64,000 bases of DNA from a virus: positions 93,132 to 157,131 of IMG/VR virus record IMGVR_UViG_3300049215_000686. One strand, written 5' to 3'. The notes beneath the pieces were generated by a model. That model searched no databases and was not told the DNA's origin. It saw only the letters and a list, made by a program, of their open reading frames with translations. The position numbers and the translations under genes were made by a program. The number at the start of each line of letters is the position of its first letter. The first letter of the stretch is position 1. Positions 1 through 64,000 of the stretch are shown piece by piece.

Positions 1-3000
1 AAGAATCGGGACATCGACCTTCTTCCCCGATTTGAGATAGGCCTCAACCGCTGCAAAAAGTTCTTGTCCCCTTTTTCCACGACCGATCTTCAAATCTTCT
101 ACGCGCCTAAACGCATGATAGAGCCACAATAGTTCTTTGGGTTTAGCAGTCGCGATCGGATCAAAGGCGCCACATAAGACAAGAGCATGCATGATCTTTT
201 GATCCACGGCTTGTTTATCGATTCGGTCATAGAAATCTTGAAAACTCTTAAAATCGCCGCCCGCCTGTCTGGCATTTCGAATACTTTGACATGCCGAATC
301 ACCAATGCCGTCAATCAAATAAAGGGGCGCATGAACTTTCCCATCTCGCAATTCGAAGGTATCCGTTGGGCCATTAACGTGAGGCAAAACAAGCAAGTCC
401 TTAATCGCGTAAGCGTAGCCTTTGTCTCGAATATCATCGGTCTTTGCGTTTTGAAGAACAGCCGTCCACCACTCCAGGGGATAGTAATGCTTCAGGAACA
501 TGCATTGATACGCAACAGTTGCATAACTAGCGGAGTGCGCTTTATTGAAAGAATAACTTGCCGACGCAACGCACAAATCGATTAAAACTTTAATCTGCGC
601 TTCCGTCCAATTTCGCTCATGAAGGCGCTTGCGGATCTCTGGAAGAGTTTTTTCCATGTCCTGCTTTTTCTTTTTTGCAATCAGTTCTCTGATTTGATCG
701 GCTTCTTCGGGAGAATAGCCCGCGAGGTCTGAGAAAATTTGTTGGAGTTGCTCCTGATAGACCGCAACCCCATAGGTCTCTTTTAAAATGGGCTCAAGGC
801 CAGGATGGACATAACTCTCGCCTAATTTGCCATCACGACGAGCGATGAACGCTTCCGTCATGGTATAAGAGCCTTCTTCCGGATTAGGGATGCCAGTATC
901 AGCCGTCAAGGGTCCAGGTCGCACTAAGGCGACAATCGCGCTCAAATCTTTAAGAGAGCGCGGACGAATTCGTTTACAGAATGCGGTAAGAAGAGGAGTA
1001 TTCATTTGAAAAACAGTTTCAGTTTTGCCTAAATCAAAATCTTTAAAAACGGCTTCTTCTGCGGGTAATTGATAAATATCGAGGATTTTTCCATCCGGCA
1101 TTGGAACCTGGTCAACACCCAGGTCACCTTGCCAAATATCAAAACTCTCCGATTGGATCGTTATTTTGTCGCGATTTACTTTATAGCCTAAACGTTTTTG
1201 TACGAGGCGAACACACGCCGAAATATCCGAAAGAGTATTTACTCTGAGAAAATCGAATTTGATTAAACCAGCCTTCTCGCTCGGAACCGCCGTGTATTGA
1301 GTAACAATATTACCGCCGATATTGCAGGTCGGAACCGATTCCCAAATCGGACGATCTGAAATAAAAAAAGCCGACGCATGCCTCCCAACGCTTCGCGGTA
1401 TCCCCAACAATTTCAGGACCATGCGGAATACATCGTCATATTCCTGAAAGAACTTTTTCAGCACTGGATTTTGATCAAGATGTCCTTGATGGATATGCCC
1501 TTCGGCATCGGTATATCCCACCAAAAAATCCTCATCAGCAACACCAGTCGGTGTATTGGGGATGGTTTTGGTTACTGCATCAACTTTAGGATCTTGAGAA
1601 TTCATTCCCAAAAGGACGCGGCAAGCGTCCTTAATCGCTGACTTAATCTTCAGCGTTCCATGAGTTGAACATTGAGCGAATTGATTACCATAAGTTTCCG
1701 AAAGTTTTGCGATCAAAAGATCTCGTTGACCCAAATCCCAATCAATATCTGGGAACTTCCCGCGTTTTAACCTTCCCATTGACAGAAACCGCTCAAAGGG
1801 CAGGTTTAGATCAAAAGGATTAAGATGCGTAATTTTCAATAAATAACATAACAAACTGCCAGCCCCAGACCCGCGACCGGGAGCAGATAAAATAGAGTGA
1901 TCACGAGTCCACCGACCCCAAAACTCCAAGAACAAAAAGTACCGAGAGAAATCAATAATCCCATTATCGCAGATAATCGTAATTTCTTTAGACAGCCGGC
2001 CAACATATTTCGGATCATTCCAATCCATCCTTCCGTTCTCTTGAACTCTTTTCATCAAAAGAACTTTAAATTTATCAGCATCAGGAATCTGTGCAGTCTC
2101 AATCTCTACAGGCAAAGAGATTTCAGGCTGCTTAAATTCGTCCTGGATTTGAAATCCCTTAGCCCGATCGGCGATTTCATGGTTGGATTGAACCGCCTCT
2201 AAAAAAAGAGACGACTCTTTCTTGCCGCTCCCAATGTGTTTTGACCAGTGTTCCCATGCTTCTTGGGTCGTCATCATGTGGTAAGAATTATAAAACCTCC
2301 AACCATCGGGATCTCCGTTTTGTAAAAGAACGTCTTGAACCGCCTTTTGCTCTGGAGAAACAAAATGAGAATCAATTGTCAACAAAAGAGGAAGATGATA
2401 CTTTGCAGCAAAATCAATATTGCGAAGATTGCATGCCTTTTGAAGGTCTCCTTCAGGAGAAAAATCAGTGCATTCATTCTGGATAAACTTTTTCAATTTT
2501 CGGTCATAATTATGAGTTACACAATGCGGCATGACCTCTAAATAAAAGCGCCCCTTAAATACATCGAGCAATTTAATAAGGTTTTGCTCCGCGCCATCAT
2601 ATTCACCTTGTAAAAGAGATTTATTAATTGCGCCGATCAGGCACCCAGAACCCAGAACCAATCCTTCATGATACTGAAACAATTCATTAAAAGTGATTCT
2701 CGGTTTTTCCGATCCAACCTTTTTAACAACTCGTTTTGACCCATCCGGAAGTTTTTCATCAAAAGAAATTGAGCCCAAACGAAGAAGATTTCGATATCCC
2801 ACGTCATTCGTCGCCCACGCAGTGATATGGTAATAATCGTAAGGTTTGCCTACAAATTGGTAATTCTTTTCAGGACAAACGTAAAATTCAACACCCGGAA
2901 GTGGCGTAATTCCGGCTGCCTGGCTCTTCTTAATAAGGTCCAAAAGACCGATCATCCATCCATGATCAGTAATCCCTAAAGCAGAAGCGCCATTTTCCTT

Positions 3001-3102
3001 ACACCAATCAATATAGTCATCAATCCCGCTTGCTCCATCGAGCACGGAATAACTGGTGTGGGTATGGAGCGGAAGAAGTTGAAGATCAGTTGGACACTTC
3101 AT
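1..3102 (-). CDS. dnaE: DNA polymerase III alpha subunit (runs off the left edge; missing from the ORF track)
   Basis: Manual translation from ATG 3102: MKCPTDLQLLPLHTHTSYSVLDG (PHP motif), then PGRGSGAGSLLCYLLKITHLNP...FERFL...FPDIDWD and GLIKFDFL. Absence from the track is consistent with no in-frame stop before position 1. Confidence 0.97.
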   Translation of the reverse strand, partial: MKCPTDLQLLPLHTHTSYSVLDGASGIDDYIDWCKENGASALGITDHGWMIGLLDLIKKSQAAGITPLPGVEFYVCPEKNYQFVGKPYDYYHITAWATNDVGYRNLLRLGSISFDEKLPDGSKRVVKKVGSEKPRITFNELFQYHEGLVLGSGCLIGAINKSLLQGEYDGAEQNLIKLLDVFKGRFYLEVMPHCVTHNYDRKLKKFIQNECTDFSPEGDLQKACNLRNIDFAAKYHLPLLLTIDSHFVSPEQKAVQDVLLQNGDPDGWRFYNSYHMMTTQEAWEHWSKHIGSGKKESSLFLEAVQSNHEIADRAKGFQIQDEFKQPEISLPVEIETAQIPDADKFKVLLMKRVQENGRMDWNDPKYVGRLSKEITIICDNGIIDFSRYFLFLEFWGRWTRDHSILSAPGRGSGAGSLLCYLLKITHLNPFDLNLPFERFLSMGRLKRGKFPDIDWDLGQRDLLIAKLSETYGNQFAQCSTHGTLKIKSAIKDACRVLLGMNSQDPKVDAVTKTIPNTPTGVADEDFLVGYTDAEGHIHQGHLDQNPVLKKFFQEYDDVFRMVLKLLGIPRSVGRHASAFFISDRPIWESVPTCNIGGNIVTQYTAVPSEKAGLIKFDFLRVNTLSDISACVRLVQKRLGYKVNRDKITIQSESFDIWQGDLGVDQVPMPDGKILDIYQLPAEEAVFKDFDLGKTETVFQMNTPLLTAFCKRIRPRSLKDLSAIVALVRPGPLTADTGIPNPEEGSYTMTEAFIARRDGKLGESYVHPGLEPILKETYGVAVYQEQLQQIFSDLAGYSPEEADQIRELIAKKKKQDMEKTLPEIRKRLHERNWTEAQIKVLIDLCVASASYSFNKAHSASYATVAYQCMFLKHYYPLEWWTAVLQNAKTDDIRDKGYAYAIKDLLVLPHVNGPTDTFELRDGKVHAPLYLIDGIGDSACQSIRNARQAGGDFKSFQDFYDRIDKQAVDQKIMHALVLCGAFDPIATAKPKELLWLYHAFRRVEDLKIGRGKRGQELFAAVEAYLKSGKKVDVPIL

Positions 3103-3313
3103 CGGGTTCCTTTTCGATCTCCCCAAAAACAGCAGGAACTTTACCCTTCACCAATACGTCCATATCGAACTCGGTTGGAAAGTGACGAAGACACCAATAC
3201 GCCTGGCGACGGATCTCTTTGGGTACTCGCGAAGTTTGTTTAGGATCTAGGAGTGAGCGAAGGAAGACTCTCGCGTTCCTGATCGCGCGGGTGCGCTCGT
3301 TAGGAAGCGTCAT
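3086..3313 (-). CDS. small phage protein, BPSL0761-like
   Basis: MTLPxERTRA...FL..L....RVP..IR..A...LRHFP pattern; overlaps dnaE start. Confidence 0.65.
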   Translation of the reverse strand: MTLPNERTRAIRNARVFLRSLLDPKQTSRVPKEIRRQAYWCLRHFPTEFDMDVLVKGKVPAVFGEIEKEPDEVSN

Positions 3314-3666
3314 TACCGCGTTCTCGCCCGGCGGATCTGCCGCGTTTCGCGAACGATATTCTCTTTCCTTCCGCCTTGGATATACTTGGCCAAATCGGGG
3401 CGAGCCATCACAGGGACTTCACGGCGATCGTCTTGCTTCAAAACAATCCGTCCCGACGGAGTTCGCATTTCTACCAATCCCGGCGATTTTATCTTTTCGC
3501 CGGTCGGTATCAAAATAATCCCGAGTTGCATCCCTTCATTGTATTTTTTTATCTCAGAGTGGAGGGATTGATGAGCCTCTTCTTTTGTATGACCAACACC
3601 CTTTAAAAGAGTGCCGGTTAGTCTCATATATCTCGTTAGGACGTACTTTCCTTGGCTATCACGCAT
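3313..3666 (-). CDS. hypothetical protein
   Basis: 117-aa ORF tightly packed in the leftward operon. Confidence 0.55.
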   Translation of the reverse strand: MRDSQGKYVLTRYMRLTGTLLKGVGHTKEEAHQSLHSEIKKYNEGMQLGIILIPTGEKIKSPGLVEMRTPSGRIVLKQDDRREVPVMARPDLAKYIQGGRKENIVRETRQIRRARTR

Positions 3667-4196
3667 GATTGTTCCCCTTCCTTAGGAAAATTTAAACTAG
3701 CATACTCTCCAAACAATTCTCTCGCCGCTCGATCATAAGCGTGAGCAGCATCTTCTTCTAAGATAAATATACCTAAATGCTTCGTTTTCCATCTACCGGC
3801 TGTATAGCAAATAACTGCTTTCCATTTTTTATCAGCCTTAGACCAGCAAACACCCTTATATTTGGAAGCAGAATCCTGGCGTTTCCTAGAATTCCTCGCA
3901 TTCTCTGCCCGTGTTGCGATTCTCAAATTGGATTTTTGATTATTCAAACCATTGCGGTCTTTGTGATCCAGAAAAACGTTTGGATCCGTGACTCCAAAAA
4001 TTTCTCTATGCATTAAAACGAACTTTCTTACCCCATCAATATCAGAATGACGCCTTGCGTAAATGCCTCTTGGCCATTTTACAATATGCCATGTCCATCT
4101 CATTAAACGATCATAATCTTCATCATCAATAAGGACAGAAAATTCACCAAATTTTTTGCTATAAATCTTGATCTCTTTCATTATTTCAATTTCCAT
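3636..4196 (-). CDS. HNH-AP2 homing endonuclease
   Basis: MHREI...DHKDRNGLNNQKSNLR (HNH) plus SKYKGVCW...HLG.F..EEDAAHAYDRAARELFGEYA (AP2). Confidence 0.93.
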   Translation of the reverse strand: MEIEIMKEIKIYSKKFGEFSVLIDDEDYDRLMRWTWHIVKWPRGIYARRHSDIDGVRKFVLMHREIFGVTDPNVFLDHKDRNGLNNQKSNLRIATRAENARNSRKRQDSASKYKGVCWSKADKKWKAVICYTAGRWKTKHLGIFILEEDAAHAYDRAARELFGEYASLNFPKEGEQSCVIAKESTS

Positions 4197-5724
4197 GAAC
4201 GTATCGAGCGTGAAGATCCCTTTTCATCGTTTTAATCTTGGAACTGAAAATTTCCTTAGGCATCGGAAACGAGTGGAACTCCTCTCGGACGCGATTCCTA
4301 ACTTCTCTAAAGTCTTCCCGGTAACATAAACCGCTGCCATCTATACCATCAAACCAAAGCACCAATTCATCTTGTCCTGATTCATCTATTGATCGAACCG
4401 TCGGAAGAAGTTCGTGCCGATCACTCAGTTCCCGGACGATTTTAACCAATCCAGGCACCGAACCCTTCCCAGGCGTGTGGCTGAATTTCATCACCGGACG
4501 CTTTTGCTCTCCCACCGCACACAACTTCATAGTTGCCCCGAAGTTGTCTCGACTGAGGCAATTCCTTAAATATCCGCCGATGCCATAGACCAAGCATCCG
4601 GCAGGATTAAACCCCTTTTTCAAAAGAGCCTCATTGATCTCTAAAATAGACTTAAATGTCATCCCATCGCCCTGGATCGCGCGTAAACAGGTCATACTGA
4701 TCAGGCCATTTGAGTTTTTTACATAAAGCCCAGCATCAACTGCGGCCTCCAAAACATAGAGAATTTGCTCCAGAGGATCTCCTGAATCCGGACGAGCGAC
4801 AATGACTCCTCCCGTCTCCTTTGCTTTTTTGGCGAGAGGAACTAGATAAGAATCCACTGCGGTATAAAAATTGTAACAATCCGCGACATGAGAAGTGAAT
4901 GTATTGGGCTCGGCGTAATAAAGGGCAAGATAGGAATCTTCTTCTTCATCGAATCCCTGAACAATGCGGTGAGCCAAAGCCTTAATCGAACATCCCCAAG
5001 GGGTTTCACCCGAGGCTTTCCAGGCAAGATAGGCAGCAACCGTTGTGTCGGTCCCAAAATGACTGGTCAAATGAGCCAGTCCCAGAACTTCACTTTCTTG
5101 AGGGCAGGATCCGGCACGATCGCCAAAATCATGTGTCATCAAGGCGGCCAGGATATTTAAGTCATTTTCACTTAAATATCCTGGCGAATGCTCCTTGACT
5201 AATTTGCGGTTATAATCTAACCAGTGCCGCATAAGGGTGGCGCGCTCACTGGGTGCCCAAACTTGAAGGAGTTTGCTCTCGAAATAGCCAGCAAACTCCC
5301 CAAAACCATCCTTGGCTTCGATTTGAATGACAGGCTCGCCCGGCAGGCAAGTTGCTCCGTCTTTCATCGCCCATATCCTTATGGGTATTAAACCTTTTTT
5401 CTCAGTAACAACGCGATCCCAAATCGTACGGTCGTATTTAAACGGGAGCGCGCCCGCATGGAAGGTCGATAAAAACCGATCCGCTTCTTCTACCTCTTCC
5501 ATGGTAACTGGCTTGCTAAAAAGATCAACTAAAATTCTTTGCAGACCGTGAAAAATAAAACGAGACTCACATCCCAAGATCTCCATCCATTCAGGTCGCT
5601 TACGGAAGATCACCTGATAAGCCGAGTATTCTTTGGCCTTTGAAGATACATGGGGACCACTTCCAACCGTATAGGCATCTGCCAACAGAATCCTTGGGAT
5701 TATATTGCCGTTTCCTTTGAGCAA
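4186..5724 (-). CDS. nadV: nicotinamide phosphoribosyltransferase (NAMPT)
   Basis: HDFGDR, GTDT, VARPDSGDP, IQGDGM, YGIGGYL, SRDNFGATMK motifs. Confidence 0.92.
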   Translation of the reverse strand: MLKGNGNIIPRILLADAYTVGSGPHVSSKAKEYSAYQVIFRKRPEWMEILGCESRFIFHGLQRILVDLFSKPVTMEEVEEADRFLSTFHAGALPFKYDRTIWDRVVTEKKGLIPIRIWAMKDGATCLPGEPVIQIEAKDGFGEFAGYFESKLLQVWAPSERATLMRHWLDYNRKLVKEHSPGYLSENDLNILAALMTHDFGDRAGSCPQESEVLGLAHLTSHFGTDTTVAAYLAWKASGETPWGCSIKALAHRIVQGFDEEEDSYLALYYAEPNTFTSHVADCYNFYTAVDSYLVPLAKKAKETGGVIVARPDSGDPLEQILYVLEAAVDAGLYVKNSNGLISMTCLRAIQGDGMTFKSILEINEALLKKGFNPAGCLVYGIGGYLRNCLSRDNFGATMKLCAVGEQKRPVMKFSHTPGKGSVPGLVKIVRELSDRHELLPTVRSIDESGQDELVLWFDGIDGSGLCYREDFREVRNRVREEFHSFPMPKEIFSSKIKTMKRDLHARYVHGN

Positions 5725-6608
5725 GAATATTTTTGAATAAGTTCCTGAAACAATTCTTTGTGGGTATCGACCAGATTGGGAATCGACTCATGAGACACCG
5801 GAAACCATGAGACTTCTTGAAGATCGTCTCCGGCTTTCGGAACTCCGTCGAATAAGGTCGTAGCGAACAGTACAGTCGTAATTACCCCATCATCAGCATG
5901 CCGATAGCGCCAATCCCGATTCCGATGGCTGCAAACATATTCAAGATCATAAACATGAACACCGGTTTCTTCTTCGGCTTCTCTGGCAGCAGCGTCTTCT
6001 AATCGTTCATCTGATTGATCGACAAATCCTCCAGGAAAACACCAAAGAGTATTATTGGGTTTTTTCCCCAAAAGGACTTTGCCATCACGGATAATGGCGA
6101 TATCAACCGTTGGAAAAACTCGCTGATAAGTATTCGCGTAAGCGTAAATTACTCCGGCCCGAAAATCGGCTGAAACCCGAATCCGATTGGCCGTGATTCT
6201 CCTCAATTCCGTCCCGCTTGTGGAATATTCGAGTTCGATCTCATGAGTAGGATACTTTCCTTTATAATGCGGAATAAAAGAATCACGCCCTCCATAAAGA
6301 ACCACTCTCCCAATCGGGCAGGCCAATTGTACGATGGAATCGAGTTGCTGAGACCAAGAATCATCGGTCGGCATATCCGCCAATGGAGCGACCAAAATGT
6401 CTGAATAAGCCGCCTTAAGCATCTTCTCTCGTGTCGGATAATCCAAGGGATGACGCTTAGAGCCTAGGACTTGTGAACAGCCCAATAGAACCAAAACCTG
6501 GCCGTGCTGATCGCGGATGTGTTCGATGAGTTTTCGATGCCCATCGTGAAGTTCTGGAACCTGAAAACGTACTACAATCACTCCTAATTGTATCGATCCT
6601 CCGATCAA
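5700..6608 (-). CDS. bifunctional NMN adenylyltransferase / ADP-ribose Nudix hydrolase (NadM-Nudix, NatV-like)
   Basis: RFQVPELHDGH and SGTELR motifs; Nudix box PGGFVD...LEDAAAREAEEETG; adjacent to NAMPT. Confidence 0.92.
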   Translation of the reverse strand: MIGGSIQLGVIVVRFQVPELHDGHRKLIEHIRDQHGQVLVLLGCSQVLGSKRHPLDYPTREKMLKAAYSDILVAPLADMPTDDSWSQQLDSIVQLACPIGRVVLYGGRDSFIPHYKGKYPTHEIELEYSTSGTELRRITANRIRVSADFRAGVIYAYANTYQRVFPTVDIAIIRDGKVLLGKKPNNTLWCFPGGFVDQSDERLEDAAAREAEEETGVHVYDLEYVCSHRNRDWRYRHADDGVITTVLFATTLFDGVPKAGDDLQEVSWFPVSHESIPNLVDTHKELFQELIQKYSCSKETAI

Positions 6609-7399
6609 AAAGTGCTTAATTCAGTCCAACGATTCTCAGATTCTCGGAAAAGGATATCTTTTATCGTGTCCCTAGAATCACGATCCAATTCAAAAAAAGC
6701 CTTTTTAACGGCTTCTGGACCCTGTTTTTCCAAGATCTCAAGCAATTGATCCTTTTGGACTTCCATCCTAAAAGAAGACCCCAATGGATCCACGTTGCTC
6801 TCGGTATAAAGCGAATAGCGATATTCAATATTGTGTCCGTTCTCGGATTCACGGTCAAGCAATTGATCGATGCTCCAAGTGATTCCCCCTAATTGCTCGG
6901 GATGATACTTCCAAGAAGAACGCCGCAGATAGTCACGAAGCCTTCCATAAACAATACTTTGTTCCAATTTCCGAATCTCAAGTTCCATTTGTTCTTTGGA
7001 GCGCTCTCGATGATCCATCACCTTAAACGGATCAAATCCATTTAAAATAGCCAAAAAAACCTCGACCCGACATTGATTCACAAAATCATCGTAAGAATAC
7101 CCGGTATCGCGAAGAGAAAGCACCGGATAGAATTTTCTCACCATGAAATGACACATGGGTTCGTAGCGATCGACCCGTTCTTGAGTGATCAGTTGCCCGG
7201 CTTTACAGAAAAACTTATTGTTACGAAGTTGCCCACGCTCAGCATATCGCTGCATCCGTCTTGTGTGCTTTAAAAAAGACTGCCGTTCGGAAGGAGGCTT
7301 AGAATTTACCCTCCACTGCCAAAGCAATCTCTTTTGCTTTTTCTTTTGTCTGGTTCTTTTTGGAACAAAAAAGACATCCTTGTCTTTATCTTGGTTCAT
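6605..7399 (-). CDS. sigma-70-like transcription factor (region 2-like)
   Basis: YSYDDFVNQCRVEVFLAILNGFDP resembles sigma region 2; later GRLRDYLRR and WSIDQL. Confidence 0.55.
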   Translation of the reverse strand: MNQDKDKDVFFVPKRTRQKKKQKRLLWQWRVNSKPPSERQSFLKHTRRMQRYAERGQLRNNKFFCKAGQLITQERVDRYEPMCHFMVRKFYPVLSLRDTGYSYDDFVNQCRVEVFLAILNGFDPFKVMDHRERSKEQMELEIRKLEQSIVYGRLRDYLRRSSWKYHPEQLGGITWSIDQLLDRESENGHNIEYRYSLYTESNVDPLGSSFRMEVQKDQLLEILEKQGPEAVKKAFFELDRDSRDTIKDILFRESENRWTELSTF

Positions 7400-7414
7400 A
7401 AAATGACCTCAATC

Positions 7415-8368
7415 TTATTTAAAATAAACCTCTAAAAAATCTGATGGCCCGGTAATGGGCCTCGACGAATAAAGCGCCTCAATGGTTTCTTCATGAGAGC
7501 ACTCACCAAAATCTTTCCTCCCGTTTGGCGGTAAAACTCGATAAATTCTTTTTCCCAATCCGATCCTTTTCACTACCTCATAGACTTCTTCAGCGGCATC
7601 GGGATCTAACCCTAAATAAATATCTTGCGCCGGCAGATCGACAACTAACTTAATTTGATCACGACTCACGCCCTTCCCAAGACTTGCCACCCCAGAAAAT
7701 CCATGTGATCTCTTGTCCACACTCACACAATCAAATGGCCCCTCAACTAGAACAACTTTTTCGCTAGTTTTCGCAAAATCCCAATTAAGTAAGAATTTTG
7801 ATTTAGAAAACATGTGAGAAATTAAGCGAAGTTCACCCTCTTTTGGCTCAATTCTTCTGGCTTGCCAGCCGTAAATTTTAGAGTTTTTCTTAATCGGAAA
7901 GACCACCGCATCCATCATGGCGTGATACCGAAGATCATAAGAGTAAATAATTTCTGGATCACAAGCATTCCGCTTGGCTAAATAAGAAAGCCCTCTCGGT
8001 GAGAGATGAACCGAAACAAAGTCTGGACCAAGAGAAATTTCTGGTTCTCCTTTTTCTAGAGAAAATTCCTCTGGATCATCAAGGATGACTTCAAGTCTTT
8101 CAACACCAGAATCTCCTGCCCCTGATCCAAAAAAAGTGGAATAAGAATCTTGAATGTGACAATTGGCGATGATTGAAACGACCCGGCGCCAAGACCACTT
8201 ACCTCCACAACGGAAGCAGATGGCGGCGCCATCGTTTTTCCAGATATAGCAGTGCTGTTCCTTGCCGCAAGACGGGCTCAAGCAATCCGTGACAAATGCA
8301 CGTTTACTTGACGAATACGTCACGCCATGCTTGTCAAGGAATCGCTGAAGCCTCCATGCCAGCGACAT
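7415..8368 (-). CDS. DNA primase (Zn-finger + TOPRIM)
   Basis: N-terminal Cys/His cluster; VVLVEGPFD, LGLDPDA, KDFGE motifs. Confidence 0.9.
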   Translation of the reverse strand: MSLAWRLQRFLDKHGVTYSSSKRAFVTDCLSPSCGKEQHCYIWKNDGAAICFRCGGKWSWRRVVSIIANCHIQDSYSTFFGSGAGDSGVERLEVILDDPEEFSLEKGEPEISLGPDFVSVHLSPRGLSYLAKRNACDPEIIYSYDLRYHAMMDAVVFPIKKNSKIYGWQARRIEPKEGELRLISHMFSKSKFLLNWDFAKTSEKVVLVEGPFDCVSVDKRSHGFSGVASLGKGVSRDQIKLVVDLPAQDIYLGLDPDAAEEVYEVVKRIGLGKRIYRVLPPNGRKDFGECSHEETIEALYSSRPITGPSDFLEVYFK

Positions 8369-8448
8369 TCCCCATCTCCCTCATGTCCATACAACCGATA
8401 TGATTAAATTTTTACCTAAATTTTACATAAGTACAAGGAATAAAATAC

Positions 8449-8895
8449 CTAGTGAGATGAAAAATATTCCTTCCACTCACTCCGCGTCCAGGCATACTGA
8501 CCGATCAATTCAGAAGCCTGAGCATAAGGCAAAGACCAATAAGACTGGAAGATGGAAGTCGCCCATCTGACCGCAGATTTATCGGCTTTTACTCCTAAAT
8601 CAGCGAGTTCTTCAATCAAGTCTTCTTCGGTATCACGCCATGAGGAAATGTCGTCTCCAAACAAAAGCCCAAAGACGGGATCTTTTCTCAACAACAAATG
8701 GCCCACCTGAAAAAGAAGGGAAGGGATAGCCTCTAAAGACTCTCTCGTTTCTCCCACTTCAATAGTCTTTTTTGTTACATCTAAGACGCTTTCTCCCGGA
8801 GAGATTTCATGACTGGCCAAAAGCCGATAATCAGGAGCAAGAGCCCGAACGATCCTTCTAACGACATGAAAATCGTTCATTTGCTCTATGCTCAC
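8449..8895 (-). CDS. hypothetical protein
   Basis: 148-aa ORF, overlapping stop/start with neighbour. Confidence 0.6.
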   Translation of the reverse strand: MSIEQMNDFHVVRRIVRALAPDYRLLASHEISPGESVLDVTKKTIEVGETRESLEAIPSLLFQVGHLLLRKDPVFGLLFGDDISSWRDTEEDLIEELADLGVKADKSAVRWATSIFQSYWSLPYAQASELIGQYAWTRSEWKEYFSSH

Positions 8896-9221
8896 AATGC
8901 GCCCATCTCTTTTAAACGATCCACCATGTATTTCAGACGGTTATTGCCGGATTTGATCGCATCGTTGATGGGGCCAACGATTTGACTCAGATTTTCTCTG
9001 GCTTCCAGGATCTCGGTCTTTGTCTTTTTGAACTCCTTAGAATCTTCAATCCCTTTTTGGGTCTGAATCATCTCGGCCTTAATTTCATCAACTGATGCCG
9101 CATTAATTTTATCGGTAAATTCCGGACTCAATCCAATAGGCAACTTCTTTTCTTTCTTCATAGATATGTCTCCCTGAAAAGAATCATACCTTTCTTTGTT
9201 TTTTATCCAGGCAATCACCAC
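8892..9221 (-). CDS. hypothetical coiled-coil protein (start may be internal MKKEKK)
   Basis: heptad-like charged helix; operon packing. Confidence 0.6.
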   Translation of the reverse strand: MVIAWIKNKERYDSFQGDISMKKEKKLPIGLSPEFTDKINAASVDEIKAEMIQTQKGIEDSKEFKKTKTEILEARENLSQIVGPINDAIKSGNNRLKYMVDRLKEMGAL

Positions 9222-9308
9222 AAACTTCCGGTTGAACGCCCTTTTCCATCCCAGGAAAGGTCATTTGCCCACAAAGAGGACAGGCATGGATCTCTTTGTC
9301 TTCGGAAT

Positions 9309-9701
9309 TCACTTGGGCCGCCCGTCCTGATCCAGGAACCCTTGCTGTTTACACCATTCGATACCCTTTTCAGAAACGAGCCGAGGCAGGTCATGTTTAT
9401 TGAAATAGTCTCTAGCCCGAGCGTCGAGTTTCTTTTCAATATCGTTTACAACCGTTTTGCCGCGATAATCATCTGCTGTTTCAACGATATGTGCTTCCGG
9501 CATCCCCAAAACTTGAGTTAAAGGCTGTCCACAAACCTTACACGCGCCAGAAAAGGCATCGGCTTCTTCTTTTTTCAAGAGCCGCCTTTCTTCGCGATTA
9601 CAAGGCTTACAAATAAATCGATAAATTGGCATATCTGCTTTCTTCTGGTTTTTGGACCATTCCTCCATCAATGCTTTAAGTTCGGGCCGGGTGTCGTCCA
9701 T
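9309..9701 (-). CDS. FmdB-like zinc-ribbon protein
   Basis: MPIYRFICKPC...CKVCG; GAGGT RBS before ATG 9701. Confidence 0.75.
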   Translation of the reverse strand: MDDTRPELKALMEEWSKNQKKADMPIYRFICKPCNREERRLLKKEEADAFSGACKVCGQPLTQVLGMPEAHIVETADDYRGKTVVNDIEKKLDARARDYFNKHDLPRLVSEKGIEWCKQQGFLDQDGRPK

Positions 9702-9831
9702 GATTGACCTCAAAAGAAAACTAAGAAGAAAAATACAGCCCAAAACGCTTCAATATAAGGAACTTTGCCAGTATAGACCAAAAATGCAGCCGCAAGAATC
9801 CCTGTGGCCCTAACGGTATTTGCGCTCATTC

Positions 9832-10014
9832 TCATTCCACCAAACAAGACGGCTTCACCATTGAGCGAACCTCTTCTTTAACAAGAGACTCATATGACAT
9901 CTTGTAATGAACCCAACGGGTCACGTAAAAATCCGCCAAATAAAGACCGCCCAATACTGTGACGATTGCGATCCCACCAAGCCATAGTCTCCAATGTTTC
10001 ATATGCTTTCCCAT
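9832..10014 (-). CDS. small membrane protein
   Basis: single hydrophobic helix. Confidence 0.55.
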   Translation of the reverse strand: MGKHMKHWRLWLGGIAIVTVLGGLYLADFYVTRWVHYKMSYESLVKEEVRSMVKPSCLVE

Positions 10015-10466
10015 TTCTTAATTTGTTCGGCTAAATCAGCCAATGAATAGACAACCTTAAGTTCAGGCAACATGAGCCCCATCTGGATTTCAATATCTTC
10101 GCGTCGCCAAAACTGTGGGTCCACTCCGACAAAAATCGGCTTACTATTGAAAACACGAGAGAAACTTGCCCAAGCCCCAAGTTCATAAAGAGTAATTGCG
10201 CATTTGGCTGGATATGGGAACCAAAACGAAACGGCATCAGCAATATGAAGATGACGGAACTCCCATTCAATCTGTTCGCGACTAAGTCCTGAATTGTTCA
10301 CATCAAAGGATGTTCGCCTCGGATCAAAAACGGTCAAATCCGTAGGATCAAGAAGACCGCTCAACTCAGTTTGCCAATCCGGAGCCCCCGTAATTCCTCC
10401 CGCCAAAAACAAACATAAATCATGTGGCTGCCTAATGTATCGTTCCGGAGCAATGATCTTTTTCAT
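9999..10466 (-). CDS. nucleoside 2-deoxyribosyltransferase-like protein
   Basis: LFLAGGITGAPDWQ, FDPRR, QIEWE, ITLYELG; likely start MKKIIAPE. Confidence 0.85.
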   Translation of the reverse strand: MKKIIAPERYIRQPHDLCLFLAGGITGAPDWQTELSGLLDPTDLTVFDPRRTSFDVNNSGLSREQIEWEFRHLHIADAVSFWFPYPAKCAITLYELGAWASFSRVFNSKPIFVGVDPQFWRREDIEIQMGLMLPELKVVYSLADLAEQIKKWESI

Positions 10467-10981
10467 AGGCTCACCAATAAATAGACAATAAGCAAATCGG
10501 TTAAACCATGAACAAGTTGATCTAAGCCCAAAGACCACCAAAAGAAGGTGTTGCCTCTCAGTTCAGCACCGAACTTCTCCCGGACACCCTCCTCGCCCAA
10601 CCTGGGGAGATAGGATAAAATATGTCTCATTTTTTCTTCAGAAAGAGCCTTAAATCTTCCCAAATAACGCGGCCCTGCCTTGATTCGGTCCATGATGAAA
10701 TGGCAAATGAAATCAATCCCAGCCAAAATAGGGGGTAAAAGGCAATAATCGGCCAACATCCCGAAGTGATCGAGCCACCAACAAGAAATTAAAAACGTAA
10801 AGCCAGCATGAACAAGGCAATGACTTGCAAGGGGTAAAACGAAATCCCAATTAGGGGAAAACTTTTTCAGCATCCACGGGCGTTGAAGGGGAAAATCCGC
10901 CAGGAAGTGTTTCAGAAGAAAGACCGCTAATAGAAGAAATATCGGATTCGACGGAAAGCATATTACGTGGATTAATTCCAT
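10463..10981 (-). CDS. DUF3307-like membrane protein
   Basis: KHFLADFPLQ, H...H, HFIMD, GLDQLVH. Confidence 0.85.
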   Translation of the reverse strand: MELIHVICFPSNPIFLLLAVFLLKHFLADFPLQRPWMLKKFSPNWDFVLPLASHCLVHAGFTFLISCWWLDHFGMLADYCLLPPILAGIDFICHFIMDRIKAGPRYLGRFKALSEEKMRHILSYLPRLGEEGVREKFGAELRGNTFFWWSLGLDQLVHGLTDLLIVYLLVSL

Positions 10982-11204
10982 TTTTTGCGTCCTCTATGTC
11001 TTCATTGATCTCGACCCTATAATGCGAACTGCCCACCATCTCGCTTAAGATGTAGTTCAGTGCCCGCTCGGCTGTAACGACGATATTCTCTAATGATGTC
11101 TTAAACCGGTTGTTGCCGTCAAATTCAAAAACGTTCGGTTCGCGACGAGTCTCATTAGACCGAATCACCCATCCGTTTTGTGCTTCTTCAATTTCGATTC
11201 TCAC
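10851..11204 (-). CDS. hypothetical protein
   Basis: MRIEIEEAQNGWVI phage-like N-terminus; long 3' overlap with next gene. Confidence 0.5.
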   Translation of the reverse strand: MRIEIEEAQNGWVIRSNETRREPNVFEFDGNNRFKTSLENIVVTAERALNYILSEMVGSSHYRVEINEDIEDAKNGINPRNMLSVESDISSISGLSSETLPGGFSPSTPVDAEKVFP

Positions 11205-12931
11205 CCAAGAGCCTCACTCTCAATGGCTTTCATCAGCCCTTCTTGCATCGCTTTTACCTGCTCGACGTTCTCAGTCCGTTCAAGAACAATCGCGCCACCC
11301 AGCGTCATAAGCAACTGAGCGACCGACAATGCATTTTCAAGGGCTGAAAGGGTAACTCGGGTTGGATCCATGATCCCGCCAACCCACCACTCAACCAATT
11401 CACGCTTCAATGCATCGTATACATAAAAGTTATCAGTATCATTAACCGGAGGGCCAATTTGCTCTAAAAGAGATTTCACTTCGCCAATACCCGCGTTCTC
11501 CAAAATCCGAACAAACGGCTGTTTCAAAGCGTTCACAAAAATCGTGAATGGAGATTTGTTTTTTGAAGCGAAATAAATATCTTTTTCAAGATGATTTGCA
11601 ATCAAAGCGAGTGTCGATCCACCACCGGGAACGACTCCCATCATCAAGGCCGACCTTACCGCACAAATTGCATCAGTCACCCGTGCGTGACGTTCTTTGG
11701 CTTCCAGTTGAGTCTTACCCCCCGCAAAGATCGTAGAGACTCCGCCCGTCAAGCGGCCAATACGGTAACGAATGAGATCGCAATCAAACTCTGAAGCCCC
11801 TTGCATCTGCTTTTTAAGATCCGCGATCCTGCCCTCGACTCGTTCAAGTTCAGATTCCCCGATAATAACGCCTTCGCTTCTTCCCAATTTCATGGTTTCA
11901 CAAAAACCAAGTTGCGGAAGTTGCGATTCAGTCAGAGGAGAGCCTTGGGGATCAAAGACAAAGCCGCCCGTATAAGCCGCCACATCATGCAAAAACTCAC
12001 TTCGACCATTGGCTTGGCCATTTCGTGGAGTAATCACGGGAACAACCGTAAGAGTTCCCCGACGAAAGTTCTGTGCCATCATTTTAAGGACTTGATCACT
12101 GAAGCGGTGACTGAACACAATCAAAGGGGCTTTAATTGATCGACCAGCGGAATCGAGTTCAGATCCAACTCTTTGCATCAGAGGAACAATAGTTCCAATA
12201 TCATTGATTTCCCCGTCATAGAGGCACACATAGGCGCCTTCGACCATGCAATCGCCCAAATCGTTACGATTCACAAAAGAAGGGCCTGCTGACCCCCCAA
12301 GATCGGTAAGTCCAGAATTGAAAGAAAAACCTTTTTCGAAAGAAACGCGGCATTCGGCGCCCGCTCCTTCTTCAGCGATACAGATGCCGTCTTCACCGAC
12401 TCCCTCGACCGCTTCGGCCACTGCCTGAGCAATTTCAGTGTCTCCATTGGCGCTAATCAAAGCCACATGCTCGATCGCTTTTTTGGCTTCCTCTTTGGCA
12501 AGATCTCGGATGGATACCGATTTTTCAAGGATCGCGGGGCGGATTCTTAAATTGTAAATGTTTTTCAATTCACGAGAAAGAAGTTGCGGAGAATATCCAG
12601 GATTTGCCTCTAAGAATTTTTGGCCTTCTTCAACCAAAGCCGCGCCTAAAACAATGGCCGTGGTCGTTCCATCACCAGCATCTCGAACCGTTCTTTCACA
12701 AATTTCAATCGCAGAGCGAGCAACGACATCTTCGAGATCTCCTGATCCCTGAAAATGACGCGCAACAGTAACGCCGTCTTTTGTAGATAAAGGAGGCCGA
12801 TTTTCAACTTCCAGAAGAATGGGTCTGCCGCCCGGGCCGAGAGTCGCTGCCACGATCTGGGAGAGATCCTGAATCGCCTTCAGAACAATCTTCTTCGTCG
12901 CTTCGTTGCCATGATAAGTCTTCATTTTCAT
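11201..12931 (-). CDS. groEL: phage GroEL-like chaperonin
   Basis: TLGPGGR, TKDGVTVA, AGDGTTTA, ISANGD, GVVPGGG; likely start MKMKTYHG. Confidence 0.93.
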   Translation of the reverse strand: MKMKTYHGNEATKKIVLKAIQDLSQIVAATLGPGGRPILLEVENRPPLSTKDGVTVARHFQGSGDLEDVVARSAIEICERTVRDAGDGTTTAIVLGAALVEEGQKFLEANPGYSPQLLSRELKNIYNLRIRPAILEKSVSIRDLAKEEAKKAIEHVALISANGDTEIAQAVAEAVEGVGEDGICIAEEGAGAECRVSFEKGFSFNSGLTDLGGSAGPSFVNRNDLGDCMVEGAYVCLYDGEINDIGTIVPLMQRVGSELDSAGRSIKAPLIVFSHRFSDQVLKMMAQNFRRGTLTVVPVITPRNGQANGRSEFLHDVAAYTGGFVFDPQGSPLTESQLPQLGFCETMKLGRSEGVIIGESELERVEGRIADLKKQMQGASEFDCDLIRYRIGRLTGGVSTIFAGGKTQLEAKERHARVTDAICAVRSALMMGVVPGGGSTLALIANHLEKDIYFASKNKSPFTIFVNALKQPFVRILENAGIGEVKSLLEQIGPPVNDTDNFYVYDALKRELVEWWVGGIMDPTRVTLSALENALSVAQLLMTLGGAIVLERTENVEQVKAMQEGLMKAIESEALG

Positions 12932-13571
12932 AATCGCCTGACTCCATTGAGTTTTTTGCGTTTCTGGCGGAGTTTTGCAGCCCACCATCGATATATTCCC
13001 AGCCTAAAAACTTACACGCATCGCGAATCCCAGGGTTACCATACGGATCCAGAACCCGATCACCTGGTTGAAGATCGGCGAGTTGTCCGCAATTGAGGAC
13101 TAGAGCCGCCGGCAAAAATCGTCGATCCCGCCTGTCATTCCTTAACGGCCAGTGATCTCCAATACAGGTTGCGTATTCGTCTTCATCAAAAGTTCCTTCG
13201 CGCCCTTCAAAACCTTTTTTGATCTTCGTGGCGGCTTCGCGGTTAATGTGATAATTTTTTTGCTTCGCTAATACGCCCAAAACTTCCCAGGTATTCGTCA
13301 GTCTTTTTGATTTCGTCGTGACAATCGATCGATCCCGATACCAGCAAATTTTTGCCGCAATTACCAGCCCAGCGTCTTCCAATTCACAAAGGAGGCGCCC
13401 GCCGTTATTGGGGAATTCCACATGAATCGGCATCGAGACAAACATGAGCCCGCGAGCATCAACAAATTTTGCCATTTCCAAAACAGGCTTGATATCGAAG
13501 CGGGAGCAATAAGGAAGACGGGTGATTAATGCTTGGCAATTAGGGATCTTCATCTTGACATGGCGCTCCAT
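12804..13571 (-). CDS. divergent DNA methyltransferase-like protein
   Basis: LITRLPY (motif IV-like) and GDRVLDPYG (motif I-like), both degenerate. Confidence 0.5.
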   Translation of the reverse strand: MERHVKMKIPNCQALITRLPYCSRFDIKPVLEMAKFVDARGLMFVSMPIHVEFPNNGGRLLCELEDAGLVIAAKICWYRDRSIVTTKSKRLTNTWEVLGVLAKQKNYHINREAATKIKKGFEGREGTFDEDEYATCIGDHWPLRNDRRDRRFLPAALVLNCGQLADLQPGDRVLDPYGNPGIRDACKFLGWEYIDGGLQNSARNAKNSMESGDYENEDLSWQRSDEEDCSEGDSGSLPDRGSDSRPGRQTHSSGS

Positions 13572-13630
13572 GACTTGGCTAAAATTAGGGTCACAAGAGT
13601 ATTATACAAAAAGGGAGATTTATTGATTTT

Positions 13631-13885
13631 ATGGAGAAGGACCTAAAGAAACTTTGGAAGATCTACCGATCAAAAGCGCCCGTAAACCGGCAAACCTCTC
13701 AAATCCGAGCATTTCAGGCATATCAGGTAATTAAGCCCTATTTAACCAAAGAAGAAATCAGTAAAATAGAGACTGCTCTTGGCCATGCCCTTTTTGTGGG
13801 AGAAGGCCGAAGAGAATTTGATCACATTTGCACCGAGATCGAAAAACGCCTATTTCAAACCCAACCATTCTTGTCTAAGTCTTAA
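13631..13885 (+). CDS. hypothetical protein
   Basis: 84-aa ORF divergent from the upstream gene. Confidence 0.55.
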   Translation: MEKDLKKLWKIYRSKAPVNRQTSQIRAFQAYQVIKPYLTKEEISKIETALGHALFVGEGRREFDHICTEIEKRLFQTQPFLSKS

Positions 13886-14890
13886 TCCAATTCTTTCCCA
13901 GTCTTCATGATTCTTTTGAGAAAACCGAATTAAAGATTGGCGAGAAAGACCTCTTTCGGCAAATTCAACTGCTTTTAAAAATCGATCCTTAGTAAAAGAA
14001 TAAGACTCTACCGAGAAATCTCCAAAATCATATTCTTTGCAATAAAGAGCCGTCTTCCGGGTAACCCCAATATTGACAAAGGGAACCCCTGCAATCGTCG
14101 CAAAAATGAGCCCGTGATATTTCATACTGACAACCAAATCCACCGACTCCCGAAGAGTATTTATTAAATCCGTCGTATCGCATCCGCTTTTATAGATAAG
14201 ATCCTCAGGCATAATTCCGACGTTTCGATTGCTTCGCATCCTCGACATCACATCATAATGCATTGCGATATCGTAGGCATAACGTCCATTCGATAGATGA
14301 AGAAACCCGATGTCATACCATTGGTTCAGATAATCCAGAGACTTCGCTAATTCCCATTTGAAATATTCGAAATAAGAAACTTCGGCGAACTCTTTGGCGG
14401 TAATATCCGGATGAATTGCTGAATTCGCAAGAATTACTACCATCTTTTTTCGAGGAGAACCCTGCCGAACAGGGGCCTCTCCGAAGCCAGGAATAGCAAA
14501 AGCCAAATCAGGACAGAGTTTTGCCGGCAACCCTCTTCGGGCACCCATAAGATAATCCGCGTAATTCCTGAAATAAATCTTTTGGCATGGCCCATCAAGC
14601 AAATCCAATTCGCTCTCATACCCCAGACCAACACCTAACGCATAAAAAGGCCGATCTTTAGGCAAAAGGGAAAGGTAATAAGGCTTGATGACATCTCCGC
14701 CACCTAGAATCAAAAGCGGATTATCCAAACCCTCCATCAAAGAGGTCGAACTAAAATAAAGAGGATTTTCAGGAAAGAGGTGTTGAAACGCTAATTTAAA
14801 AGACTCATCGCCTAAATTATTTCGTCCGTACCAACCCAAAATATTTATAGGGCGCTGAATTCTTGATTGCTCTTCACGCTGAGATACCAT
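13850..14890 (-). CDS. polysaccharide pyruvyl transferase family protein
   Basis: GWYGRNNLGD, GGGDVI, PDLAF, SMKYHGLI. Confidence 0.88.
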   Translation of the reverse strand: MVSQREEQSRIQRPINILGWYGRNNLGDESFKLAFQHLFPENPLYFSSTSLMEGLDNPLLILGGGDVIKPYYLSLLPKDRPFYALGVGLGYESELDLLDGPCQKIYFRNYADYLMGARRGLPAKLCPDLAFAIPGFGEAPVRQGSPRKKMVVILANSAIHPDITAKEFAEVSYFEYFKWELAKSLDYLNQWYDIGFLHLSNGRYAYDIAMHYDVMSRMRSNRNVGIMPEDLIYKSGCDTTDLINTLRESVDLVVSMKYHGLIFATIAGVPFVNIGVTRKTALYCKEYDFGDFSVESYSFTKDRFLKAVEFAERGLSRQSLIRFSQKNHEDWERIGLRLRQEWLGLK

Positions 14891-16131
14891 TTTGCGATCT
14901 TATCCCAGGTTCTTTGTTCGATAAAGTCAGTAGTCTTTTCTTTGATTGATTTTTCATAAACCGGATCTTCAAATATCCGAGATATTTCGTCAACATATTG
15001 AGAAATATCGGAACACACGGGGACTGCTCCCTTAAACTCCTGAAAAAAAGGAACATCTCCTAAAACAGTAGGAATGCCGCTCGCTAAAACCATTCGAATG
15101 GCGCCCGAAGCCCCATGAACCTTCCACTCCGGATGATTCCAATAAGGGAAGAGCCCAACCCGCGATTGCCGAAGGTAACTCAATAAGACCTCTTCGGATC
15201 TAAACCCTTTATGTAAAACAAAATTGTTAGTGAGATCTTTTTCTCGAACGATCTCCATGAGTTTATCGTAATAAGAATTGCCGAAATTTTCACTAAACCG
15301 GGACACATTAAAAATCCCGATATAAAGAACATCAGGATAGAATTCCTTTAAGTTCTCGACAATCTGAATCGCTTGATCCCAGCCCTTATATTCGAACCCA
15401 AATCCATATTGAAAAAGAACGTGCGAATTCGACATTTGAGAAAACCTCATATCAATATGAGGAATCTTTAAACAGCCATGAGGAACATAATGAATCGGGC
15501 AATGAGTTATCTTTCTTTTTTTAAGTAAGTCTCTGCCGCTTTTGGAATGGACGATAACTTCTTTGCAAGGCGCCTCAAAGATAAGTTTGTCCACGTGATC
15601 GTAAACGCTATGAAGGACCACAATGGTACGCCAGCGAGACAAATGTCCTAAAAGCAAGTTCCAGTTGCCGCCATGATTAAAACAGCCGTATTCATGTTGA
15701 ACATAAATGATATCCGGGTCAAAGGTTTCAATTTGAGAGATGATTCCGGAATAGTTTCCACTTCGATCCCAACAGCGAATCACTCCGTCTTTTTCATCAT
15801 CCACGTAGTCTTGTAGGCTTGAGAATTCGGAAAAAATCTTGAGTTCTTTCACTAAAGGACGCATTTCGTCGCAAAGGTATTTAGTATAGGTCGCGATCCC
15901 ACAATTGATGCCATAAGAGGCGATCATCGCGACCCTAAGGTCTTGCCAAGGCTGGTTTTCCGCATCTGATTTAAGAATCAGCCGACCTCTCCAAACCTCA
16001 TATTGGTCAATGATTTCTTCAGGACTTAAATGGCAAAGTTCGTAAGGCCGCTCGATTATTTCGCAGTTTTCAAACCGAAACCTTTCAGTTCCAACCGCTA
16101 AGATTTTCTTCCCACGGTACGCGATATACAT
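14845..16131 (-). CDS. GT-B glycosyltransferase (GT4-like)
   Basis: CGIATYT, QHEYG, VPHG, YGFGFEYKG, SGAIRMVLASGIP. Confidence 0.88.
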   Translation of the reverse strand: MYIAYRGKKILAVGTERFRFENCEIIERPYELCHLSPEEIIDQYEVWRGRLILKSDAENQPWQDLRVAMIASYGINCGIATYTKYLCDEMRPLVKELKIFSEFSSLQDYVDDEKDGVIRCWDRSGNYSGIISQIETFDPDIIYVQHEYGCFNHGGNWNLLLGHLSRWRTIVVLHSVYDHVDKLIFEAPCKEVIVHSKSGRDLLKKRKITHCPIHYVPHGCLKIPHIDMRFSQMSNSHVLFQYGFGFEYKGWDQAIQIVENLKEFYPDVLYIGIFNVSRFSENFGNSYYDKLMEIVREKDLTNNFVLHKGFRSEEVLLSYLRQSRVGLFPYWNHPEWKVHGASGAIRMVLASGIPTVLGDVPFFQEFKGAVPVCSDISQYVDEISRIFEDPVYEKSIKEKTTDFIEQRTWDKIAKWYLSVKSNQEFSAL

Positions 16132-16165
16132 CTCAAAAACGCCTTACTCATGGCTGGCGAACTCA

Positions 16166-16471
16166 TTAACGTGAAATTTTCCACCAAATCTTTCTTGGCT
16201 TAGAAACAACCCACTGAATGTGAAGATAATACTTCTCTCGATGATGATGTTTTATCCTCCGAATGCTGCCAAAAACTTGGTCGGGTTGCTGATGAGAACA
16301 CGAGCAATGCGATTGATCGCTAAGCCCATCAACAAACATCACCTCAACCATTCCGGGACAAAAAGGAATCGCAAATTCCGTATCCCCCGTTTCTGTCACA
16401 GTCAAGTTCCCATGTGTTTTCATGAAATTACTCCGAAATAATGCCAACGCGGCGGACAACTTTTTCAACAT
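16166..16471 (-). CDS. hypothetical protein
   Basis: 101-aa ORF in operon orientation. Confidence 0.5.
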   Translation of the reverse strand: MLKKLSAALALFRSNFMKTHGNLTVTETGDTEFAIPFCPGMVEVMFVDGLSDQSHCSCSHQQPDQVFGSIRRIKHHHREKYYLHIQWVVSKPRKIWWKISR

Positions 16472-16581
16472 AAATCAATGTAGAAAGGTTTTAGCGGCGG
16501 ATCAAATTGTTCCGACATTTGATAAATCCGGCGAGCAATTGGACACTTGCTGGTTTGACCGGAATCCGCCACCAAAACTAA

Positions 16582-18765
16582 CTAAAACTCCACTTTCGTC
16601 TCATCAACACTCAAAGTATATTCGATCCCATTCAGAGTGAGCGTCGATTTTTCTCTGGACGGAAACTCATCAAACCACTTTTTACCCAAAATAATTGCAA
16701 ACTTTGTCTCTTGGATATCAGAGCGGACCAAGATCAATTCTCGCTTGAGTTTAGAAATTTCATCATCCAAGAAGGCAATCCTTACCGTGTCGGATGCGGT
16801 CTTTGACAAATTCTGGTCAAATAAATCGAGCCCAGACTTCACCAAAAGCATACCGGGAGTCAATTTTCCTCCCTTTTTGTTCTTCTCAAGCACGTCCTTA
16901 ACCGAAGGCAACGAAGACAACCCCTTCATCTTGATCTCAAATTCTTTGGCCATATAGAAATCAGTGGCCTCGACCTTTTCAACCGGAGGGCTAAATCCGT
17001 TTCGACCAATCCCCTGGCTTTCAAGGTAGAGTTCCTGGTCAGAGGTCAACGAGCCCCTTCCAAGTTTCGATTTGCCATCCGGATCGATCTCGTTTCTCAA
17101 ATAATTGAGAGCCTTAAGTTGAGCCTCAAGTTCGAGTTCACGATGAGCCTTTTGGCAAAGCGTCCTTGCTGAAGTCTTCCCCTCAGCGATTTGGCGATTA
17201 ATAATCGGGATTCGGTCCAGATGAAGGACAACTGGCGATCCACCATCTCCATACCGAACATAATCCTCAATCACACCTTGACCATACAGAAGATCAAACG
17301 TGGTTCGAGAAAGTGTCACGGGCAGCCGGTCAACATTCAGAAAACCATCTTTTACAAGTGCGTAGTTTCTCCAAACATAAGTAGGATAGGGGTTAGTAAA
17401 GCCCTGTTTTCGGTAATCCCCTTGAAGTTCCACATGGCCTTTAATCTGAGCCAAGACCGATAAATTCAATTTCGTCTTGTTCCAACTGAGTTTATTAAGC
17501 GCACATTTCACATTCCGGTCTGGGGCAAATTCGGGATATCCCGCCTTGACCTTAGATCCCGACCCAATTCGTTTATATTCAAAATCAGGATGATAGGGAT
17601 AAAAGTGGGATTGTTCATCTTGCATCAGAGCCTTAAGAGCATCGAGCACGCAAAACGCATCGGATTTAGGTAAATAAGAACGATCAATCCCCTGGATGAA
17701 ACGGCGTTTAGGATTGGCCATCGCTTCTTGGATCTTCCCTTCTGCTCGCCCGTATTCGGTATTAGTGAACGCGTTATTGACCGAATCAATCAATTCACGA
17801 TCACCAATCACTCCCAATACCTCCAGCGCGACATCAGATTTGGCTCTTTGCGTCAACAAATAAGCCGCGCCGTATAGCCCCCGAATCATCGATTCTCGGT
17901 TAGTGGGACGCTTCAGATCGCTTTCAGGCAAAGAAATCTCTTCTCCTCCAGTGGGAGCCCGATCGGTCAAGATATAAATTGAATCACGATTGCCTCGCGT
18001 AGGAACGAATTCAACGGCTCGATCAATAACGGAATACAAATTGATTTGTTTTCCATTGATCCCAAAGGTCAGGGCGTCTTTTGAAACCGGGATATCAAGA
18101 TCAACTTTCATTTTTAACCCGTTTTCACGAGAATCTTTCATGAAGCCGTCGAGTTGTGCGGAGAAAGTCGGCAAACTTTCCGAATGAATGAGCGAGCCGC
18201 CTAACCTTTCAGCCATTTGGCTCATCAATTCTTTATTGTAATAATCTCCGTAACCCACGAGAAGACTGGAAGCGATTCGAGAACCAATTTTTTCAATCGC
18301 AGAATGAATCGCTGTGATCTCTCGCGAATAATTCGAAACAACCGGGTATCCATCTGTGAAAAAGCAAAGCGCAAAATTGGATGAAATATTCGAAAGATCT
18401 TTGAGCACTTGATCGGTGTCATTCAAAATCTCACTGAAACAAGTAGTGGTCAATGAATGCTTGTTCCGATTAATCGTGTCTTCAAGAACCTTATAGTCAC
18501 GATTTTCGGTGATTTTGTAGCCCTTCAACATGAAATTGCTCTCGCCCTCACCAGAAAACCAACCCAGCGTGATCGTGTCTCCTACTGGGATGTCTTTGGC
18601 TTTTACAACGAGATCTCGGGCCAATTGTGGAAGAACTCCCGACATGGACCCTGATCTGTCATAAATCCAAACATGATTGATATGAGACGGGCGAGATTGT
18701 GTTGGGTGACTGTTGACGAACTGCTCGACCAGATAAAGATCTGGCTTAATTTTAAAATAGCGCAT
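16582..18765 (-). CDS. large vWA-domain protein
   Basis: MIDAS DRSGSM...FFTDG; AAGGAG RBS. Confidence 0.85.
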   Translation of the reverse strand: MRYFKIKPDLYLVEQFVNSHPTQSRPSHINHVWIYDRSGSMSGVLPQLARDLVVKAKDIPVGDTITLGWFSGEGESNFMLKGYKITENRDYKVLEDTINRNKHSLTTTCFSEILNDTDQVLKDLSNISSNFALCFFTDGYPVVSNYSREITAIHSAIEKIGSRIASSLLVGYGDYYNKELMSQMAERLGGSLIHSESLPTFSAQLDGFMKDSRENGLKMKVDLDIPVSKDALTFGINGKQINLYSVIDRAVEFVPTRGNRDSIYILTDRAPTGGEEISLPESDLKRPTNRESMIRGLYGAAYLLTQRAKSDVALEVLGVIGDRELIDSVNNAFTNTEYGRAEGKIQEAMANPKRRFIQGIDRSYLPKSDAFCVLDALKALMQDEQSHFYPYHPDFEYKRIGSGSKVKAGYPEFAPDRNVKCALNKLSWNKTKLNLSVLAQIKGHVELQGDYRKQGFTNPYPTYVWRNYALVKDGFLNVDRLPVTLSRTTFDLLYGQGVIEDYVRYGDGGSPVVLHLDRIPIINRQIAEGKTSARTLCQKAHRELELEAQLKALNYLRNEIDPDGKSKLGRGSLTSDQELYLESQGIGRNGFSPPVEKVEATDFYMAKEFEIKMKGLSSLPSVKDVLEKNKKGGKLTPGMLLVKSGLDLFDQNLSKTASDTVRIAFLDDEISKLKRELILVRSDIQETKFAIILGKKWFDEFPSREKSTLTLNGIEYTLSVDETKVEF

Positions 18766-18783
18766 CCTTGCTCCTTAATTGTT

Positions 18784-19776
18784 TTAAGACGTGGAAAATC
18801 CGATAGGTGATCCTGAATGGGCCGAATTGGGCTTCACTTTCATCTTCTTAAGACGAGACAAAACATCTGTCGCCGAATTCCCTTGGCACCAAACTCCGAC
18901 AATGAGTTCCCTTAAATGGGCGATCGACATCCCTTTAGTCTCGGCAACAAGATCAATTCCATCAGGAGAGAAAGTCGTCTGGATCTTGGCTTCCAAATAC
19001 ATCCTCCTGGCCTCATCATTCGGAGTATCGATCTTTTCAATTCGATCGAATCGACTTGGGCGATTAGTGATTCGAGAATCCAGTTTTTCAGGGTAATTGG
19101 TCGTAGCGATGAAAACGATATTATCGATTTGAGATTCGCCGTCTAGGATACTCAACACTTCGGATTCTCCGAAACGTTCGATCACAGCATCGAGGTCTTC
19201 CCAAATCTCAATCATTTCCCGCTGAGGCTCAATGGAACGAACCTGAGACAGAATGTATCCTAAAAGATCAGGGCTTTCCGCAATAAGAACCAATCCGCCC
19301 TTTGAAACCATTTTCTTAACCAAAATGGCTACCGTACAAGTCTTGCCCGAACCGGGAGGTCCCCAAAGCAAAAATCCTCGCTTATGGCTAAAACCAAATT
19401 CTTTAAATTTTCTCTTTAACTCCCAGAACTTTTCGACTTCAGCGATAATCGAATCTGATTTTGTGTCAGGAAACTGAATCAGCGAATCAGTAATCAAATT
19501 AATAGGATCAAGCCATACACCAAGATTGCTTATATGAGGCTTATAGCAACCTGAAGGGAGGCTCTGAATGGTCGCTGTGGTGGCCATATATCCTGTGCCG
19601 AATAAAGCGTATTGGCACAGTTTCCCAGGCTCGGGCTTCTTTGCTCCTTTTGACTCGTCCGCGACCTCATTCGTGAGATCCGCGAGGGGGCTACGGCTTC
19701 GTTTCTTTTCGGCAACCTTTTCGGTTCCTACTTTTTCATAAAACTCGTCCAGACTTCCGGTGTCCGGGGTATCCAT
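18784..19776 (-). CDS. AAA+ ATPase
   Basis: GPPGSGKT, WEDLD, ATTNYPEKLD, RPSRFD. Confidence 0.92.
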   Translation of the reverse strand: MDTPDTGSLDEFYEKVGTEKVAEKKRSRSPLADLTNEVADESKGAKKPEPGKLCQYALFGTGYMATTATIQSLPSGCYKPHISNLGVWLDPINLITDSLIQFPDTKSDSIIAEVEKFWELKRKFKEFGFSHKRGFLLWGPPGSGKTCTVAILVKKMVSKGGLVLIAESPDLLGYILSQVRSIEPQREMIEIWEDLDAVIERFGESEVLSILDGESQIDNIVFIATTNYPEKLDSRITNRPSRFDRIEKIDTPNDEARRMYLEAKIQTTFSPDGIDLVAETKGMSIAHLRELIVGVWCQGNSATDVLSRLKKMKVKPNSAHSGSPIGFSTS

Positions 19777-19805
19777 CGAATGCTCCTATCCTTGGAGTAA
19801 GTGTT

Positions 19806-20301
19806 TTACCGCTTCGGAGGCTTTCTTGATTTCTTGCTTACTGCTTTTGAATTGGTTCCAAGAGCCCTTCTCACCGCCCGCCCCATTTCCGCTGGAGCAG
19901 ATTCGAAAAGAGGCTGAGGATCCCGGACATCCTGTCCAATTCCACCTAGTCCGATCGCGGCAGCCAAATCTGTAAGATTTAAGTGTGGATCAAAAATCCT
20001 TTGACCACAATAAATAAAATTTTCCTGAAGTTCGTGGAGTTCCGCTGCCTCGATTGCCTTATAAGCCGTCCGGATGATCTCGCTTTCGCATGCGTGAGAG
20101 GAGAGATACCACTTCCGGCATTTTTGCAATTTCACTTCTCCCGTCATCCGATCTTTCAGTTGAAAGGTCACCTGAAGAAGAAAACCCGTCGCCCTTCGAA
20201 TGGATCTGAAATCGCCAGTCTTTGTAGTTGATCTTGGAAACGATTAATGAAATCCACCGTTTCATAGAAGCGCTGCCATCGAGGTGACGAAGGTGAGTCA
20301 T
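19806..20301 (-). pseudogene. phage protein split by a +1 frameshift (pseudogene, sequence indel or programmed shift)
   Basis: Frame 1 ...DWRFQIHSKGDGF joins frame 2 LLQVTFQLKDRMTG...RKWYLSSH...TAYKA...ELHE...IFDPH at GGG TTT T (20187-20181). Confidence 0.6.
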
Positions 20302-20318
20302 GCGGTTCCTCCGCCAAA

Positions 20319-20561
20319 TCAGGGATTATCTTTCATTGCCTCATGAAGAGCGTCTGTGAACTTTTTCTCTTGCTTAGGCGATATCCGAGACTTTACCGCT
20401 TCGGTCGCCATTTTCACTGAACTCAAAAGACTATCGAGTTGATCATGCGTTGCCTGCTCGGCTTGCTGCTCTTCTCTCCGTTGTTGATTAAGCATCAGCG
20501 CATACAAGCCAACGCCCATTACAAATAAACCCACCACCAAAAGAACTGTCCCGGTACCCAT
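20319..20561 (-). CDS. small membrane-anchored protein
   Basis: N-terminal TM helix, GGAGG RBS, upstream TATAAT. Confidence 0.7.
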   Translation of the reverse strand: MGTGTVLLVVGLFVMGVGLYALMLNQQRREEQQAEQATHDQLDSLLSSVKMATEAVKSRISPKQEKKFTDALHEAMKDNP

Positions 20562-20595
20562 CGATTGAATCCTCCAACGTTATTATACCGTTTTC

Positions 20596-21579
20596 CTATT
20601 TCAGAAGTTTTGCACGTTTTCGCGGCAAATAATTCAGCCGAATAAAGGGTTGATATCGAGCATAATCAAGCCCAATTTGAGCCAAAAGATCTCTAAATTG
20701 TGAAACCCCTCGGTCCTTCTGAGCCATTCCCTTGATGTCTTCAAGAGAGCAGATTTTGAGCGGAATCATTTTCCCTCGCCGAGATATCTTTTCAATATGA
20801 CGAAGGTACTTATCCACAAATTCCAAATGGCACTCGATCTCTTCAAAATTGCGCTTGGTGTCAAAAAACCTAAACTCCAAAGTTTCCGGTTTTTTAATAC
20901 GTTCGTATGACTGCTTGTCGCTTACTTTGATTGCATAACCTTTTGTGATATCGAAAACGTCGAGGATATCCGAAGTTTTGAAATCACGAGGAACTTTGGG
21001 ATTTTTGTCAAAAATAAGGCGTTCGAATGTGGGCGAAGTCGCTAAATCAAATCCGTGAGCGCCGTAGAGCGTTCGTTTTACTTTCCATTCCACCAAACTT
21101 CTCGCCGATTGGATGTTTCCATAATCATTGAAAACCCAATTCAAATAAGGTCGGTTGGTAATGTCCCGAAAAACATTGATTAAAAATACCAAAAGAAGCG
21201 TGCGATCTTTCTTGATAGAGGACGGGATCGCTACATGAATATGGCCTCCGCCTGAAACCGTATCAGAACGATGGGTAACAAGCGGCTTTCCCGTAAATAA
21301 AGAAAGCCTCGAAATTTCCGGCATCAATCGGGAATAATAAGCCTTAACTTCCCCGAGATTCGAAAACGGCGGTGTAGCGACTTCCAAAGCACTCGCGTCG
21401 TTGTAAATCCGATAAAAAGGGATCCCTCGATCCCGAAAAAACCCCTTCAGCAAATTGCTATAGCCGTAAGCATAAGTGTCTTCATTTCTTTTGGTCCAAT
21501 GAAGCCAGGTCAACTCCATTCCCATCTTGGAATAAAAAGGCTGAGTTTCGATCATTTCAACTCCAAACTTCGTGAACAA
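20596..21579 (-). CDS. putative amidoligase (COOH-NH2 ligase fold)
   Basis: GMELT, LEVATPP, GGGHIHV, TLEFRFF. Confidence 0.7.
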   Translation of the reverse strand: MFTKFGVEMIETQPFYSKMGMELTWLHWTKRNEDTYAYGYSNLLKGFFRDRGIPFYRIYNDASALEVATPPFSNLGEVKAYYSRLMPEISRLSLFTGKPLVTHRSDTVSGGGHIHVAIPSSIKKDRTLLLVFLINVFRDITNRPYLNWVFNDYGNIQSARSLVEWKVKRTLYGAHGFDLATSPTFERLIFDKNPKVPRDFKTSDILDVFDITKGYAIKVSDKQSYERIKKPETLEFRFFDTKRNFEEIECHLEFVDKYLRHIEKISRRGKMIPLKICSLEDIKGMAQKDRGVSQFRDLLAQIGLDYARYQPFIRLNYLPRKRAKLLK

Positions 21580-21809
21580 TCAGCGCGCCAATTCGGCAAA
21601 TTCTTCTCGCGAACGTACTTTAAACGACGGTACTCTTTCTCGAAAATTTCCTTTCGTCTGGCTTCAAGTTTCCCCATGAATTGCTCATAACAGGGGGACC
21701 GATGGAAGATCAGCATCGTCTTCTCGTCCGGATAGAAACGCTCTAATAGATGCATTCCCACGGTCAATCGCCTTCCACATTGGCAACACGTTTCTTTTTT
21801 TTGGATCAT
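21552..21809 (-). CDS. hypothetical Cys-containing protein
   Basis: CCQCG...H..C. Confidence 0.5.
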   Translation of the reverse strand: MIQKKETCCQCGRRLTVGMHLLERFYPDEKTMLIFHRSPCYEQFMGKLEARRKEIFEKEYRRLKYVREKNLPNWRADCSRSLELK

Positions 21810-22284
21810 ATTGCAAATTGAAACGGATCATTTCAGAATGGTCAAGAGATAAAAAACGAAAAGGTATTATTCCGGTATACGCAGCGGAACCAAAAATCTG
21901 ATCCACCGAAGGACAGATTGATCTGCCGCGTTCAGTTTTCCCAGGAGGAGACATGGTCGAATGGCAGTGGTGGGTCTTTATTTTTCTCGTCTCAATTATC
22001 GGGACTCTTTCCATCTACGTAAATCTTCCCTGGGACATGACCGCAATGATCGGCCTGAGTCTCCTTTTCCTTTACTGGTTTGGGTTCTCCTGCTTCTTGG
22101 CCGCTCGCATCATTTTCGGGCACTAAGATATTTTTAAACAAACGCAACCGCAGCAAGTTAACAATTTGACATCAAGCGTCTTAACTTTAAGCGAGGCGTT
22201 CAATGCACCGAGTCTTAATAATCTTTTTGACAGTCCACCAAAACGACTTCACGATGGAGGACGTAGAATTTTGAAGTTGGAGTT

Positions 22285-22650
22285 TTGACGGACCTTTCTT
22301 CTCAAAAAAGGCCGAAAGTTGGCGAATGCGCCAAGCGAAAGTCCCTGGCATGGGAAGCCGGGAGACCGGACAAGGAAGTAGGAATTACCGGTTTCGCGAA
22401 AAACCAGTTCAGGCAGAAAAATTCGTTCTTGTAAATGTAGGTCCGAGGCCGTGGAAAAGCCAATGCTTCTTCCACCAAAGGGAGCGGTAGTTAGCGGTGA
22501 CACAGTGACGCTTGGTAGCGGACGGGTAGGGCAAGAAAGGGTTTTTGGGTCAAAAGCAAAGATCGCGGCATAGTCGAGAACGCAATGTGACTGACTATGT
22601 CTAGTCGAATCTTCTACTAAGAGAAAGACCCTATGTGTTCTTTTTTTTAG
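22285..22650 (+). ncRNA. candidate structured ncRNA upstream of HNH gene
   Basis: No convincing ORF; many stems (GGACCTTTC/GAAAGTCC, TTGGCG/CGCCAA, CCGG-GAGA-CCGG, GTGGAAAAGC/GCTTCTTCCAC, GCATAGTC/GACTATGT); ends in T8. Confidence 0.45.
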
Positions 22651-22740
22651 TTGGGGATTCGAAGATCAAGCCAAGGCCAACTACGCAAGAAAAATGGAAA
22701 ACCACTACAAAAGAGTAGGTAGGTAAAAGAGAGGTTCGCC

Positions 22741-23424
22741 TTGAGAGCAAAGAGGACAGGGATTGTCGGATTTAAGAAGTTCAGGAAAATAAAAATTGTC
22801 GGAGAATGGGAATATTTGGCCGGCGGAATCGATGCGGCGCTCGATGAGCATGGTTATTACCGCCTAAAGAATAAAACCCTTCTGCATCGAGAAGTTTATA
22901 AACAAGCCTACGGAACAATCCCGGCAGGCTGGGTCGTTCATCATATTGATTTTGACAAAAAGAACAATGACCCGATAAATTTGATTGCTCTTCCAGACTG
23001 GTTTCATGACCAAATCCACGGAAATATGAAAGCCCAAGGCCGTAAATTTGATCGAGTGGAAATCATTCGTCTTTTAAAAGCAGAAGTTAAAGTTCATACC
23101 GATGATTTTTGCGCAATGCTTCACGAAAAATCTGAATTGGAAAGGCTTTTTGGAGAAAAGATCAGACGATATCTCTCTTTGGAAAATAATATTAAAAAAC
23201 TGATCAGTCCACGGATTTCAATTATTGAGGGGATTAATCACATAAGCGTTCTTGATCAGCCACCTAAGCCTTATTCGTTAGAGGTTAAGCCAAAAAAGAA
23301 AAGCAAACGAGCAACTGATTCTTTTCTGGAGGAAGCCAGAATAAGAGATGTTTGCGAAGCCATGGCGAAGATCGAAGCGGTTAAGGTGAAAGTCATTTTG
23401 AGAAAAAAAAGCACTTCTGTATAA
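22741..23424 (+). CDS. HNH endonuclease with coiled-coil/basic C-terminus
   Basis: LHREVY...VVHHIDFDKKNNDPINL...H. Confidence 0.85.
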   Translation: MRAKRTGIVGFKKFRKIKIVGEWEYLAGGIDAALDEHGYYRLKNKTLLHREVYKQAYGTIPAGWVVHHIDFDKKNNDPINLIALPDWFHDQIHGNMKAQGRKFDRVEIIRLLKAEVKVHTDDFCAMLHEKSELERLFGEKIRRYLSLENNIKKLISPRISIIEGINHISVLDQPPKPYSLEVKPKKKSKRATDSFLEEARIRDVCEAMAKIEAVKVKVILRKKSTSV

Positions 23425-23489
23425 TTAAAGGGCTTGCTTTTATTTGAAGTCACGGCTTCAATCTTTAAATCAAACAGAAAGGAGTAGTC

Positions 23490-23582
23490 ATGGCCATCAA
23501 GAAGAAGGCTGCGACGACTGCGAAAACTTCTGCAAAGAAGACCGCATCTAGCGCCAAAAAGAAAACCCAGAAAACTCAGTAA
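23490..23582 (+). CDS. 30-aa Lys/Ala/Thr-rich basic peptide (histone H1-like)
   Basis: AAGGAG RBS; MAIKKKAATTAKTSAKKTASSAKKKTQKTQ*; below the ORF-track cutoff. Confidence 0.75.
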   Translation: MAIKKKAATTAKTSAKKTASSAKKKTQKTQ

Positions 23583-23611
23583 AAGTCTTAGAAACCAAGG
23601 AAGGAATTACA

Positions 23612-24295
23612 ATGAACTTACCTCAAAACGCAAATCCACATCTGGTTGATAGGGATTTTACGGTCATTATCGATCGCAGTGGCAGTATGGCCGATCCGGC
23701 TCTTGCCGGTAAGGCTCGAACCCGCTGGGAAGCATCTGAAGAGGCGACCATCGCGTTGGCTCGCGAATGCAATAAGTATGATCCGGATGGAATCACGGTT
23801 TATACTTTTGGATCAAATTTCCATCGTTTCGACAATACCACTGAAAGCAAAGTCGGCGAAATCTTCCGTCAGGTACGGCCCAATGGCAGCACTCGATTGG
23901 CAGAAGTCCTTGAAGATGCATTCTTTGGAGCCAATGGCTACATCGCGCGTAAAAAGCGCGGTCAGGCCAAGAAAAACGGCGAACTGTTCTGTGTGGTGAC
24001 TGATGGTCAACCCGATGACCAGCAAGCCGTGGCCGATGTGATCATTCGTGCGAGTCACGAACTCACCGACCCGAATGAGGTGAACATCACTTTCATTCAG
24101 GTAGGGGATGATCGCAAAGCCAAGGAGTTTCTCGTTAACTTGGATGACAAGTTGGAGGCTCCCGAAGGTCAGCAAGGCAATAGCCGTTATGCGAAGTACG
24201 ACATCGTGGATACTTTGACCATCGATCAACTCGGCGGCAAAGATCTCACCGAAGTTCTCGTCGCAGCGGTGACTGAACATAAGCAATCGGTCTGA
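23612..24295 (+). CDS. vWA-domain protein
   Basis: IIDRSGSM, T, VVTDGQPDD, ITFIQVG, YDIVDT. Confidence 0.9.
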   Translation: MNLPQNANPHLVDRDFTVIIDRSGSMADPALAGKARTRWEASEEATIALARECNKYDPDGITVYTFGSNFHRFDNTTESKVGEIFRQVRPNGSTRLAEVLEDAFFGANGYIARKKRGQAKKNGELFCVVTDGQPDDQQAVADVIIRASHELTDPNEVNITFIQVGDDRKAKEFLVNLDDKLEAPEGQQGNSRYAKYDIVDTLTIDQLGGKDLTEVLVAAVTEHKQSV

Positions 24296-24302
24296 GTCAG
24301 AA

Positions 24303-24416
24303 ATGATTCTCATGATTGTTGGATTCGGATTGGGACTTGCGACGCGGCATTATTCACAAGCCTTGGTTGAAAAACTCAAGGATGTGGAAGCCAAAATCAG
24401 CAACATCCTAAAGTAA
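24303..24416 (+). CDS. 37-aa membrane peptide
   Basis: MILMIVGFGLGLATRHYSQALVEKLKDVEAKISNILK*. Confidence 0.5.
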   Translation: MILMIVGFGLGLATRHYSQALVEKLKDVEAKISNILK

Positions 24417-24436
24417 GTTGAGCTTCCCCCGGAAAG

Positions 24437-25183
24437 TTGAAGCGTTTTGGATTTAAGTCTCCCTGTGTCACAATAGTGGGCCTAAAGCCCACTGGCAAGG
24501 GTCCATTTCCTGCGGTGCTATACAATCATGGTAGTGCGCCTGGGATGTTGAATAGTCAGGCCGCTGAATTGCTGGGACCTTTGTACGTAAGCCGTGGTTG
24601 GGTGTTCTTCATGCCCTATCGTCGTGGGCAAGGTTTGAGTCAATCGGCAGGTCCGTACATTATGGACGAGATCGCCGCTGCCGAGAGAGCAGGTGGGGTT
24701 AAAGCGGCTGCGGAAACGATGACTCGCTTACTTACGACGGATCATTTGAACGACCAACTCGCCGCGCTTGCTTGGCTTAGAAATGCAGACTTTGTGCAAA
24801 CTAAGCGTATAGCGGTGTCGGGGAACTCCTTTGGAGGCATTGAGACGGTTCTTGGCGCTGAGAAAGGAACCTATTGCGCGGCCGTAGATGCGTCGGGAGC
24901 TGCTCAAAGTTGGGCAACTTCACCCGCGATTCAAGCCATCATGACAGAGTCTGTACGACGTTCTCGGGCTCCGATTTTCTTCTTCCAGGCTGAGAACGAT
25001 TTTGACCTATCGCCAAGTAAGGTGCTGTCTGCCGCTATGAAAAATGCTGGCAAGGTGTCGCAGGTCAAGTTCTACCCGCCGTTCGGTAAATCGCCGAAAG
25101 ATGGCCATACCTTCGCTTACCAGGGAAGTTCTGTATGGGCGGATGATGTGTTCGCATTTTTGCAACAATACTGCGGAAAATAA
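24437..25183 (+). CDS. alpha/beta hydrolase (dienelactone hydrolase/peptidase S9-like), N-terminus apparently lost
   Basis: GPFPAVLYNHGS, GNSFGG nucleophile elbow, END, DGH; recognisable similarity starts near 24485. Confidence 0.8.
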   Translation: MKRFGFKSPCVTIVGLKPTGKGPFPAVLYNHGSAPGMLNSQAAELLGPLYVSRGWVFFMPYRRGQGLSQSAGPYIMDEIAAAERAGGVKAAAETMTRLLTTDHLNDQLAALAWLRNADFVQTKRIAVSGNSFGGIETVLGAEKGTYCAAVDASGAAQSWATSPAIQAIMTESVRRSRAPIFFFQAENDFDLSPSKVLSAAMKNAGKVSQVKFYPPFGKSPKDGHTFAYQGSSVWADDVFAFLQQYCGK

Positions 25184-25279
25184 ACCCACAAACGACAGCT
25201 TGACGTGGCTCGTTGCGTCGCGCTCGCTGGATTAGTGTGTACTTGTGGTGGATATTAGTTATACTTACTTTTAATAAGT

Positions 25280-25474
25280 ATGGCATCCATTGAGCGAGAA
25301 ATCATTGAGGAGCTTCAGAAGCCGCAAGACAGGAAGGAACGCTTTAATTTCACTCTCTCGAAAAGTACCAAAGAAGGTTTGGCTGCTTGGTGCAAGGAGC
25401 ATGGATTTAAGGAATCGACTGCGTTGGACATCCTCATTCGAAAAGTGATTCCCGAAAAGTTCTTCAAGCGGTAA
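25280..25474 (+). CDS. ribbon-helix-helix-like regulator
   Basis: RFNFTLS...L..WC......S.ALD.LI pattern. Confidence 0.65.
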   Translation: MASIEREIIEELQKPQDRKERFNFTLSKSTKEGLAAWCKEHGFKESTALDILIRKVIPEKFFKR

Positions 25475-25483
25475 TCAGGAGGA

Positions 25484-26173
25484 GTGGAATTGTTCAGGAA
25501 AGAACATGAGTTAGTTAGTGCGTTCTCCTCAAAGTCAGATGCCTTTCTGAAGGCATTACTGAACAAGTCCGTTTCTCGCTCATTCTTGCTTCACGAGTTC
25601 GACAGTTACTTTGGAGTAGCTGATGTCGTTTTGGGCGTCATCAAAGCAAGCGTTGCAAGACAGACGGCAAGGAAGCCGCTCAATCCAAATTGGCTTGTTC
25701 CCCTTGCCGCGATGAAGCGTGGGACAAAGGTCAGTGTTAGCGACTTTCAAAAGACATACAGTCTGTCGAAGTCAGGTGCGACAAAGCGCCTGACTGAGTA
25801 CGAGGATGCAGGTTTTTTAGTTAAGCTTGAGGCGCAGACGTATAAGGTCGCCAAAGAGTACAAGCCGGTTGCTGACTTTGTGGTCTCCATAGAGGCAAAA
25901 TTAAGGAACTGGCAAAAGGCGCTAGTACAGGCCCAACGTTATAGGAGATTTTCAGACTACTCTTTCGTGCTTCTCGACGGAGCCCAGGCTGCTTCGGCAA
26001 TCGAGAACCTGAGTTCATTTGAAGAGAGGAACATCGGTCTGGTCTCACTGAGTGCCGACAAGCTTAATTTTCATTTCATTCCGGAAAAGAATGAGAGGAA
26101 AATCTCCGAGTACTATCTGCGCGTAAATGAGGTCGCTTACGACCAGTTCATTTCTGCGCAGACATCTTGCTAA
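25484..26173 (+). CDS. winged-helix + PD-(D/E)XK-like protein
   Basis: ADVV, central HTH, SIEAKLRNWQKALVQAQRYRRFSD. Confidence 0.6.
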   Translation: MELFRKEHELVSAFSSKSDAFLKALLNKSVSRSFLLHEFDSYFGVADVVLGVIKASVARQTARKPLNPNWLVPLAAMKRGTKVSVSDFQKTYSLSKSGATKRLTEYEDAGFLVKLEAQTYKVAKEYKPVADFVVSIEAKLRNWQKALVQAQRYRRFSDYSFVLLDGAQAASAIENLSSFEERNIGLVSLSADKLNFHFIPEKNERKISEYYLRVNEVAYDQFISAQTSC

Positions 26174-27317
26174 CGACTCGGTTCCAGACGGGAAGATGAT
26201 CTCCGCTACAGTTCCGGTCAAAGTACATGACGCCGGTTTCCTCAACACGGCGATATAAGCTATTGGCTTGAGTGATCATGTCTTTAACCGCTGCCGTTCG
26301 CGCTGCAATTTGCTTACTGCCAAGGTCTCGAAGTTGGTCACAGATTAGAAGGAAGTGATGTTTGTACAGCTCGGGTTTCGTAAAATGGGGACGGCCAGTA
26401 TCGAAAATAGCATCTGAGTGTAAGGTCGGAATGTAGATTTCCTTCCATACTTCGGGGTGATCTTCCTTCAACTCAACAGCTGTATCGTATCTCATCCAAT
26501 TGAGCAGCTTCGGGAAGTAAAGACGTGGCGCAGGGCCACGCTTGTCACTTTCTTCTTCCAGAAACTTATCAATCGAAAAACCTCTAGTGTTTTCATACGC
26601 CCCAACCGCTACGGCATGAGGGTCGAGCAAAGACATGATTATCGACTCAGTATTGCAGTAGCCTATGATTACTTTCAAATTCGCGCCCTGTAGGTCGCGT
26701 ATAAAGTCTACATGAGCTTGGAGTTTTTCAAAGTTTCCGAGCTGCTTCGTGTTCTCCCGAAACTCATTGAGCAGGTAGACGCCCTGGATTTCCGGGTATG
26801 ACGTAATCCAATTCAAGAGTTCATTTCGGTAGCCTTTGTCTTGCGTCATCGCAGTAGTGACTGGAAGCGAGAGGAAGACTTTCTTGTCCGTTTTTCTCTT
26901 TTGGAGTTCTGCAAGGAACGGCTCTACCGTAAACGCTTTCTGCTTCGCAACGTAGTCAGATACGAGTTCCGGAAAATAACGAGCGGGAACGATGATTGAT
27001 TCGAAGTCGTTCTCGATCTGAAAATCCAGACACATCGCGGCCGACTGATGGGCGACTGCTTCAAAATCAGTTGTAGAAAATCCGTTTGTAATCTTTTCCG
27101 GAAAGAACTCGTAACTATGAAGCTTACTCTTTTGAGAGTCGGGGATATAAAATTGAGGATCGAACAAGCTGGCTTTGCGCACTTCAGGAAGCAGCTTGAC
27201 CATTCTTTCTTTTGAATAGTGAACAGGGCTAAAAATGATCCCATCTGCGCAACTTTCGGATTGAAAGCTTTCCAAATTCCAACTCGTGTTGTGCCCCGCC
27301 TGATGAAAGACTTTCAT
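26148..27317 (-). CDS. uncharacterised 389-aa protein coupled to the kinase
   Basis: start overlaps kinase stop; HQAGHN, GIIFSP, LFDPQFY; function unknown. Confidence 0.7.
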   Translation of the reverse strand: MKVFHQAGHNTSWNLESFQSESCADGIIFSPVHYSKERMVKLLPEVRKASLFDPQFYIPDSQKSKLHSYEFFPEKITNGFSTTDFEAVAHQSAAMCLDFQIENDFESIIVPARYFPELVSDYVAKQKAFTVEPFLAELQKRKTDKKVFLSLPVTTAMTQDKGYRNELLNWITSYPEIQGVYLLNEFRENTKQLGNFEKLQAHVDFIRDLQGANLKVIIGYCNTESIIMSLLDPHAVAVGAYENTRGFSIDKFLEEESDKRGPAPRLYFPKLLNWMRYDTAVELKEDHPEVWKEIYIPTLHSDAIFDTGRPHFTKPELYKHHFLLICDQLRDLGSKQIAARTAAVKDMITQANSLYRRVEETGVMYFDRNCSGDHLPVWNRVVSKMSAQK

Positions 27318-27770
27318 AGCTTCTCCTTAATGCCGTTGAGTTCCGCCAGGATCTCATCGACTGTTCGAAATCTTTGGTAGGGATGGACTTTGATAAGCTT
27401 TTCAATCAGTTTTACAGTCCCATCGCTTACGTCTTTATTGTAGGTTCGTAGACTCTCAACCTTGCCAGACAGGCAATTCTGAACAACGCCTTCCACGCCG
27501 ATTTCGGCATCACTACCGTAGGGGAATTTTCCAGTGAGAACGAGGAAGGTGATTACACCGATCGCAAACTGGTCAGTCTTGTAGGTTACCTCGGCCTTGT
27601 TATTCGTGAGTTGCTCAGGGGCGGCGAAGCGCGGCGTACATGGTGAAGGAAAAGCCGGATTTGTAATGATCGTAGCGCCGTCGCTCATGCTCTTGGCGAT
27701 TCCCAGATCAATGATGACGGGGGTGAGATGGGGGCGAACGAGTATGTTCTCGGGTTTTAAGTCCCGGTGG
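27314..27770 (-). pseudogene. Ser/Thr protein kinase, C-lobe only
   Basis: HRDLKPENIL, IIDLGIA, TPRFAAPEQ, DQFAIG; no Gly-loop or VAIK; upstream sequence is antisense phage gene. Confidence 0.85.
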
Positions 27771-29060
27771 GGCGGCGAATACCATAAGCCTAATTGGAGA
27801 ATTATCGCACAGGCCGCTTTTTGCGAATTAGATCCGAAATTGGCGCTTCGAGTTTTAAGACTCGCAAATTCCAAACGCTCAATCGGATCTCGTAGAGAAG
27901 GAACTCATTTTTCTCGCCATCTTAAGACGGCTGCTAAAAAATACCTTCGTTACCGAGAAAGTAACCCTAAGATGCTTGAGGGTATTAAAAAGGCTGGATT
28001 GGGCAATACTCTGAAATCTATGTATCAAATTGCTCGAATCGCTCCGTCGATTGAGGCGGTTCAGATCTTACGATGGAAACAAAAGCCGGGGTTTCCGGGC
28101 GCGAATATTAAGATCGAAAAATCAAAAATGTTCGATTTTTCTGGTCTGAGCGATCTTGATATCGCCTACAAAATCAGAAACGAAAGACTTAAGCCTCAGG
28201 CAGTTCTTGGGGCGCTTTCTGATAAAATTTCACCCTGTATTGCTGCCGCTATTTTAGAACAATGTTCAGGAGATCAGGCGGTTGTTTTGACTTCTCTTTT
28301 TGAGGAACAAGGACTGCTTAAGAATAAAGATTTCAGAGAAGAATATGAACTCAAAATTAAGACAGCAAAACAGGCGCTCGATCGCGTGGAGCGTATCAAA
28401 CAAGAACTTGATGAAACGACCAAGCAAATGCTTCGAGATGCTAAAGCCCATGTCCGTAAAGAACAGGTCGGAGACATTGGAAAGATCTTTGTTCATTTGG
28501 ATATTTCTGGATCCATGACCCAGGCGATCGATATTGCCAAAAACAAAGGGTCCATTATTGCTGAGTGCGTCAAAAAGCCTCAGGAAAACTTCCATTGGGG
28601 CGTCTTCAACAATCAGGGTGGAGTATTGAAACGTCCTGAGAAATTCACTAAAGATGCCTTCATAGCGGCTCTTTATGGAGTTCGTCCAGGGGGAGGCACC
28701 AACTGCTTAGCGCTTTTCCAATACGCGCGCCAGGAGGGCTGCGATACCGACATTTACATCACTGATGGATATCATACAGATGGAGATGTGGCCTCTCTGC
28801 TTCGAGGTTTTCAATCAAAGGGGATCGCCTTTCCCAAACAAGTCGTCATCATTAAATGCGGAAATTACGCACCATACTTGGAAAATGGGTTTAAGACGGT
28901 CGGTATTCCGGTATCCACCATCAATGAAAGCCAACTTACTGAAAGCGCTCTTGTAACACAGGCAGTCAAGACTGCGGTCAAAGGGGCTCAAGCAGTGATT
29001 GATGAGATCTTGGCCACACCACTCTTGTCCCCTCCGAAATGGTGGGAAGTGGTGAAATAA
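27771..29060 (+). CDS. Ro60/TROVE-like helical + C-terminal vWA protein, N-terminus replaced by insert
   Basis: LDISGSM, GGTN, ITDG MIDAS motifs; basic helical N-terminal part; followed by Y-like RNAs. TROVE assignment is inferred. Confidence 0.6.
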   Translation, partial: GGEYHKPNWRIIAQAAFCELDPKLALRVLRLANSKRSIGSRREGTHFSRHLKTAAKKYLRYRESNPKMLEGIKKAGLGNTLKSMYQIARIAPSIEAVQILRWKQKPGFPGANIKIEKSKMFDFSGLSDLDIAYKIRNERLKPQAVLGALSDKISPCIAAAILEQCSGDQAVVLTSLFEEQGLLKNKDFREEYELKIKTAKQALDRVERIKQELDETTKQMLRDAKAHVRKEQVGDIGKIFVHLDISGSMTQAIDIAKNKGSIIAECVKKPQENFHWGVFNNQGGVLKRPEKFTKDAFIAALYGVRPGGGTNCLALFQYARQEGCDTDIYITDGYHTDGDVASLLRGFQSKGIAFPKQVVIIKCGNYAPYLENGFKTVGIPVSTINESQLTESALVTQAVKTAVKGAQAVIDEILATPLLSPPKWWEVVK

Positions 29061-29075
29061 AAATACACAGGGTTA

Positions 29076-29104
29076 TTGTACAATCTAGGTGAGAAAGGTA
29101 TATT
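29076..29104 (+). promoter_or_regulatory. sigma70-type promoter for the ncRNA array
   Basis: TTGTAC-17 nt-TATATT. Confidence 0.75.
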
Positions 29105-29139
29105 AACAGTAAGGAAGTTCCTAAAATTTTAGAAGTATC

Positions 29140-29151
29140 GATCTTTGAAAA
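29140..29151 (+). promoter_or_regulatory. boxA-like antitermination site
   Basis: GATCTTTGAAAA immediately before RNA unit 1; resembles rrn boxA. Confidence 0.55.
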
Positions 29152-29342
29152 TTTGAGAGTTCCCCAGGTTATTGCTTACAAGCCGCTCCCGCAAGGGAGC
29201 AAAAGTTGGTTCGACTCCAACTTCCCCCACCTTAGCCCTCGACTCGTTCGAGGATTAAATTGGGGGAAACGCCGTGTGGACGGCAACTGTCATTATCAGA
29301 CAGAGTGAAAACTCGAAAGCAGCGGCCACTCGAACTCTCAAA
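29152..29342 (+). ncRNA. Y-RNA-like RNA 1 (permuted tRNA module)
   Basis: TTTGAGAGTTC/GAACTCTCAAA terminal stem, CCCA/ACTC loop, second stem, CTTACAAGC, T-arm GTTGG-TTCGACT-CCAAC 5' of D-like arm. Confidence 0.8.
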
Positions 29343-29348
29343 CAATTT

Positions 29349-29490
29349 TGGAAGTCCCCCAGATTTCACTTACAAGCACGCTGGTTCGAATCCAGCCTTC
29401 TCCGGGGAAACTCGGGAGAGGTAGTCTAGTGGTTAAGACAATCGAATGTTAATCGATCAAAAACGAAAGTGATATCAACTTGGACTTCCA
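29349..29490 (+). ncRNA. Y-RNA-like RNA 2 (YrlA-like)
   Basis: TGGAAGTCC/GGACTTCCA, CCCA/AACTT loop, CTTACAAGC, T-arm GCTGG-TTCGAAT-CCAGC, closed acceptor-like hairpin, D-arm GTCT-AGTGGTTA-AGAC. Confidence 0.85.
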
Positions 29491-29497
29491 TACAAGT

Positions 29498-29588
29498 TTG
29501 CCCGTCCCCTCTAATGACGCTTACAAGCAATCGTCCAATGGTAGGACATCTGTCACAAAAAAAAAGCGTTATTGACTTGGACGGGCAA
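29498..29588 (+). ncRNA. Y-RNA-like RNA 3 (short; D-arm only)
   Basis: TTGCCCGTCC/GGACGGGCAA, CCTC/ACTT loop, CTTACAAGC, GTCC-AATGGTA-GGAC. Confidence 0.8.
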
Positions 29589-29605
29589 CTCAAATTTAAT
29601 CAGTT

Positions 29606-29725
29606 TGGGCGCTCCACCGCGAGTTACTTACAAGCAAATTTGGGGTCGTACCCCAGATCCCCGCCAATTTCGGGGATCTTCCTGCGAGGGAAATTGAATG
29701 AAAGTAATCTGCACTTGAGCGCCCA
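29606..29725 (+). ncRNA. Y-RNA-like RNA 4
   Basis: TGGGCGCTC/GAGCGCCCA, CACC/ACTT loop, CTTACAAGC, three internal hairpins. Confidence 0.8.
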
Positions 29726-29746
29726 TATTTTTATGGAGAAACAAAA

Positions 29747-30058
29747 GTGGAAGAAGGAACTTTCGCAGTTATTGACGACAAATATTATGGCCCGGCTCAA
29801 GGCTTTGGCTCTTGGTTTTATTCAAAAGAAAAAGTCCCTTACGGAACCGTCCGCTGTATCCGAGGGATTCTTTTTTACGCTTATTCGATTTACGAAGAAG
29901 ATCTTTGGTGGCTTCGTTCAAGAACTCACTGGATTCCAGTTGACGACAATTTAAATATACCAGAAAATTGGGAACACTTTTGGAATAGAGCCCTGCATGG
30001 AGCGACAACGATCCGGTTATGCTCGACTTTGAAAAACTTGCCAAACCCAGAAAAGTAA
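29747..30058 (+). CDS. hypothetical protein
   Basis: GGAG upstream of GTG; aromatic-rich. Confidence 0.5.
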   Translation: MEEGTFAVIDDKYYGPAQGFGSWFYSKEKVPYGTVRCIRGILFYAYSIYEEDLWWLRSRTHWIPVDDNLNIPENWEHFWNRALHGATTIRLCSTLKNLPNPEK

Positions 30059-30846
30059 TCGTCCCAGTTCGAGATCGTTCTTTTCTCTTTGAAAAAAGAC
30101 GTTTTTCCTTACAAGCAGACGACGGCTGGCATCTCGTTGAAATCGAAAATCGATCCGCTAAGATGATCGAGCAAGTATCTGCCTCAAATCTCGATTATCC
30201 ATCGATCCTGGGATATACCCACAACAATTCGATCATCTTTCAAAATTTTGATGTCGCTAAACGTAAATACGGTTTAGGCCTCAACGCTCCTCTTTATTTC
30301 AACCGATCTTCTACTTTTGAACCGATTAAGGCGATCGTTTGGGAAGATCGACAAGTCTATTGGTGCGCGCCCAATTATGCGGATGCTAAAGCGCTTGAAC
30401 TGAAAGATTTGGCCGAAAACAGCCAAGACATTAATGGCCAAATCGGCATTACTCCGGAACTGAGAACCACTTATCTTTTTCACGCGATTGAGAAAGAAAG
30501 CCTAAGAAAAATTCTCCAAGAAACTAAACAAAAAGAAGAACTCGATCGTTTAATGGCTTCGATTCCCGGAAGGCTTAAAGTCACCTTTGATCGCGTGGGT
30601 GCGGAACTTGTGAATTATTCTTTGAGTGGAGATCGAATTGTTGTTGACTGGAAAATTAAGGGCTCCTATACTGAATACAATTCAATTATTGATTCTCGGA
30701 CGTGGATGGTAGTTGAGGCTGGCTATTGCATGAGCGGAGATGACCGCAGGCATAATGTCACCTCACTCGTAAAAACCGCCCAAGAATACGAAGAAAGACG
30801 AGTGACTTTTATCACTCGAAGAAACGAAGATGATAACTGGGACTAA
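30019..30846 (+). CDS. uncharacterised protein with C-terminal AGYCMSGDD motif
   Basis: 275-aa ORF in the vWA/JAB/ThiF neighbourhood. Confidence 0.7.
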   Translation: MLDFEKLAKPRKVIVPVRDRSFLFEKRRFSLQADDGWHLVEIENRSAKMIEQVSASNLDYPSILGYTHNNSIIFQNFDVAKRKYGLGLNAPLYFNRSSTFEPIKAIVWEDRQVYWCAPNYADAKALELKDLAENSQDINGQIGITPELRTTYLFHAIEKESLRKILQETKQKEELDRLMASIPGRLKVTFDRVGAELVNYSLSGDRIVVDWKIKGSYTEYNSIIDSRTWMVVEAGYCMSGDDRRHNVTSLVKTAQEYEERRVTFITRRNEDDNWD

Positions 30847-30854
30847 GGGGAAAA

Positions 30855-31112
30855 ATGATCAAGACACCACATTTTTTTGCAGTCGTGAAGATGAAGGGTA
30901 GTTCTCAGCCATTAATTATGCGCGCGAAGACCTTGAAAGGACTCCAAAGGAGTGTCCGCGAATTCAATCAAAGCGAAACGGGCAAACGTTGGCCGATTAA
31001 TCGCGTATTAACCGTTTTTCATGCAAATGGTCTTGAACTTTACTTCAACGATGTTGTCGATTTAAGGAAGACTCGCACTTATGGTAAAATTAAAAGATCT
31101 CAATCTGCTTGA
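30855..31112 (+). CDS. hypothetical basic protein
   Basis: 85 aa, purine-rich RBS. Confidence 0.55.
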   Translation: MIKTPHFFAVVKMKGSSQPLIMRAKTLKGLQRSVREFNQSETGKRWPINRVLTVFHANGLELYFNDVVDLRKTRTYGKIKRSQSA

Positions 31113-31665
31113 GATCGGTAACACGATCCAATTAACCGGTGCAATTTATTCGGGAAATGGCAAACACTTTCTTTGCTTTTTCCCGGATGAAAGCCCGGAT
31201 TCCTTACCTTCGGATATCCTTCACATGACACGCGATGAATGGGAAACCTTCATACGCCAGACGGATCTACTTGAAACTGAGATCATCGCCGAGCATCCTG
31301 AAAATAAACAAATGATCAAAGCGGTAATTCGCAAATCTCAACGTCAAATCGATCAAAATATCTCTTGGCAGGTTTATCGAAGGGATGGTTATCGATGCCG
31401 TTATTGCGGGAAAGATGACGTTCCTTTGACCGTCGATCATGTTGTTCTTTGGGAATCAGGCGGACCGTCGATTGAGTCCAACTTGATCTCTGCTTGCAAA
31501 AAATGCAACAGAACAAGAGGGAATACTGAATATTCCGAATGGCTGAAAAGTGATTATTACCGACGTGTTTCTCAAAACCTAGAGGAGCACACACGAGAAG
31601 GCAATCGAGAAGTTGTTCATTCCTTAGCGATGATCCCAAGGGTGGTCCATAAGAGGAATCGCTAA
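31081..31665 (+). CDS. HNH endonuclease (McrA-like)
   Basis: RDGYRCRYCG...TVDHV...GG...NLISACKKCN. Confidence 0.9.
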   Translation: MVKLKDLNLLEIGNTIQLTGAIYSGNGKHFLCFFPDESPDSLPSDILHMTRDEWETFIRQTDLLETEIIAEHPENKQMIKAVIRKSQRQIDQNISWQVYRRDGYRCRYCGKDDVPLTVDHVVLWESGGPSIESNLISACKKCNRTRGNTEYSEWLKSDYYRRVSQNLEEHTREGNREVVHSLAMIPRVVHKRNR

Positions 31666-32132
31666 TGCTTGAATCTTCGATGGTTCAATATGGTGGCAAA
31701 ATTATCTCGGTAAGTAAGGGGAAGCCTGCTTCCGTAGAGTTCGACTTTGAAGCAGTTTGGCGCTTTAAGAAAGTTCTCGGGCACCGATTCGATCCATGCC
31801 TCTTAAGATGGATCCACGTTCATCCTACAGGCTTTGGGATTCTTCCCTCTCCCCAGGATGAACTTTGCGCCGAGGGGCTAGCAGCCGCCTTTAAATCATG
31901 CGAAAATTTTGTAATCCTTCGTTTTTTTAATCCTGGGTTTCAAGATATTTTCGGAGATCTGGCTATTTACCGTTGGGATCTGAAAAAACTGGTTCTTACC
32001 GAGACTTCATCCGTTGAATTCGGATTATTTAAACGATATGCTTATATCTTAAAAACTCTTTCCTATGGTGATTTATGGACATCAGGCTCTATGGACTCGG
32101 AGCGATTGGGAGCAATCTCCTTGTCCAGTTAG
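31665..32132 (+). CDS. JAB/MPN+ metalloprotease-like protein
   Basis: WIHVHP......PSPQD (HxH-x7-S-x2-D). Confidence 0.75.
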   Translation: MLESSMVQYGGKIISVSKGKPASVEFDFEAVWRFKKVLGHRFDPCLLRWIHVHPTGFGILPSPQDELCAEGLAAAFKSCENFVILRFFNPGFQDIFGDLAIYRWDLKKLVLTETSSVEFGLFKRYAYILKTLSYGDLWTSGSMDSERLGAISLSS

Positions 32133-32659
32133 CAAAACAATTCCCCGATGCCAATTTCTACGGTATCGATTTCGATAAAATCGAAGAACGAAACATCCGC
32201 ACTCAAGCATACTTTCTGGAGCACGTGGGTCTCTATAAGGCCGATGCAATGCGAGTTATTTTGGGTCGGTATTTAAGAAAGCCCAAATATACTGCCGTCA
32301 AAACAAAGGTAGAAGGTTCTGTTTATATGGGAGTTCATGGTCCCGAAGGACTGGATGCCCATCTTGGGATTGACTGTTTTGATAATACAAAATCTAGAAA
32401 ACTTTTTCAAAATTCAGGACATGTTTTTCATGTTGGATTTTCCCCAGAATATTCAGCGGAAGGCATCTGGCACAATAAAGATTATGAAGTAGCAAACGAC
32501 GTTGATCCGACAAAAAATGACATTTGTTCAATGACCGATGCCGTTCCTTTTATCCATTTTGTGGTGAATTTAGCGGCGCTCAACATCGCCCGCTGGATTC
32601 AAACTAAAGAAAAACGAGACTTTTTAGTGACCGGCAAGCACAAGGTGAAATGGCTGTGA
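32075..32659 (+). CDS. ThiF/E1-like adenylating enzyme
   Basis: GLGAIGS, DFDKIEERNIRTQ, KA, IDCFDN, candidate catalytic Cys in DIC. Confidence 0.88.
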   Translation: MDIRLYGLGAIGSNLLVQLAKQFPDANFYGIDFDKIEERNIRTQAYFLEHVGLYKADAMRVILGRYLRKPKYTAVKTKVEGSVYMGVHGPEGLDAHLGIDCFDNTKSRKLFQNSGHVFHVGFSPEYSAEGIWHNKDYEVANDVDPTKNDICSMTDAVPFIHFVVNLAALNIARWIQTKEKRDFLVTGKHKVKWL

Positions 32660-32916
32660 TGTCGAATGATTCCGCCCTGGAATCCGACCCTTTTATCAAA
32701 AGGCGATTCAAAGTAGGCGATAGGGTCGTACCTAAAGGTTGGACCCAGGTTATTTTTGAAATTAAGACTGTTCTGGAAGGATTGGCTATGCCTTACGAAC
32801 TCAAACCGCTCTTTACAGGAAAAACCGGAACCCTTCGTGCAAACGAAGAAGAAATGCGTCTTGCTACTTCCGAGGAAATTGCAGCAGCGATAGGAAGGCG
32901 GTTAATCTCCAGTTGA
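32650..32916 (+). CDS. hypothetical SH3/KOW-like protein
   Basis: FKVGDRV motif. Confidence 0.55.
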   Translation: MAVMSNDSALESDPFIKRRFKVGDRVVPKGWTQVIFEIKTVLEGLAMPYELKPLFTGKTGTLRANEEEMRLATSEEIAAAIGRRLISS

Positions 32917-32971
32917 GCCAAATGCGCCTGAACCTCGGCTAGTTTCGGCTAATTTTTCTACCTCCCTGAAC

Positions 32972-34495
32972 TCATTTCTGGGTTAAAAAATACCCTTGTT
33001 CCCAAGTCTGCCATGGAAAATACTTTGGAAGTTTTCCAAGTTCCGAAGCCTGGATTTTTGAATATTGAGCATATTGTCTCAAAAGTGCTTGTTGCTGAAG
33101 CGTCTTTCTCACGGCTGGATCAGGACAAAATGCAGCATACTGCGTCACATAGAGTGGAGTGCTGTTCCCTCCTGGAGCGAGGAACATTGAAGTCTGAGGT
33201 GTCGAAGGCACAAGGTAATAAGGAACAATGAGGTTGTAATTGGCACCTTGGGGATCGTAGAACGGATAACCCACATAAGATAGCCATGCTTTATCAATGG
33301 TTAAACTCTGCTGAGCCAATGCAGGCTGATTTAAAACCCTTGCTGCGACATTCAGAGCATGAGTCAGCATCATGTCTTGGTAAAGGCCTACGCCGTTGAA
33401 ATGCTTAATGGTGTAAGAATTCGTATTATAGACCATCGGAGTCGTCGCACCAGGAGCGTAATAATTGGCGTTTTGCGGGAATAAAATCCTCAGATCTTGT
33501 CCGGCAGGAAGACCAGTGACACTCATTCCGTCACCCTGGTAAAAGTACATGGTGGTAAAGCCATTAACGACCTTTGCTCCCGAGAGCCCTGCCAAAAACT
33601 CTTGGATCTTAGGCATCACATCAGCCGCTCGGATACCGATTTTTTCCATATAATATGTAAGCCCCATCAGACAGCGGGCGGTGACGCGAGTCTCTGTAAA
33701 TGGGTTGCCTTTAATCTTTTGCTCAATGAAATCGATGATTCGATTAATTGCATCGAGTGTCGGCTGATCCTGATGGTCGACATACCAATCCACCAAGCCC
33801 ATGAGATAGACATGCTCGGGCTCGATTACATTGTTTCCGCCTGCTTGCCAGTTGGAATAGGTGTTCACCATGAAATTCCACCAACTTTGCGCTTGCTGCA
33901 TGAAGGGTGCGTATCCGGTTCGCTTATACAGACGGTAGTAATTTCGAAGATTGTCAGATTCGGTGCCCCAAAGCACGTTCGTTGTCGTTGGATCGACCGG
34001 TTGATACACGAATTTCGTATAACTATTACGAAGATCCGTAAGCGTTACATTGAACCCCAAAGAGTTGATCCAGGCCACTTCGTCCGTTTCGCTCATCCAA
34101 GAATTGCTCGCGGGATATGTGAGGGTTACCGGAATGGGTGATGAAGAAGGACTAGGTGAGGGAATGGGACTTGGGCTTATTGAGGGACTTGGCGAAGGAG
34201 AGGCCGAAGGCACCGGAGAAGGCATTACTGATGGCGAAGGAGACGGCTTAGGGCTAGGTGAAGGTGAAGGAGTGGCCGTAGGTGATGGACTTGGAGTCGG
34301 GCTTACGCTGGGCGAAGCAGAGGGGCTAGGAGAGGGTTTGGGTGATGGTATTGGAGAAGGTGTGGGTGACGGCGTAGGTGAAGGAGAAACACTCGGACAA
34401 GGCGAGGGCTTCGGTTTTGATGGTCCAAAAGTCTCTCCTGTATTGGGCGCACATGCGATCAGAATGGCTAAAAACGTTAAAACGTATTTTTTCAT
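32972..34495 (-). CDS. lipoprotein with Pro/Ser linker and globular domain
   Basis: MKKYVLTFLAILIA-C lipobox; about 95-aa (PS/PT)n tract. Confidence 0.75.
   Translation of the reverse strand: MKKYVLTFLAILIACAPNTGETFGPSKPKPSPCPSVSPSPTPSPTPSPIPSPKPSPSPSASPSVSPTPSPSPTATPSPSPSPKPSPSPSVMPSPVPSASPSPSPSISPSPIPSPSPSSSPIPVTLTYPASNSWMSETDEVAWINSLGFNVTLTDLRNSYTKFVYQPVDPTTTNVLWGTESDNLRNYYRLYKRTGYAPFMQQAQSWWNFMVNTYSNWQAGGNNVIEPEHVYLMGLVDWYVDHQDQPTLDAINRIIDFIEQKIKGNPFTETRVTARCLMGLTYYMEKIGIRAADVMPKIQEFLAGLSGAKVVNGFTTMYFYQGDGMSVTGLPAGQDLRILFPQNANYYAPGATTPMVYNTNSYTIKHFNGVGLYQDMMLTHALNVAARVLNQPALAQQSLTIDKAWLSYVGYPFYDPQGANYNLIVPYYLVPSTPQTSMFLAPGGNSTPLYVTQYAAFCPDPAVRKTLQQQALLRQYAQYSKIQASELGKLPKYFPWQTWEQGYFLTQK
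34130..34425 (-). repeat. (Pro-Ser/Thr)n low-complexity coding repeat
   Basis: PSPSPTPSP... encoded by varied synonymous codons. Confidence 0.9.
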
Positions 34496-34589
34496 AAATT
34501 TATCCTACGGTCATTGATTCTTTTCAGAGAAGATGTTCTCATTAAAATTATACAGTTTCGTATGATTGTCTTATGAGGGCGCTTTTTTC

Positions 34590-35351
34590 ATGAAGAAGAT
34601 TGCAGCGATTGGTGATGTCCACGCGTGTATTGAAGAATTCGAACAACTTTTAAAACGCCTCGAATGGCTTTCTTTGGATGCGGTGTATCATCTTGGGGAT
34701 TTAGTTGATCGTGGGCCGGACTCCGGCGCCGTTATCGCGATGTGTCGAGAAAAGGGCATCCGAGGAATTTTAGGCAATCACGAAGAAAGCATTCTCAAAC
34801 ACTACAAACGAGTGAGTGAGGGCGGAGAACCTCCGCAAAATGAGGATAAAAAAAGAACGCTTTCACAACTTACGCTCGAAGATATTTCTTATCTCAAAAA
34901 TCTCCCGCTTCTTGAGAGTTTTCCGGATCTCAACACAGTCTTAGTTCATGGTGGGGTTTGGCCGGGTCTTACCTTTGAGAAACAACCCAAGAACGTCGTC
35001 CGCGCTCAAATGATCAATTTTAAAAAGATCGGAGATACGCGTTGGTGGGGAAAAGACGCTCCGCTTCATAAGTCAGGAAGAACTGAAGATCAGAACCGAG
35101 AAGACGGATATGTCCGTTGGTACGAAATTTACGATCGGCCTGAACAGGTCTTTTACGGGCATTCTGTTTTTACTCAACCGTTTATTTATCAGCGAGAAGG
35201 TTTCGGAAAGACAATCGGGATTGATACAGGATCTTGTTTCGGCGGAGCCTTGACCGCAGCCATCATCGACGACGGCGAGCCCTGGTTCGTATCGGTTAAA
35301 GCGAAAAAGGTATGGTTTGAAAAAAGTTACAGAGTTCATCAAGAAGATTAA
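34590..35351 (+). CDS. metallophosphoesterase (ApaH/PPP-like)
   Basis: GDVH, GDLVDRG, GNHE, VHGG, YGH, DTG. Confidence 0.92.
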   Translation: MKKIAAIGDVHACIEEFEQLLKRLEWLSLDAVYHLGDLVDRGPDSGAVIAMCREKGIRGILGNHEESILKHYKRVSEGGEPPQNEDKKRTLSQLTLEDISYLKNLPLLESFPDLNTVLVHGGVWPGLTFEKQPKNVVRAQMINFKKIGDTRWWGKDAPLHKSGRTEDQNREDGYVRWYEIYDRPEQVFYGHSVFTQPFIYQREGFGKTIGIDTGSCFGGALTAAIIDDGEPWFVSVKAKKVWFEKSYRVHQED

Positions 35352-35363
35352 AAAGGAGAAATT

Positions 35364-35426
35364 ATGGAAAAGAAAATTACAGTAAATCGGTTACTCGCGA
35401 TGGAAAAGAGCCTTCGTGAGAGGCTG
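35364..35426 (+). pseudogene. 5' stub of a phage gene cut by insert 2
   Basis: AAGGAG RBS, MEKKITVNRLLAMEKSLRERL, then switches into IrrE-like sequence in another frame. Confidence 0.6.
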
Positions 35427-35616
35427 GCGCGAAATCGAGGCAAACCATTTTGCCGCGTGTTTACTGATGCCAAAGAAAGAGTTGATGCACGAACTTATTT
35501 CTCTTTCACGCGAGGGAAGCATTAACGAAAACGCTATTGAAAACTTAGCTAAGCGATTTGACGTTTCGGTTCAAGCAATGTCGGTACGGTTGGCTGTTTT
35601 AGGAGTAAGTTTGTGA
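35425..35616 (+). pseudogene. ImmA/IrrE (DUF955) peptidase, C-terminal fragment
   Basis: EIEANHFAACLLMP...LAKRFDVSVQAM..RL; HExxH absent. Confidence 0.8.
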
Positions 35617-36881
35617 ACATCATTACAGAGCCAACAACAAGTAGCTTTTTCATGCCCCTGTCTAAATTGCCCTTGGACTGTGACTCTATATCTCAGGGGC
35701 ATCTCAATATTGAAGACAGGAAGCGAACTAACTTATTTCCTTGGAACGGACAGTTTTCGCCTCAGTTAATTGAAGTCCTAATGCAGGAATACGGAAAAAA
35801 AGGACACATGGTTCTCGACCCATTCATGGGAAGCGGAACTGTGCTTCACGAAGCTGGAAGGGCTGGGTTTGCTGCATTTGGATCGGAAATCAATCCTGCC
35901 GCGTTTAAATTTGCCAGAACATATAGTCTCATCAACGTGGCGCAAGCGCGGAGAAAGCGACTGCTTCAAGAGGTCGAAACCGCGCTCGAAGACTTTTTGG
36001 ATGATCTGCCTTTATTCGTAACAAGTAAGAAATCAGCTAAAGCCGAGTCTAGCTTGAGCGACCAGCTATTAGCTCGCTACACATCCTTTCCTAGTGGGCA
36101 GAGTAAGGATTTGTTTGAAAGTTTCTTGCTGCTTTTAGATTTCCGAACAAAACGAGTAGATTCGAGTCGTCTAAATTCCATTTGGGAACGGTTCAAGAGA
36201 ACTATCTTAGAACTCCCGAACACGGATGCCCCTATTAAAGCCGCTAACTGCGATGCGAGGGATTTGGACCTTGAGCGTAACCAGGTTGATCTGGTCGTTA
36301 CCTCGCCCCCTTACATAAACGTCTTCAATTATCATCAGCAACTTCGCCCATCCGTTGAGGCGATGGGCTGGAATCTTCTCGAAGTCGCACGCTCCGAAAT
36401 TGGTTCAAATCGTAAGCATCGTGGAAATCGTCTTCTGACGGTGACTCAATACATCCTCGACATGACTCAAGTGCTACGGGAAGTCTGCCGTGTTTGTAAG
36501 CCTGATGCTCGTATTATTTATGTGGTTGGGCGAGAGTCCAATGTAAGAAAGACAAAATTCTACAATGGAGAAATCGTTGCCAATTTAGCTACGTCGCTCG
36601 GACTCACTTTAGAGCGACGACAGGAGCGTGTTTTCAAAAACCGTTTCGGTGCAATGATCGTAGAAGACATCCTGCATTTTATAAAACCACCAAAGCAGAC
36701 TTCGGAATCATTGGAATTGCCCAGGAAAATAGCCAAACACGTCCTTGAAACTGCGAGGAAGTCTGCTCCCCAAGATTGTATCGCCGATTTCAATTCTGCA
36801 ATCGAACTCGTGGGACAGACCGAGCCTTCCCCTCTATACGTACCTACGAGCAAGCGGGTCTTTGCAGGAACAAACAAATGA
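35613..36881 (+). CDS. DNA methyltransferase, probably N4-cytosine
   Basis: VLDPFMGSGT (motif I) before VVTSPPY (motif IV). Confidence 0.9.
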   Translation: MNIITEPTTSSFFMPLSKLPLDCDSISQGHLNIEDRKRTNLFPWNGQFSPQLIEVLMQEYGKKGHMVLDPFMGSGTVLHEAGRAGFAAFGSEINPAAFKFARTYSLINVAQARRKRLLQEVETALEDFLDDLPLFVTSKKSAKAESSLSDQLLARYTSFPSGQSKDLFESFLLLLDFRTKRVDSSRLNSIWERFKRTILELPNTDAPIKAANCDARDLDLERNQVDLVVTSPPYINVFNYHQQLRPSVEAMGWNLLEVARSEIGSNRKHRGNRLLTVTQYILDMTQVLREVCRVCKPDARIIYVVGRESNVRKTKFYNGEIVANLATSLGLTLERRQERVFKNRFGAMIVEDILHFIKPPKQTSESLELPRKIAKHVLETARKSAPQDCIADFNSAIELVGQTEPSPLYVPTSKRVFAGTNK

Positions 36882-37456
36882 GCACAAATCCTACTCCGCA
36901 CTTTGAAAAGTTAACCGCCGCACTTCAAAACGAAAAACTGCCTGCGCGAGACAAACCGCGAATCGAGGCTACTATTGAGCGTTATCATGCGTGGCTTAAA
37001 AAATTAGATGAAGCCTACAAAGAAGGAGACTCATCGAAAGTCCTTGCGAAGCTGGTAGCATTGCTGAATGAGTACAAGCTGCATGTTGATGTTGAACTGA
37101 TTTTTGATAGCGAAGATGACTTCTTGTACCGCCAAAAAGGACAATTCAAGCTAGATATGGAACAAAACATTTTTCATCGTCAGGCCAATCTCGTTAAAGT
37201 CACTCGCTTACAAAAAGGACCAGGCGATATCGGGCCGCGAGAGCAATTTGTGGGCTATTTAGTGGACGAAGCCGGGCACAATATTGAAACCCCGGAAATC
37301 GGAACGCCCATTTATCTATCCGGCGATGAAACCGATCTTCCGTGGCTTTTTGCGAGCGACCCAATATTCAGGCTTGAAGTCTACCCGACGCACTGGGTCG
37401 CTCTTACAGAACAAGGAAACATTTATGAGATCACGAACGAACGAATCGTTCAGTGA
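36878..37456 (+). CDS. chimeric ORF: Bpu10I-family REase N-terminus (36878-37156) fused in frame to a phage ORF (ATG 37157)
   Basis: TPHFEKL...N.KLP..DK...DFLYRQKGQFKLD, then an abrupt switch to MEQNIFH. Confidence 0.7.
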   Translation: MSTNPTPHFEKLTAALQNEKLPARDKPRIEATIERYHAWLKKLDEAYKEGDSSKVLAKLVALLNEYKLHVDVELIFDSEDDFLYRQKGQFKLDMEQNIFHRQANLVKVTRLQKGPGDIGPREQFVGYLVDEAGHNIETPEIGTPIYLSGDETDLPWLFASDPIFRLEVYPTHWVALTEQGNIYEITNERIVQ

Positions 37457-37809
37457 AGAATGAATTCAGGTGGACACGACTGAAGGCCGTAAATGACATT
37501 TCCAATCTGATTAAGTTGCCAATCAACATCCAGTGTCCCAATACTGCCGCGAACGTGAGAGTTTCTCTTTACGACGAGTTGAACTCTTTCTCCCTTAATA
37601 TCGCCAAAGATCGAGCCCATATCGCGCTTGAAATGAACTTCTTCTAAGCCGATATAGCCATCGACTGAAGCCTTATTAATTTCCAAATAAACAGGCCCCC
37701 GAGCCGCGCAATACGGCAAAATATGGACATTACTGATATCGGCCTGAGCAATACCTAAAAACAAAGAAATACCAAAAATACTGACTGCAAATTTATTGAG
37801 AGATCGCAT
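37450..37809 (-). CDS. secreted protein
   Basis: GGAGG RBS; signal peptide MRSLNKFAVSIFGISLFLGIAQA. Confidence 0.7.
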   Translation of the reverse strand: MRSLNKFAVSIFGISLFLGIAQADISNVHILPYCAARGPVYLEINKASVDGYIGLEEVHFKRDMGSIFGDIKGERVQLVVKRNSHVRGSIGTLDVDWQLNQIGNVIYGLQSCPPEFILH

Positions 37810-38083
37810 GATTCTCCTCCTGAGGTTTAATCGTTTCCGAGGCTTGGTATTCAAGCCCCGGCGCTTCGGTAAAACTAATGCGACGTTCAATGTCGCTCCG
37901 AAGGACTCGGGGATCATGGTAAAAATAAAGGCCCGGTGCCGCCTCAATCGTGATGACTTCACCAGGATTCACGCGTTCTCGGATGGCGAGTTTCATTCGC
38001 GCGGACAATAAATCAAGTTGTTCCGGGCTGAATTCAAAAAAGCGCCCTACGATCACGTCGTTTTTTTCATTTGCTTTTCGCAT
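37793..38083 (-). CDS. hypothetical protein
   Basis: GAGGGG RBS; upstream TATAAT. Confidence 0.6.
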   Translation of the reverse strand: MRKANEKNDVIVGRFFEFSPEQLDLLSARMKLAIRERVNPGEVITIEAAPGLYFYHDPRVLRSDIERRISFTEAPGLEYQASETIKPQEENHAISQ

Positions 38084-38167
38084 GATCCCCTCGTGTAAAA
38101 TACCAAAACAAAAATATTGGCTGTGAGGGGATTATAGCGGACGGCTTTCCAAAGTGTCAATTCGTTT

Positions 38168-38392
38168 TCAGGAGGCTTGTTCAAAAACGTCAACGCCCAA
38201 GTTTTTCTCGATCTTTGAGACAAGTTTTGAAACTACTTTTTTGATCAAAACTTGCGACAAAGGATCAAGATTTTCTGGGGATTGCTCGATGACTTCCATC
38301 AATAAACAGAGCCCTTGGAAATACTTCCGATCCTGGTCCGAGTTTAAGAGGTGAATCGCAGTTTCAATCTTTTTTTCAACACCATTTTTCAT
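38168..38392 (-). CDS. hypothetical protein
   Basis: 74 aa; TATTAT-6 nt-ATG. Confidence 0.55.
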   Translation of the reverse strand: MKNGVEKKIETAIHLLNSDQDRKYFQGLCLLMEVIEQSPENLDPLSQVLIKKVVSKLVSKIEKNLGVDVFEQAS

Positions 38393-38467
38393 ACCTCAAT
38401 AATAACGCTGCGGGTAAAATGGCGCAATGTGTCTATTATGACGCAGAGCGTATGTATTTTAAGAAGG

Positions 38468-39988
38468 ATGAAGATCAATGTTTTCCCGAGTTATTTCCTT
38501 CTTGATGCCTCAAAAGAACTCCTGGATCAAATCCACAACAAGTTTTCCTATCGTGATAAAGCCGTTGAATATAAACTAAATAAGTTAACTAGATCCCTAG
38601 AGTGGCGACAGAGAAATGGTCTTTATTTTCCGGGCTATGAGGAGTGGAAAGAAGAAAAACTGATCGAAATCAAGGAACTTCAAGGCAAACTCGATGTCTT
38701 TTGCTGCGAATTCGAGGGTGAATCTCTCAAAATCCCAATTGGGATTTTGGATGCTGTAAAAGAGGATATTCGGAGCCAGGATTTTCTTTTGACCGATCAC
38801 CGAGAGTTCTCGCTCCCTAGAAGGCATCTTACAGGTTTTTGTCCGCCCTTAAGAGCGCCTCAAATTGAAGCCATAAAAATCGCTCTTCAAAAACCGATTG
38901 GAACCATTGAGATGGCTACCGGTACCGGCAAAACCCTTGTAGGTTCCGAAATCATCCGTCATTACGGAGTAAAATCCATCTTTCTCGTTCCTTCTCGTGC
39001 GATTCTGAATCAAACAGTGAATCGATTCAGGGCCGCTTTCGGCAGTCGGCATATCGGCAAGGTCGGGGACGGGAAAAAGAAACACTCCCACGTCACCGTT
39101 GCCACTTATCAATCTGTTTATGCCGGAGATAAAGAAGACTTTTTAGATTATGATTTGGTGATCTGTGATGAGGCGCATCATGTTCCCGCTGAAACCTATT
39201 ACGAAGTCGTCGAGAATCGCTTAAAGAACGCGGTTTACCGTTACGGGCTCTCTGCTGATATCGAACGGATTGATGGTGGGACTATTTTGGTGGAAGCCGC
39301 GACAGGTCCGATCGTTTATTCTTATCCGGCTCCTCAAGCCATTCGAGACGGTTTTCTCGCAAAACCTACATTCGTTATTTATGAAATTACAAGAACCCAA
39401 GGGTCTTATATTAAATGGATAACGAACAACAAGGATGAGCGTGTAGCCGACGGCTTAGTGGTGTCTGAGGCCTTTACCGAGGATGATTCCCACCTTGCTT
39501 ATAAAAATTGGATTTTAGGCAATGATCTTTTAACTCAAACCGTTTCTGATATCGCGGCTGGGTTTAAAAATAATGGGATGAGTGTTCTTATTCTGGTTGA
39601 CGAAAAAGAGCACGGCGATAAACTTATGGGACATTTAAAGTCTCATGGGGCGCGGTTCGCGATTGGTGGGGGGAAAGATAATGAAAAACTCCAATTCGAT
39701 TTCAATCAACGCGAACTAAAGATTCTGATCGCTACCTCAGTTTTAGGCGAAGGCGCGGATACCGTTCCCGTGGATGTTCTGATCAATTTGATGGGCGGAA
39801 CTAAAGTAAAACAAGCCAATGGAAGGGCTTTAAGAAATGATCCTGACGAAAACGGTATTCCTAGAAAACCCCAATGTATCATTATCGATTTTGATGTGCC
39901 GGTAAGCCCGGTCCTTCACCGCCATTCCAAACTAAGGGAGCAAGTCCACCAAAGTTGCGGACCCGTTTATCGAAGGACATTAATCTAA
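38468..39988 (+). CDS. superfamily 2 DEAH helicase (UvsW-like)
   Basis: ATGTGKT, TYQS, DEAHH, GLSA, GEGAD, QANGRALR. Confidence 0.92.
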   Translation: MKINVFPSYFLLDASKELLDQIHNKFSYRDKAVEYKLNKLTRSLEWRQRNGLYFPGYEEWKEEKLIEIKELQGKLDVFCCEFEGESLKIPIGILDAVKEDIRSQDFLLTDHREFSLPRRHLTGFCPPLRAPQIEAIKIALQKPIGTIEMATGTGKTLVGSEIIRHYGVKSIFLVPSRAILNQTVNRFRAAFGSRHIGKVGDGKKKHSHVTVATYQSVYAGDKEDFLDYDLVICDEAHHVPAETYYEVVENRLKNAVYRYGLSADIERIDGGTILVEAATGPIVYSYPAPQAIRDGFLAKPTFVIYEITRTQGSYIKWITNNKDERVADGLVVSEAFTEDDSHLAYKNWILGNDLLTQTVSDIAAGFKNNGMSVLILVDEKEHGDKLMGHLKSHGARFAIGGGKDNEKLQFDFNQRELKILIATSVLGEGADTVPVDVLINLMGGTKVKQANGRALRNDPDENGIPRKPQCIIIDFDVPVSPVLHRHSKLREQVHQSCGPVYRRTLI

Positions 39989-40455
39989 AAAGAAAGGGAT
40001 TTTATATGATGAAATATTTGAAAAATCTTTGGAGCCGCTGGGAAGACATTAAAAAGAACGATCCAGTAAAAACAAGATTGATTTATGTTTTGTTCTGGGC
40101 AGCAATCGTTCTGGTTCCCTTTTTATCGATTTGGACTTTCGTCGGGTTCTCTAAGGCCCTGGCTCTTGCTGTTGGAATAATCGTTGGGGGGCTCTCTATC
40201 GCTCTTATTTTGGCGATTGGCAATGCGACGTTGGGATGGGTCGCTCATTACATTTTGACCGGCCAAATGGACTGGTTTGATTTTAACAATACCGTCTTGG
40301 AAGAACTGGAATGGTATTCAAAGAAAAAGACAAAACAAAAAATCTCTCGATCTCCTTTGGTAGTTAATCAAGTGGCTACCGGCAACAATAATGTCCAAGT
40401 AGGAGGAAGTATTAAGTTGGAAGAAGGCCCAGAATGGCTAAGAAAAAAGGACTAA
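39955..40455 (+). CDS. membrane protein (start probably at MMKYLK)
   Basis: two TM helices. Confidence 0.65.
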   Translation: MRTRLSKDINLKRKGFYMMKYLKNLWSRWEDIKKNDPVKTRLIYVLFWAAIVLVPFLSIWTFVGFSKALALAVGIIVGGLSIALILAIGNATLGWVAHYILTGQMDWFDFNNTVLEELEWYSKKKTKQKISRSPLVVNQVATGNNNVQVGGSIKLEEGPEWLRKKD

Positions 40456-40676
40456 TTCATCCAGGGATTATGATTGATACTCTTTCAGGTTTGGCTGTTG
40501 TCGATGCGAAAGTGATTTCACTTCTTCAGAAAATCACCGGAATCAAAGAAGCCGAAACAGCCCTTCATCAATTTTCTGATGAATGCTTCGAACAACATCT
40601 TGATCCTTACTCAATCATCAACCTTTTGTATTATTGCCTAGAGGCTACGCAAAAAAGGAAAAGGAAATCCAAATGA
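40434..40676 (+). CDS. hypothetical protein
   Basis: operon packing. Confidence 0.55.
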   Translation: MAKKKGLIHPGIMIDTLSGLAVVDAKVISLLQKITGIKEAETALHQFSDECFEQHLDPYSIINLLYYCLEATQKRKRKSK

Positions 40677-41341
40677 TCGAAAACGTAATCACTATTTTAT
40701 TTTTAGTGTTCATGGAAGGAATGCTCTCGTTTGATAATGCTTTGGTTTTGGCGGTTTTGACTAAGAAATTGCCTCAGAATCAACAAAAGAAAGCCCTCAC
40801 TTATGGCATTTGGGGAGCCATTGGGTTTCGTTTATTGGCGCTCAGTGTTTTAACCTTCATCATGCAATCGTTTTGGGTTAAATTCGCCGGCGCGGGCTAT
40901 CTTTTTTATTTATCGGCAAAGCATTTTATGGATAATGAAGACGAAGAAGATCCCCGTGATGGTTCACACCAATTTTGGAAAACGATTCTATTGGTAGAAT
41001 TGACCGATATCGCTTTTTCTGTAGATTCTATTTTGGCCTCAGTTGCCGTCAGTGATCAACTTTGGATCGTATTTGCAGGCGGATTGTTGGGCATTGTTAT
41101 GATGCGTTTTGCTGCGATTCTTTTTATCAAACTGATTTCATTTTATCCGAAATTAGAAAGAAGCGCTTATTTATTGGTGGGCATTGTGGCAGTAAAACTC
41201 TTCATTGAAGGCTCTTTGGGTGATCGAGTAGACTTTCATTCCACACATCAACCTTATCTTTGGACTCTTTGGGCCGCAATTATCGGCGCTTTCGTGAGCG
41301 GATTTTTACCTGACAAAAAGAGAGCCGCTTCAAGCGCTTAG
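40673..41341 (+). CDS. terC: TerC family membrane protein
   Basis: EGMLSFDNALVLA, ELTDIAFSVDSILA. Confidence 0.92.
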   Translation: MIENVITILFLVFMEGMLSFDNALVLAVLTKKLPQNQQKKALTYGIWGAIGFRLLALSVLTFIMQSFWVKFAGAGYLFYLSAKHFMDNEDEEDPRDGSHQFWKTILLVELTDIAFSVDSILASVAVSDQLWIVFAGGLLGIVMMRFAAILFIKLISFYPKLERSAYLLVGIVAVKLFIEGSLGDRVDFHSTHQPYLWTLWAAIIGAFVSGFLPDKKRAASSA

Positions 41342-41397
41342 GTATTACTTGACCGATTTAGTAAATTTAGATACTTTTAAGGCATACCGGAAGGACG

Positions 41398-42318
41398 TTG
41401 GTTATGCCGAAACCGGCAAAAAAGTATTTGATTACCGAAACTGAAGAAATTGATAAAGCGCTTAAGTTGATCTCATTTCCTTTGATTCGTGCTAGAGCAT
41501 TTTGCGAATGGAAGGGAGAGAAAATTGAGATCCCCAAAGAGGCCCTTTTTAGGCAAGATGATTTCACGTACTTTGAAACTTTTGCGCCAAACCATCAAAT
41601 TATCGAGCACTCTTTGGCGTTCAATGAAACGCTGACGGCGCTTACCTCTTTTCCATACCGCCTCAAAGCAATCATGCTGGATCAGTGTGGCGCCTCACTG
41701 GCCGCTCGGTTTGAAATTGATCAGCCTTTTGTAATTGTAGAAAATCCTTCGATCGATCTCATTAAGCCAGAAATCATTCTCACCAATTCATATAACAAAG
41801 AGACCGCGCTTGGCCTTCTTTTCGGATTTTCCCGGCCATTAGGACCAAATACCGGGCTAATCTCTGGAGACTTCAAGTGCAGATGGTTTTCACAAAACAA
41901 CAAGATCCATTCTACAAAAATCAAAAATTCGATCTCTTTGGGCCTAAAGGATTTTTCTGAAAAAGTGGTGCCTATTTTTATAGAAATGGGAAAAATCAGA
42001 ATCTCAAAGGCGCTCGCCATCAAGGCCATTATTTATACGGTACAAACAGATGTCCTTCCCAAAAAACTGGCCAAGCATTCGCTCGATCATATTTTACATT
42101 TAAATGGCGATCTTTTGGCCTGGAGCATTTTAAATGCGCTTCTTTGGTCTACTTCGCATGTCTTTCGCGGAACTCCGAACAGGCTCCTTGAAATTCAGCA
42201 AAAAATAGCCAAAACGTTCAGGGATGGCGGGAAAGATTTTCTTGTTTCTTGCCACGAAATTTCCGATGAAGAAGCGCAAAAATGGATTCAAAAGACAACC
42301 ATTAAACTCGTTGCTTGA
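41398..42318 (+). CDS. DUF932-like protein (divergent)
   Basis: IILTNSYN...L..G..R pattern. Confidence 0.45.
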   Translation: MVMPKPAKKYLITETEEIDKALKLISFPLIRARAFCEWKGEKIEIPKEALFRQDDFTYFETFAPNHQIIEHSLAFNETLTALTSFPYRLKAIMLDQCGASLAARFEIDQPFVIVENPSIDLIKPEIILTNSYNKETALGLLFGFSRPLGPNTGLISGDFKCRWFSQNNKIHSTKIKNSISLGLKDFSEKVVPIFIEMGKIRISKALAIKAIIYTVQTDVLPKKLAKHSLDHILHLNGDLLAWSILNALLWSTSHVFRGTPNRLLEIQQKIAKTFRDGGKDFLVSCHEISDEEAQKWIQKTTIKLVA

Positions 42319-42449
42319 ACGGATTTCGGTCCTTAAGTCAATATCGTGTAAAAAAATATATTTCTGGTCTTTTTTAGAATTCATGGAAAAATCCTTATCC
42401 ACGTACTGAAAATCAAAAAGGTATATTACCGGGATAGGGAGAACGTTTC

Positions 42450-42836
42450 ATGGATAAAGAAACGATTGCGCGTTTTAAGCGACTTCTTGAAGAAGAAAAG
42501 CAGCGAATATTGAAAAACGCGAAAACGGCTATAGAGGAACTTTCGGGTAAAACTGAAGACACTTCAGGGGATGAAGGAGATCAAGCCCGCAATCTTGCGG
42601 AGATGCATCTTTCTCTTCGCTTCAAAGAACGAGAAAGACATCTTCTCAGAAAAATCGAATCAGCACTCGAACGAATTAAAGAAGGATCTTTCGGAATTTG
42701 CGAGAACTGTGATGAAGAAATCGGCCTTAAGCGCCTTGAGATTCGTCCAGTCGCAACTCTTTGTATCTCGTGCAAGGAGACACAAGAGCGCTATGAAAAA
42801 GGATTCTCCAGTGAAACTCAACCCTCGGGACTTTGA
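42450..42836 (+). CDS. dksA: DksA/TraR RNA polymerase-binding factor
   Basis: coiled coil with DEGDQA tip; CENC...RLEIRPVATLCISCKE zinc finger. Confidence 0.92.
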   Translation: MDKETIARFKRLLEEEKQRILKNAKTAIEELSGKTEDTSGDEGDQARNLAEMHLSLRFKERERHLLRKIESALERIKEGSFGICENCDEEIGLKRLEIRPVATLCISCKETQERYEKGFSSETQPSGL

Positions 42837-42899
42837 ATTAGCCTTGGCCGGGTCGGTTTTCTTGATCTTGGCGGCGCTTTATTTCTATTGCCCTAAATT

Positions 42900-43088
42900 T
42901 TAAAGATGATCGCAGACAAAGCGGCTATCGCGAGCAGGAACCGGATCGAAATTTTTCATTACATCACTTTTGCCACAAACAAAAACGCGGTCGCGGTTTG
43001 CTACGCCATCACATCCGGACATAATGGATGGAGCACTGGCACAGCCAAAAAGGCTAATTAAAGCGATCAAACAAAAAGCAAATTTCAT
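42900..43088 (-). CDS. small lipoprotein
   Basis: LISLFG-C lipobox, AAGGAG RBS, internal repeat DRVFVC/DSRFVC. Confidence 0.7.
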   Translation of the reverse strand: MKFAFCLIALISLFGCASAPSIMSGCDGVANRDRVFVCGKSDVMKNFDPVPARDSRFVCDHL

Positions 43089-43104
43089 AAAAGATCTCCT
43101 TTCT

Positions 43105-43938
43105 TTAATATACCAGACCTTCAGATAGGGCCTGATTAGGTGGGATTTGGCCGTCTCCTAACGTCCCAAAATAGATTTTAAAGATTCGGGAAATCCCTTC
43201 TCCTTGAGTTTTAGCCTTAAGACGCCAAATCCAGACCCATTTGCAAAGCGCGATGAGCCCATACATCCACATAACTTTTTTGTTCTTAGGCATTAAATCA
43301 ATGGTTTTAAGTGTGATCCAATTGAGAAGATGCTCGCTGGTATTGAGTCTTTCTACTCCTTGATCATCCTTAAGGCCCTGAAAGGCATTAAAAAGAATGC
43401 CTAAGCAAAACCAGGCAAATTCCCAAATAGCCGGTATTCTCCCGTCACAAAACTTATAAAAACAAACTTCAAACCCTTGTCTCCAAAATTTGATATCGTA
43501 TTTTTCAGGATCAATATTCTGAAAGATCCATCCTTCTTTTTCACCGTATTCACAAATGTCCCGAGCATAATGAAGCCCAAAAAGAGCGCTTCCTGCCGCA
43601 ATGGCTCGGTAATCGTCTAAAGCCTCTTTCGAATCATCTCGCCCGGGATTTCGGTCATAAAGCCCTGGCATTGGATTTCCGGAAGCGTCTCTTCGGGTTA
43701 AATCATCGATGGTCCCAGCGAATCTCGCGCAATCTTCGTGATCCAGAATCTTGAATTCGTTTAAAAGGAAATAGAAATAAACGGCAAAAAGAATCCCGTT
43801 ATCGTCCGCCGCCGTGTTTTTGGTAAAACGTGGGAAAGGAGGCCGATCTGCCCCAGGCGCCAATTCCATGGTTCCATCTTGCGCAAACCACATGTCTAGC
43901 GCATCTGATTTTATGGATGAGGCTTTTTCGTGATCCAC
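43105..43938 (-). CDS. hypothetical protein
   Basis: 277-aa ORF at the end of the tail operon. Confidence 0.65.
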   Translation of the reverse strand: MDHEKASSIKSDALDMWFAQDGTMELAPGADRPPFPRFTKNTAADDNGILFAVYFYFLLNEFKILDHEDCARFAGTIDDLTRRDASGNPMPGLYDRNPGRDDSKEALDDYRAIAAGSALFGLHYARDICEYGEKEGWIFQNIDPEKYDIKFWRQGFEVCFYKFCDGRIPAIWEFAWFCLGILFNAFQGLKDDQGVERLNTSEHLLNWITLKTIDLMPKNKKVMWMYGLIALCKWVWIWRLKAKTQGEGISRIFKIYFGTLGDGQIPPNQALSEGLVY

Positions 43939-44955
43939 TTAAGCAACCTGCTTAATGACCATCCAATTTTCGGTTGAATCGCCACTGAGGTTAAGATTCA
44001 CTCCTGCTTGGTGACCAATGTCGAATTCAATTAGATCCCCTTTAGTTAGAAATTCTTCATAAATAAATTGGGCAGAAGCCAAGATGTTGTTCCCATTGAG
44101 GTTCATATAGGTTTTTTGAGAGAGAATGCCGAACATATTGCTCTCTAAAATGCCTCGAAAAAGATTTGGACTTGTCCAATTCGCACTACTCATTTGAACA
44201 GAATGAATCAATCGATAAAATCCATCCCCAGGCACCGTAAAATGAGTGCCACTCCATGCTCCACCCGTCGTATCCCAAACTTGGGTAGTAATCAGGGCCG
44301 TGGTATTGGCGTTATCCGTATAAACCCTCGCAGTTTCGCTCGTCTTATATTTCAGATAGACCAGCGGAACAAAAGGTGCAGCAAAAGGAATCCGGTGAAT
44401 TGCGGCAACGCCTCCAGGAGCGTTCTCGATAATACTCGAAAGAGAGCCCGCTGTTCTGAAAGCAGTCGATCCGGTGGCCTGAAGATCGATCCAACCCATT
44501 GGAATCCCACCAGAGACGAAAAGCGTACCAGGGTTGGCTAATCCTATCAGCGTAGCCGATTCAGCGCTAAAAATCCCATTAATTGAACCGTCATACTTAT
44601 AAGTAAATCCAACTCTTCGGTAATTCCCAATCGTTGTCGCCGGAAAAGTAATATTGAAAGTTCCGCCAGTTGTCGCTCCGGTTTGAAAATCGAGTGTCGA
44701 AGCAGGTACCGTGGGTATCGATACTCCAATCGGAGAAATGGATTTTTCTGCCCCATCAAACGCCTGGATTTTATTGGCCGAAAAATAAAGTTTCGCGTCG
44801 GGTGTCGGAAAATTGGCGTGCATTCTGAGCGGAAAATCCGCATTTTGATCCATTCCAGCCAAAATGTCTTTGACTAAAGAACGAGATCCAAAGCCTTGAG
44901 TGTTTAGACTCGCTTCATTCACCATCTGTTGGGATTGAAATTCTTGAAAACCCAT
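43939..44955 (-). CDS. tail fibre/spike-like protein with C1q-like tip
   Basis: G/T/S-rich; FTVPGDGFYRL. Confidence 0.65.
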   Translation of the reverse strand: MGFQEFQSQQMVNEASLNTQGFGSRSLVKDILAGMDQNADFPLRMHANFPTPDAKLYFSANKIQAFDGAEKSISPIGVSIPTVPASTLDFQTGATTGGTFNITFPATTIGNYRRVGFTYKYDGSINGIFSAESATLIGLANPGTLFVSGGIPMGWIDLQATGSTAFRTAGSLSSIIENAPGGVAAIHRIPFAAPFVPLVYLKYKTSETARVYTDNANTTALITTQVWDTTGGAWSGTHFTVPGDGFYRLIHSVQMSSANWTSPNLFRGILESNMFGILSQKTYMNLNGNNILASAQFIYEEFLTKGDLIEFDIGHQAGVNLNLSGDSTENWMVIKQVA

Positions 44956-44957
44956 AG

Positions 44958-46091
44958 TTAATTACCAACCTTATAGAAATAGACGTAATTGTTCGCGTCG
45001 TCACCGTTTAAGGTCGTATTCCCAGCCGTTCGATTATTTGAAACTCGAATTGTAACCGTATCGTTTGCGCTCAATGAGATCGTATCCTCTCCTCTGAGTG
45101 AATATGTGCTGTTTTGGGAAATCTGCACTTGTAGATAATCGAGAACTACTTCGGTTCCAGTGTTGATTCGATACCCTAGACTCAGATCATTTCCTGCGGC
45201 ATATGTCGCAGAAGTGTATTTAATCTTGCATCCAATCACATATTTTCCGGCGCTTGGTGCCGTGAAACTCGTCCCGTCATAAAGAGTATTCGTATCAAAA
45301 GAACTCGTGGCGAAACCTAAGGAAACAAACGCACCGCTATTGGAAATGCTCGTCGTTGCTGTTGTTTTATATCGAGCGGCGATTGCCGTCACATTAGAGG
45401 CCGTAACTGTAATCGTATTACTTGCCGAATTTATCGTTTTATTAGTGAGGGTATTTGTTGTGTCAGTTCCCACGATGGTCGTCGTCGTGGTAGGTAAGGT
45501 GAGTGTTCCGGAACCGTTTATAATTGTTGCCAGTCCAGAGATTTGATTTGCGGCATTGCCTAAAATCACGGAATTCGCCGTAATCGAGAAACTTCCAGCC
45601 GCCCAGTTCGCGGTTAATGCGCGAGTGCCGTCGGCTTTAATGTAAGAGGTCGATAAACTGCCATCTGCGATATTGGACAGGGTATTGGTTGATCCTGAAA
45701 TCGATTTATTAGTAAAAGTTGCGGTTGTATTATTTGTAGCAAGAGAATCGCCGCTCCCTACATCTGGAACTGAAAGGGTTTGGTTAGTCGTTTGGGAACT
45801 AGAAATCGTCAAAGTCTTGGCAGTAGTCATCCCCGCTAAACTAAAAGCAATCTTTTTGCTCGTATCCGAAGTATTAACAATCGCACTATTGCTATCAAAT
45901 AATGACTTATTTTGGAGATTATCGGTACTCGTTCTTCCAACAAGAGTATCCCCGGCTGCCGGCAGAAGATACGTTTTCGTATGATCTGCTGACAATAAGG
46001 AATCTGCTTCTTGCTTTCTCGTGGCTGAAGCATGAGCCTGAGAAGCAAGAAGCAAAACCAAAAATCCGGGGATGATTCTCTTGAGTTTCAA
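44958..46091 (-). CDS. signal-peptide-bearing fibre-like protein with C1q-like tip
   Basis: MKLKRIIPGFLVLLLASQAHA; T.TL.NK.I repeats; FTAPSAGKY. Confidence 0.7.
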   Translation of the reverse strand: MKLKRIIPGFLVLLLASQAHASATRKQEADSLLSADHTKTYLLPAAGDTLVGRTSTDNLQNKSLFDSNSAIVNTSDTSKKIAFSLAGMTTAKTLTISSSQTTNQTLSVPDVGSGDSLATNNTTATFTNKSISGSTNTLSNIADGSLSTSYIKADGTRALTANWAAGSFSITANSVILGNAANQISGLATIINGSGTLTLPTTTTTIVGTDTTNTLTNKTINSASNTITVTASNVTAIAARYKTTATTSISNSGAFVSLGFATSSFDTNTLYDGTSFTAPSAGKYVIGCKIKYTSATYAAGNDLSLGYRINTGTEVVLDYLQVQISQNSTYSLRGEDTISLSANDTVTIRVSNNRTAGNTTLNGDDANNYVYFYKVGN

Positions 46092-46097
46092 GTGGGA

Positions 46098-47024
46098 TTA
46101 TCTCCTAGAGATTTCGTTCCAAAACGTTCCATCCCAAACAAGAAGAAGAACGCTGTATTTAGCGCCAACCCAGGGACCGTTTAGTTGCAGAGTCGAACCT
46201 GCGACCGAAGCCTCATCTCGCAGAGTAACGGTTGCGGTGTTATCCGTTCCGATCACAATCAATTGATCACCGACATCCGTTCCGGCGGTAATGGAAGGTG
46301 TGGCACTTACATCAGCGGGTGCCGCTGAGTCGCCCACAACCCAAACGATATTGGAGTAAGTAGGAGAGGTAAGGCTGATCCCAGAAGCCGCGACCACACT
46401 CTGTGGAGAGCCTGCGGATCCATTTAGAGTTGGAGCCGGAGAAGGAACCGATGCCCAAGAAACAACCGAACCGTCCGTTTTAAGGAACTTTCCGTTATTT
46501 CCTGTTTGAGTAGGAACCAAAGCATTAATGGCATTGGCCGCAGTAGTTTGCCCAGTACCGCCGTTTGCAATGGCCAAGGCACCCGTTACGGCTGCCGATT
46601 GATCTAGGTGCAATGCACCAAAGGCAGGAACACCGGATGCTCCGGCTTGGAATGTTTGATATTGAGAGCCAGCAGACGCCACCGCTAAAGGCGAACTCCC
46701 TTGTCCGTAAAGGATCCCGTTTGTTGCGACAGTGGCTAATCCCGTACCACCATTCGCGACAGCAAGTTGCCCGCTACTCACAGCGCTCGCCGGAATGTTA
46801 CTGAATGTGTTTTGGGATCCGCTGATCGACTTATTTTGCAAGGTATCGGTAGTTACCCTGCCGACCATGGTATCTGAAGTCGTCGGCAATACTAAAAGAG
46901 CCGCCCCATTAGTGATATCGGCGCCATCCAAAACGCGACTCGCGCTCGAATAAACCGATGTGGGAAAAGATACGGCAAGAAAACCTGCCAATACCCACCC
47001 TAATTTAAAACGTTTCATTTTCAT
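46098..47024 (-). CDS. signal-peptide-bearing fibre-like protein
   Basis: MKMKRFKLGWVLAGFLAVSF...; LAVANGGTG repeats; C-terminus WDGTFWNEISRR. Confidence 0.7.
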   Translation of the reverse strand: MKMKRFKLGWVLAGFLAVSFPTSVYSSASRVLDGADITNGAALLVLPTTSDTMVGRVTTDTLQNKSISGSQNTFSNIPASAVSSGQLAVANGGTGLATVATNGILYGQGSSPLAVASAGSQYQTFQAGASGVPAFGALHLDQSAAVTGALAIANGGTGQTTAANAINALVPTQTGNNGKFLKTDGSVVSWASVPSPAPTLNGSAGSPQSVVAASGISLTSPTYSNIVWVVGDSAAPADVSATPSITAGTDVGDQLIVIGTDNTATVTLRDEASVAGSTLQLNGPWVGAKYSVLLLVWDGTFWNEISRR

Positions 47025-49969
47025 TACCTCCTAGAAATTTCAGCCCAGACGGAACCGTCCCAGATGAAATAGATTGTTTGTCTCAACTTAAGAACAACCG
47101 GACCGTTGAGACCCAATCCGTTGCCATCATTTAACGTTAATGTATTTGTATCATCGGTGCCAAAGAGGATCAGTTCTTGGCCAACGATTGTCCCAGCGCC
47201 GACTTGTGGAGTCGCCGCACTTGTGACCGCTCCACCATTTCCTGCAACAAAAACGATTTGTCTTTGGGCCGCAAGAACAGGAACAGTGGTAAGTGCAGAA
47301 ATTAAGTTGGGAGACCCGATGCTTCCTGAAACCACATAAGCCGGATCGCCTCCTCCTCCTCCTCCGCCTGTACCAGTGCCCGGCTTTTCTAACCGAATGG
47401 TTATCCTGGCATTTTGAGGAGCCGCAGAGAAAAGTTGAATTTGAGTCGTTGAAACTTTATTGAAATCAGGAAGACCCGTTCCACTTTGGTCTTGATCTAG
47501 TTTTTGGCCATTCATCCAGACCGTGATATCTGGAACAGAATTAAGTACATCGAATGAAAAACTGGATACAGTGAAGTTGGTTTGACCTAGAGGGTTTAAG
47601 ACAATGAATTGCTCTTCAAAAGCATGAGCAGTCGCAAGGGCATGGACTTCGGCATCAAGTTTCGAGATCGCAGTGGCGTAACTATCCCCAGAACTAATGA
47701 AAAATGTCGAAGTATAAGCCTCGTAAGAATCTTCTGTGAGAATCCCCAAACGTGCCCGAACATTGATATCAAGGTCTTGATCAGCCGGAAACGTTCCAAC
47801 ATTGATTCTTCTGGCATCCCAAAGGTAGACAAAATTCGTCGCAAATCGAATTGCAAAGATAAATACATTTTCAGATAGGGGAACCGAAGAAATCGGGGCA
47901 ACGGTTAAAGAAGCAAGACTAGCGAGAGAGAATGATGCATTTCGATTAACGGTAAAATAGGCTGCCTGGTTGGCTGCGAGGCTTAATGTCCCGCCCAAAT
48001 TAATGACGCCATTATTTCCAGATCCCGGCATGGCAATCCGAAGAAGAGCGCCGCCACCGGTAAATGTGATGTCTTGATTTGAACCATTTGTCGTATTGAC
48101 GATGTTGGTGATATTTTCACGATCGATCTGGATCGTTTTATCTTGAGCCTTATCGGCCATCATCGAAGTGATTCTGGACAATCTCTTCGTGAGATCTTCA
48201 CCCGCAACTGAATTATAGTTCGTTTGAGTGGCGAGAGCGCCGGTCGCGGTAGTGATATATTCCGGGAAGGTCGATCCCTCTCCCGGCATTCCGGTATATT
48301 CAACGATATTTTGAATCGTTGAATCACCGACATTAATCAGTTCACCAGGAAGGATACTCGAATTTCTGAGTTCAATGGTATTGGCACCATCAAACAGCGC
48401 CAGCCAAATCGTCCGCTCAACGCCATGGCTCACGCCAGAAATGACACCTGGGACACCCGCCGCAGAAGAGTAATGATAATAACCAATACCACCTGAATCG
48501 GTTTGGTAAACATAATCACCCACCTGAACGAGTCCACTGGGATCAGGCGTCACGCCCGAAAATAGCCCGGTTCCTGCGGTATAAGACGTATAAGAAAAGA
48601 TTTGTCCATGAACCAGAACTTTTCCGCCGGTAGTGATGTAATTGCCGCCCGTGGGGACACTGATACTGGTCGGAGAAACTGCGCTTACTTGTTTTGGGAC
48701 AATGGGAGTCGCCGCATCTTCTCCAAATCCATAAGAAATAGCCGTGTCCGTAGTCGGGAAAAGAATATATAAAGCGGGATGAAGAGCAAGATTAATACCT
48801 GAAAATGCATTCAGATTTAAGTTATTGGCAAACCCAAGTCGGTGAATAACCGTTCCACCGGATAATGCCAAAATTCCAGGAGTTCCCGAACTAAACTTAA
48901 CGCTTTCTGAGGCGTTTGTTCCAAGAGCGTTCGCTGATAACGTAACGACATTGCCGACCAAATTAAGAACAGTCGTTGCCGGGCTATCGGGGATGTCAAT
49001 CCCGGTGACAATATCGCCGTTCACGATCCCAGTGGTCGAGGCAAGCCCCGTCAATTGATTAGAACCTAAGGTGACTGAGCCAGTTGTTGTCAAATAGGGA
49101 GGATTGTGCTGCCAAGTCCCGCCACTAAAAACAATCAAAGAAGAGTTTTGGTAAGCCGAAGCAATTCCGCCACCGGCTGCCCCTGACATATACCAAAACG
49201 GCGTGCCCTTAATCTCTTTGAGAGAGGACATGACCGCATCCATCCACTGCTTGAAATATTTGATATTTTTGTCGCCGCCCTGAAATGGGGCGTTCGTGGG
49301 AGTGGCAGAAGTCGCGGTCGAAGGCGTTTCAAAGCGAGCATGGGAAGAATCCGGATCGCTCGGCCAAGAAAAGTTATTTGCCGGATTCGGAGAATCTCCG
49401 CCTGTTCCAAGTCTGAAAAGGAGATTTCGACAATCCTGTACTGAAGTGACAATGCCGGAAGGATTGGTAATTACTTTATAAAGCGGCATTTTACCGGAAG
49501 TAAAGCCGGTAATATTTGCCGTAACGTTGATTTGTAAATTAATGACCGTATCAACGGTATCCGTGAACTCTCCGCCTACTCCTGAATTTGCAGCCGGATC
49601 CCAAAATGCCCTGACATCAGGAGTTCCGGAAGAACTTCCGAGATCAGCCTCAACGAAGTTCGTGGCATTGGGAGAAAGACTTACTGAAATATTGGGCTCG
49701 GTTCCAGAGAAGACATAAAAACCAGCCGACTGAGTGGCCGCTTGTGAGTGAAAAAGGACCACATCATCAATCGTTAATGAAAAACCCGGAACGGTGAAGA
49801 TGGTGTTGTAATTTGAGATTTCAAAGCCAGTTAAAATCAGGCTTTGTGGAGAATAAAAACCAGAAAGAAAAAAGCGCCAATCGTTTAAACTCGCGGCTTC
49901 AAGAAGTCTTGCATCCGGTGTATCAAAGCGTTCATCAGGTTGTATGGATAGGCGCTGAAGGACTGCCAT
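47024..49969 (-). CDS. baseplate-attached tail fibre/wedge protein
   Basis: 981 aa, beta-rich, poly-Gly hinge, C-terminus WDGSVWAEISRR. Confidence 0.7.
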   Translation of the reverse strand: MAVLQRLSIQPDERFDTPDARLLEAASLNDWRFFLSGFYSPQSLILTGFEISNYNTIFTVPGFSLTIDDVVLFHSQAATQSAGFYVFSGTEPNISVSLSPNATNFVEADLGSSSGTPDVRAFWDPAANSGVGGEFTDTVDTVINLQINVTANITGFTSGKMPLYKVITNPSGIVTSVQDCRNLLFRLGTGGDSPNPANNFSWPSDPDSSHARFETPSTATSATPTNAPFQGGDKNIKYFKQWMDAVMSSLKEIKGTPFWYMSGAAGGGIASAYQNSSLIVFSGGTWQHNPPYLTTTGSVTLGSNQLTGLASTTGIVNGDIVTGIDIPDSPATTVLNLVGNVVTLSANALGTNASESVKFSSGTPGILALSGGTVIHRLGFANNLNLNAFSGINLALHPALYILFPTTDTAISYGFGEDAATPIVPKQVSAVSPTSISVPTGGNYITTGGKVLVHGQIFSYTSYTAGTGLFSGVTPDPSGLVQVGDYVYQTDSGGIGYYHYSSAAGVPGVISGVSHGVERTIWLALFDGANTIELRNSSILPGELINVGDSTIQNIVEYTGMPGEGSTFPEYITTATGALATQTNYNSVAGEDLTKRLSRITSMMADKAQDKTIQIDRENITNIVNTTNGSNQDITFTGGGALLRIAMPGSGNNGVINLGGTLSLAANQAAYFTVNRNASFSLASLASLTVAPISSVPLSENVFIFAIRFATNFVYLWDARRINVGTFPADQDLDINVRARLGILTEDSYEAYTSTFFISSGDSYATAISKLDAEVHALATAHAFEEQFIVLNPLGQTNFTVSSFSFDVLNSVPDITVWMNGQKLDQDQSGTGLPDFNKVSTTQIQLFSAAPQNARITIRLEKPGTGTGGGGGGGDPAYVVSGSIGSPNLISALTTVPVLAAQRQIVFVAGNGGAVTSAATPQVGAGTIVGQELILFGTDDTNTLTLNDGNGLGLNGPVVLKLRQTIYFIWDGSVWAEISRR

Positions 49970-50003
49970 TGTTTTACGATCCTTTAAGGATTGAGAAAGA
50001 AAT

Positions 50004-50228
50004 TCATTTTCTTAGTAGAAGGATTTTGTCTACTTTTCGGCTTAGTTCCAAAATCTCAGCATTGATCTCGTCTAAACGCTTATCGAGTTGTTGACGATAA
50101 ACGTCGTTTGTTCGCTGGGTATCAAAATCCGAGTAAACAAATCGAATCGCCGTGAAACAGGTCGAGGTTGAAACCGCCACGGTAGCGATTAGCCATTGGG
50201 CAAGTTTGATAATATCGACTTTTTTCAT
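50004..50228 (-). CDS. small TM + coiled-coil protein
   Basis: hydrophobic helix followed by heptads. Confidence 0.55.
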   Translation of the reverse strand: MKKVDIIKLAQWLIATVAVSTSTCFTAIRFVYSDFDTQRTNDVYRQQLDKRLDEINAEILELSRKVDKILLLRK

Positions 50229-50261
50229 ACTATCATTCCATTCTCAGGTCGTTTGAATAGA

Positions 50262-52265
50262 TTAAACCGGTGGGATTAAAGAAGTATCGAGAGGGTTCGT
50301 GGTATAAAGATTCGGTAAAATGGCCCATTTTTGAGAGGGGACAATAATCTCAAAGCGGAGTTGAACGCCGCTTGCCGCAATAGTTCTCAAATAGGTGGCC
50401 AAAAGGTCTCGCGCTGGGCTCGTGCTAGTCGTATAGACCGCCAAATCAGTTCCATCGGCTCTTGGCACATAAGCCCCAATTTGGCGGATCATTCTTACGC
50501 CAACGCCGACCGGATGATCGAACTGATAGATATGCCCAGGATCCACAATCAACGTAGAAGATCCTACTTTGGAAAGATAGCGAATCGGGCCTTCTTGGCG
50601 GTCCGTGCCAAATTCTAAGATAAAATGACCGCTTTCATTAAAAGAACTCACATCCGCCATCCGAACAAGTGTCGTTACCTGCCCCTGTTCGATGGATTGC
50701 TGGAGTGTGGTCAAATTCTCTGAAGCGATAAATGGCGCCTTAGGATCGTACAGGAAACTTCCTGGATAATCTGCAATGCTTTGCGCGCCGGCGGAAGCCA
50801 CTTCCAAAGCGATCAGTCCAGAAGGATCAGGGAAAACACCATTTAATGTATTCCCAGAAATCGAAGTATAAGAATAACGCTCCGTATAAACAACCGGAAT
50901 CCCGGCAAGAGAAGACGGAGGAGTAGGCGTTACGTTTTGAAGAGTATTACCTGAAATGCCTTGATAATAATAAAATTGTCGCTCATTGGGAGCCCAAAAT
51001 GAGCCTTGAGTTGGCCAGTTTTGAGCATTAATTAACGTGACAGTATTGACGCCCGTTGTCGAAACGATTCCTTTGCTAAAAAGTCGCGAAGTCAACGGAC
51101 GAATCGCTCCTATGCCATCAAAGGAAGCCGAATTCGTCAACTGAACCGAATTTGAGGTCGCAGACAAAACGGTTGAAACCGCATTATGAAAGTGATGCCC
51201 GCCTTTGAGGGTTCTTTTTACAACAGGAGCCGTCACTGGAATGATAATCGTTAATTGCCGTGGCGAAGTCTCCACTAAAGCAGCCGGACGGCTACTTAAA
51301 AGAACGTTACCTAAATCAGGTCTAAAAAAAGTAAAATCATCGGTTTGAAGATTGGTGATCCCTGATTGTTGTACACCGATCGGATTAATGCAGCGAAAGA
51401 ATCCTGAACCCACAAAAGTAATGCGAAATGTTCCAGTATTCTTTGTATTAAAGCCGCTATCAGGTCGAATCGTTACATAATCACCGCGTAAGACGCCCGC
51501 AGTGCCAAAGTTCGGAATTGGACCCGAGGTTACCGTATACATCATTTCATCGGTGCCCTGAAATGCCGCAACACTCCAGGTCGATAATGACCCCGTAACC
51601 GGGCGAATTTCGGGAAATTGAAGGACGCTCTGAGCACTTCCTCCCAGAACTTGGATGAAACCTTGGCTACCAATTGTCTTGGTTCGGATATTAACGAAAT
51701 TCTCTCCGGTGCGAATGTCACTCACGACCGATCCAATGATATTTCCTTCTGTTTTATTCGAAATAGCGGTTGCCACTTCCATAGCCGTTGCCGCATTAAT
51801 ATTAATGAAATCAGAACTGGAAAAGGTCACTCCAATATCCGAATCATCCATACGGATTCTAAGGTCTGATCCATTTTGAAGGTTATAAGGCTCCGAAGCC
51901 GAACAACTTGTGTTCGCATGGCTCGCATAAGGGCCGTAAAAAATATCAATCATCCGTAAAAGCGTGTCTGAGATTTGCTTCGGAGACATGCCCATTAAAG
52001 GGATCAGTTTTTGAAAATCAGGATCTAAAAGGCCTGAGCCTTGGCCGCGAACAATCCCGTATCTTCCGGCTGCCCGGTCCAAGAATCGGCCTGTTGCGGT
52101 GACGGCAATAAGGTTGTCTCTTACCGCCTCAACAGTCGATTCAATGTAATCATCCCCGGCAGCAAATGCCTGGACGAGCCCCAAAAGGTATTGGGTATTT
52201 TTAATGCCATAACGCTTGGGGAATTTGCTGAGCAAAAGTTCAAGCGCTGGAGAGGGGTTGCTCAT
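50262..52265 (-). CDS. baseplate wedge-like structural protein
   Basis: TATGRFLDR.A..YGI.R...D..F pattern; C-terminal AASGV. Confidence 0.7.
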   Translation of the reverse strand: MSNPSPALELLLSKFPKRYGIKNTQYLLGLVQAFAAGDDYIESTVEAVRDNLIAVTATGRFLDRAAGRYGIVRGQGSGLLDPDFQKLIPLMGMSPKQISDTLLRMIDIFYGPYASHANTSCSASEPYNLQNGSDLRIRMDDSDIGVTFSSSDFININAATAMEVATAISNKTEGNIIGSVVSDIRTGENFVNIRTKTIGSQGFIQVLGGSAQSVLQFPEIRPVTGSLSTWSVAAFQGTDEMMYTVTSGPIPNFGTAGVLRGDYVTIRPDSGFNTKNTGTFRITFVGSGFFRCINPIGVQQSGITNLQTDDFTFFRPDLGNVLLSSRPAALVETSPRQLTIIIPVTAPVVKRTLKGGHHFHNAVSTVLSATSNSVQLTNSASFDGIGAIRPLTSRLFSKGIVSTTGVNTVTLINAQNWPTQGSFWAPNERQFYYYQGISGNTLQNVTPTPPSSLAGIPVVYTERYSYTSISGNTLNGVFPDPSGLIALEVASAGAQSIADYPGSFLYDPKAPFIASENLTTLQQSIEQGQVTTLVRMADVSSFNESGHFILEFGTDRQEGPIRYLSKVGSSTLIVDPGHIYQFDHPVGVGVRMIRQIGAYVPRADGTDLAVYTTSTSPARDLLATYLRTIAASGVQLRFEIIVPSQKWAILPNLYTTNPLDTSLIPPV

Positions 52266-52564
52266 TTGCCCAATTTATCCTTGAGTTTTTCGAGTTTAAT
52301 CTTCACGATTTCTGAACGAAGAAGTTGGCTGAAACGATTTATTTTATCGCCAATAACGGAATCCCAATCGAGCGGATTTTTCTCATTAGTTGGCATCGGC
52401 TCTTTCTTTTCATCTTCCGATTTCTGTGTTTTTTTCTTGTTTTTCAGTTTATCGGCAAGCGCATCTAATTTGTGCTGAGATGTAGGAACCTTTACGTTTC
52501 CTAATGCCGCTCCACCAACCAAACTTGTGGGCGGTCCCATCCCGCCATGGCCGACTGACATCAT
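52262..52564 (-). CDS. hypothetical protein
   Basis: operon packing. Confidence 0.55.
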   Translation of the reverse strand: MMSVGHGGMGPPTSLVGGAALGNVKVPTSQHKLDALADKLKNKKKTQKSEDEKKEPMPTNEKNPLDWDSVIGDKINRFSQLLRSEIVKIKLEKLKDKLGK

Positions 52565-52579
52565 AAATATAAATTTCCT

Positions 52580-53050
52580 TTACTTCGGTTTTTTAAGTAA
52601 AGGCTGTTCCTCTTGAATTTTCTTCAGTTCGTTCCAAGACATTCTGGGTTCGAGTTCTGTTTTATAAACAGGATGCTTGATCTTCACTTTTGGAGGCTTT
52701 TGCCCTTTAATTTGGGGATGGGTCGGCTTCATGTGCTCTTTTTGAGCCGCCATGATCTTTTTCGCACTTGAGCGGTCAGTTCGGATATGGTTCGCTTCTT
52801 TCTTTTGCATCTTCGCATAAGACATTCCGGGCTGAATCTCATGTGATTTATCAAGCCCCATATCCACTGCATCCGATTTACCGATCCCGAACTGAGCGTT
52901 ACACATCGCCCATGGATTTGAAGAACCAGATCGCTTGTATTGCTCGACGCACTGCTTATAAGCCATACGATCCACGGTCGCTTTGCCGGGAGTCTCCGGC
53001 TGCGATTCTTTTTTGATTTCTTGATCTTTCTTGCTTTTAGAATGATTCAT
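52580..53050 (-). CDS. basic hypothetical protein
   Basis: CV......NPWAMC motif. Confidence 0.6.
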   Translation of the reverse strand: MNHSKSKKDQEIKKESQPETPGKATVDRMAYKQCVEQYKRSGSSNPWAMCNAQFGIGKSDAVDMGLDKSHEIQPGMSYAKMQKKEANHIRTDRSSAKKIMAAQKEHMKPTHPQIKGQKPPKVKIKHPVYKTELEPRMSWNELKKIQEEQPLLKKPK

Positions 53051-53069
53051 ATGAATGATCTTCTCTCAT

Positions 53070-56000
53070 TTAACTTAGCGTGATTTCTGAGGCTGAAGTG
53101 CGAGCGATAGCATTATCGTTGACAGTGATAATTTCTTGCTCAAGAACCGGATTGGCCAAAACAACCGATTTTACCCCGGAGATGGACTGAATAATCGAAA
53201 CGACCTCTGAAAGAACGACATTTTGTCCCAATCCAAGACTATTGATAAATCCTATCACCGAAGATTTAATCGTATCGGAAATCGAAGAAAGGGCGACGCC
53301 CTGATTGGTGGTGACCTTGATGGTCATCGTCACCCTCTGAATTTGCGGCTCTCTTGCTTCAATCCCCACGCCGGCGGCTCTCACTCCCTGAAAGGAGACC
53401 GGATCAGGCGCATAACCATCCAAAGTCCTTTGAACACGGCGCTTTAATCCGGTCCAAAATTGATAACCTGAAATTCCTGGAACCGGATCGGAACCAAACC
53501 CGAGTCGGTTCGGAAGAGTTGTAACCGCACCTTGCGCTTGGTTAAGAAGCGAAATATTATATCCGGGAGTTACGATTACAATTGCCTGATTAGTTGGATC
53601 TGAAGGGTCTGGAGCCAAAACATCGACACTTCTATAAGTTGAATAGCCCTGATCGAGCACACTAATACTTCCGGTCCCGTTAGTCCCTAAAGCAGAAGGC
53701 CCTTCGTTAATCGAGGCCGAATTCGCATATTCCACATTAAATGCGTCATTTACCGCTGTAATTAAGAAAGTCCCCTGGTTAACCTGTGAAAATGGGGAAG
53801 AATTCGCGATCACAAGTTGATCACCGATTCTCGCTGAGTGATAAGGCAAGAAAACAAACGGAGAAGAAGTGCAAGTCACGAATTGCTCGATACCCACTGC
53901 ATCCACATCAAAGTAAGTCGATGCATCTGTTTCCCGAATCTGAAAATATCCTCGGTTTGCAGAAGCAAAAAACTGGGCCGGCGTAATCCCGGCATAACTG
54001 GTTCCGTCTCCCACCAAAACCCAATCATCCGCCTGAAGCGTTCCCGGCAAAGAAGCCGTCCCACTAAAGACTTCAAATCGAAGTCGGTTTTTGCTGAGCC
54101 GTCTCACCGCCCAAACCACGCTTCCCGTATGGGTGTAAGACTTAGTCGCAGCAAGTGGGACTCCAAACGTGATCCGCGCAGTAGTTGGAGAAACCGTTTG
54201 AATCTGAGCCGTGGTTGACGGATCAGGAGAAGCCCCAACATAACTTTTCTTCGCTCGACCAGTTTGCGAGATAAAGATGAGATTCCCTGGGTTCAGCAAA
54301 TCAAGAGCCGAATGATCCAATTTAATGGCGCCAATTGAGTTACTGATTTGCTGAGAAGAGTCGCGAAGAGGCAAAACGTTATTACCAGAACCCGTTCCTC
54401 CTACAGCAAAGACCTGTCCGATTCCGCCTGGGATAAGCGAACTGATTTGAATGTGACGAGCGCCATTCACCAAATCAACTTCCGCAGCGTTTGAAAGTCC
54501 TGAGATTTGCTTACGATTAAAATGATCTCGGACATTCGCAGGCGTCATAGGAACCAGCCGGATTGATTCACCGATTTCTGGAGCCATAGCCGCCGGGACC
54601 TTAAGAGTAATCGCCGGGCTTGAACTTGCTGTTGTCAAAACAAAAGACTCGGAATTTTCGAGTGAAGACCGAGTATCACCATTTGCCAAGAGGTCTTCCG
54701 TGCTGGTCGTTACAATGCCGGCCCCCGTGCTTCCGACCCCATTTGCGGCAGAAACAATTTCTTGAACCCCAGCCGTGTTATTGACCGCAGAAATAAGACT
54801 AGAAGCCGTATTCCCAGAATTATTGAGTTGCATCACAACTACACCAGCAGAACTTGAAGAAGAAATGCTTTCGGTTATTGCCGTAGTCGTTTTGGTTCCC
54901 ATTAAAATAATTCGGCTGATGGTTCCGTTTTGAGACCCAGAGAAAGAGAAAGGAGAATCAACCGTGTAAATGGTTGAAGAAATCACCGACTGAACCGTTA
55001 AGAGTTGGCTTGCGACTTGGATCTTATCTCCGGCGCTGACCGAGAACGAAGGAGAGGCATCAGCAGTAATGGCCGCATGGGTGAGGGTTATGTCATAGCC
55101 AATTCCGTTTGACGTAAATGGAGCATCCGAGGTCCCGGTTGAAGCGGTCGCTACCGTTTGCACGAAATGCGTATCGGGCGTAACCGTCTGCTTAATCGGG
55201 TTTCCTGGTACCACAATCCCGTTTGGATCGGGTGTCACACCTGAAAATACGCCAGTTCCAGCGTTATATCCGGTATAAGTATAAGGAGTCCCAAAAACGG
55301 TTACCGTTCCGCCACCCACCGCATACGCGCCGCCTGTGGGTACGGTAATCTGATTTGCGCCAACCGCCGTCGCATTAAGAGTAATCGAATTAATGGTTAA
55401 CTTATCTCCGGCACTTAATGTCTGAGCGGGAGATCCGCCTAAAGAAAAATTGGTTCCACCTGAGATTGATGACCCAGGAAAAATTTCTTCAATGAATTCA
55501 TAAGACCGTGTAGCATCAGAAAGATTCGTAATGCTTTGAACCGCCATTTGGACCTGATTTGCGGTGCTAAAACTTCCATCGTTAAGCGCGACGATATCTC
55601 CAATTTGAACAGTCGCTAAAGATACGGGAGGAATGAACTGAATCGTCCATGTATAGGTATTCCCCACTGGACCCGTCGAACTTACCGAAACATTTGCATT
55701 GGGAGTTAAACCGATTACCCGTGCCGAACCTGATGATAATACGAGGCTCACTAAAACGAGAGAATTTAATGAATCAATGGAATAAGTCGCCGCCGCAGGA
55801 CTTGAGGCCGTTGCAGGATAAAAGATTCCAAATTGGATTTTCTCTCCTTGCGGCCCAAATTTAACGGAGGTAATCCGCATTTCGGTATTAGCCACGTTAA
55901 AAGGAAGATCGGCTTTCGCTTTAAACCAAACGCGATAATCCTCAAAACGATGCCCCAGCCAGCGAGTGCTTGATCCCAAAAGAGCGCCCGTTGAATCGGT

Positions 56001-58907
56001 TGCGTCAAACTGGGTTGTGCTGGGAACCGCTGGAGATGCGATCGTAGCATCGATATACATTGGAATATCAAAGGTTTTTTCGTTTGGGTTGTCATCCATA
56101 ATGACAACAAAATTGTCTTTTTGCCCGAACTCAAGCCCCGAAGTCGTTGTAAGTTTTTGTAATCCACCAATCGGATCGGTTTGAAGAGGAGTGTTTTCCC
56201 TGAGAGTTAACGAACTTGAAGAAACAAGTTGCTCAGGTTCGCGAATCAGTTTGCTTGATTCGCCTAAATACGCAAGAACTGGGCGATTATTGTAGATATA
56301 AGAATTGAACGGAGTTCCATTGACACTCAACGTATCGTAGGGGGCGACCAGATCGGGAGTCTGGATGGTCAATCTTCCGTTCGGATATCCAGCCAAATCA
56401 CCGGACTCTTCAGTAGCCGATTGTGGATCATTATTCGGGAGATCTCCCGCCATAAACCCAAGATTAATGGCCGTTCCAGCCAAAATAGGAATCAAAAGTC
56501 CGCCACTGCTATCGAGTCTTTGCGTCCGAATTTGAACAATATCGTTGTCCATGAGTTCGGCGATCCCGCCAGAAATTTGAGAATTGATGACAGAAACGAT
56601 GCTTGAGCCTGAAATCGCAGCCCCAACCGGAAGAGTCACTTCTTGTGGCAGACCCGTGGTCCTAAAGAACGAAAATTGTTTTGTGAAGCCATCGGGCGTA
56701 TCGGTTCCTGAAACCGGATCAGCGAAAAAACAATCCACATATGAACCATCATTAGCGACTTGATAGACTTTAACAAAGCCATTGATCGGAAGATTATAGA
56801 AATAACCCCAATCATCAACCAATACGTTGCTGAATTGTCCGACTGCTCCAGAGATCCTTTGAATTCCAGAAGAAGGAATACTAAACGTTAAAAGAGAAAC
56901 GATCTGATTCACGGCCAAAATGCTTCCGGGAGCATCTGTGACCATGACGAATTTAGCGGGCGATCCCAGTGTTGCGGAAAGATCAAAAATGGGCTGAGAA
57001 GAAGTATTCACGAACCCTTGAGTAAGCGTGTTCCCCGCCGTTAATGCGCTTCCTTGTTCCAAAGGAGCCGCAAGTTCGATTTGGCCTAAAAGACGATTGA
57101 GTTTAAACTGAGAAGTAATTCCCGTTGAAGAAGCGCTTGCATTGATGATTCGTCCCGCAAGCGTCCCGCTTATAACAGAAATCGATGCCGAAGTAATTTT
57201 CCCTCGATTACTCGTCAGCGTAAATGTTCCATCGGTTTGGGCGGTTGCTGTAATTCCAATGAATCGGGCATTAATGACAGTCGCCCAATCCGAAGGAGAA
57301 GCCCCCGCAATCGTCAAACTTGAAGTAAGAGTCGCAAAATCAGAATCCGTCAAAGTCACTAAGGGTGAAAGAATTCCATCGATCTGAAGCTGAAGAGATT
57401 CGCTATTGTTAAATGGCGGCCATTCGGTGTTTGGAAAACTTTGAATGGTGGCGGTAGCGCCATTTTTTTGCAATAAGACGCTGTTCTTATAGAGCCTGAT
57501 TGTATACTGCTTATGGAGAGGGAAAAGAATCGCCGCATTTGCATCATCGCTTGAGGCCGAGGTGACTTGAATGAAATCTGGATCATCACTGACGGGAACC
57601 ACGAAGATTTGTCCATTCTTAGCCCGCGCCTCAATGGTCGTAAAAACAGCATTAATGGTCTGAACGACTTCCTGAGCAGAAACGATTCCTGGTGTTCGGT
57701 ATTGGGTATTGGATAAAGGCTGCTCTTCTGCGAGCCCATCCACAACAAAGCGAAGCCGTTCGCCACCTTTCAGATTAAAAGGCTCAGTGCCGACACTGGC
57801 GATCTGAGATTTTACAATCGGGAAATTTTGAAGTTGAACGAATTTCTCTGTGCCGACCGCCTTCGTTACAATGCTTTCTTCGCCAATGCCTGAAAAACTG
57901 GGCTGGAAACCGGTTCCATCATCAATAAAGAGAATCCCAAGTTGGCCTGCTTCGGTGGGCTCTCTCAAAAAGGCAGAAACAACGCGATTCCCTTGATCCG
58001 GATCGCTGACACCAATCACGGTTGAGATAATAGCGCGTTCGGTGCCTTTACCGATATTATGCACGTGATCTTTAATTCGCTGCCTAAGTTCCGCGTCGGT
58101 TTCTGTATCAGAGCCGCCGGCAGCCGGGAATTGATCGTTAATCACCGTAGCGGTTGAAAAGGGAGGACTTGGGAATTCGGTGATTTTGTTGATCCCAACA
58201 TTTCCGGAACTACCCGGTAAAACGGCAGTGGCGGATACGGCCTGAATGGTGTCTTCACCATCTGGCAAAACGACATCAATTTGAGTCGAAAACTGAATTG
58301 CGGGACTTCCGGCTGCGGAAGGAACTTGAGCAATCGTTCCGGCTAAAACATCTCGATCTCCGCCTTGGGCCAAAACGACTTCTTCGCCTACAAAATGGTC
58401 TTTTGTCAGATTGCTCGCTAAATTGAGCGTCCAAAACGTTCCATTATTGACCTTTGAAACGTAAGCAACTGACTCGGAAGTCGAAGAACCTCTTCCAATA
58501 TAAATGGTGCCTGAAGCGTTAAAGGAAGTAGCATTATTGATTTTGAGGGCGGAATCACCTGCGGCAGGGGCTACATCCCCGGCAAAAACGTTACTTGAGA
58601 TCTTAGAAAAAGCAGTATCTCGAATCGAGATTTGAACACTTGCGCTTTTGGCCCCAAGACGAGCCGGAGTTACCCCGAGTTCACTCGCTAGGTTTTCAAG
58701 ATCGACCCCTTTGGCTTTGTCGATATCTCTGAGATTAATCAATGTAAGTAGTTTACCCTCTTGGGTAAAGTCAGAACTTGCCGCCGCTTCCAAGAGCGTC
58801 AAAAAGACCGACCCAGGAGATAGGTCATTTAGGTCAGTTTGAGCCAAAAGAGTCGAAATCATCTGACCTAAGATGTTTTGATAAGAGCGCAACTGGATAT
58901 TAGCCAT
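53070..58907 (-). CDS. very large baseplate J-like wedge protein
   Basis: PGSV..TLLEA, G..GN, GGSDTETDAELRQR, C-terminal RAAGV...LGLGQNVVLSE. Confidence 0.88.
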   Translation of the reverse strand: MANIQLRSYQNILGQMISTLLAQTDLNDLSPGSVFLTLLEAAASSDFTQEGKLLTLINLRDIDKAKGVDLENLASELGVTPARLGAKSASVQISIRDTAFSKISSNVFAGDVAPAAGDSALKINNATSFNASGTIYIGRGSSTSESVAYVSKVNNGTFWTLNLASNLTKDHFVGEEVVLAQGGDRDVLAGTIAQVPSAAGSPAIQFSTQIDVVLPDGEDTIQAVSATAVLPGSSGNVGINKITEFPSPPFSTATVINDQFPAAGGSDTETDAELRQRIKDHVHNIGKGTERAIISTVIGVSDPDQGNRVVSAFLREPTEAGQLGILFIDDGTGFQPSFSGIGEESIVTKAVGTEKFVQLQNFPIVKSQIASVGTEPFNLKGGERLRFVVDGLAEEQPLSNTQYRTPGIVSAQEVVQTINAVFTTIEARAKNGQIFVVPVSDDPDFIQVTSASSDDANAAILFPLHKQYTIRLYKNSVLLQKNGATATIQSFPNTEWPPFNNSESLQLQIDGILSPLVTLTDSDFATLTSSLTIAGASPSDWATVINARFIGITATAQTDGTFTLTSNRGKITSASISVISGTLAGRIINASASSTGITSQFKLNRLLGQIELAAPLEQGSALTAGNTLTQGFVNTSSQPIFDLSATLGSPAKFVMVTDAPGSILAVNQIVSLLTFSIPSSGIQRISGAVGQFSNVLVDDWGYFYNLPINGFVKVYQVANDGSYVDCFFADPVSGTDTPDGFTKQFSFFRTTGLPQEVTLPVGAAISGSSIVSVINSQISGGIAELMDNDIVQIRTQRLDSSGGLLIPILAGTAINLGFMAGDLPNNDPQSATEESGDLAGYPNGRLTIQTPDLVAPYDTLSVNGTPFNSYIYNNRPVLAYLGESSKLIREPEQLVSSSSLTLRENTPLQTDPIGGLQKLTTTSGLEFGQKDNFVVIMDDNPNEKTFDIPMYIDATIASPAVPSTTQFDATDSTGALLGSSTRWLGHRFEDYRVWFKAKADLPFNVANTEMRITSVKFGPQGEKIQFGIFYPATASSPAAATYSIDSLNSLVLVSLVLSSGSARVIGLTPNANVSVSSTGPVGNTYTWTIQFIPPVSLATVQIGDIVALNDGSFSTANQVQMAVQSITNLSDATRSYEFIEEIFPGSSISGGTNFSLGGSPAQTLSAGDKLTINSITLNATAVGANQITVPTGGAYAVGGGTVTVFGTPYTYTGYNAGTGVFSGVTPDPNGIVVPGNPIKQTVTPDTHFVQTVATASTGTSDAPFTSNGIGYDITLTHAAITADASPSFSVSAGDKIQVASQLLTVQSVISSTIYTVDSPFSFSGSQNGTISRIILMGTKTTTAITESISSSSSAGVVVMQLNNSGNTASSLISAVNNTAGVQEIVSAANGVGSTGAGIVTTSTEDLLANGDTRSSLENSESFVLTTASSSPAITLKVPAAMAPEIGESIRLVPMTPANVRDHFNRKQISGLSNAAEVDLVNGARHIQISSLIPGGIGQVFAVGGTGSGNNVLPLRDSSQQISNSIGAIKLDHSALDLLNPGNLIFISQTGRAKKSYVGASPDPSTTAQIQTVSPTTARITFGVPLAATKSYTHTGSVVWAVRRLSKNRLRFEVFSGTASLPGTLQADDWVLVGDGTSYAGITPAQFFASANRGYFQIRETDASTYFDVDAVGIEQFVTCTSSPFVFLPYHSARIGDQLVIANSSPFSQVNQGTFLITAVNDAFNVEYANSASINEGPSALGTNGTGSISVLDQGYSTYRSVDVLAPDPSDPTNQAIVIVTPGYNISLLNQAQGAVTTLPNRLGFGSDPVPGISGYQFWTGLKRRVQRTLDGYAPDPVSFQGVRAAGVGIEAREPQIQRVTMTIKVTTNQGVALSSISDTIKSSVIGFINSLGLGQNVVLSEVVSIIQSISGVKSVVLANPVLEQEIITVNDNAIARTSASEITLS

Positions 58908-58979
58908 GAACGTTTAGCCTCGAAAACATTAAGGATATTTTCACCGTGTCCGAGCAGACACACTTAGCCGCAAAGAAAC

Positions 58980-59008
58980 TTGCATTATTTTGACGCGGCG
59001 GGTAAAAT
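58980..59008 (+). promoter_or_regulatory. sigma70-type promoter, leaderless
   Basis: TTGCAT-17-TAAAAT-6 nt-ATG(59015). Confidence 0.65.
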
Positions 59009-59014
59009 TGACTT

Positions 59015-59755
59015 ATGAAGTTGGTTAAAATAGGTTTTGTTCTGGGTTTATTGGTTTCAAATACGGCTTTTGCGGAAGCCCCATCCTGGACTCGCCACAC
59101 CGAGCGCCAAATCATTGGATCCGATATCGTCCATTGGGGGACCGGCGAAGCAGACTCTTCTGATGTCGCCCTTTTTAAGGCTCGTCAGATGGCGATCAAA
59201 GCATTGATCGAAGAATGCGGCGGAATCGCCAACAAAGACATCATCCCACGAAAACAGTACGTCGAATCCAAAGCCGGTACTAATGTTGGCTACGCTTTGG
59301 TTTCTTTGGATTTTGATAGTTGCCAATCCGGAAAAGGAAAAGATGCAAAAAACCTTCAGAATCCGGAAATCATGAAAGAACAAGCGATGTACGACAAATT
59401 GATCGGGGTGAAAAAAGATACCGAAGAAATGAAGGTTCTTGAGAAGCAAATCAAAGATACGATCCGCTCAGGTAACGAAATCAGGCAGGAGCAGATCGGA
59501 TCTCTTAAAAACGAGATCGATTATTTACGATCAAAAGTCGAAGAACAGCGCCAGCCTGCCCAAGTGGCTCAAGTCGCCCCAAGTGCCGGATCAAACGATG
59601 CTGCTAAACAAATGTGCTACGGGCAATACCAGGCCATGAGACAGCAATTAATGGCTTATGCTCAGCGCTATCACGGCAACGTGGCCAGCCCCGCGCTCTT
59701 TAACTATTACAACGCGACCCGTCGTCAAAAACTAATGTGCGATAGCCTGAAATAA
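59015..59755 (+). CDS. secreted protein (LPP20-like N-terminus)
   Basis: signal peptide ...NTAFA-EAPSW; G.G.....A...AR..A. Confidence 0.7.
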   Translation: MKLVKIGFVLGLLVSNTAFAEAPSWTRHTERQIIGSDIVHWGTGEADSSDVALFKARQMAIKALIEECGGIANKDIIPRKQYVESKAGTNVGYALVSLDFDSCQSGKGKDAKNLQNPEIMKEQAMYDKLIGVKKDTEEMKVLEKQIKDTIRSGNEIRQEQIGSLKNEIDYLRSKVEEQRQPAQVAQVAPSAGSNDAAKQMCYGQYQAMRQQLMAYAQRYHGNVASPALFNYYNATRRQKLMCDSLK

Positions 59756-59784
59756 CTGAAAAACTTTTTGGGAGGAGAAGTCCG

Positions 59785-60480
59785 ATGAAACGCTTGAAGA
59801 ACGTAAAAGAAGTCATGATTTTGGCCCTCAGTCTCGCCACGGGATGCTCGACCAATCCCTATAAAGTGAAAGAGGTTGATGCCGACGTAAAATCTACGCA
59901 CGGATCAATTCAGGGAGCAACCATTGCTATTGACAAAAACGATCAGGCAATCATTCAAAAAGAGAATGATGCTGAAGTAGAACTTCGGGAACAAACCTGG
60001 AAGAACTACGACCTTGAAAAGAAACTGAATTACGATTATGGACAACTCAAACAATGCCAAAACGAACTGGCTGACCCACGGCTAGGGGGAAGCGGACAGG
60101 TAACCGAGATCCCGGATTTAGACGTGATCAACCGGCTGCCCGAGAAAAAAGAAGAGTTTGGAATTACCAAAAATGGTCAGTTGGTGATGGTGAAGCGTGA
60201 AATGTATCTCGATCGCTTAAAGGCCGAACGACAATACGAAGAAGTGCTAAAGTCCGCTTCCAAGACGGTCGCCAAACATAAGGATGGATGTGAGTACAGT
60301 CTCTCGATCGCTCGGGTAAAAAATGGTTTGCCCGCCAGCCGCTATGCTGCTCAAGGTCATTTCTCGGGAGAACAATACATTCAAGAACGTCCGGCTGAGC
60401 ACAATCTAGATGATGCTTTTAGGATATTAGCGAGCGAGAAACCCTCTTCAAAACCGGCTCAAGAAGAAGGTGATGAATGA
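59785..60480 (+). CDS. lipoprotein
   Basis: GGAGG RBS; LATG-C lipobox. Confidence 0.75.
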   Translation: MKRLKNVKEVMILALSLATGCSTNPYKVKEVDADVKSTHGSIQGATIAIDKNDQAIIQKENDAEVELREQTWKNYDLEKKLNYDYGQLKQCQNELADPRLGGSGQVTEIPDLDVINRLPEKKEEFGITKNGQLVMVKREMYLDRLKAERQYEEVLKSASKTVAKHKDGCEYSLSIARVKNGLPASRYAAQGHFSGEQYIQERPAEHNLDDAFRILASEKPSSKPAQEEGDE

Positions 60481-60806
60481 AAAAGATAAAAATATGGACA
60501 AAAGACTATCGTCCATTTATTTTGGGCGGCAATGTCCATCAGCCTATGGCAACAGAAGCAGAAGCATCTGGGCCATTCGCTTTGGGTAAGGGATATGAAG
60601 GATATGTTGTTCTTTCTCCGCTGGGAGAATCTTTTGTGGCGGAAAGTAAAACAGGGGCACTCGTTGGGCCTACACTTAACGAAGTCCGAGCGGACATTAA
60701 AAAAGCCAAAAAATCAGTTATGAAAAAACAGATTATCGAGGCTCAGGAATCCGTAAAGGCTGCAAGGATAGTTGATCCAGCCGAATTTTGGAAGCGATTA
60801 AGGTGA
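60477..60806 (+). CDS. hypothetical protein
   Basis: ATGA overlap. Confidence 0.65.
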   Translation: MKKIKIWTKDYRPFILGGNVHQPMATEAEASGPFALGKGYEGYVVLSPLGESFVAESKTGALVGPTLNEVRADIKKAKKSVMKKQIIEAQESVKAARIVDPAEFWKRLR

Positions 60807-60809
60807 TGA

Positions 60810-61280
60810 ATGAGAAACTGGACAAGATTCGAACGAGCCGAACTTCTTCCTCATAATGAAGACAATCTGAGAGAGCAAGTGAAAATATTTGGGATCTCAT
60901 TTGAAGAATTTAAGAAAATAGATGAATTAGCACGAGAACGAACTCTTTCGGTTTGGAAGAATAATTTATATCAAGTGCTAATAAAAAGGGTTCCAATGAT
61001 TAAGGGGAATCCTCCGATGCTTCATTTGTCAATTAAGAGGTTAGACAAAGAACCCATTCATGACTGGCGAGACCTCCAACGAATCAAAAATGAACTTATT
61101 GGACCCGAACATGAAGCCTTCGAAATTTATCCAGCCGAATCGCGAGTTGTCGATACCGCGAACCAATACCATCTTTGGGTGTTTAAAGATCCGGAAATGA
61201 GAATTCCGGTTGGCTGGCAAAAAGGGCTTAAAAATGCAATTTCCGGTGGCGGGGCTAAGCAGAGGCCATTTGAGGAATAA
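60810..61280 (+). CDS. conserved phage protein
   Basis: HLSIKR.D...DWRDLQRIKNE..G.E.EA.EIYP...VD..N.YHLW. Confidence 0.75.
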   Translation: MRNWTRFERAELLPHNEDNLREQVKIFGISFEEFKKIDELARERTLSVWKNNLYQVLIKRVPMIKGNPPMLHLSIKRLDKEPIHDWRDLQRIKNELIGPEHEAFEIYPAESRVVDTANQYHLWVFKDPEMRIPVGWQKGLKNAISGGGAKQRPFEE

Positions 61281-61435
61281 AAATGAATAAGCCCAAAAAA
61301 CTCTATCGCTACAATGGGTATCACGAACTCCAAATACATCTAATCGGCCCGGATTGTAATCCACAACTTATCGAACGTCAGCCTGATGGAAATTTGTAGA
61401 GATGCTGGCGAGCCGGGGTTCATCCTCCATTAAAC

Positions 61436-61527
61436 TGGCGGAAGACCGAGGTGTCGAGTCCCCGTGCGCTCTCGCGCGACGTATATCCGCTTTCAAGGCG
61501 GAGTGCCAGGCCGCTGGCAGGTCTTCC
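61436..61527 (-). tRNA. tRNA-Ser(TGA), atypical fold
   Basis: GGAAGACC/GGTCTTCC-G-CCA; TCCGC-CTTGAAA-GCGGA; long variable arm; unusual D and T arms. Confidence 0.7.
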
Positions 61528-61609
61528 ATTTAAATTCTTTCGCTGGTCCATCTCCTGCATTGGATTGATTCAGTAGTACCAGGCAAAAATCAAACAATTA
61601 GGAGATTTT

Positions 61610-61840
61610 ATGGACATCCGAACTGATCCGAATTTCATCAAATATGTAGTCACAACGCTTCTTACCAATGCGAATTTAACAAAACTACAAGGCGGCAAAT
61701 ACGTGGTCGCTGGCTTAAACGCTATCCCCGGCTTCAATCAGGGAGAACAATTCACAAGCATTGATCAGGTTTCCGACCGATTGGTAAGCGCATTGCAGAG
61801 ACAATACGAGAGTTCTGCTGGGAGTTCTCGGCAGGCCTAA
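61610..61840 (+). CDS. hypothetical protein inserted antisense within the tRNA cluster
   Basis: AGGAG RBS, 76 aa. Confidence 0.7.
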   Translation: MDIRTDPNFIKYVVTTLLTNANLTKLQGGKYVVAGLNAIPGFNQGEQFTSIDQVSDRLVSALQRQYESSAGSSRQA

Positions 61841-61851
61841 TCGGATGTCCG

Positions 61852-61891
61852 GCAGGGAGACTCTTTTCACTGCGCTGGGTCTCCCTGCTTT
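61852..61891 (+). terminator. hairpin/terminator
   Basis: GCAGGGAGACTC...GGGTCTCCCTGC-TTT. Confidence 0.55.
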
Positions 61892-61914
61892 AAAAACTAA
61901 ATCCTCCATCAGTT

Positions 61915-61985
61915 TGGTCCCCACGTGTGGACTCGAACCACACCTAAAACGTTCGTAGCGTTCCGTCCGATCCTTTGGCGTGGGG
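61915..61985 (-). tRNA. tRNA-Arg(ACG), shortened D-arm
   Basis: GAACG-CTACGAA-CGTTT, TGTGG-TTCGAGT-CCACA, CCA encoded. Confidence 0.75.
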
Positions 61986-61997
61986 ATCGTTTCAAAT

Positions 61998-62072
61998 TGG
62001 TCGGCGGTAAAGGAATTGAACCTTTTTCGTCTTCCTTGTAAGGGAAGCATTCTCCCGGTGAATTAACCGCCG
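61998..62072 (-). tRNA. tRNA-Val(TAC)
   Basis: CTTCC-CTTACAA-GGAAG; full cloverleaf; CCA. Confidence 0.9.
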
Positions 62073-62073
62073 A

Positions 62074-62126
62074 TGCCGGAGCGCTTTGGACTCGAACCAC
62101 CACAGGTCCCCAACTGGACACGCCCC
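62074..62126 (-). pseudogene. tRNA remnant lacking the anticodon arm
   Basis: GGGGCGT/GCGCTCC acceptor, GTCC-AGTTGG-GGAC, TGG-TTCGAGT-CCA, ends GCA. Confidence 0.65.
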
Positions 62127-62135
62127 ATATAAATT

Positions 62136-62209
62136 TGGTGCGAGCGGAAGGAATTGAACCTTCATTAGACGATTATCGGTCGTCCGTTCTGCCGTTGAAC
62201 TACGCTCGC
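62136..62209 (-). tRNA. tRNA-Ile(GAT), C33
   Basis: GACGA-CCGATAA-TCGTC; CCA. Confidence 0.9.
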
Positions 62210-62211
62210 TC

Positions 62212-62288
62212 TGGTCCAAGGGGCACGACTCGAACGTGCGACTACCGCCTTATGAGAGCGGTGTTCTACCCTGCTGAACTACCCTTGG
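62212..62288 (-). tRNA. tRNA-CAT (elongator Met or Ile2)
   Basis: CCGCT-CTCATAA-GGCGG; paired 1:72; CCA. Confidence 0.9.
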
Positions 62289-62543
62289 TCATGGAACCTC
62301 AAATGCGTGCCGATCACATAACCACGCCATTTCGTGTGTGCCCGGCTCGCTGATATGAGAGTCCTTTTGCATTTGATTGGGGAAAAGTTTTCTGTGTGTA
62401 ACACAAAACCATTGCCCATCTATTTTGTAACCACAAGCCTCCCGAACTTTGTACTCGATACCCCATTTAATGGTGGTGCCGAGTTTCGTTTTCACAACAT
62501 TCGATTTGGTCATAATGACCTCCTTTTGAGGCCATCTTATCAA
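62289..62543 (-). CDS. small Cys/His protein within the tRNA operon
   Basis: GGAGG RBS before internal MTKSN; C..H and C..H pairs. Confidence 0.6.
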   Translation of the reverse strand: MIRWPQKEVIMTKSNVVKTKLGTTIKWGIEYKVREACGYKIDGQWFCVTHRKLFPNQMQKDSHISEPGTHEMAWLCDRHAFEVP

Positions 62544-62648
62544 ATCGACTTTTTCAATTTCTCAAAAACCCCCTTTTTTCAGCCTATTTTTTCTATTTTC
62601 CTTAATTATTTCAGACCCCAACTTTTCGCTTGGTGCGATTTTTAGACT

Positions 62649-62723
62649 TGGTCCGGACGATAGGATTTGAACCTATTTTGTAGCGCTTAGAAGACGCTTG
62701 CCTATCCAATCGGCCACGCCCGG
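62649..62723 (-). tRNA. tRNA-Arg(TCT)
   Basis: AGCGT-CTTCTAA-GCGCT; CCA. Confidence 0.92.
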
Positions 62724-62725
62724 AT

Positions 62726-62762
62726 AAAAAACAAAACCCCCGAAACTTTCGCTCCGGGGGTT
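62726..62762 (-). terminator. intrinsic terminator (attenuator) directly upstream of the first tRNA
   Basis: AACCCCCGGAGC-GAAA-GTTTCGGGGGTT followed by TTGTTTTTT. Confidence 0.9.
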
Positions 62763-62793
62763 CGTTGTGCTTTTGAGATTGTTAGTTGTTAAA

Positions 62794-62871
62794 CTAAGCG
62801 CACACCCCCGTTGACTCGATAATCATCGAGCGACTAATCATTACGACTGAGGATCTACGCATGGTATTCAT
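62794..62871 (-). CDS. attenuator leader peptide MNTMRRSSVVMISRSMIIESTGVCA
   Basis: leaderless ORF 6 nt after TATAAT; its 3' end CGGGGGTGTGC is complementary to the terminator 5' arm and adjacent sequence. Confidence 0.8.
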   Translation of the reverse strand: MNTMRRSSVVMISRSMIIESTGVCA

Positions 62872-62884
62872 GTCTCTATTATAC
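62872..62884 (-). promoter_or_regulatory. -10 element of the tRNA-operon promoter
   Basis: GTATAAT-AGAGAC-ATG; near-identical to GTATAAT-AAAGAC-ATG at 63847-63832. Confidence 0.7.
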
Positions 62885-62912
62885 ATTTCCTTGTCAGAAC
62901 ATCATTCTTTTT

Positions 62913-63341
62913 TTAATTCATCCAAAAATAAGCCAAACATCCCAAATTGATCGGATTAAATCCCAACTTCCTCATTTCCCGCCATGCTTTGAGTTTTGAC
63001 CATTTTTCATATCTTTGCCGGTACATCGCCACCACAAGCCCGGTACGGTCTTTTCCATGAGCACAATGAACGAAATAAGGGCCTAGATAGGGATTCCCTA
63101 CCATCCGTAAAAACCGCTTCACCTGAACTTCGGGATAAGAAACCCCTCGCATCGGAATGGTTGAGAAAATAAACTGATGCCGAATTGCAATCCCAACTTC
63201 TTCTGCCGCAAAATCTTTCTCACGAAGGTTGATGATTGTTTTGATTCCGAGCCCCTTAAGTTGCTGATAATCCTCTAAAGATTCGGGCTGTCCGCCACGG
63301 TATAGATTTTCGCTGACCTTCTCAAACTTCGGAATGGCCAT
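62913..63341 (-). CDS. dual-specificity/tyrosine phosphatase family protein
   Basis: LYRGGQP, INLR, VHCAHGKDRTG; likely start MAIPKF. Confidence 0.9.
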   Translation of the reverse strand: MAIPKFEKVSENLYRGGQPESLEDYQQLKGLGIKTIINLREKDFAAEEVGIAIRHQFIFSTIPMRGVSYPEVQVKRFLRMVGNPYLGPYFVHCAHGKDRTGLVVAMYRQRYEKWSKLKAWREMRKLGFNPINLGCLAYFWMN

Positions 63342-63342
63342 T

Positions 63343-63534
63343 TCAAACTCGTTCAATATGAAGTTTGTTCGCGCCCAAACAGCGAGGCGGTGCTTGACGG
63401 AATGCCTTACCGGCGATGGTAAGATGCTGACTGACACCGATATCATCAATTTCGACCTGTCCCAAATAGGTGTCTTTATCTCCCCTTTTTTCTGCTTTTT
63501 TATAGAAACGCACGATATACGAGCGATGGCTCAT
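63343..63534 (-). CDS. hypothetical protein
   Basis: GGAG RBS; operon packing. Confidence 0.55.
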   Translation of the reverse strand: MSHRSYIVRFYKKAEKRGDKDTYLGQVEIDDIGVSQHLTIAGKAFRQAPPRCLGANKLHIERV

Positions 63535-63558
63535 TTTCTTCTTCCCCGAGTTAGATTT

Positions 63559-63834
63559 TTAAATATTTTGGGCCTCATCATCGAACTCGTCAACAATGAA
63601 AAGCGCATAAACACTATTTTGGGTTTCAAAGAGGATTGTTTGATTGAGGCGCGCTAATGACTGAACTCGCGTCGTTCTGACAGATCTGACCCCGAATTCA
63701 AGTCCTTCTCCTGTCAACGTAAAACCCTCATTCAAGGCCGGAAGATCCCGGCAAACGCCTTCAATCACATTGGTTCGCAGGTTATTGTGCGACGAGTTAA
63801 TTCTATGGAGGTGAACTTTGTAATGTCTGGCCAT
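63559..63834 (-). CDS. hypothetical protein (leaderless start MARHYK)
   Basis: TATAAT-6 nt-ATG; C-terminal FETQNSVY. Confidence 0.6.
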   Translation of the reverse strand: MARHYKVHLHRINSSHNNLRTNVIEGVCRDLPALNEGFTLTGEGLEFGVRSVRTTRVQSLARLNQTILFETQNSVYALFIVDEFDDEAQNI

Positions 63835-63852
63835 GTCTTTATTATACGTTTT

Positions 63853-63878
63853 TGGTATTTCCGACGGGGATCGAACCC
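63853..63878 (-). pseudogene. 3' fragment of a tRNA
   Basis: GGGTTCGATCCCCGTCGGAAATACCA with no matching 5' half nearby. Confidence 0.5.
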
Positions 63879-64000
63879 TATCTTGGTTCGAATAGCTTGA
63901 CATATGGCAGGTTTGATTGAGACTGAACGAAATCCGCTACTTACCGCCGATTTTGTCCTATTTTAGGACAAGCATCTGCGTCATGCAATGCCTACTTGTC

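Follow-up and report, generated by a model that had tools for sequence, protein, structure and literature searches.

The locus described here lies within a window of 64,000 nucleotides, positions 93,132 to 157,131 of the IMG/VR virus record IMGVR_UViG_3300049215_000686, which belongs to a 157-kb phage. On the minus strand, a unit at 62885-62726, hereafter U1, stands in front of a tRNA-Arg(TCT) array and comprises a promoter-like sequence, a short ORF and a terminator. Two further units of the same phage, U2 and U3, lie outside the window and, together with U1 and five units checked in two other phages, make up a comparison set of eight units. A tRNA gene was considered confirmed when it was called by ARAGORN or Rfam (RF00005) and had a canonical cloverleaf. 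The features of U1 and its surroundings are the following:

63449-62913, phosphatase gene, upstream of U1
62878..62885, minus strand, extended -10 (TG-n-TATAAT), assigned by consensus only, 6 nt before the leader ATG
62794..62871, minus strand, leader ORF of 25 codons plus TAG, without Shine-Dalgarno sequence
62818..62862, minus strand, sensor codons 4-18, for Met, Arg, Ser, Val and Ile only
62849..62860, minus strand, region 1, in the sensor-codon segment, candidate anti-antiterminator pairing with region 2 in the full-length minimum-energy fold
62814..62831, minus strand, internal 7-bp hairpin GCTCGAT/ATCGAGT
62800..62810, minus strand, region 2, predicted 5' half of the antiterminator, complementary to GCACA and the terminator 5' arm
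62755..62770, minus strand, region 3, GCACA and the terminator 5' arm CCCCCG, able to pair with region 2 or region 4
62726..62763, minus strand, intrinsic terminator with a 13-bp stem, GAAA loop and U-tract, stem-loop of about -23 kcal/mol
62723-62649, minus strand, tRNA-Arg(TCT), the first gene that would be gated (ARAGORN; Rfam, 54.2 bits)
62513-62289, minus strand, 74-codon ORF with a strong Shine-Dalgarno sequence, AAGGAGG, between tRNA-Arg and tRNA-Met
62288-62212, minus strand, tRNA-Met(CAT) (ARAGORN, Rfam)
62209-62136, minus strand, tRNA-Ile(GAT) (ARAGORN, Rfam)
62125-62073, minus strand, truncated tRNA-like fragment
62072-61998, minus strand, tRNA-Val(TAC) (ARAGORN, Rfam)
61988-61917, minus strand, Arg(ACG)-like sequence, called by neither ARAGORN nor Rfam
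61527-61436, minus strand, Ser(UGA)-like class-II cloverleaf (minimum free energy -41.9 kcal/mol, z -2.95)

A first-pass annotation of this DNA, made from the sequence alone, had placed a TATAAT at 62883-62878, and it was verified that this hexamer is preceded by TG, forming an extended -10 (TGTATAAT), and separated by 6 nt from the leader ATG. Such spacing implies a leaderless transcript, and the same succession of -10 box, 6 nt and ATG was observed in U3 and in the G001 unit. The 25-codon ORF was likewise recovered as described, with its ATG at 62871 and its TAG at 62796-62794; a short ORF is thus located between a promoter, recognised by consensus, and the genes that it would regulate, and the length of 25-26 codons is shared by the leaders of U2, U3 and the G001 unit. 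Since the U1 leader is devoid of a Shine-Dalgarno sequence, its translation would hinge on leaderless initiation. Other genes of the host do use Shine-Dalgarno sequences.

Codons 4-18 of the leader are exactly those listed beforehand, specifying five amino acids through 12 different codons. Low amino-acid complexity alone was rejected as the distinction of U1, given that five or fewer amino acids are used in 392 of the 169,596 stop-free 15-codon windows that a codon scan of this phage's entire genome covered. As for correspondence with the array, 8 of the 15 sensor codons have a cognate among its four confirmed tRNAs, a score that rises to 11/15 at the amino-acid level, and both values belong to the top ~0.01% of genome windows. 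The remaining seven codons (four for Ser, CGT, CGC and GTC) lack a confirmed cognate phage tRNA because two of the six tRNAs originally listed were not confirmed, and U1 is weaker than either of the other two units of this genome.

In fact, Arg-TCT, Met-CAT, Ile-GAT and Val-TAC were called by both ARAGORN and Rfam, whereas the Arg(ACG) and Ser(TGA) of that list were called by neither. The Arg(ACG)-like sequence retains acceptor, anticodon and T arms, with no D arm and no cloverleaf on folding, and probably represents the remnant of a tRNA gene that has decayed. In the Ser(UGA)-like sequence, G73 and CCA accompany a CU-UGA-AA anticodon loop, but the T-loop, of 8 nt, is aberrant; this sequence is situated past a plus-strand ORF and may belong to the operon. 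The 74-codon ORF does not appear in the first-pass annotation. As it carries its own Shine-Dalgarno sequence and possibly its own promoter, the Met, Ile and Val tRNAs could escape the control exerted at U1; no relatives of its product were found in IMG/VR or in a search of 5.8 billion proteins.

Downstream of the leader and before the structural genes, the expected GAAA-capped intrinsic terminator was located as a stem-loop at 62763-62734 whose U-tract extends to 62726, 2 nt before tRNA-Arg. The segments proposed to compete with it, CGGGGGTGTGC (62810-62800), GCACA (62770-62766) and CCCCCG (62760-62755), are all present. Region 2 is a near-copy of the 3' arm of the terminator, with CGGGGGUGUGC at the 3' end of the ORF complementing the 5' arm, and the exact complement comprises 7 nt that end 7 nt before the stop codon. 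The CTCGAT/ATCGAG hairpin reported inside the ORF was also found, at 62831-62814; a hairpin occupies the equivalent position in U2 and U3, and the one in U1 may act as an RNA-polymerase pause hairpin.

The two paralogous units share the geometry of U1, with 25-26 codons and a span of 144-151 nt between the ATG and the last nucleotide of the U-tract; region 2 is found at ORF nucleotides 59-68 in the units of this genome. The sensor codons of U2 (L007:3573-3408) specify Asn six times, Lys, Tyr, Phe and Ala twice each and Thr once, and its downstream tRNAs are Asn, Lys-CTT, Lys-TTT, Tyr, Ala and Phe. Those of U3 (L007:1465-1310) specify Thr six times, using all four Thr codons, Gly three times and Asp twice, and the tRNAs directly downstream are Asp, two Gly and three Thr. 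Own-array scores reach 13/15 in U2 and 11/13 in U3, so that all three leaders are enriched in codons tied to the product that they precede; among the same 169,596 stop-free windows, the U2 leader is the top scorer for the tRNAs behind it, and U3 and U1 are within the top ~20 for theirs, with a stricter test of coverage also applied. The leader peptides have no sequence in common and the MAFFT alignment of U1-U3 is poor, what is kept being length, position and an in-frame GGG-GUG segment that forms region 2. The pairing between region 2 and the terminator arm recurs with compensating base changes across the paralogues (CGGGGGU/ACCCCCG, GCGGGGU/ACCCCGC and CCUGGGG/CCCCAGG), with shuffle p values of 0.009-0.03 per unit for the 2:3 complementarity before position is taken into account.

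Similar units were also sought in front of the tRNA arrays of other phages, as the first-pass annotation had suggested, and in addition to the two in this genome, the five checked units were recovered from two phages. One belongs to a high-GC IMG/VR contig of an unrelated phage (L001:5540-5735) and consists of TTGACT, a TACGAT -10 box, 6 nt and an ATG followed by a leader of 25 codons in which all six downstream tRNA identities are represented; the other four belong to an unrelated AT-rich phage of 327 kb. Leader codon content covaries with downstream anticodons, the relationship on which the earlier proposal had been made to depend: the true leader-to-array pairing was the single best of 6, of 24 and of 40,320 permutations, and each of the 22 confirmed tRNAs in the four arrays of G000 and G001 is represented by one or more cognate codons in its own leader. 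Additionally, every leader holds a copy of the 3' arm of its own terminator. The Caulobacter phage phiCbK shows a similar design in part, its gp083 being rich in Thr and Ala, for neither of which phiCbK encodes a tRNA, and so matching its array only partially; the phiCbK units precede terminators annotated at 49745 and 51465 of JX100813, and the one before the Glu/Asp tRNAs is not clear-cut. No leader unit was detected at the lone tRNA-Met of this phage or at the two lone tRNAs of G005, the nearest relative found, and when cultured phages were searched by BLAST with the G001 unit, only the tRNAs were matched. Queries with the phosphatase, the 74-aa ORF and a 22-nt tRNA-Arg pattern retrieved no U1 orthologue from IMG/VR, and the search of 5.8 billion proteins returned only distant relatives of the phosphatase, mostly from Bdellovibrionota and at no more than 48% identity. 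Therefore, the covariation was drawn from paralogues and analogous units.

When region 4, the 3' arm of the terminator, was omitted, the claimed antiterminator pairing emerged as the minimum-energy fold of U1, with -30.4 kcal/mol for the 2:3 conformer versus -26.2 kcal/mol for 1:2, and the corresponding values in the other two units were -27.8 versus -27.2 and -31.9 versus -24.2 kcal/mol. In full-length folds, however, the terminator always prevailed and was almost always kept even when a ribosome was masked, so the switching would be a matter of kinetic competition and was modelled co-transcriptionally instead of by full-length thermodynamic folding with a masked ribosome. In this model, the antiterminator is free when the A site of the ribosome is at codons 1-16, and the 2:3 fold is lost once the A site has reached codon 17-18 or any later position, the stop codon included. 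Pairing 2:3 is thus predicted to exclude the terminator and to be maskable by a ribosome that has come to the leader's end, and the run of cognate codons ends at the modelled occlusion boundary in seven of the eight units. The 1:2 pairing was seen in the full-length fold, being 0.6-7.7 kcal/mol weaker than 2:3 without region 4. Since 2:3 is as stable as 1:2 or more so, an untranslated transcript might read through, unlike in trp.

Taken together, these observations indicate, with a probability of about 0.75, that U1 is a ribosome-mediated transcription attenuator gating the tRNA array behind it. Such a leader-peptide attenuator had been proposed in the first-pass annotation, and the proposal is strongly supported by sequence comparison, through matching units elsewhere, codon-anticodon covariation and compensating changes in 2:3. 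According to this reading, transcription would start at or beside the leader ATG, as expected from the extended -10 and its 6-nt spacing, and a ribosome would translate the 25 codons while RNA polymerase proceeds. With fast decoding, the ribosome would arrive at the last codons or the TAG and cover region 2 (62810-62800), leaving region 3 to pair with region 4 and transcription to terminate 2 nt before tRNA-Arg. If a cognate charged tRNA were scarce, the ribosome would stall at any of roughly codons 2-16, and the exposed region 2 would pair with the newly made region 3, preventing terminator formation and allowing the tRNA genes to be transcribed. The new tRNAs would then relieve the stall, a negative feedback that would provide tRNA on demand with OR logic over several tRNA species. 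Thus, production of these tRNAs by the phage is probably confined to times when they are in short supply at the ribosome. Candidate triggers include a mismatch with the codon supply of the host, host tRNA loss during infection and tRNA-cleaving defences; that the purpose is to sense depletion by host anticodon nucleases is speculation. It is also reasonably likely that in many unrelated phage lineages the tRNA arrays are run by modular, codon-programmed attenuators of this kind, multi-input OR gates that would gauge the speed at which ribosomes decode the very codons served by their arrays and release those tRNAs on demand.

Part of this evidence could be read otherwise. The TATAAT follows the end of the phosphatase gene at a distance of 30 nt, and this gap contains no other terminator, which would suit an ordinary terminator of that gene combined with a fortuitous, untranslated ORF and with tRNAs transcribed from other promoters or by leaky read-through; the lack of a Shine-Dalgarno sequence and the fact that low-complexity 15-codon windows are not rare would agree with it as well. 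This view leaves unexplained why one genome has three units built with the same geometry and other genomes another five, all of them enriched in the codons of their own arrays, and why each ORF contains a covarying copy of the terminator 3' arm, and the 2 nt between the U-tract and tRNA-Arg hold no promoter-like sequence, so that it appears quite improbable. It is even harder to credit that the short ORFs encode functional micro-proteins to which the terminator is unrelated: although gp083 of phiCbK is annotated as a hypothetical protein, the peptides, as described above, conserve nothing beyond length, position and the GGG-GUG segment, and their composition tracks the downstream tRNAs.

A translation-coupled attenuator could alternatively respond to general translational capacity, starvation or infection timing, with the codon bias arising as a side effect, for instance of shared phage codon preferences. 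The mechanism would indeed be blind to the difference between an uncharged and an absent tRNA, each leader contains a few codons of other arrays, and almost half of the U1 sensor codons are without a confirmed phage tRNA. General sensing would have no need of codon sets that track arrays, whereas the leaders of a single genome use nearly disjoint sets that follow their own arrays to the isoacceptor level, the two Lys tRNAs being preceded by both Lys codons and the three Thr tRNAs by the complete set of four Thr codons; both this possibility and the attribution of the bias to a side effect are accordingly considered unlikely. The presence of a terminator/antiterminator pair before translation-related genes, with triplets that match anticodons, would also be compatible with a T-box-like contact in which uncharged tRNAs stabilise the antiterminator directly, without translation. 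Against this, no Rfam T-box match was obtained up to an E value of 1, neither a specifier loop nor the conserved T-box sequence is present, the triplets lie in one frame from ATG to stop in all eight units, and the cognate run stops where a translating ribosome is modelled to begin occluding region 2; the chance of such direct sensing is therefore regarded as very small.

If ribosome-mediated attenuation is correct, these tRNA genes would be the first known to be controlled in this way. tRNA genes are usually seen as responding to the strength of their promoters and to growth-rate signals, and those of phages as helpers expressed constitutively; the units would represent a new logic of tRNA supply, in which the input is the decoding activity of the product itself. 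They would compensate automatically for any host tRNA loss, including cleavage by anticodon nucleases, which bears on how phages cope with tRNA-targeting defences. Additionally, they would explain the terminators found directly before phage tRNA blocks, turn some "hypothetical proteins" into leader peptides and offer synthetic biology a natural, re-programmable multi-codon sensor. Since similar units exist in phiCbK, which is in culture and infects a model bacterium, the idea is directly testable.

Phage tRNA arrays have been described as replacing host tRNAs cleaved by defence systems. They have also been interpreted as codon-usage helpers, as in the phiCbK genome paper, where no RNA elements besides tRNAs were reported (PMC3556154). 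The present reading deals with these very genes and presumes the benefit to be the same, a continued supply for phage translation, and differs from these accounts by the codon-matched leader and the terminator switch; in the literature searched, no description of leader-peptide attenuation for tRNA genes was found. As in the Escherichia coli pheST attenuator, with its leader peptide pheM, a component of the translation apparatus would be controlled by leader-peptide attenuation in response to charged-tRNA supply, but pheST is chromosomal, senses a single amino acid and yields a synthetase. T-box riboswitches resemble the phage units in that the status of specific tRNAs sets the choice between terminator and antiterminator, whereas they bind tRNA directly, without translation, and possess a conserved fold and sequence.

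The closest parallels are found among the attenuators of amino-acid operons, such as trpL, hisL, leuL, thrL, pheL and the multivalent ilvGMEDA leader. With these, the phage units share a short ORF that abounds in regulatory codons and an intrinsic terminator. Pairings 2:3, 3:4 and the candidate 1:2 would likewise exclude one another, region 2 mimics region 4, and the decision would depend on ribosome position; as in the ilv and thr leaders, several amino acids would be sensed together. U3 scored below the Rfam cut-offs for both His_leader (23.7 bits versus 49) and Thr_leader (16.8 bits versus 55), indicating that the units are not members of these families, and U1 matched neither of them, its only leader match being rnk at 25.8 bits (cut-off 55). 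Unlike in the amino-acid attenuators, the 1:2 fold is not clearly stabler than 2:3, the leaders are phage-borne and apparently leaderless, and the genes regulated would be those of the tRNAs themselves rather than of enzymes, with several autonomous units per genome, each serving its own tRNA set and sampling synonymous codons for each isoacceptor.

Judged from the sequence, U1, the leader ORF and terminator unit preceding tRNA-Arg(TCT), is well supported as a candidate leader-peptide attenuator of tRNA genes. This reading, put forward in the first-pass annotation, was backed by the architecture of the unit, by statistics and by its recurrence in paralogues and in other phages. The components of U1 are the following:

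Window 62885-62878, minus strand: extended -10 box, TGTATAAT
Window 62871, minus strand: leader start ATG, 6 nt after the -10 box, without a Shine-Dalgarno sequence
Window 62796-62794, minus strand: stop codon TAG of the 25-codon leader ORF
Window 62763-62734, minus strand: terminator with a 13-bp stem and GAAA loop, its U-tract running to 62726

The -10 box, the 6-nt gap and the 25-codon ORF lie at the coordinates that the first-pass annotation had given, and codons 4-18 match its listing exactly. The GAAA-capped terminator that it had placed 2 nt before the first tRNA was also found (the U-tract ends 2 nt from the tRNA-Arg(TCT) start at 62723), as was the claimed complementarity between the leader end and the terminator arm (62810-62800 versus 62770-62755, minus strand). 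Another TATAAT, followed by 6 nt (AAAGAC) and ATG, heads a 91-codon ORF with no assigned function (window 63559-63846, minus strand), which suggests that leaderless starts may be used elsewhere in the phage. Just upstream of this ORF (~63850-63905) lies a tRNA-like 3′ half (T-arm, acceptor and ACCA), called by no tRNA finder.

Six tRNAs had been listed behind U1, of which ARAGORN and Rfam agreed only on Arg-TCT, Met-CAT, Ile-GAT and Val-TAC, whereas Arg(ACG) and Ser(TGA) remained uncalled; a permissive Rfam scan of 61400-62140 revealed no additional tRNA. The Ser(TGA) candidate (61527-61436) forms a class-II cloverleaf in isolation; its anticodon loop is correct and both G73 and CCA are present, but the T-loop has 8 nt and a plus-strand ORF separates the candidate from the array. 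The Arg(ACG) candidate has no D arm. A truncated fragment between tRNA-Ile and tRNA-Val (window 62073-62125, minus strand) retains an acceptor stem, a D arm and a short T arm without an anticodon arm, and looks like a decayed tRNA gene. Because of these defective candidates and the truncated piece, the array appears partly eroded. tRNA-Arg and tRNA-Met are separated by an ORF of 74 codons that has a strong Shine-Dalgarno sequence and for which the searched databases yielded no relatives. A 10-bp hairpin (GCAGGGAGAC / GTCTCCCTGC, window 61850-61886) follows a plus-strand 76-codon ORF (61610-61840) and is probably its terminator; the minus-strand tRNA array ends opposite this hairpin, so that two transcription units would converge there.

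The other tRNA cluster of the phage, in L007, a fetched stretch outside the window, contains two further units of the same build:

L007:3573-3408: U2, with TATAAT, 9 nt, ATG, 26 codons and terminator
L007:1465-1310: U3, with TATTAT, 6 nt, ATG, 25 codons and terminator 7 nt before tRNA-Asp

Codons 2-16 of U2 encode Asn (six), Lys (two, AAG and AAA), Tyr, Phe and Ala (two each) and Thr (one), and an HNH-endonuclease ORF followed by tRNA-Asn(GTT), Lys(CTT), Lys(TTT), Tyr, Ala and Phe is found downstream; this tRNA-Asn was missed by ARAGORN defaults and scored 45.7 bits with Rfam. Codons 6-18 of U3 comprise six Thr, covering all four Thr codons, three Gly, two Asp, Asn and Ile, ahead of Asp, Gly(TCC), Gly(GCC), Thr(CGT), Thr(TGT) and Thr(GGT). 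The distance from ATG to the U-tract end is 144-151 nt in the three units. The last element of the U2 array is a tRNA-Trp(CCA)-like sequence of low confidence (minus strand, L007:1661-1731, genome 69160-69230), called by ARAGORN at a relaxed threshold only and not by Rfam; the U2 leader carries one Trp codon, at position 17. Each leader also holds one to four codons from the sets of other arrays (Asn and Thr in U1, window 62863-62868; Thr in U2, L007:3516-3518; Lys, Phe and Ile in U3, L007:1442-1450), which might reflect cross-talk between units or chance.

In each unit, a 7-nt leader segment located 7-13 nt before the stop codon is exactly complementary to the terminator 5′ arm of that unit (region 3). 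This complement varies with the arm (CGGGGGU/ACCCCCG, GCGGGGU/ACCCCGC and CCUGGGG/CCCCAGG; shuffle p of 0.027, 0.011 and 0.009, position not credited), and therefore represents a leader copy of the terminator 3′ arm (region 2), which is the hallmark of classical attenuators. In full-length folds, region 2 was paired with the sensor-codon segment (region 1) and the terminator was formed. When the terminator 3′ arm was left out, mimicking ongoing transcription, the 2:3 antiterminator was the minimum-energy structure. It was kept with a modelled ribosome A site at codons 1-16 and lost from codon 17-18 onwards, including the stop codon; in 7 of 8 units, this occlusion boundary coincides with the end of the cognate-codon run. 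Since full-length thermodynamics always favoured the terminator, the switching argument is kinetic, and the fate of an untranslated transcript is uncertain, given that the 1:2 fold has no stability advantage over the 2:3 fold.

Restriction to five amino acids in 15 codons was rejected as the distinction of U1, as 392 of 169,596 stop-free genome windows do likewise. Against the four confirmed tRNAs, U1 scored 8/15 at the strict codon level and 11/15 at the amino-acid level, both within the top ~0.01% of genome windows; its standout feature is thus the match to the downstream tRNAs, not low complexity alone. The U2 leader was the top-scoring window genome-wide for its own tRNA set, and the U3 leader ranked within the top four loci for its own. 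Under a stricter test, demanding every tRNA sampled and at least 11 of 17 codons cognate, only three loci passed per tRNA set, leaders included.

Similar units were found in other phages. A DUF7694 homologue led to a high-GC IMG/VR contig that carries one such unit:

L001:5540-5735: TTGACT, TACGAT -10 box, 6 nt, ATG, 25 codons, 7-nt region-2 complement and terminator

It precedes tRNAs for Ile, Gly, Thr, Ser, Asn and Gln, with 6/6 identities present in the leader. A complete 327-kb AT-rich phage, reached via a phrog_2426 homologue, has four units whose leaders match their own arrays (Thr/Cys/Ser/Phe/Gly/Asn/Arg; Pro/His/Gln; Asp/Glu/Val/Leu/Ala/Trp/Met; Lys/Tyr). The true leader-to-array assignment was the best of 6 permutations in the present genome, 24 in the 327-kb phage and 40,320 for all eight units. 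In Caulobacter phage phiCbK, annotated terminators immediately precede tRNA blocks. Before the Phe-Val-Ile-Ile-Val-Gln-Gln block lies an ORF of 32 codons that is rich in Gln/Phe/Val/Ile, and gp083, before a Pro/Lys/Leu/Ser block, matches only partially. The lone tRNAs checked (tRNA-Met of this phage and two in a relative, G005) had no leader unit. At the former, tRNA-Met(CAT), a AAAAAAGGTATATT box is positioned 7 nt upstream of the tRNA 5′ end (region at genome 48207-48240, minus strand), and its AAAAAGG plus -10 motif resembles the promoter region of U2.

The virus record totals 157,131 bp (the window being bases 93,132-157,131) and carries genes for a baseplate-J tail protein, GroEL and a nicotinamide phosphoribosyltransferase, along with one tmRNA gene and at least 17 tRNA genes. 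The tmRNA gene (Rfam 87.1 bits; L007:3881-4301, genome 71380-71800, minus strand) is located ~300 nt upstream of U2, on the strand of the tRNA arrays. Directly upstream of U1 is a dual-specificity/tyrosine phosphatase gene whose closest relatives, at no more than 48% identity, are from Bdellovibrionota, which may offer a hint of the host. A 91-bp exact direct repeat joins contig end to contig start (window 63910-64000, genome 157041-157131, and genome 230-320), and the initial 229 nt of the contig have an apparently higher GC content than the phage; these features may represent an attachment-site duplication with host flank or an assembly artefact.

Full-text literature searches returned no description of tRNA genes controlled by leader-peptide attenuation, whether in phages or in other systems. 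tRNAs are the only RNA elements reported in the phiCbK genome paper, and U1 belongs to no curated RNA family. Sensing of defence-induced tRNA depletion is a possible use, not supported here, of a general demand-driven feedback loop. The working mode of U1 as an attenuator would resemble that of the trp, his and ilv attenuators, whereas the controlled target is different.
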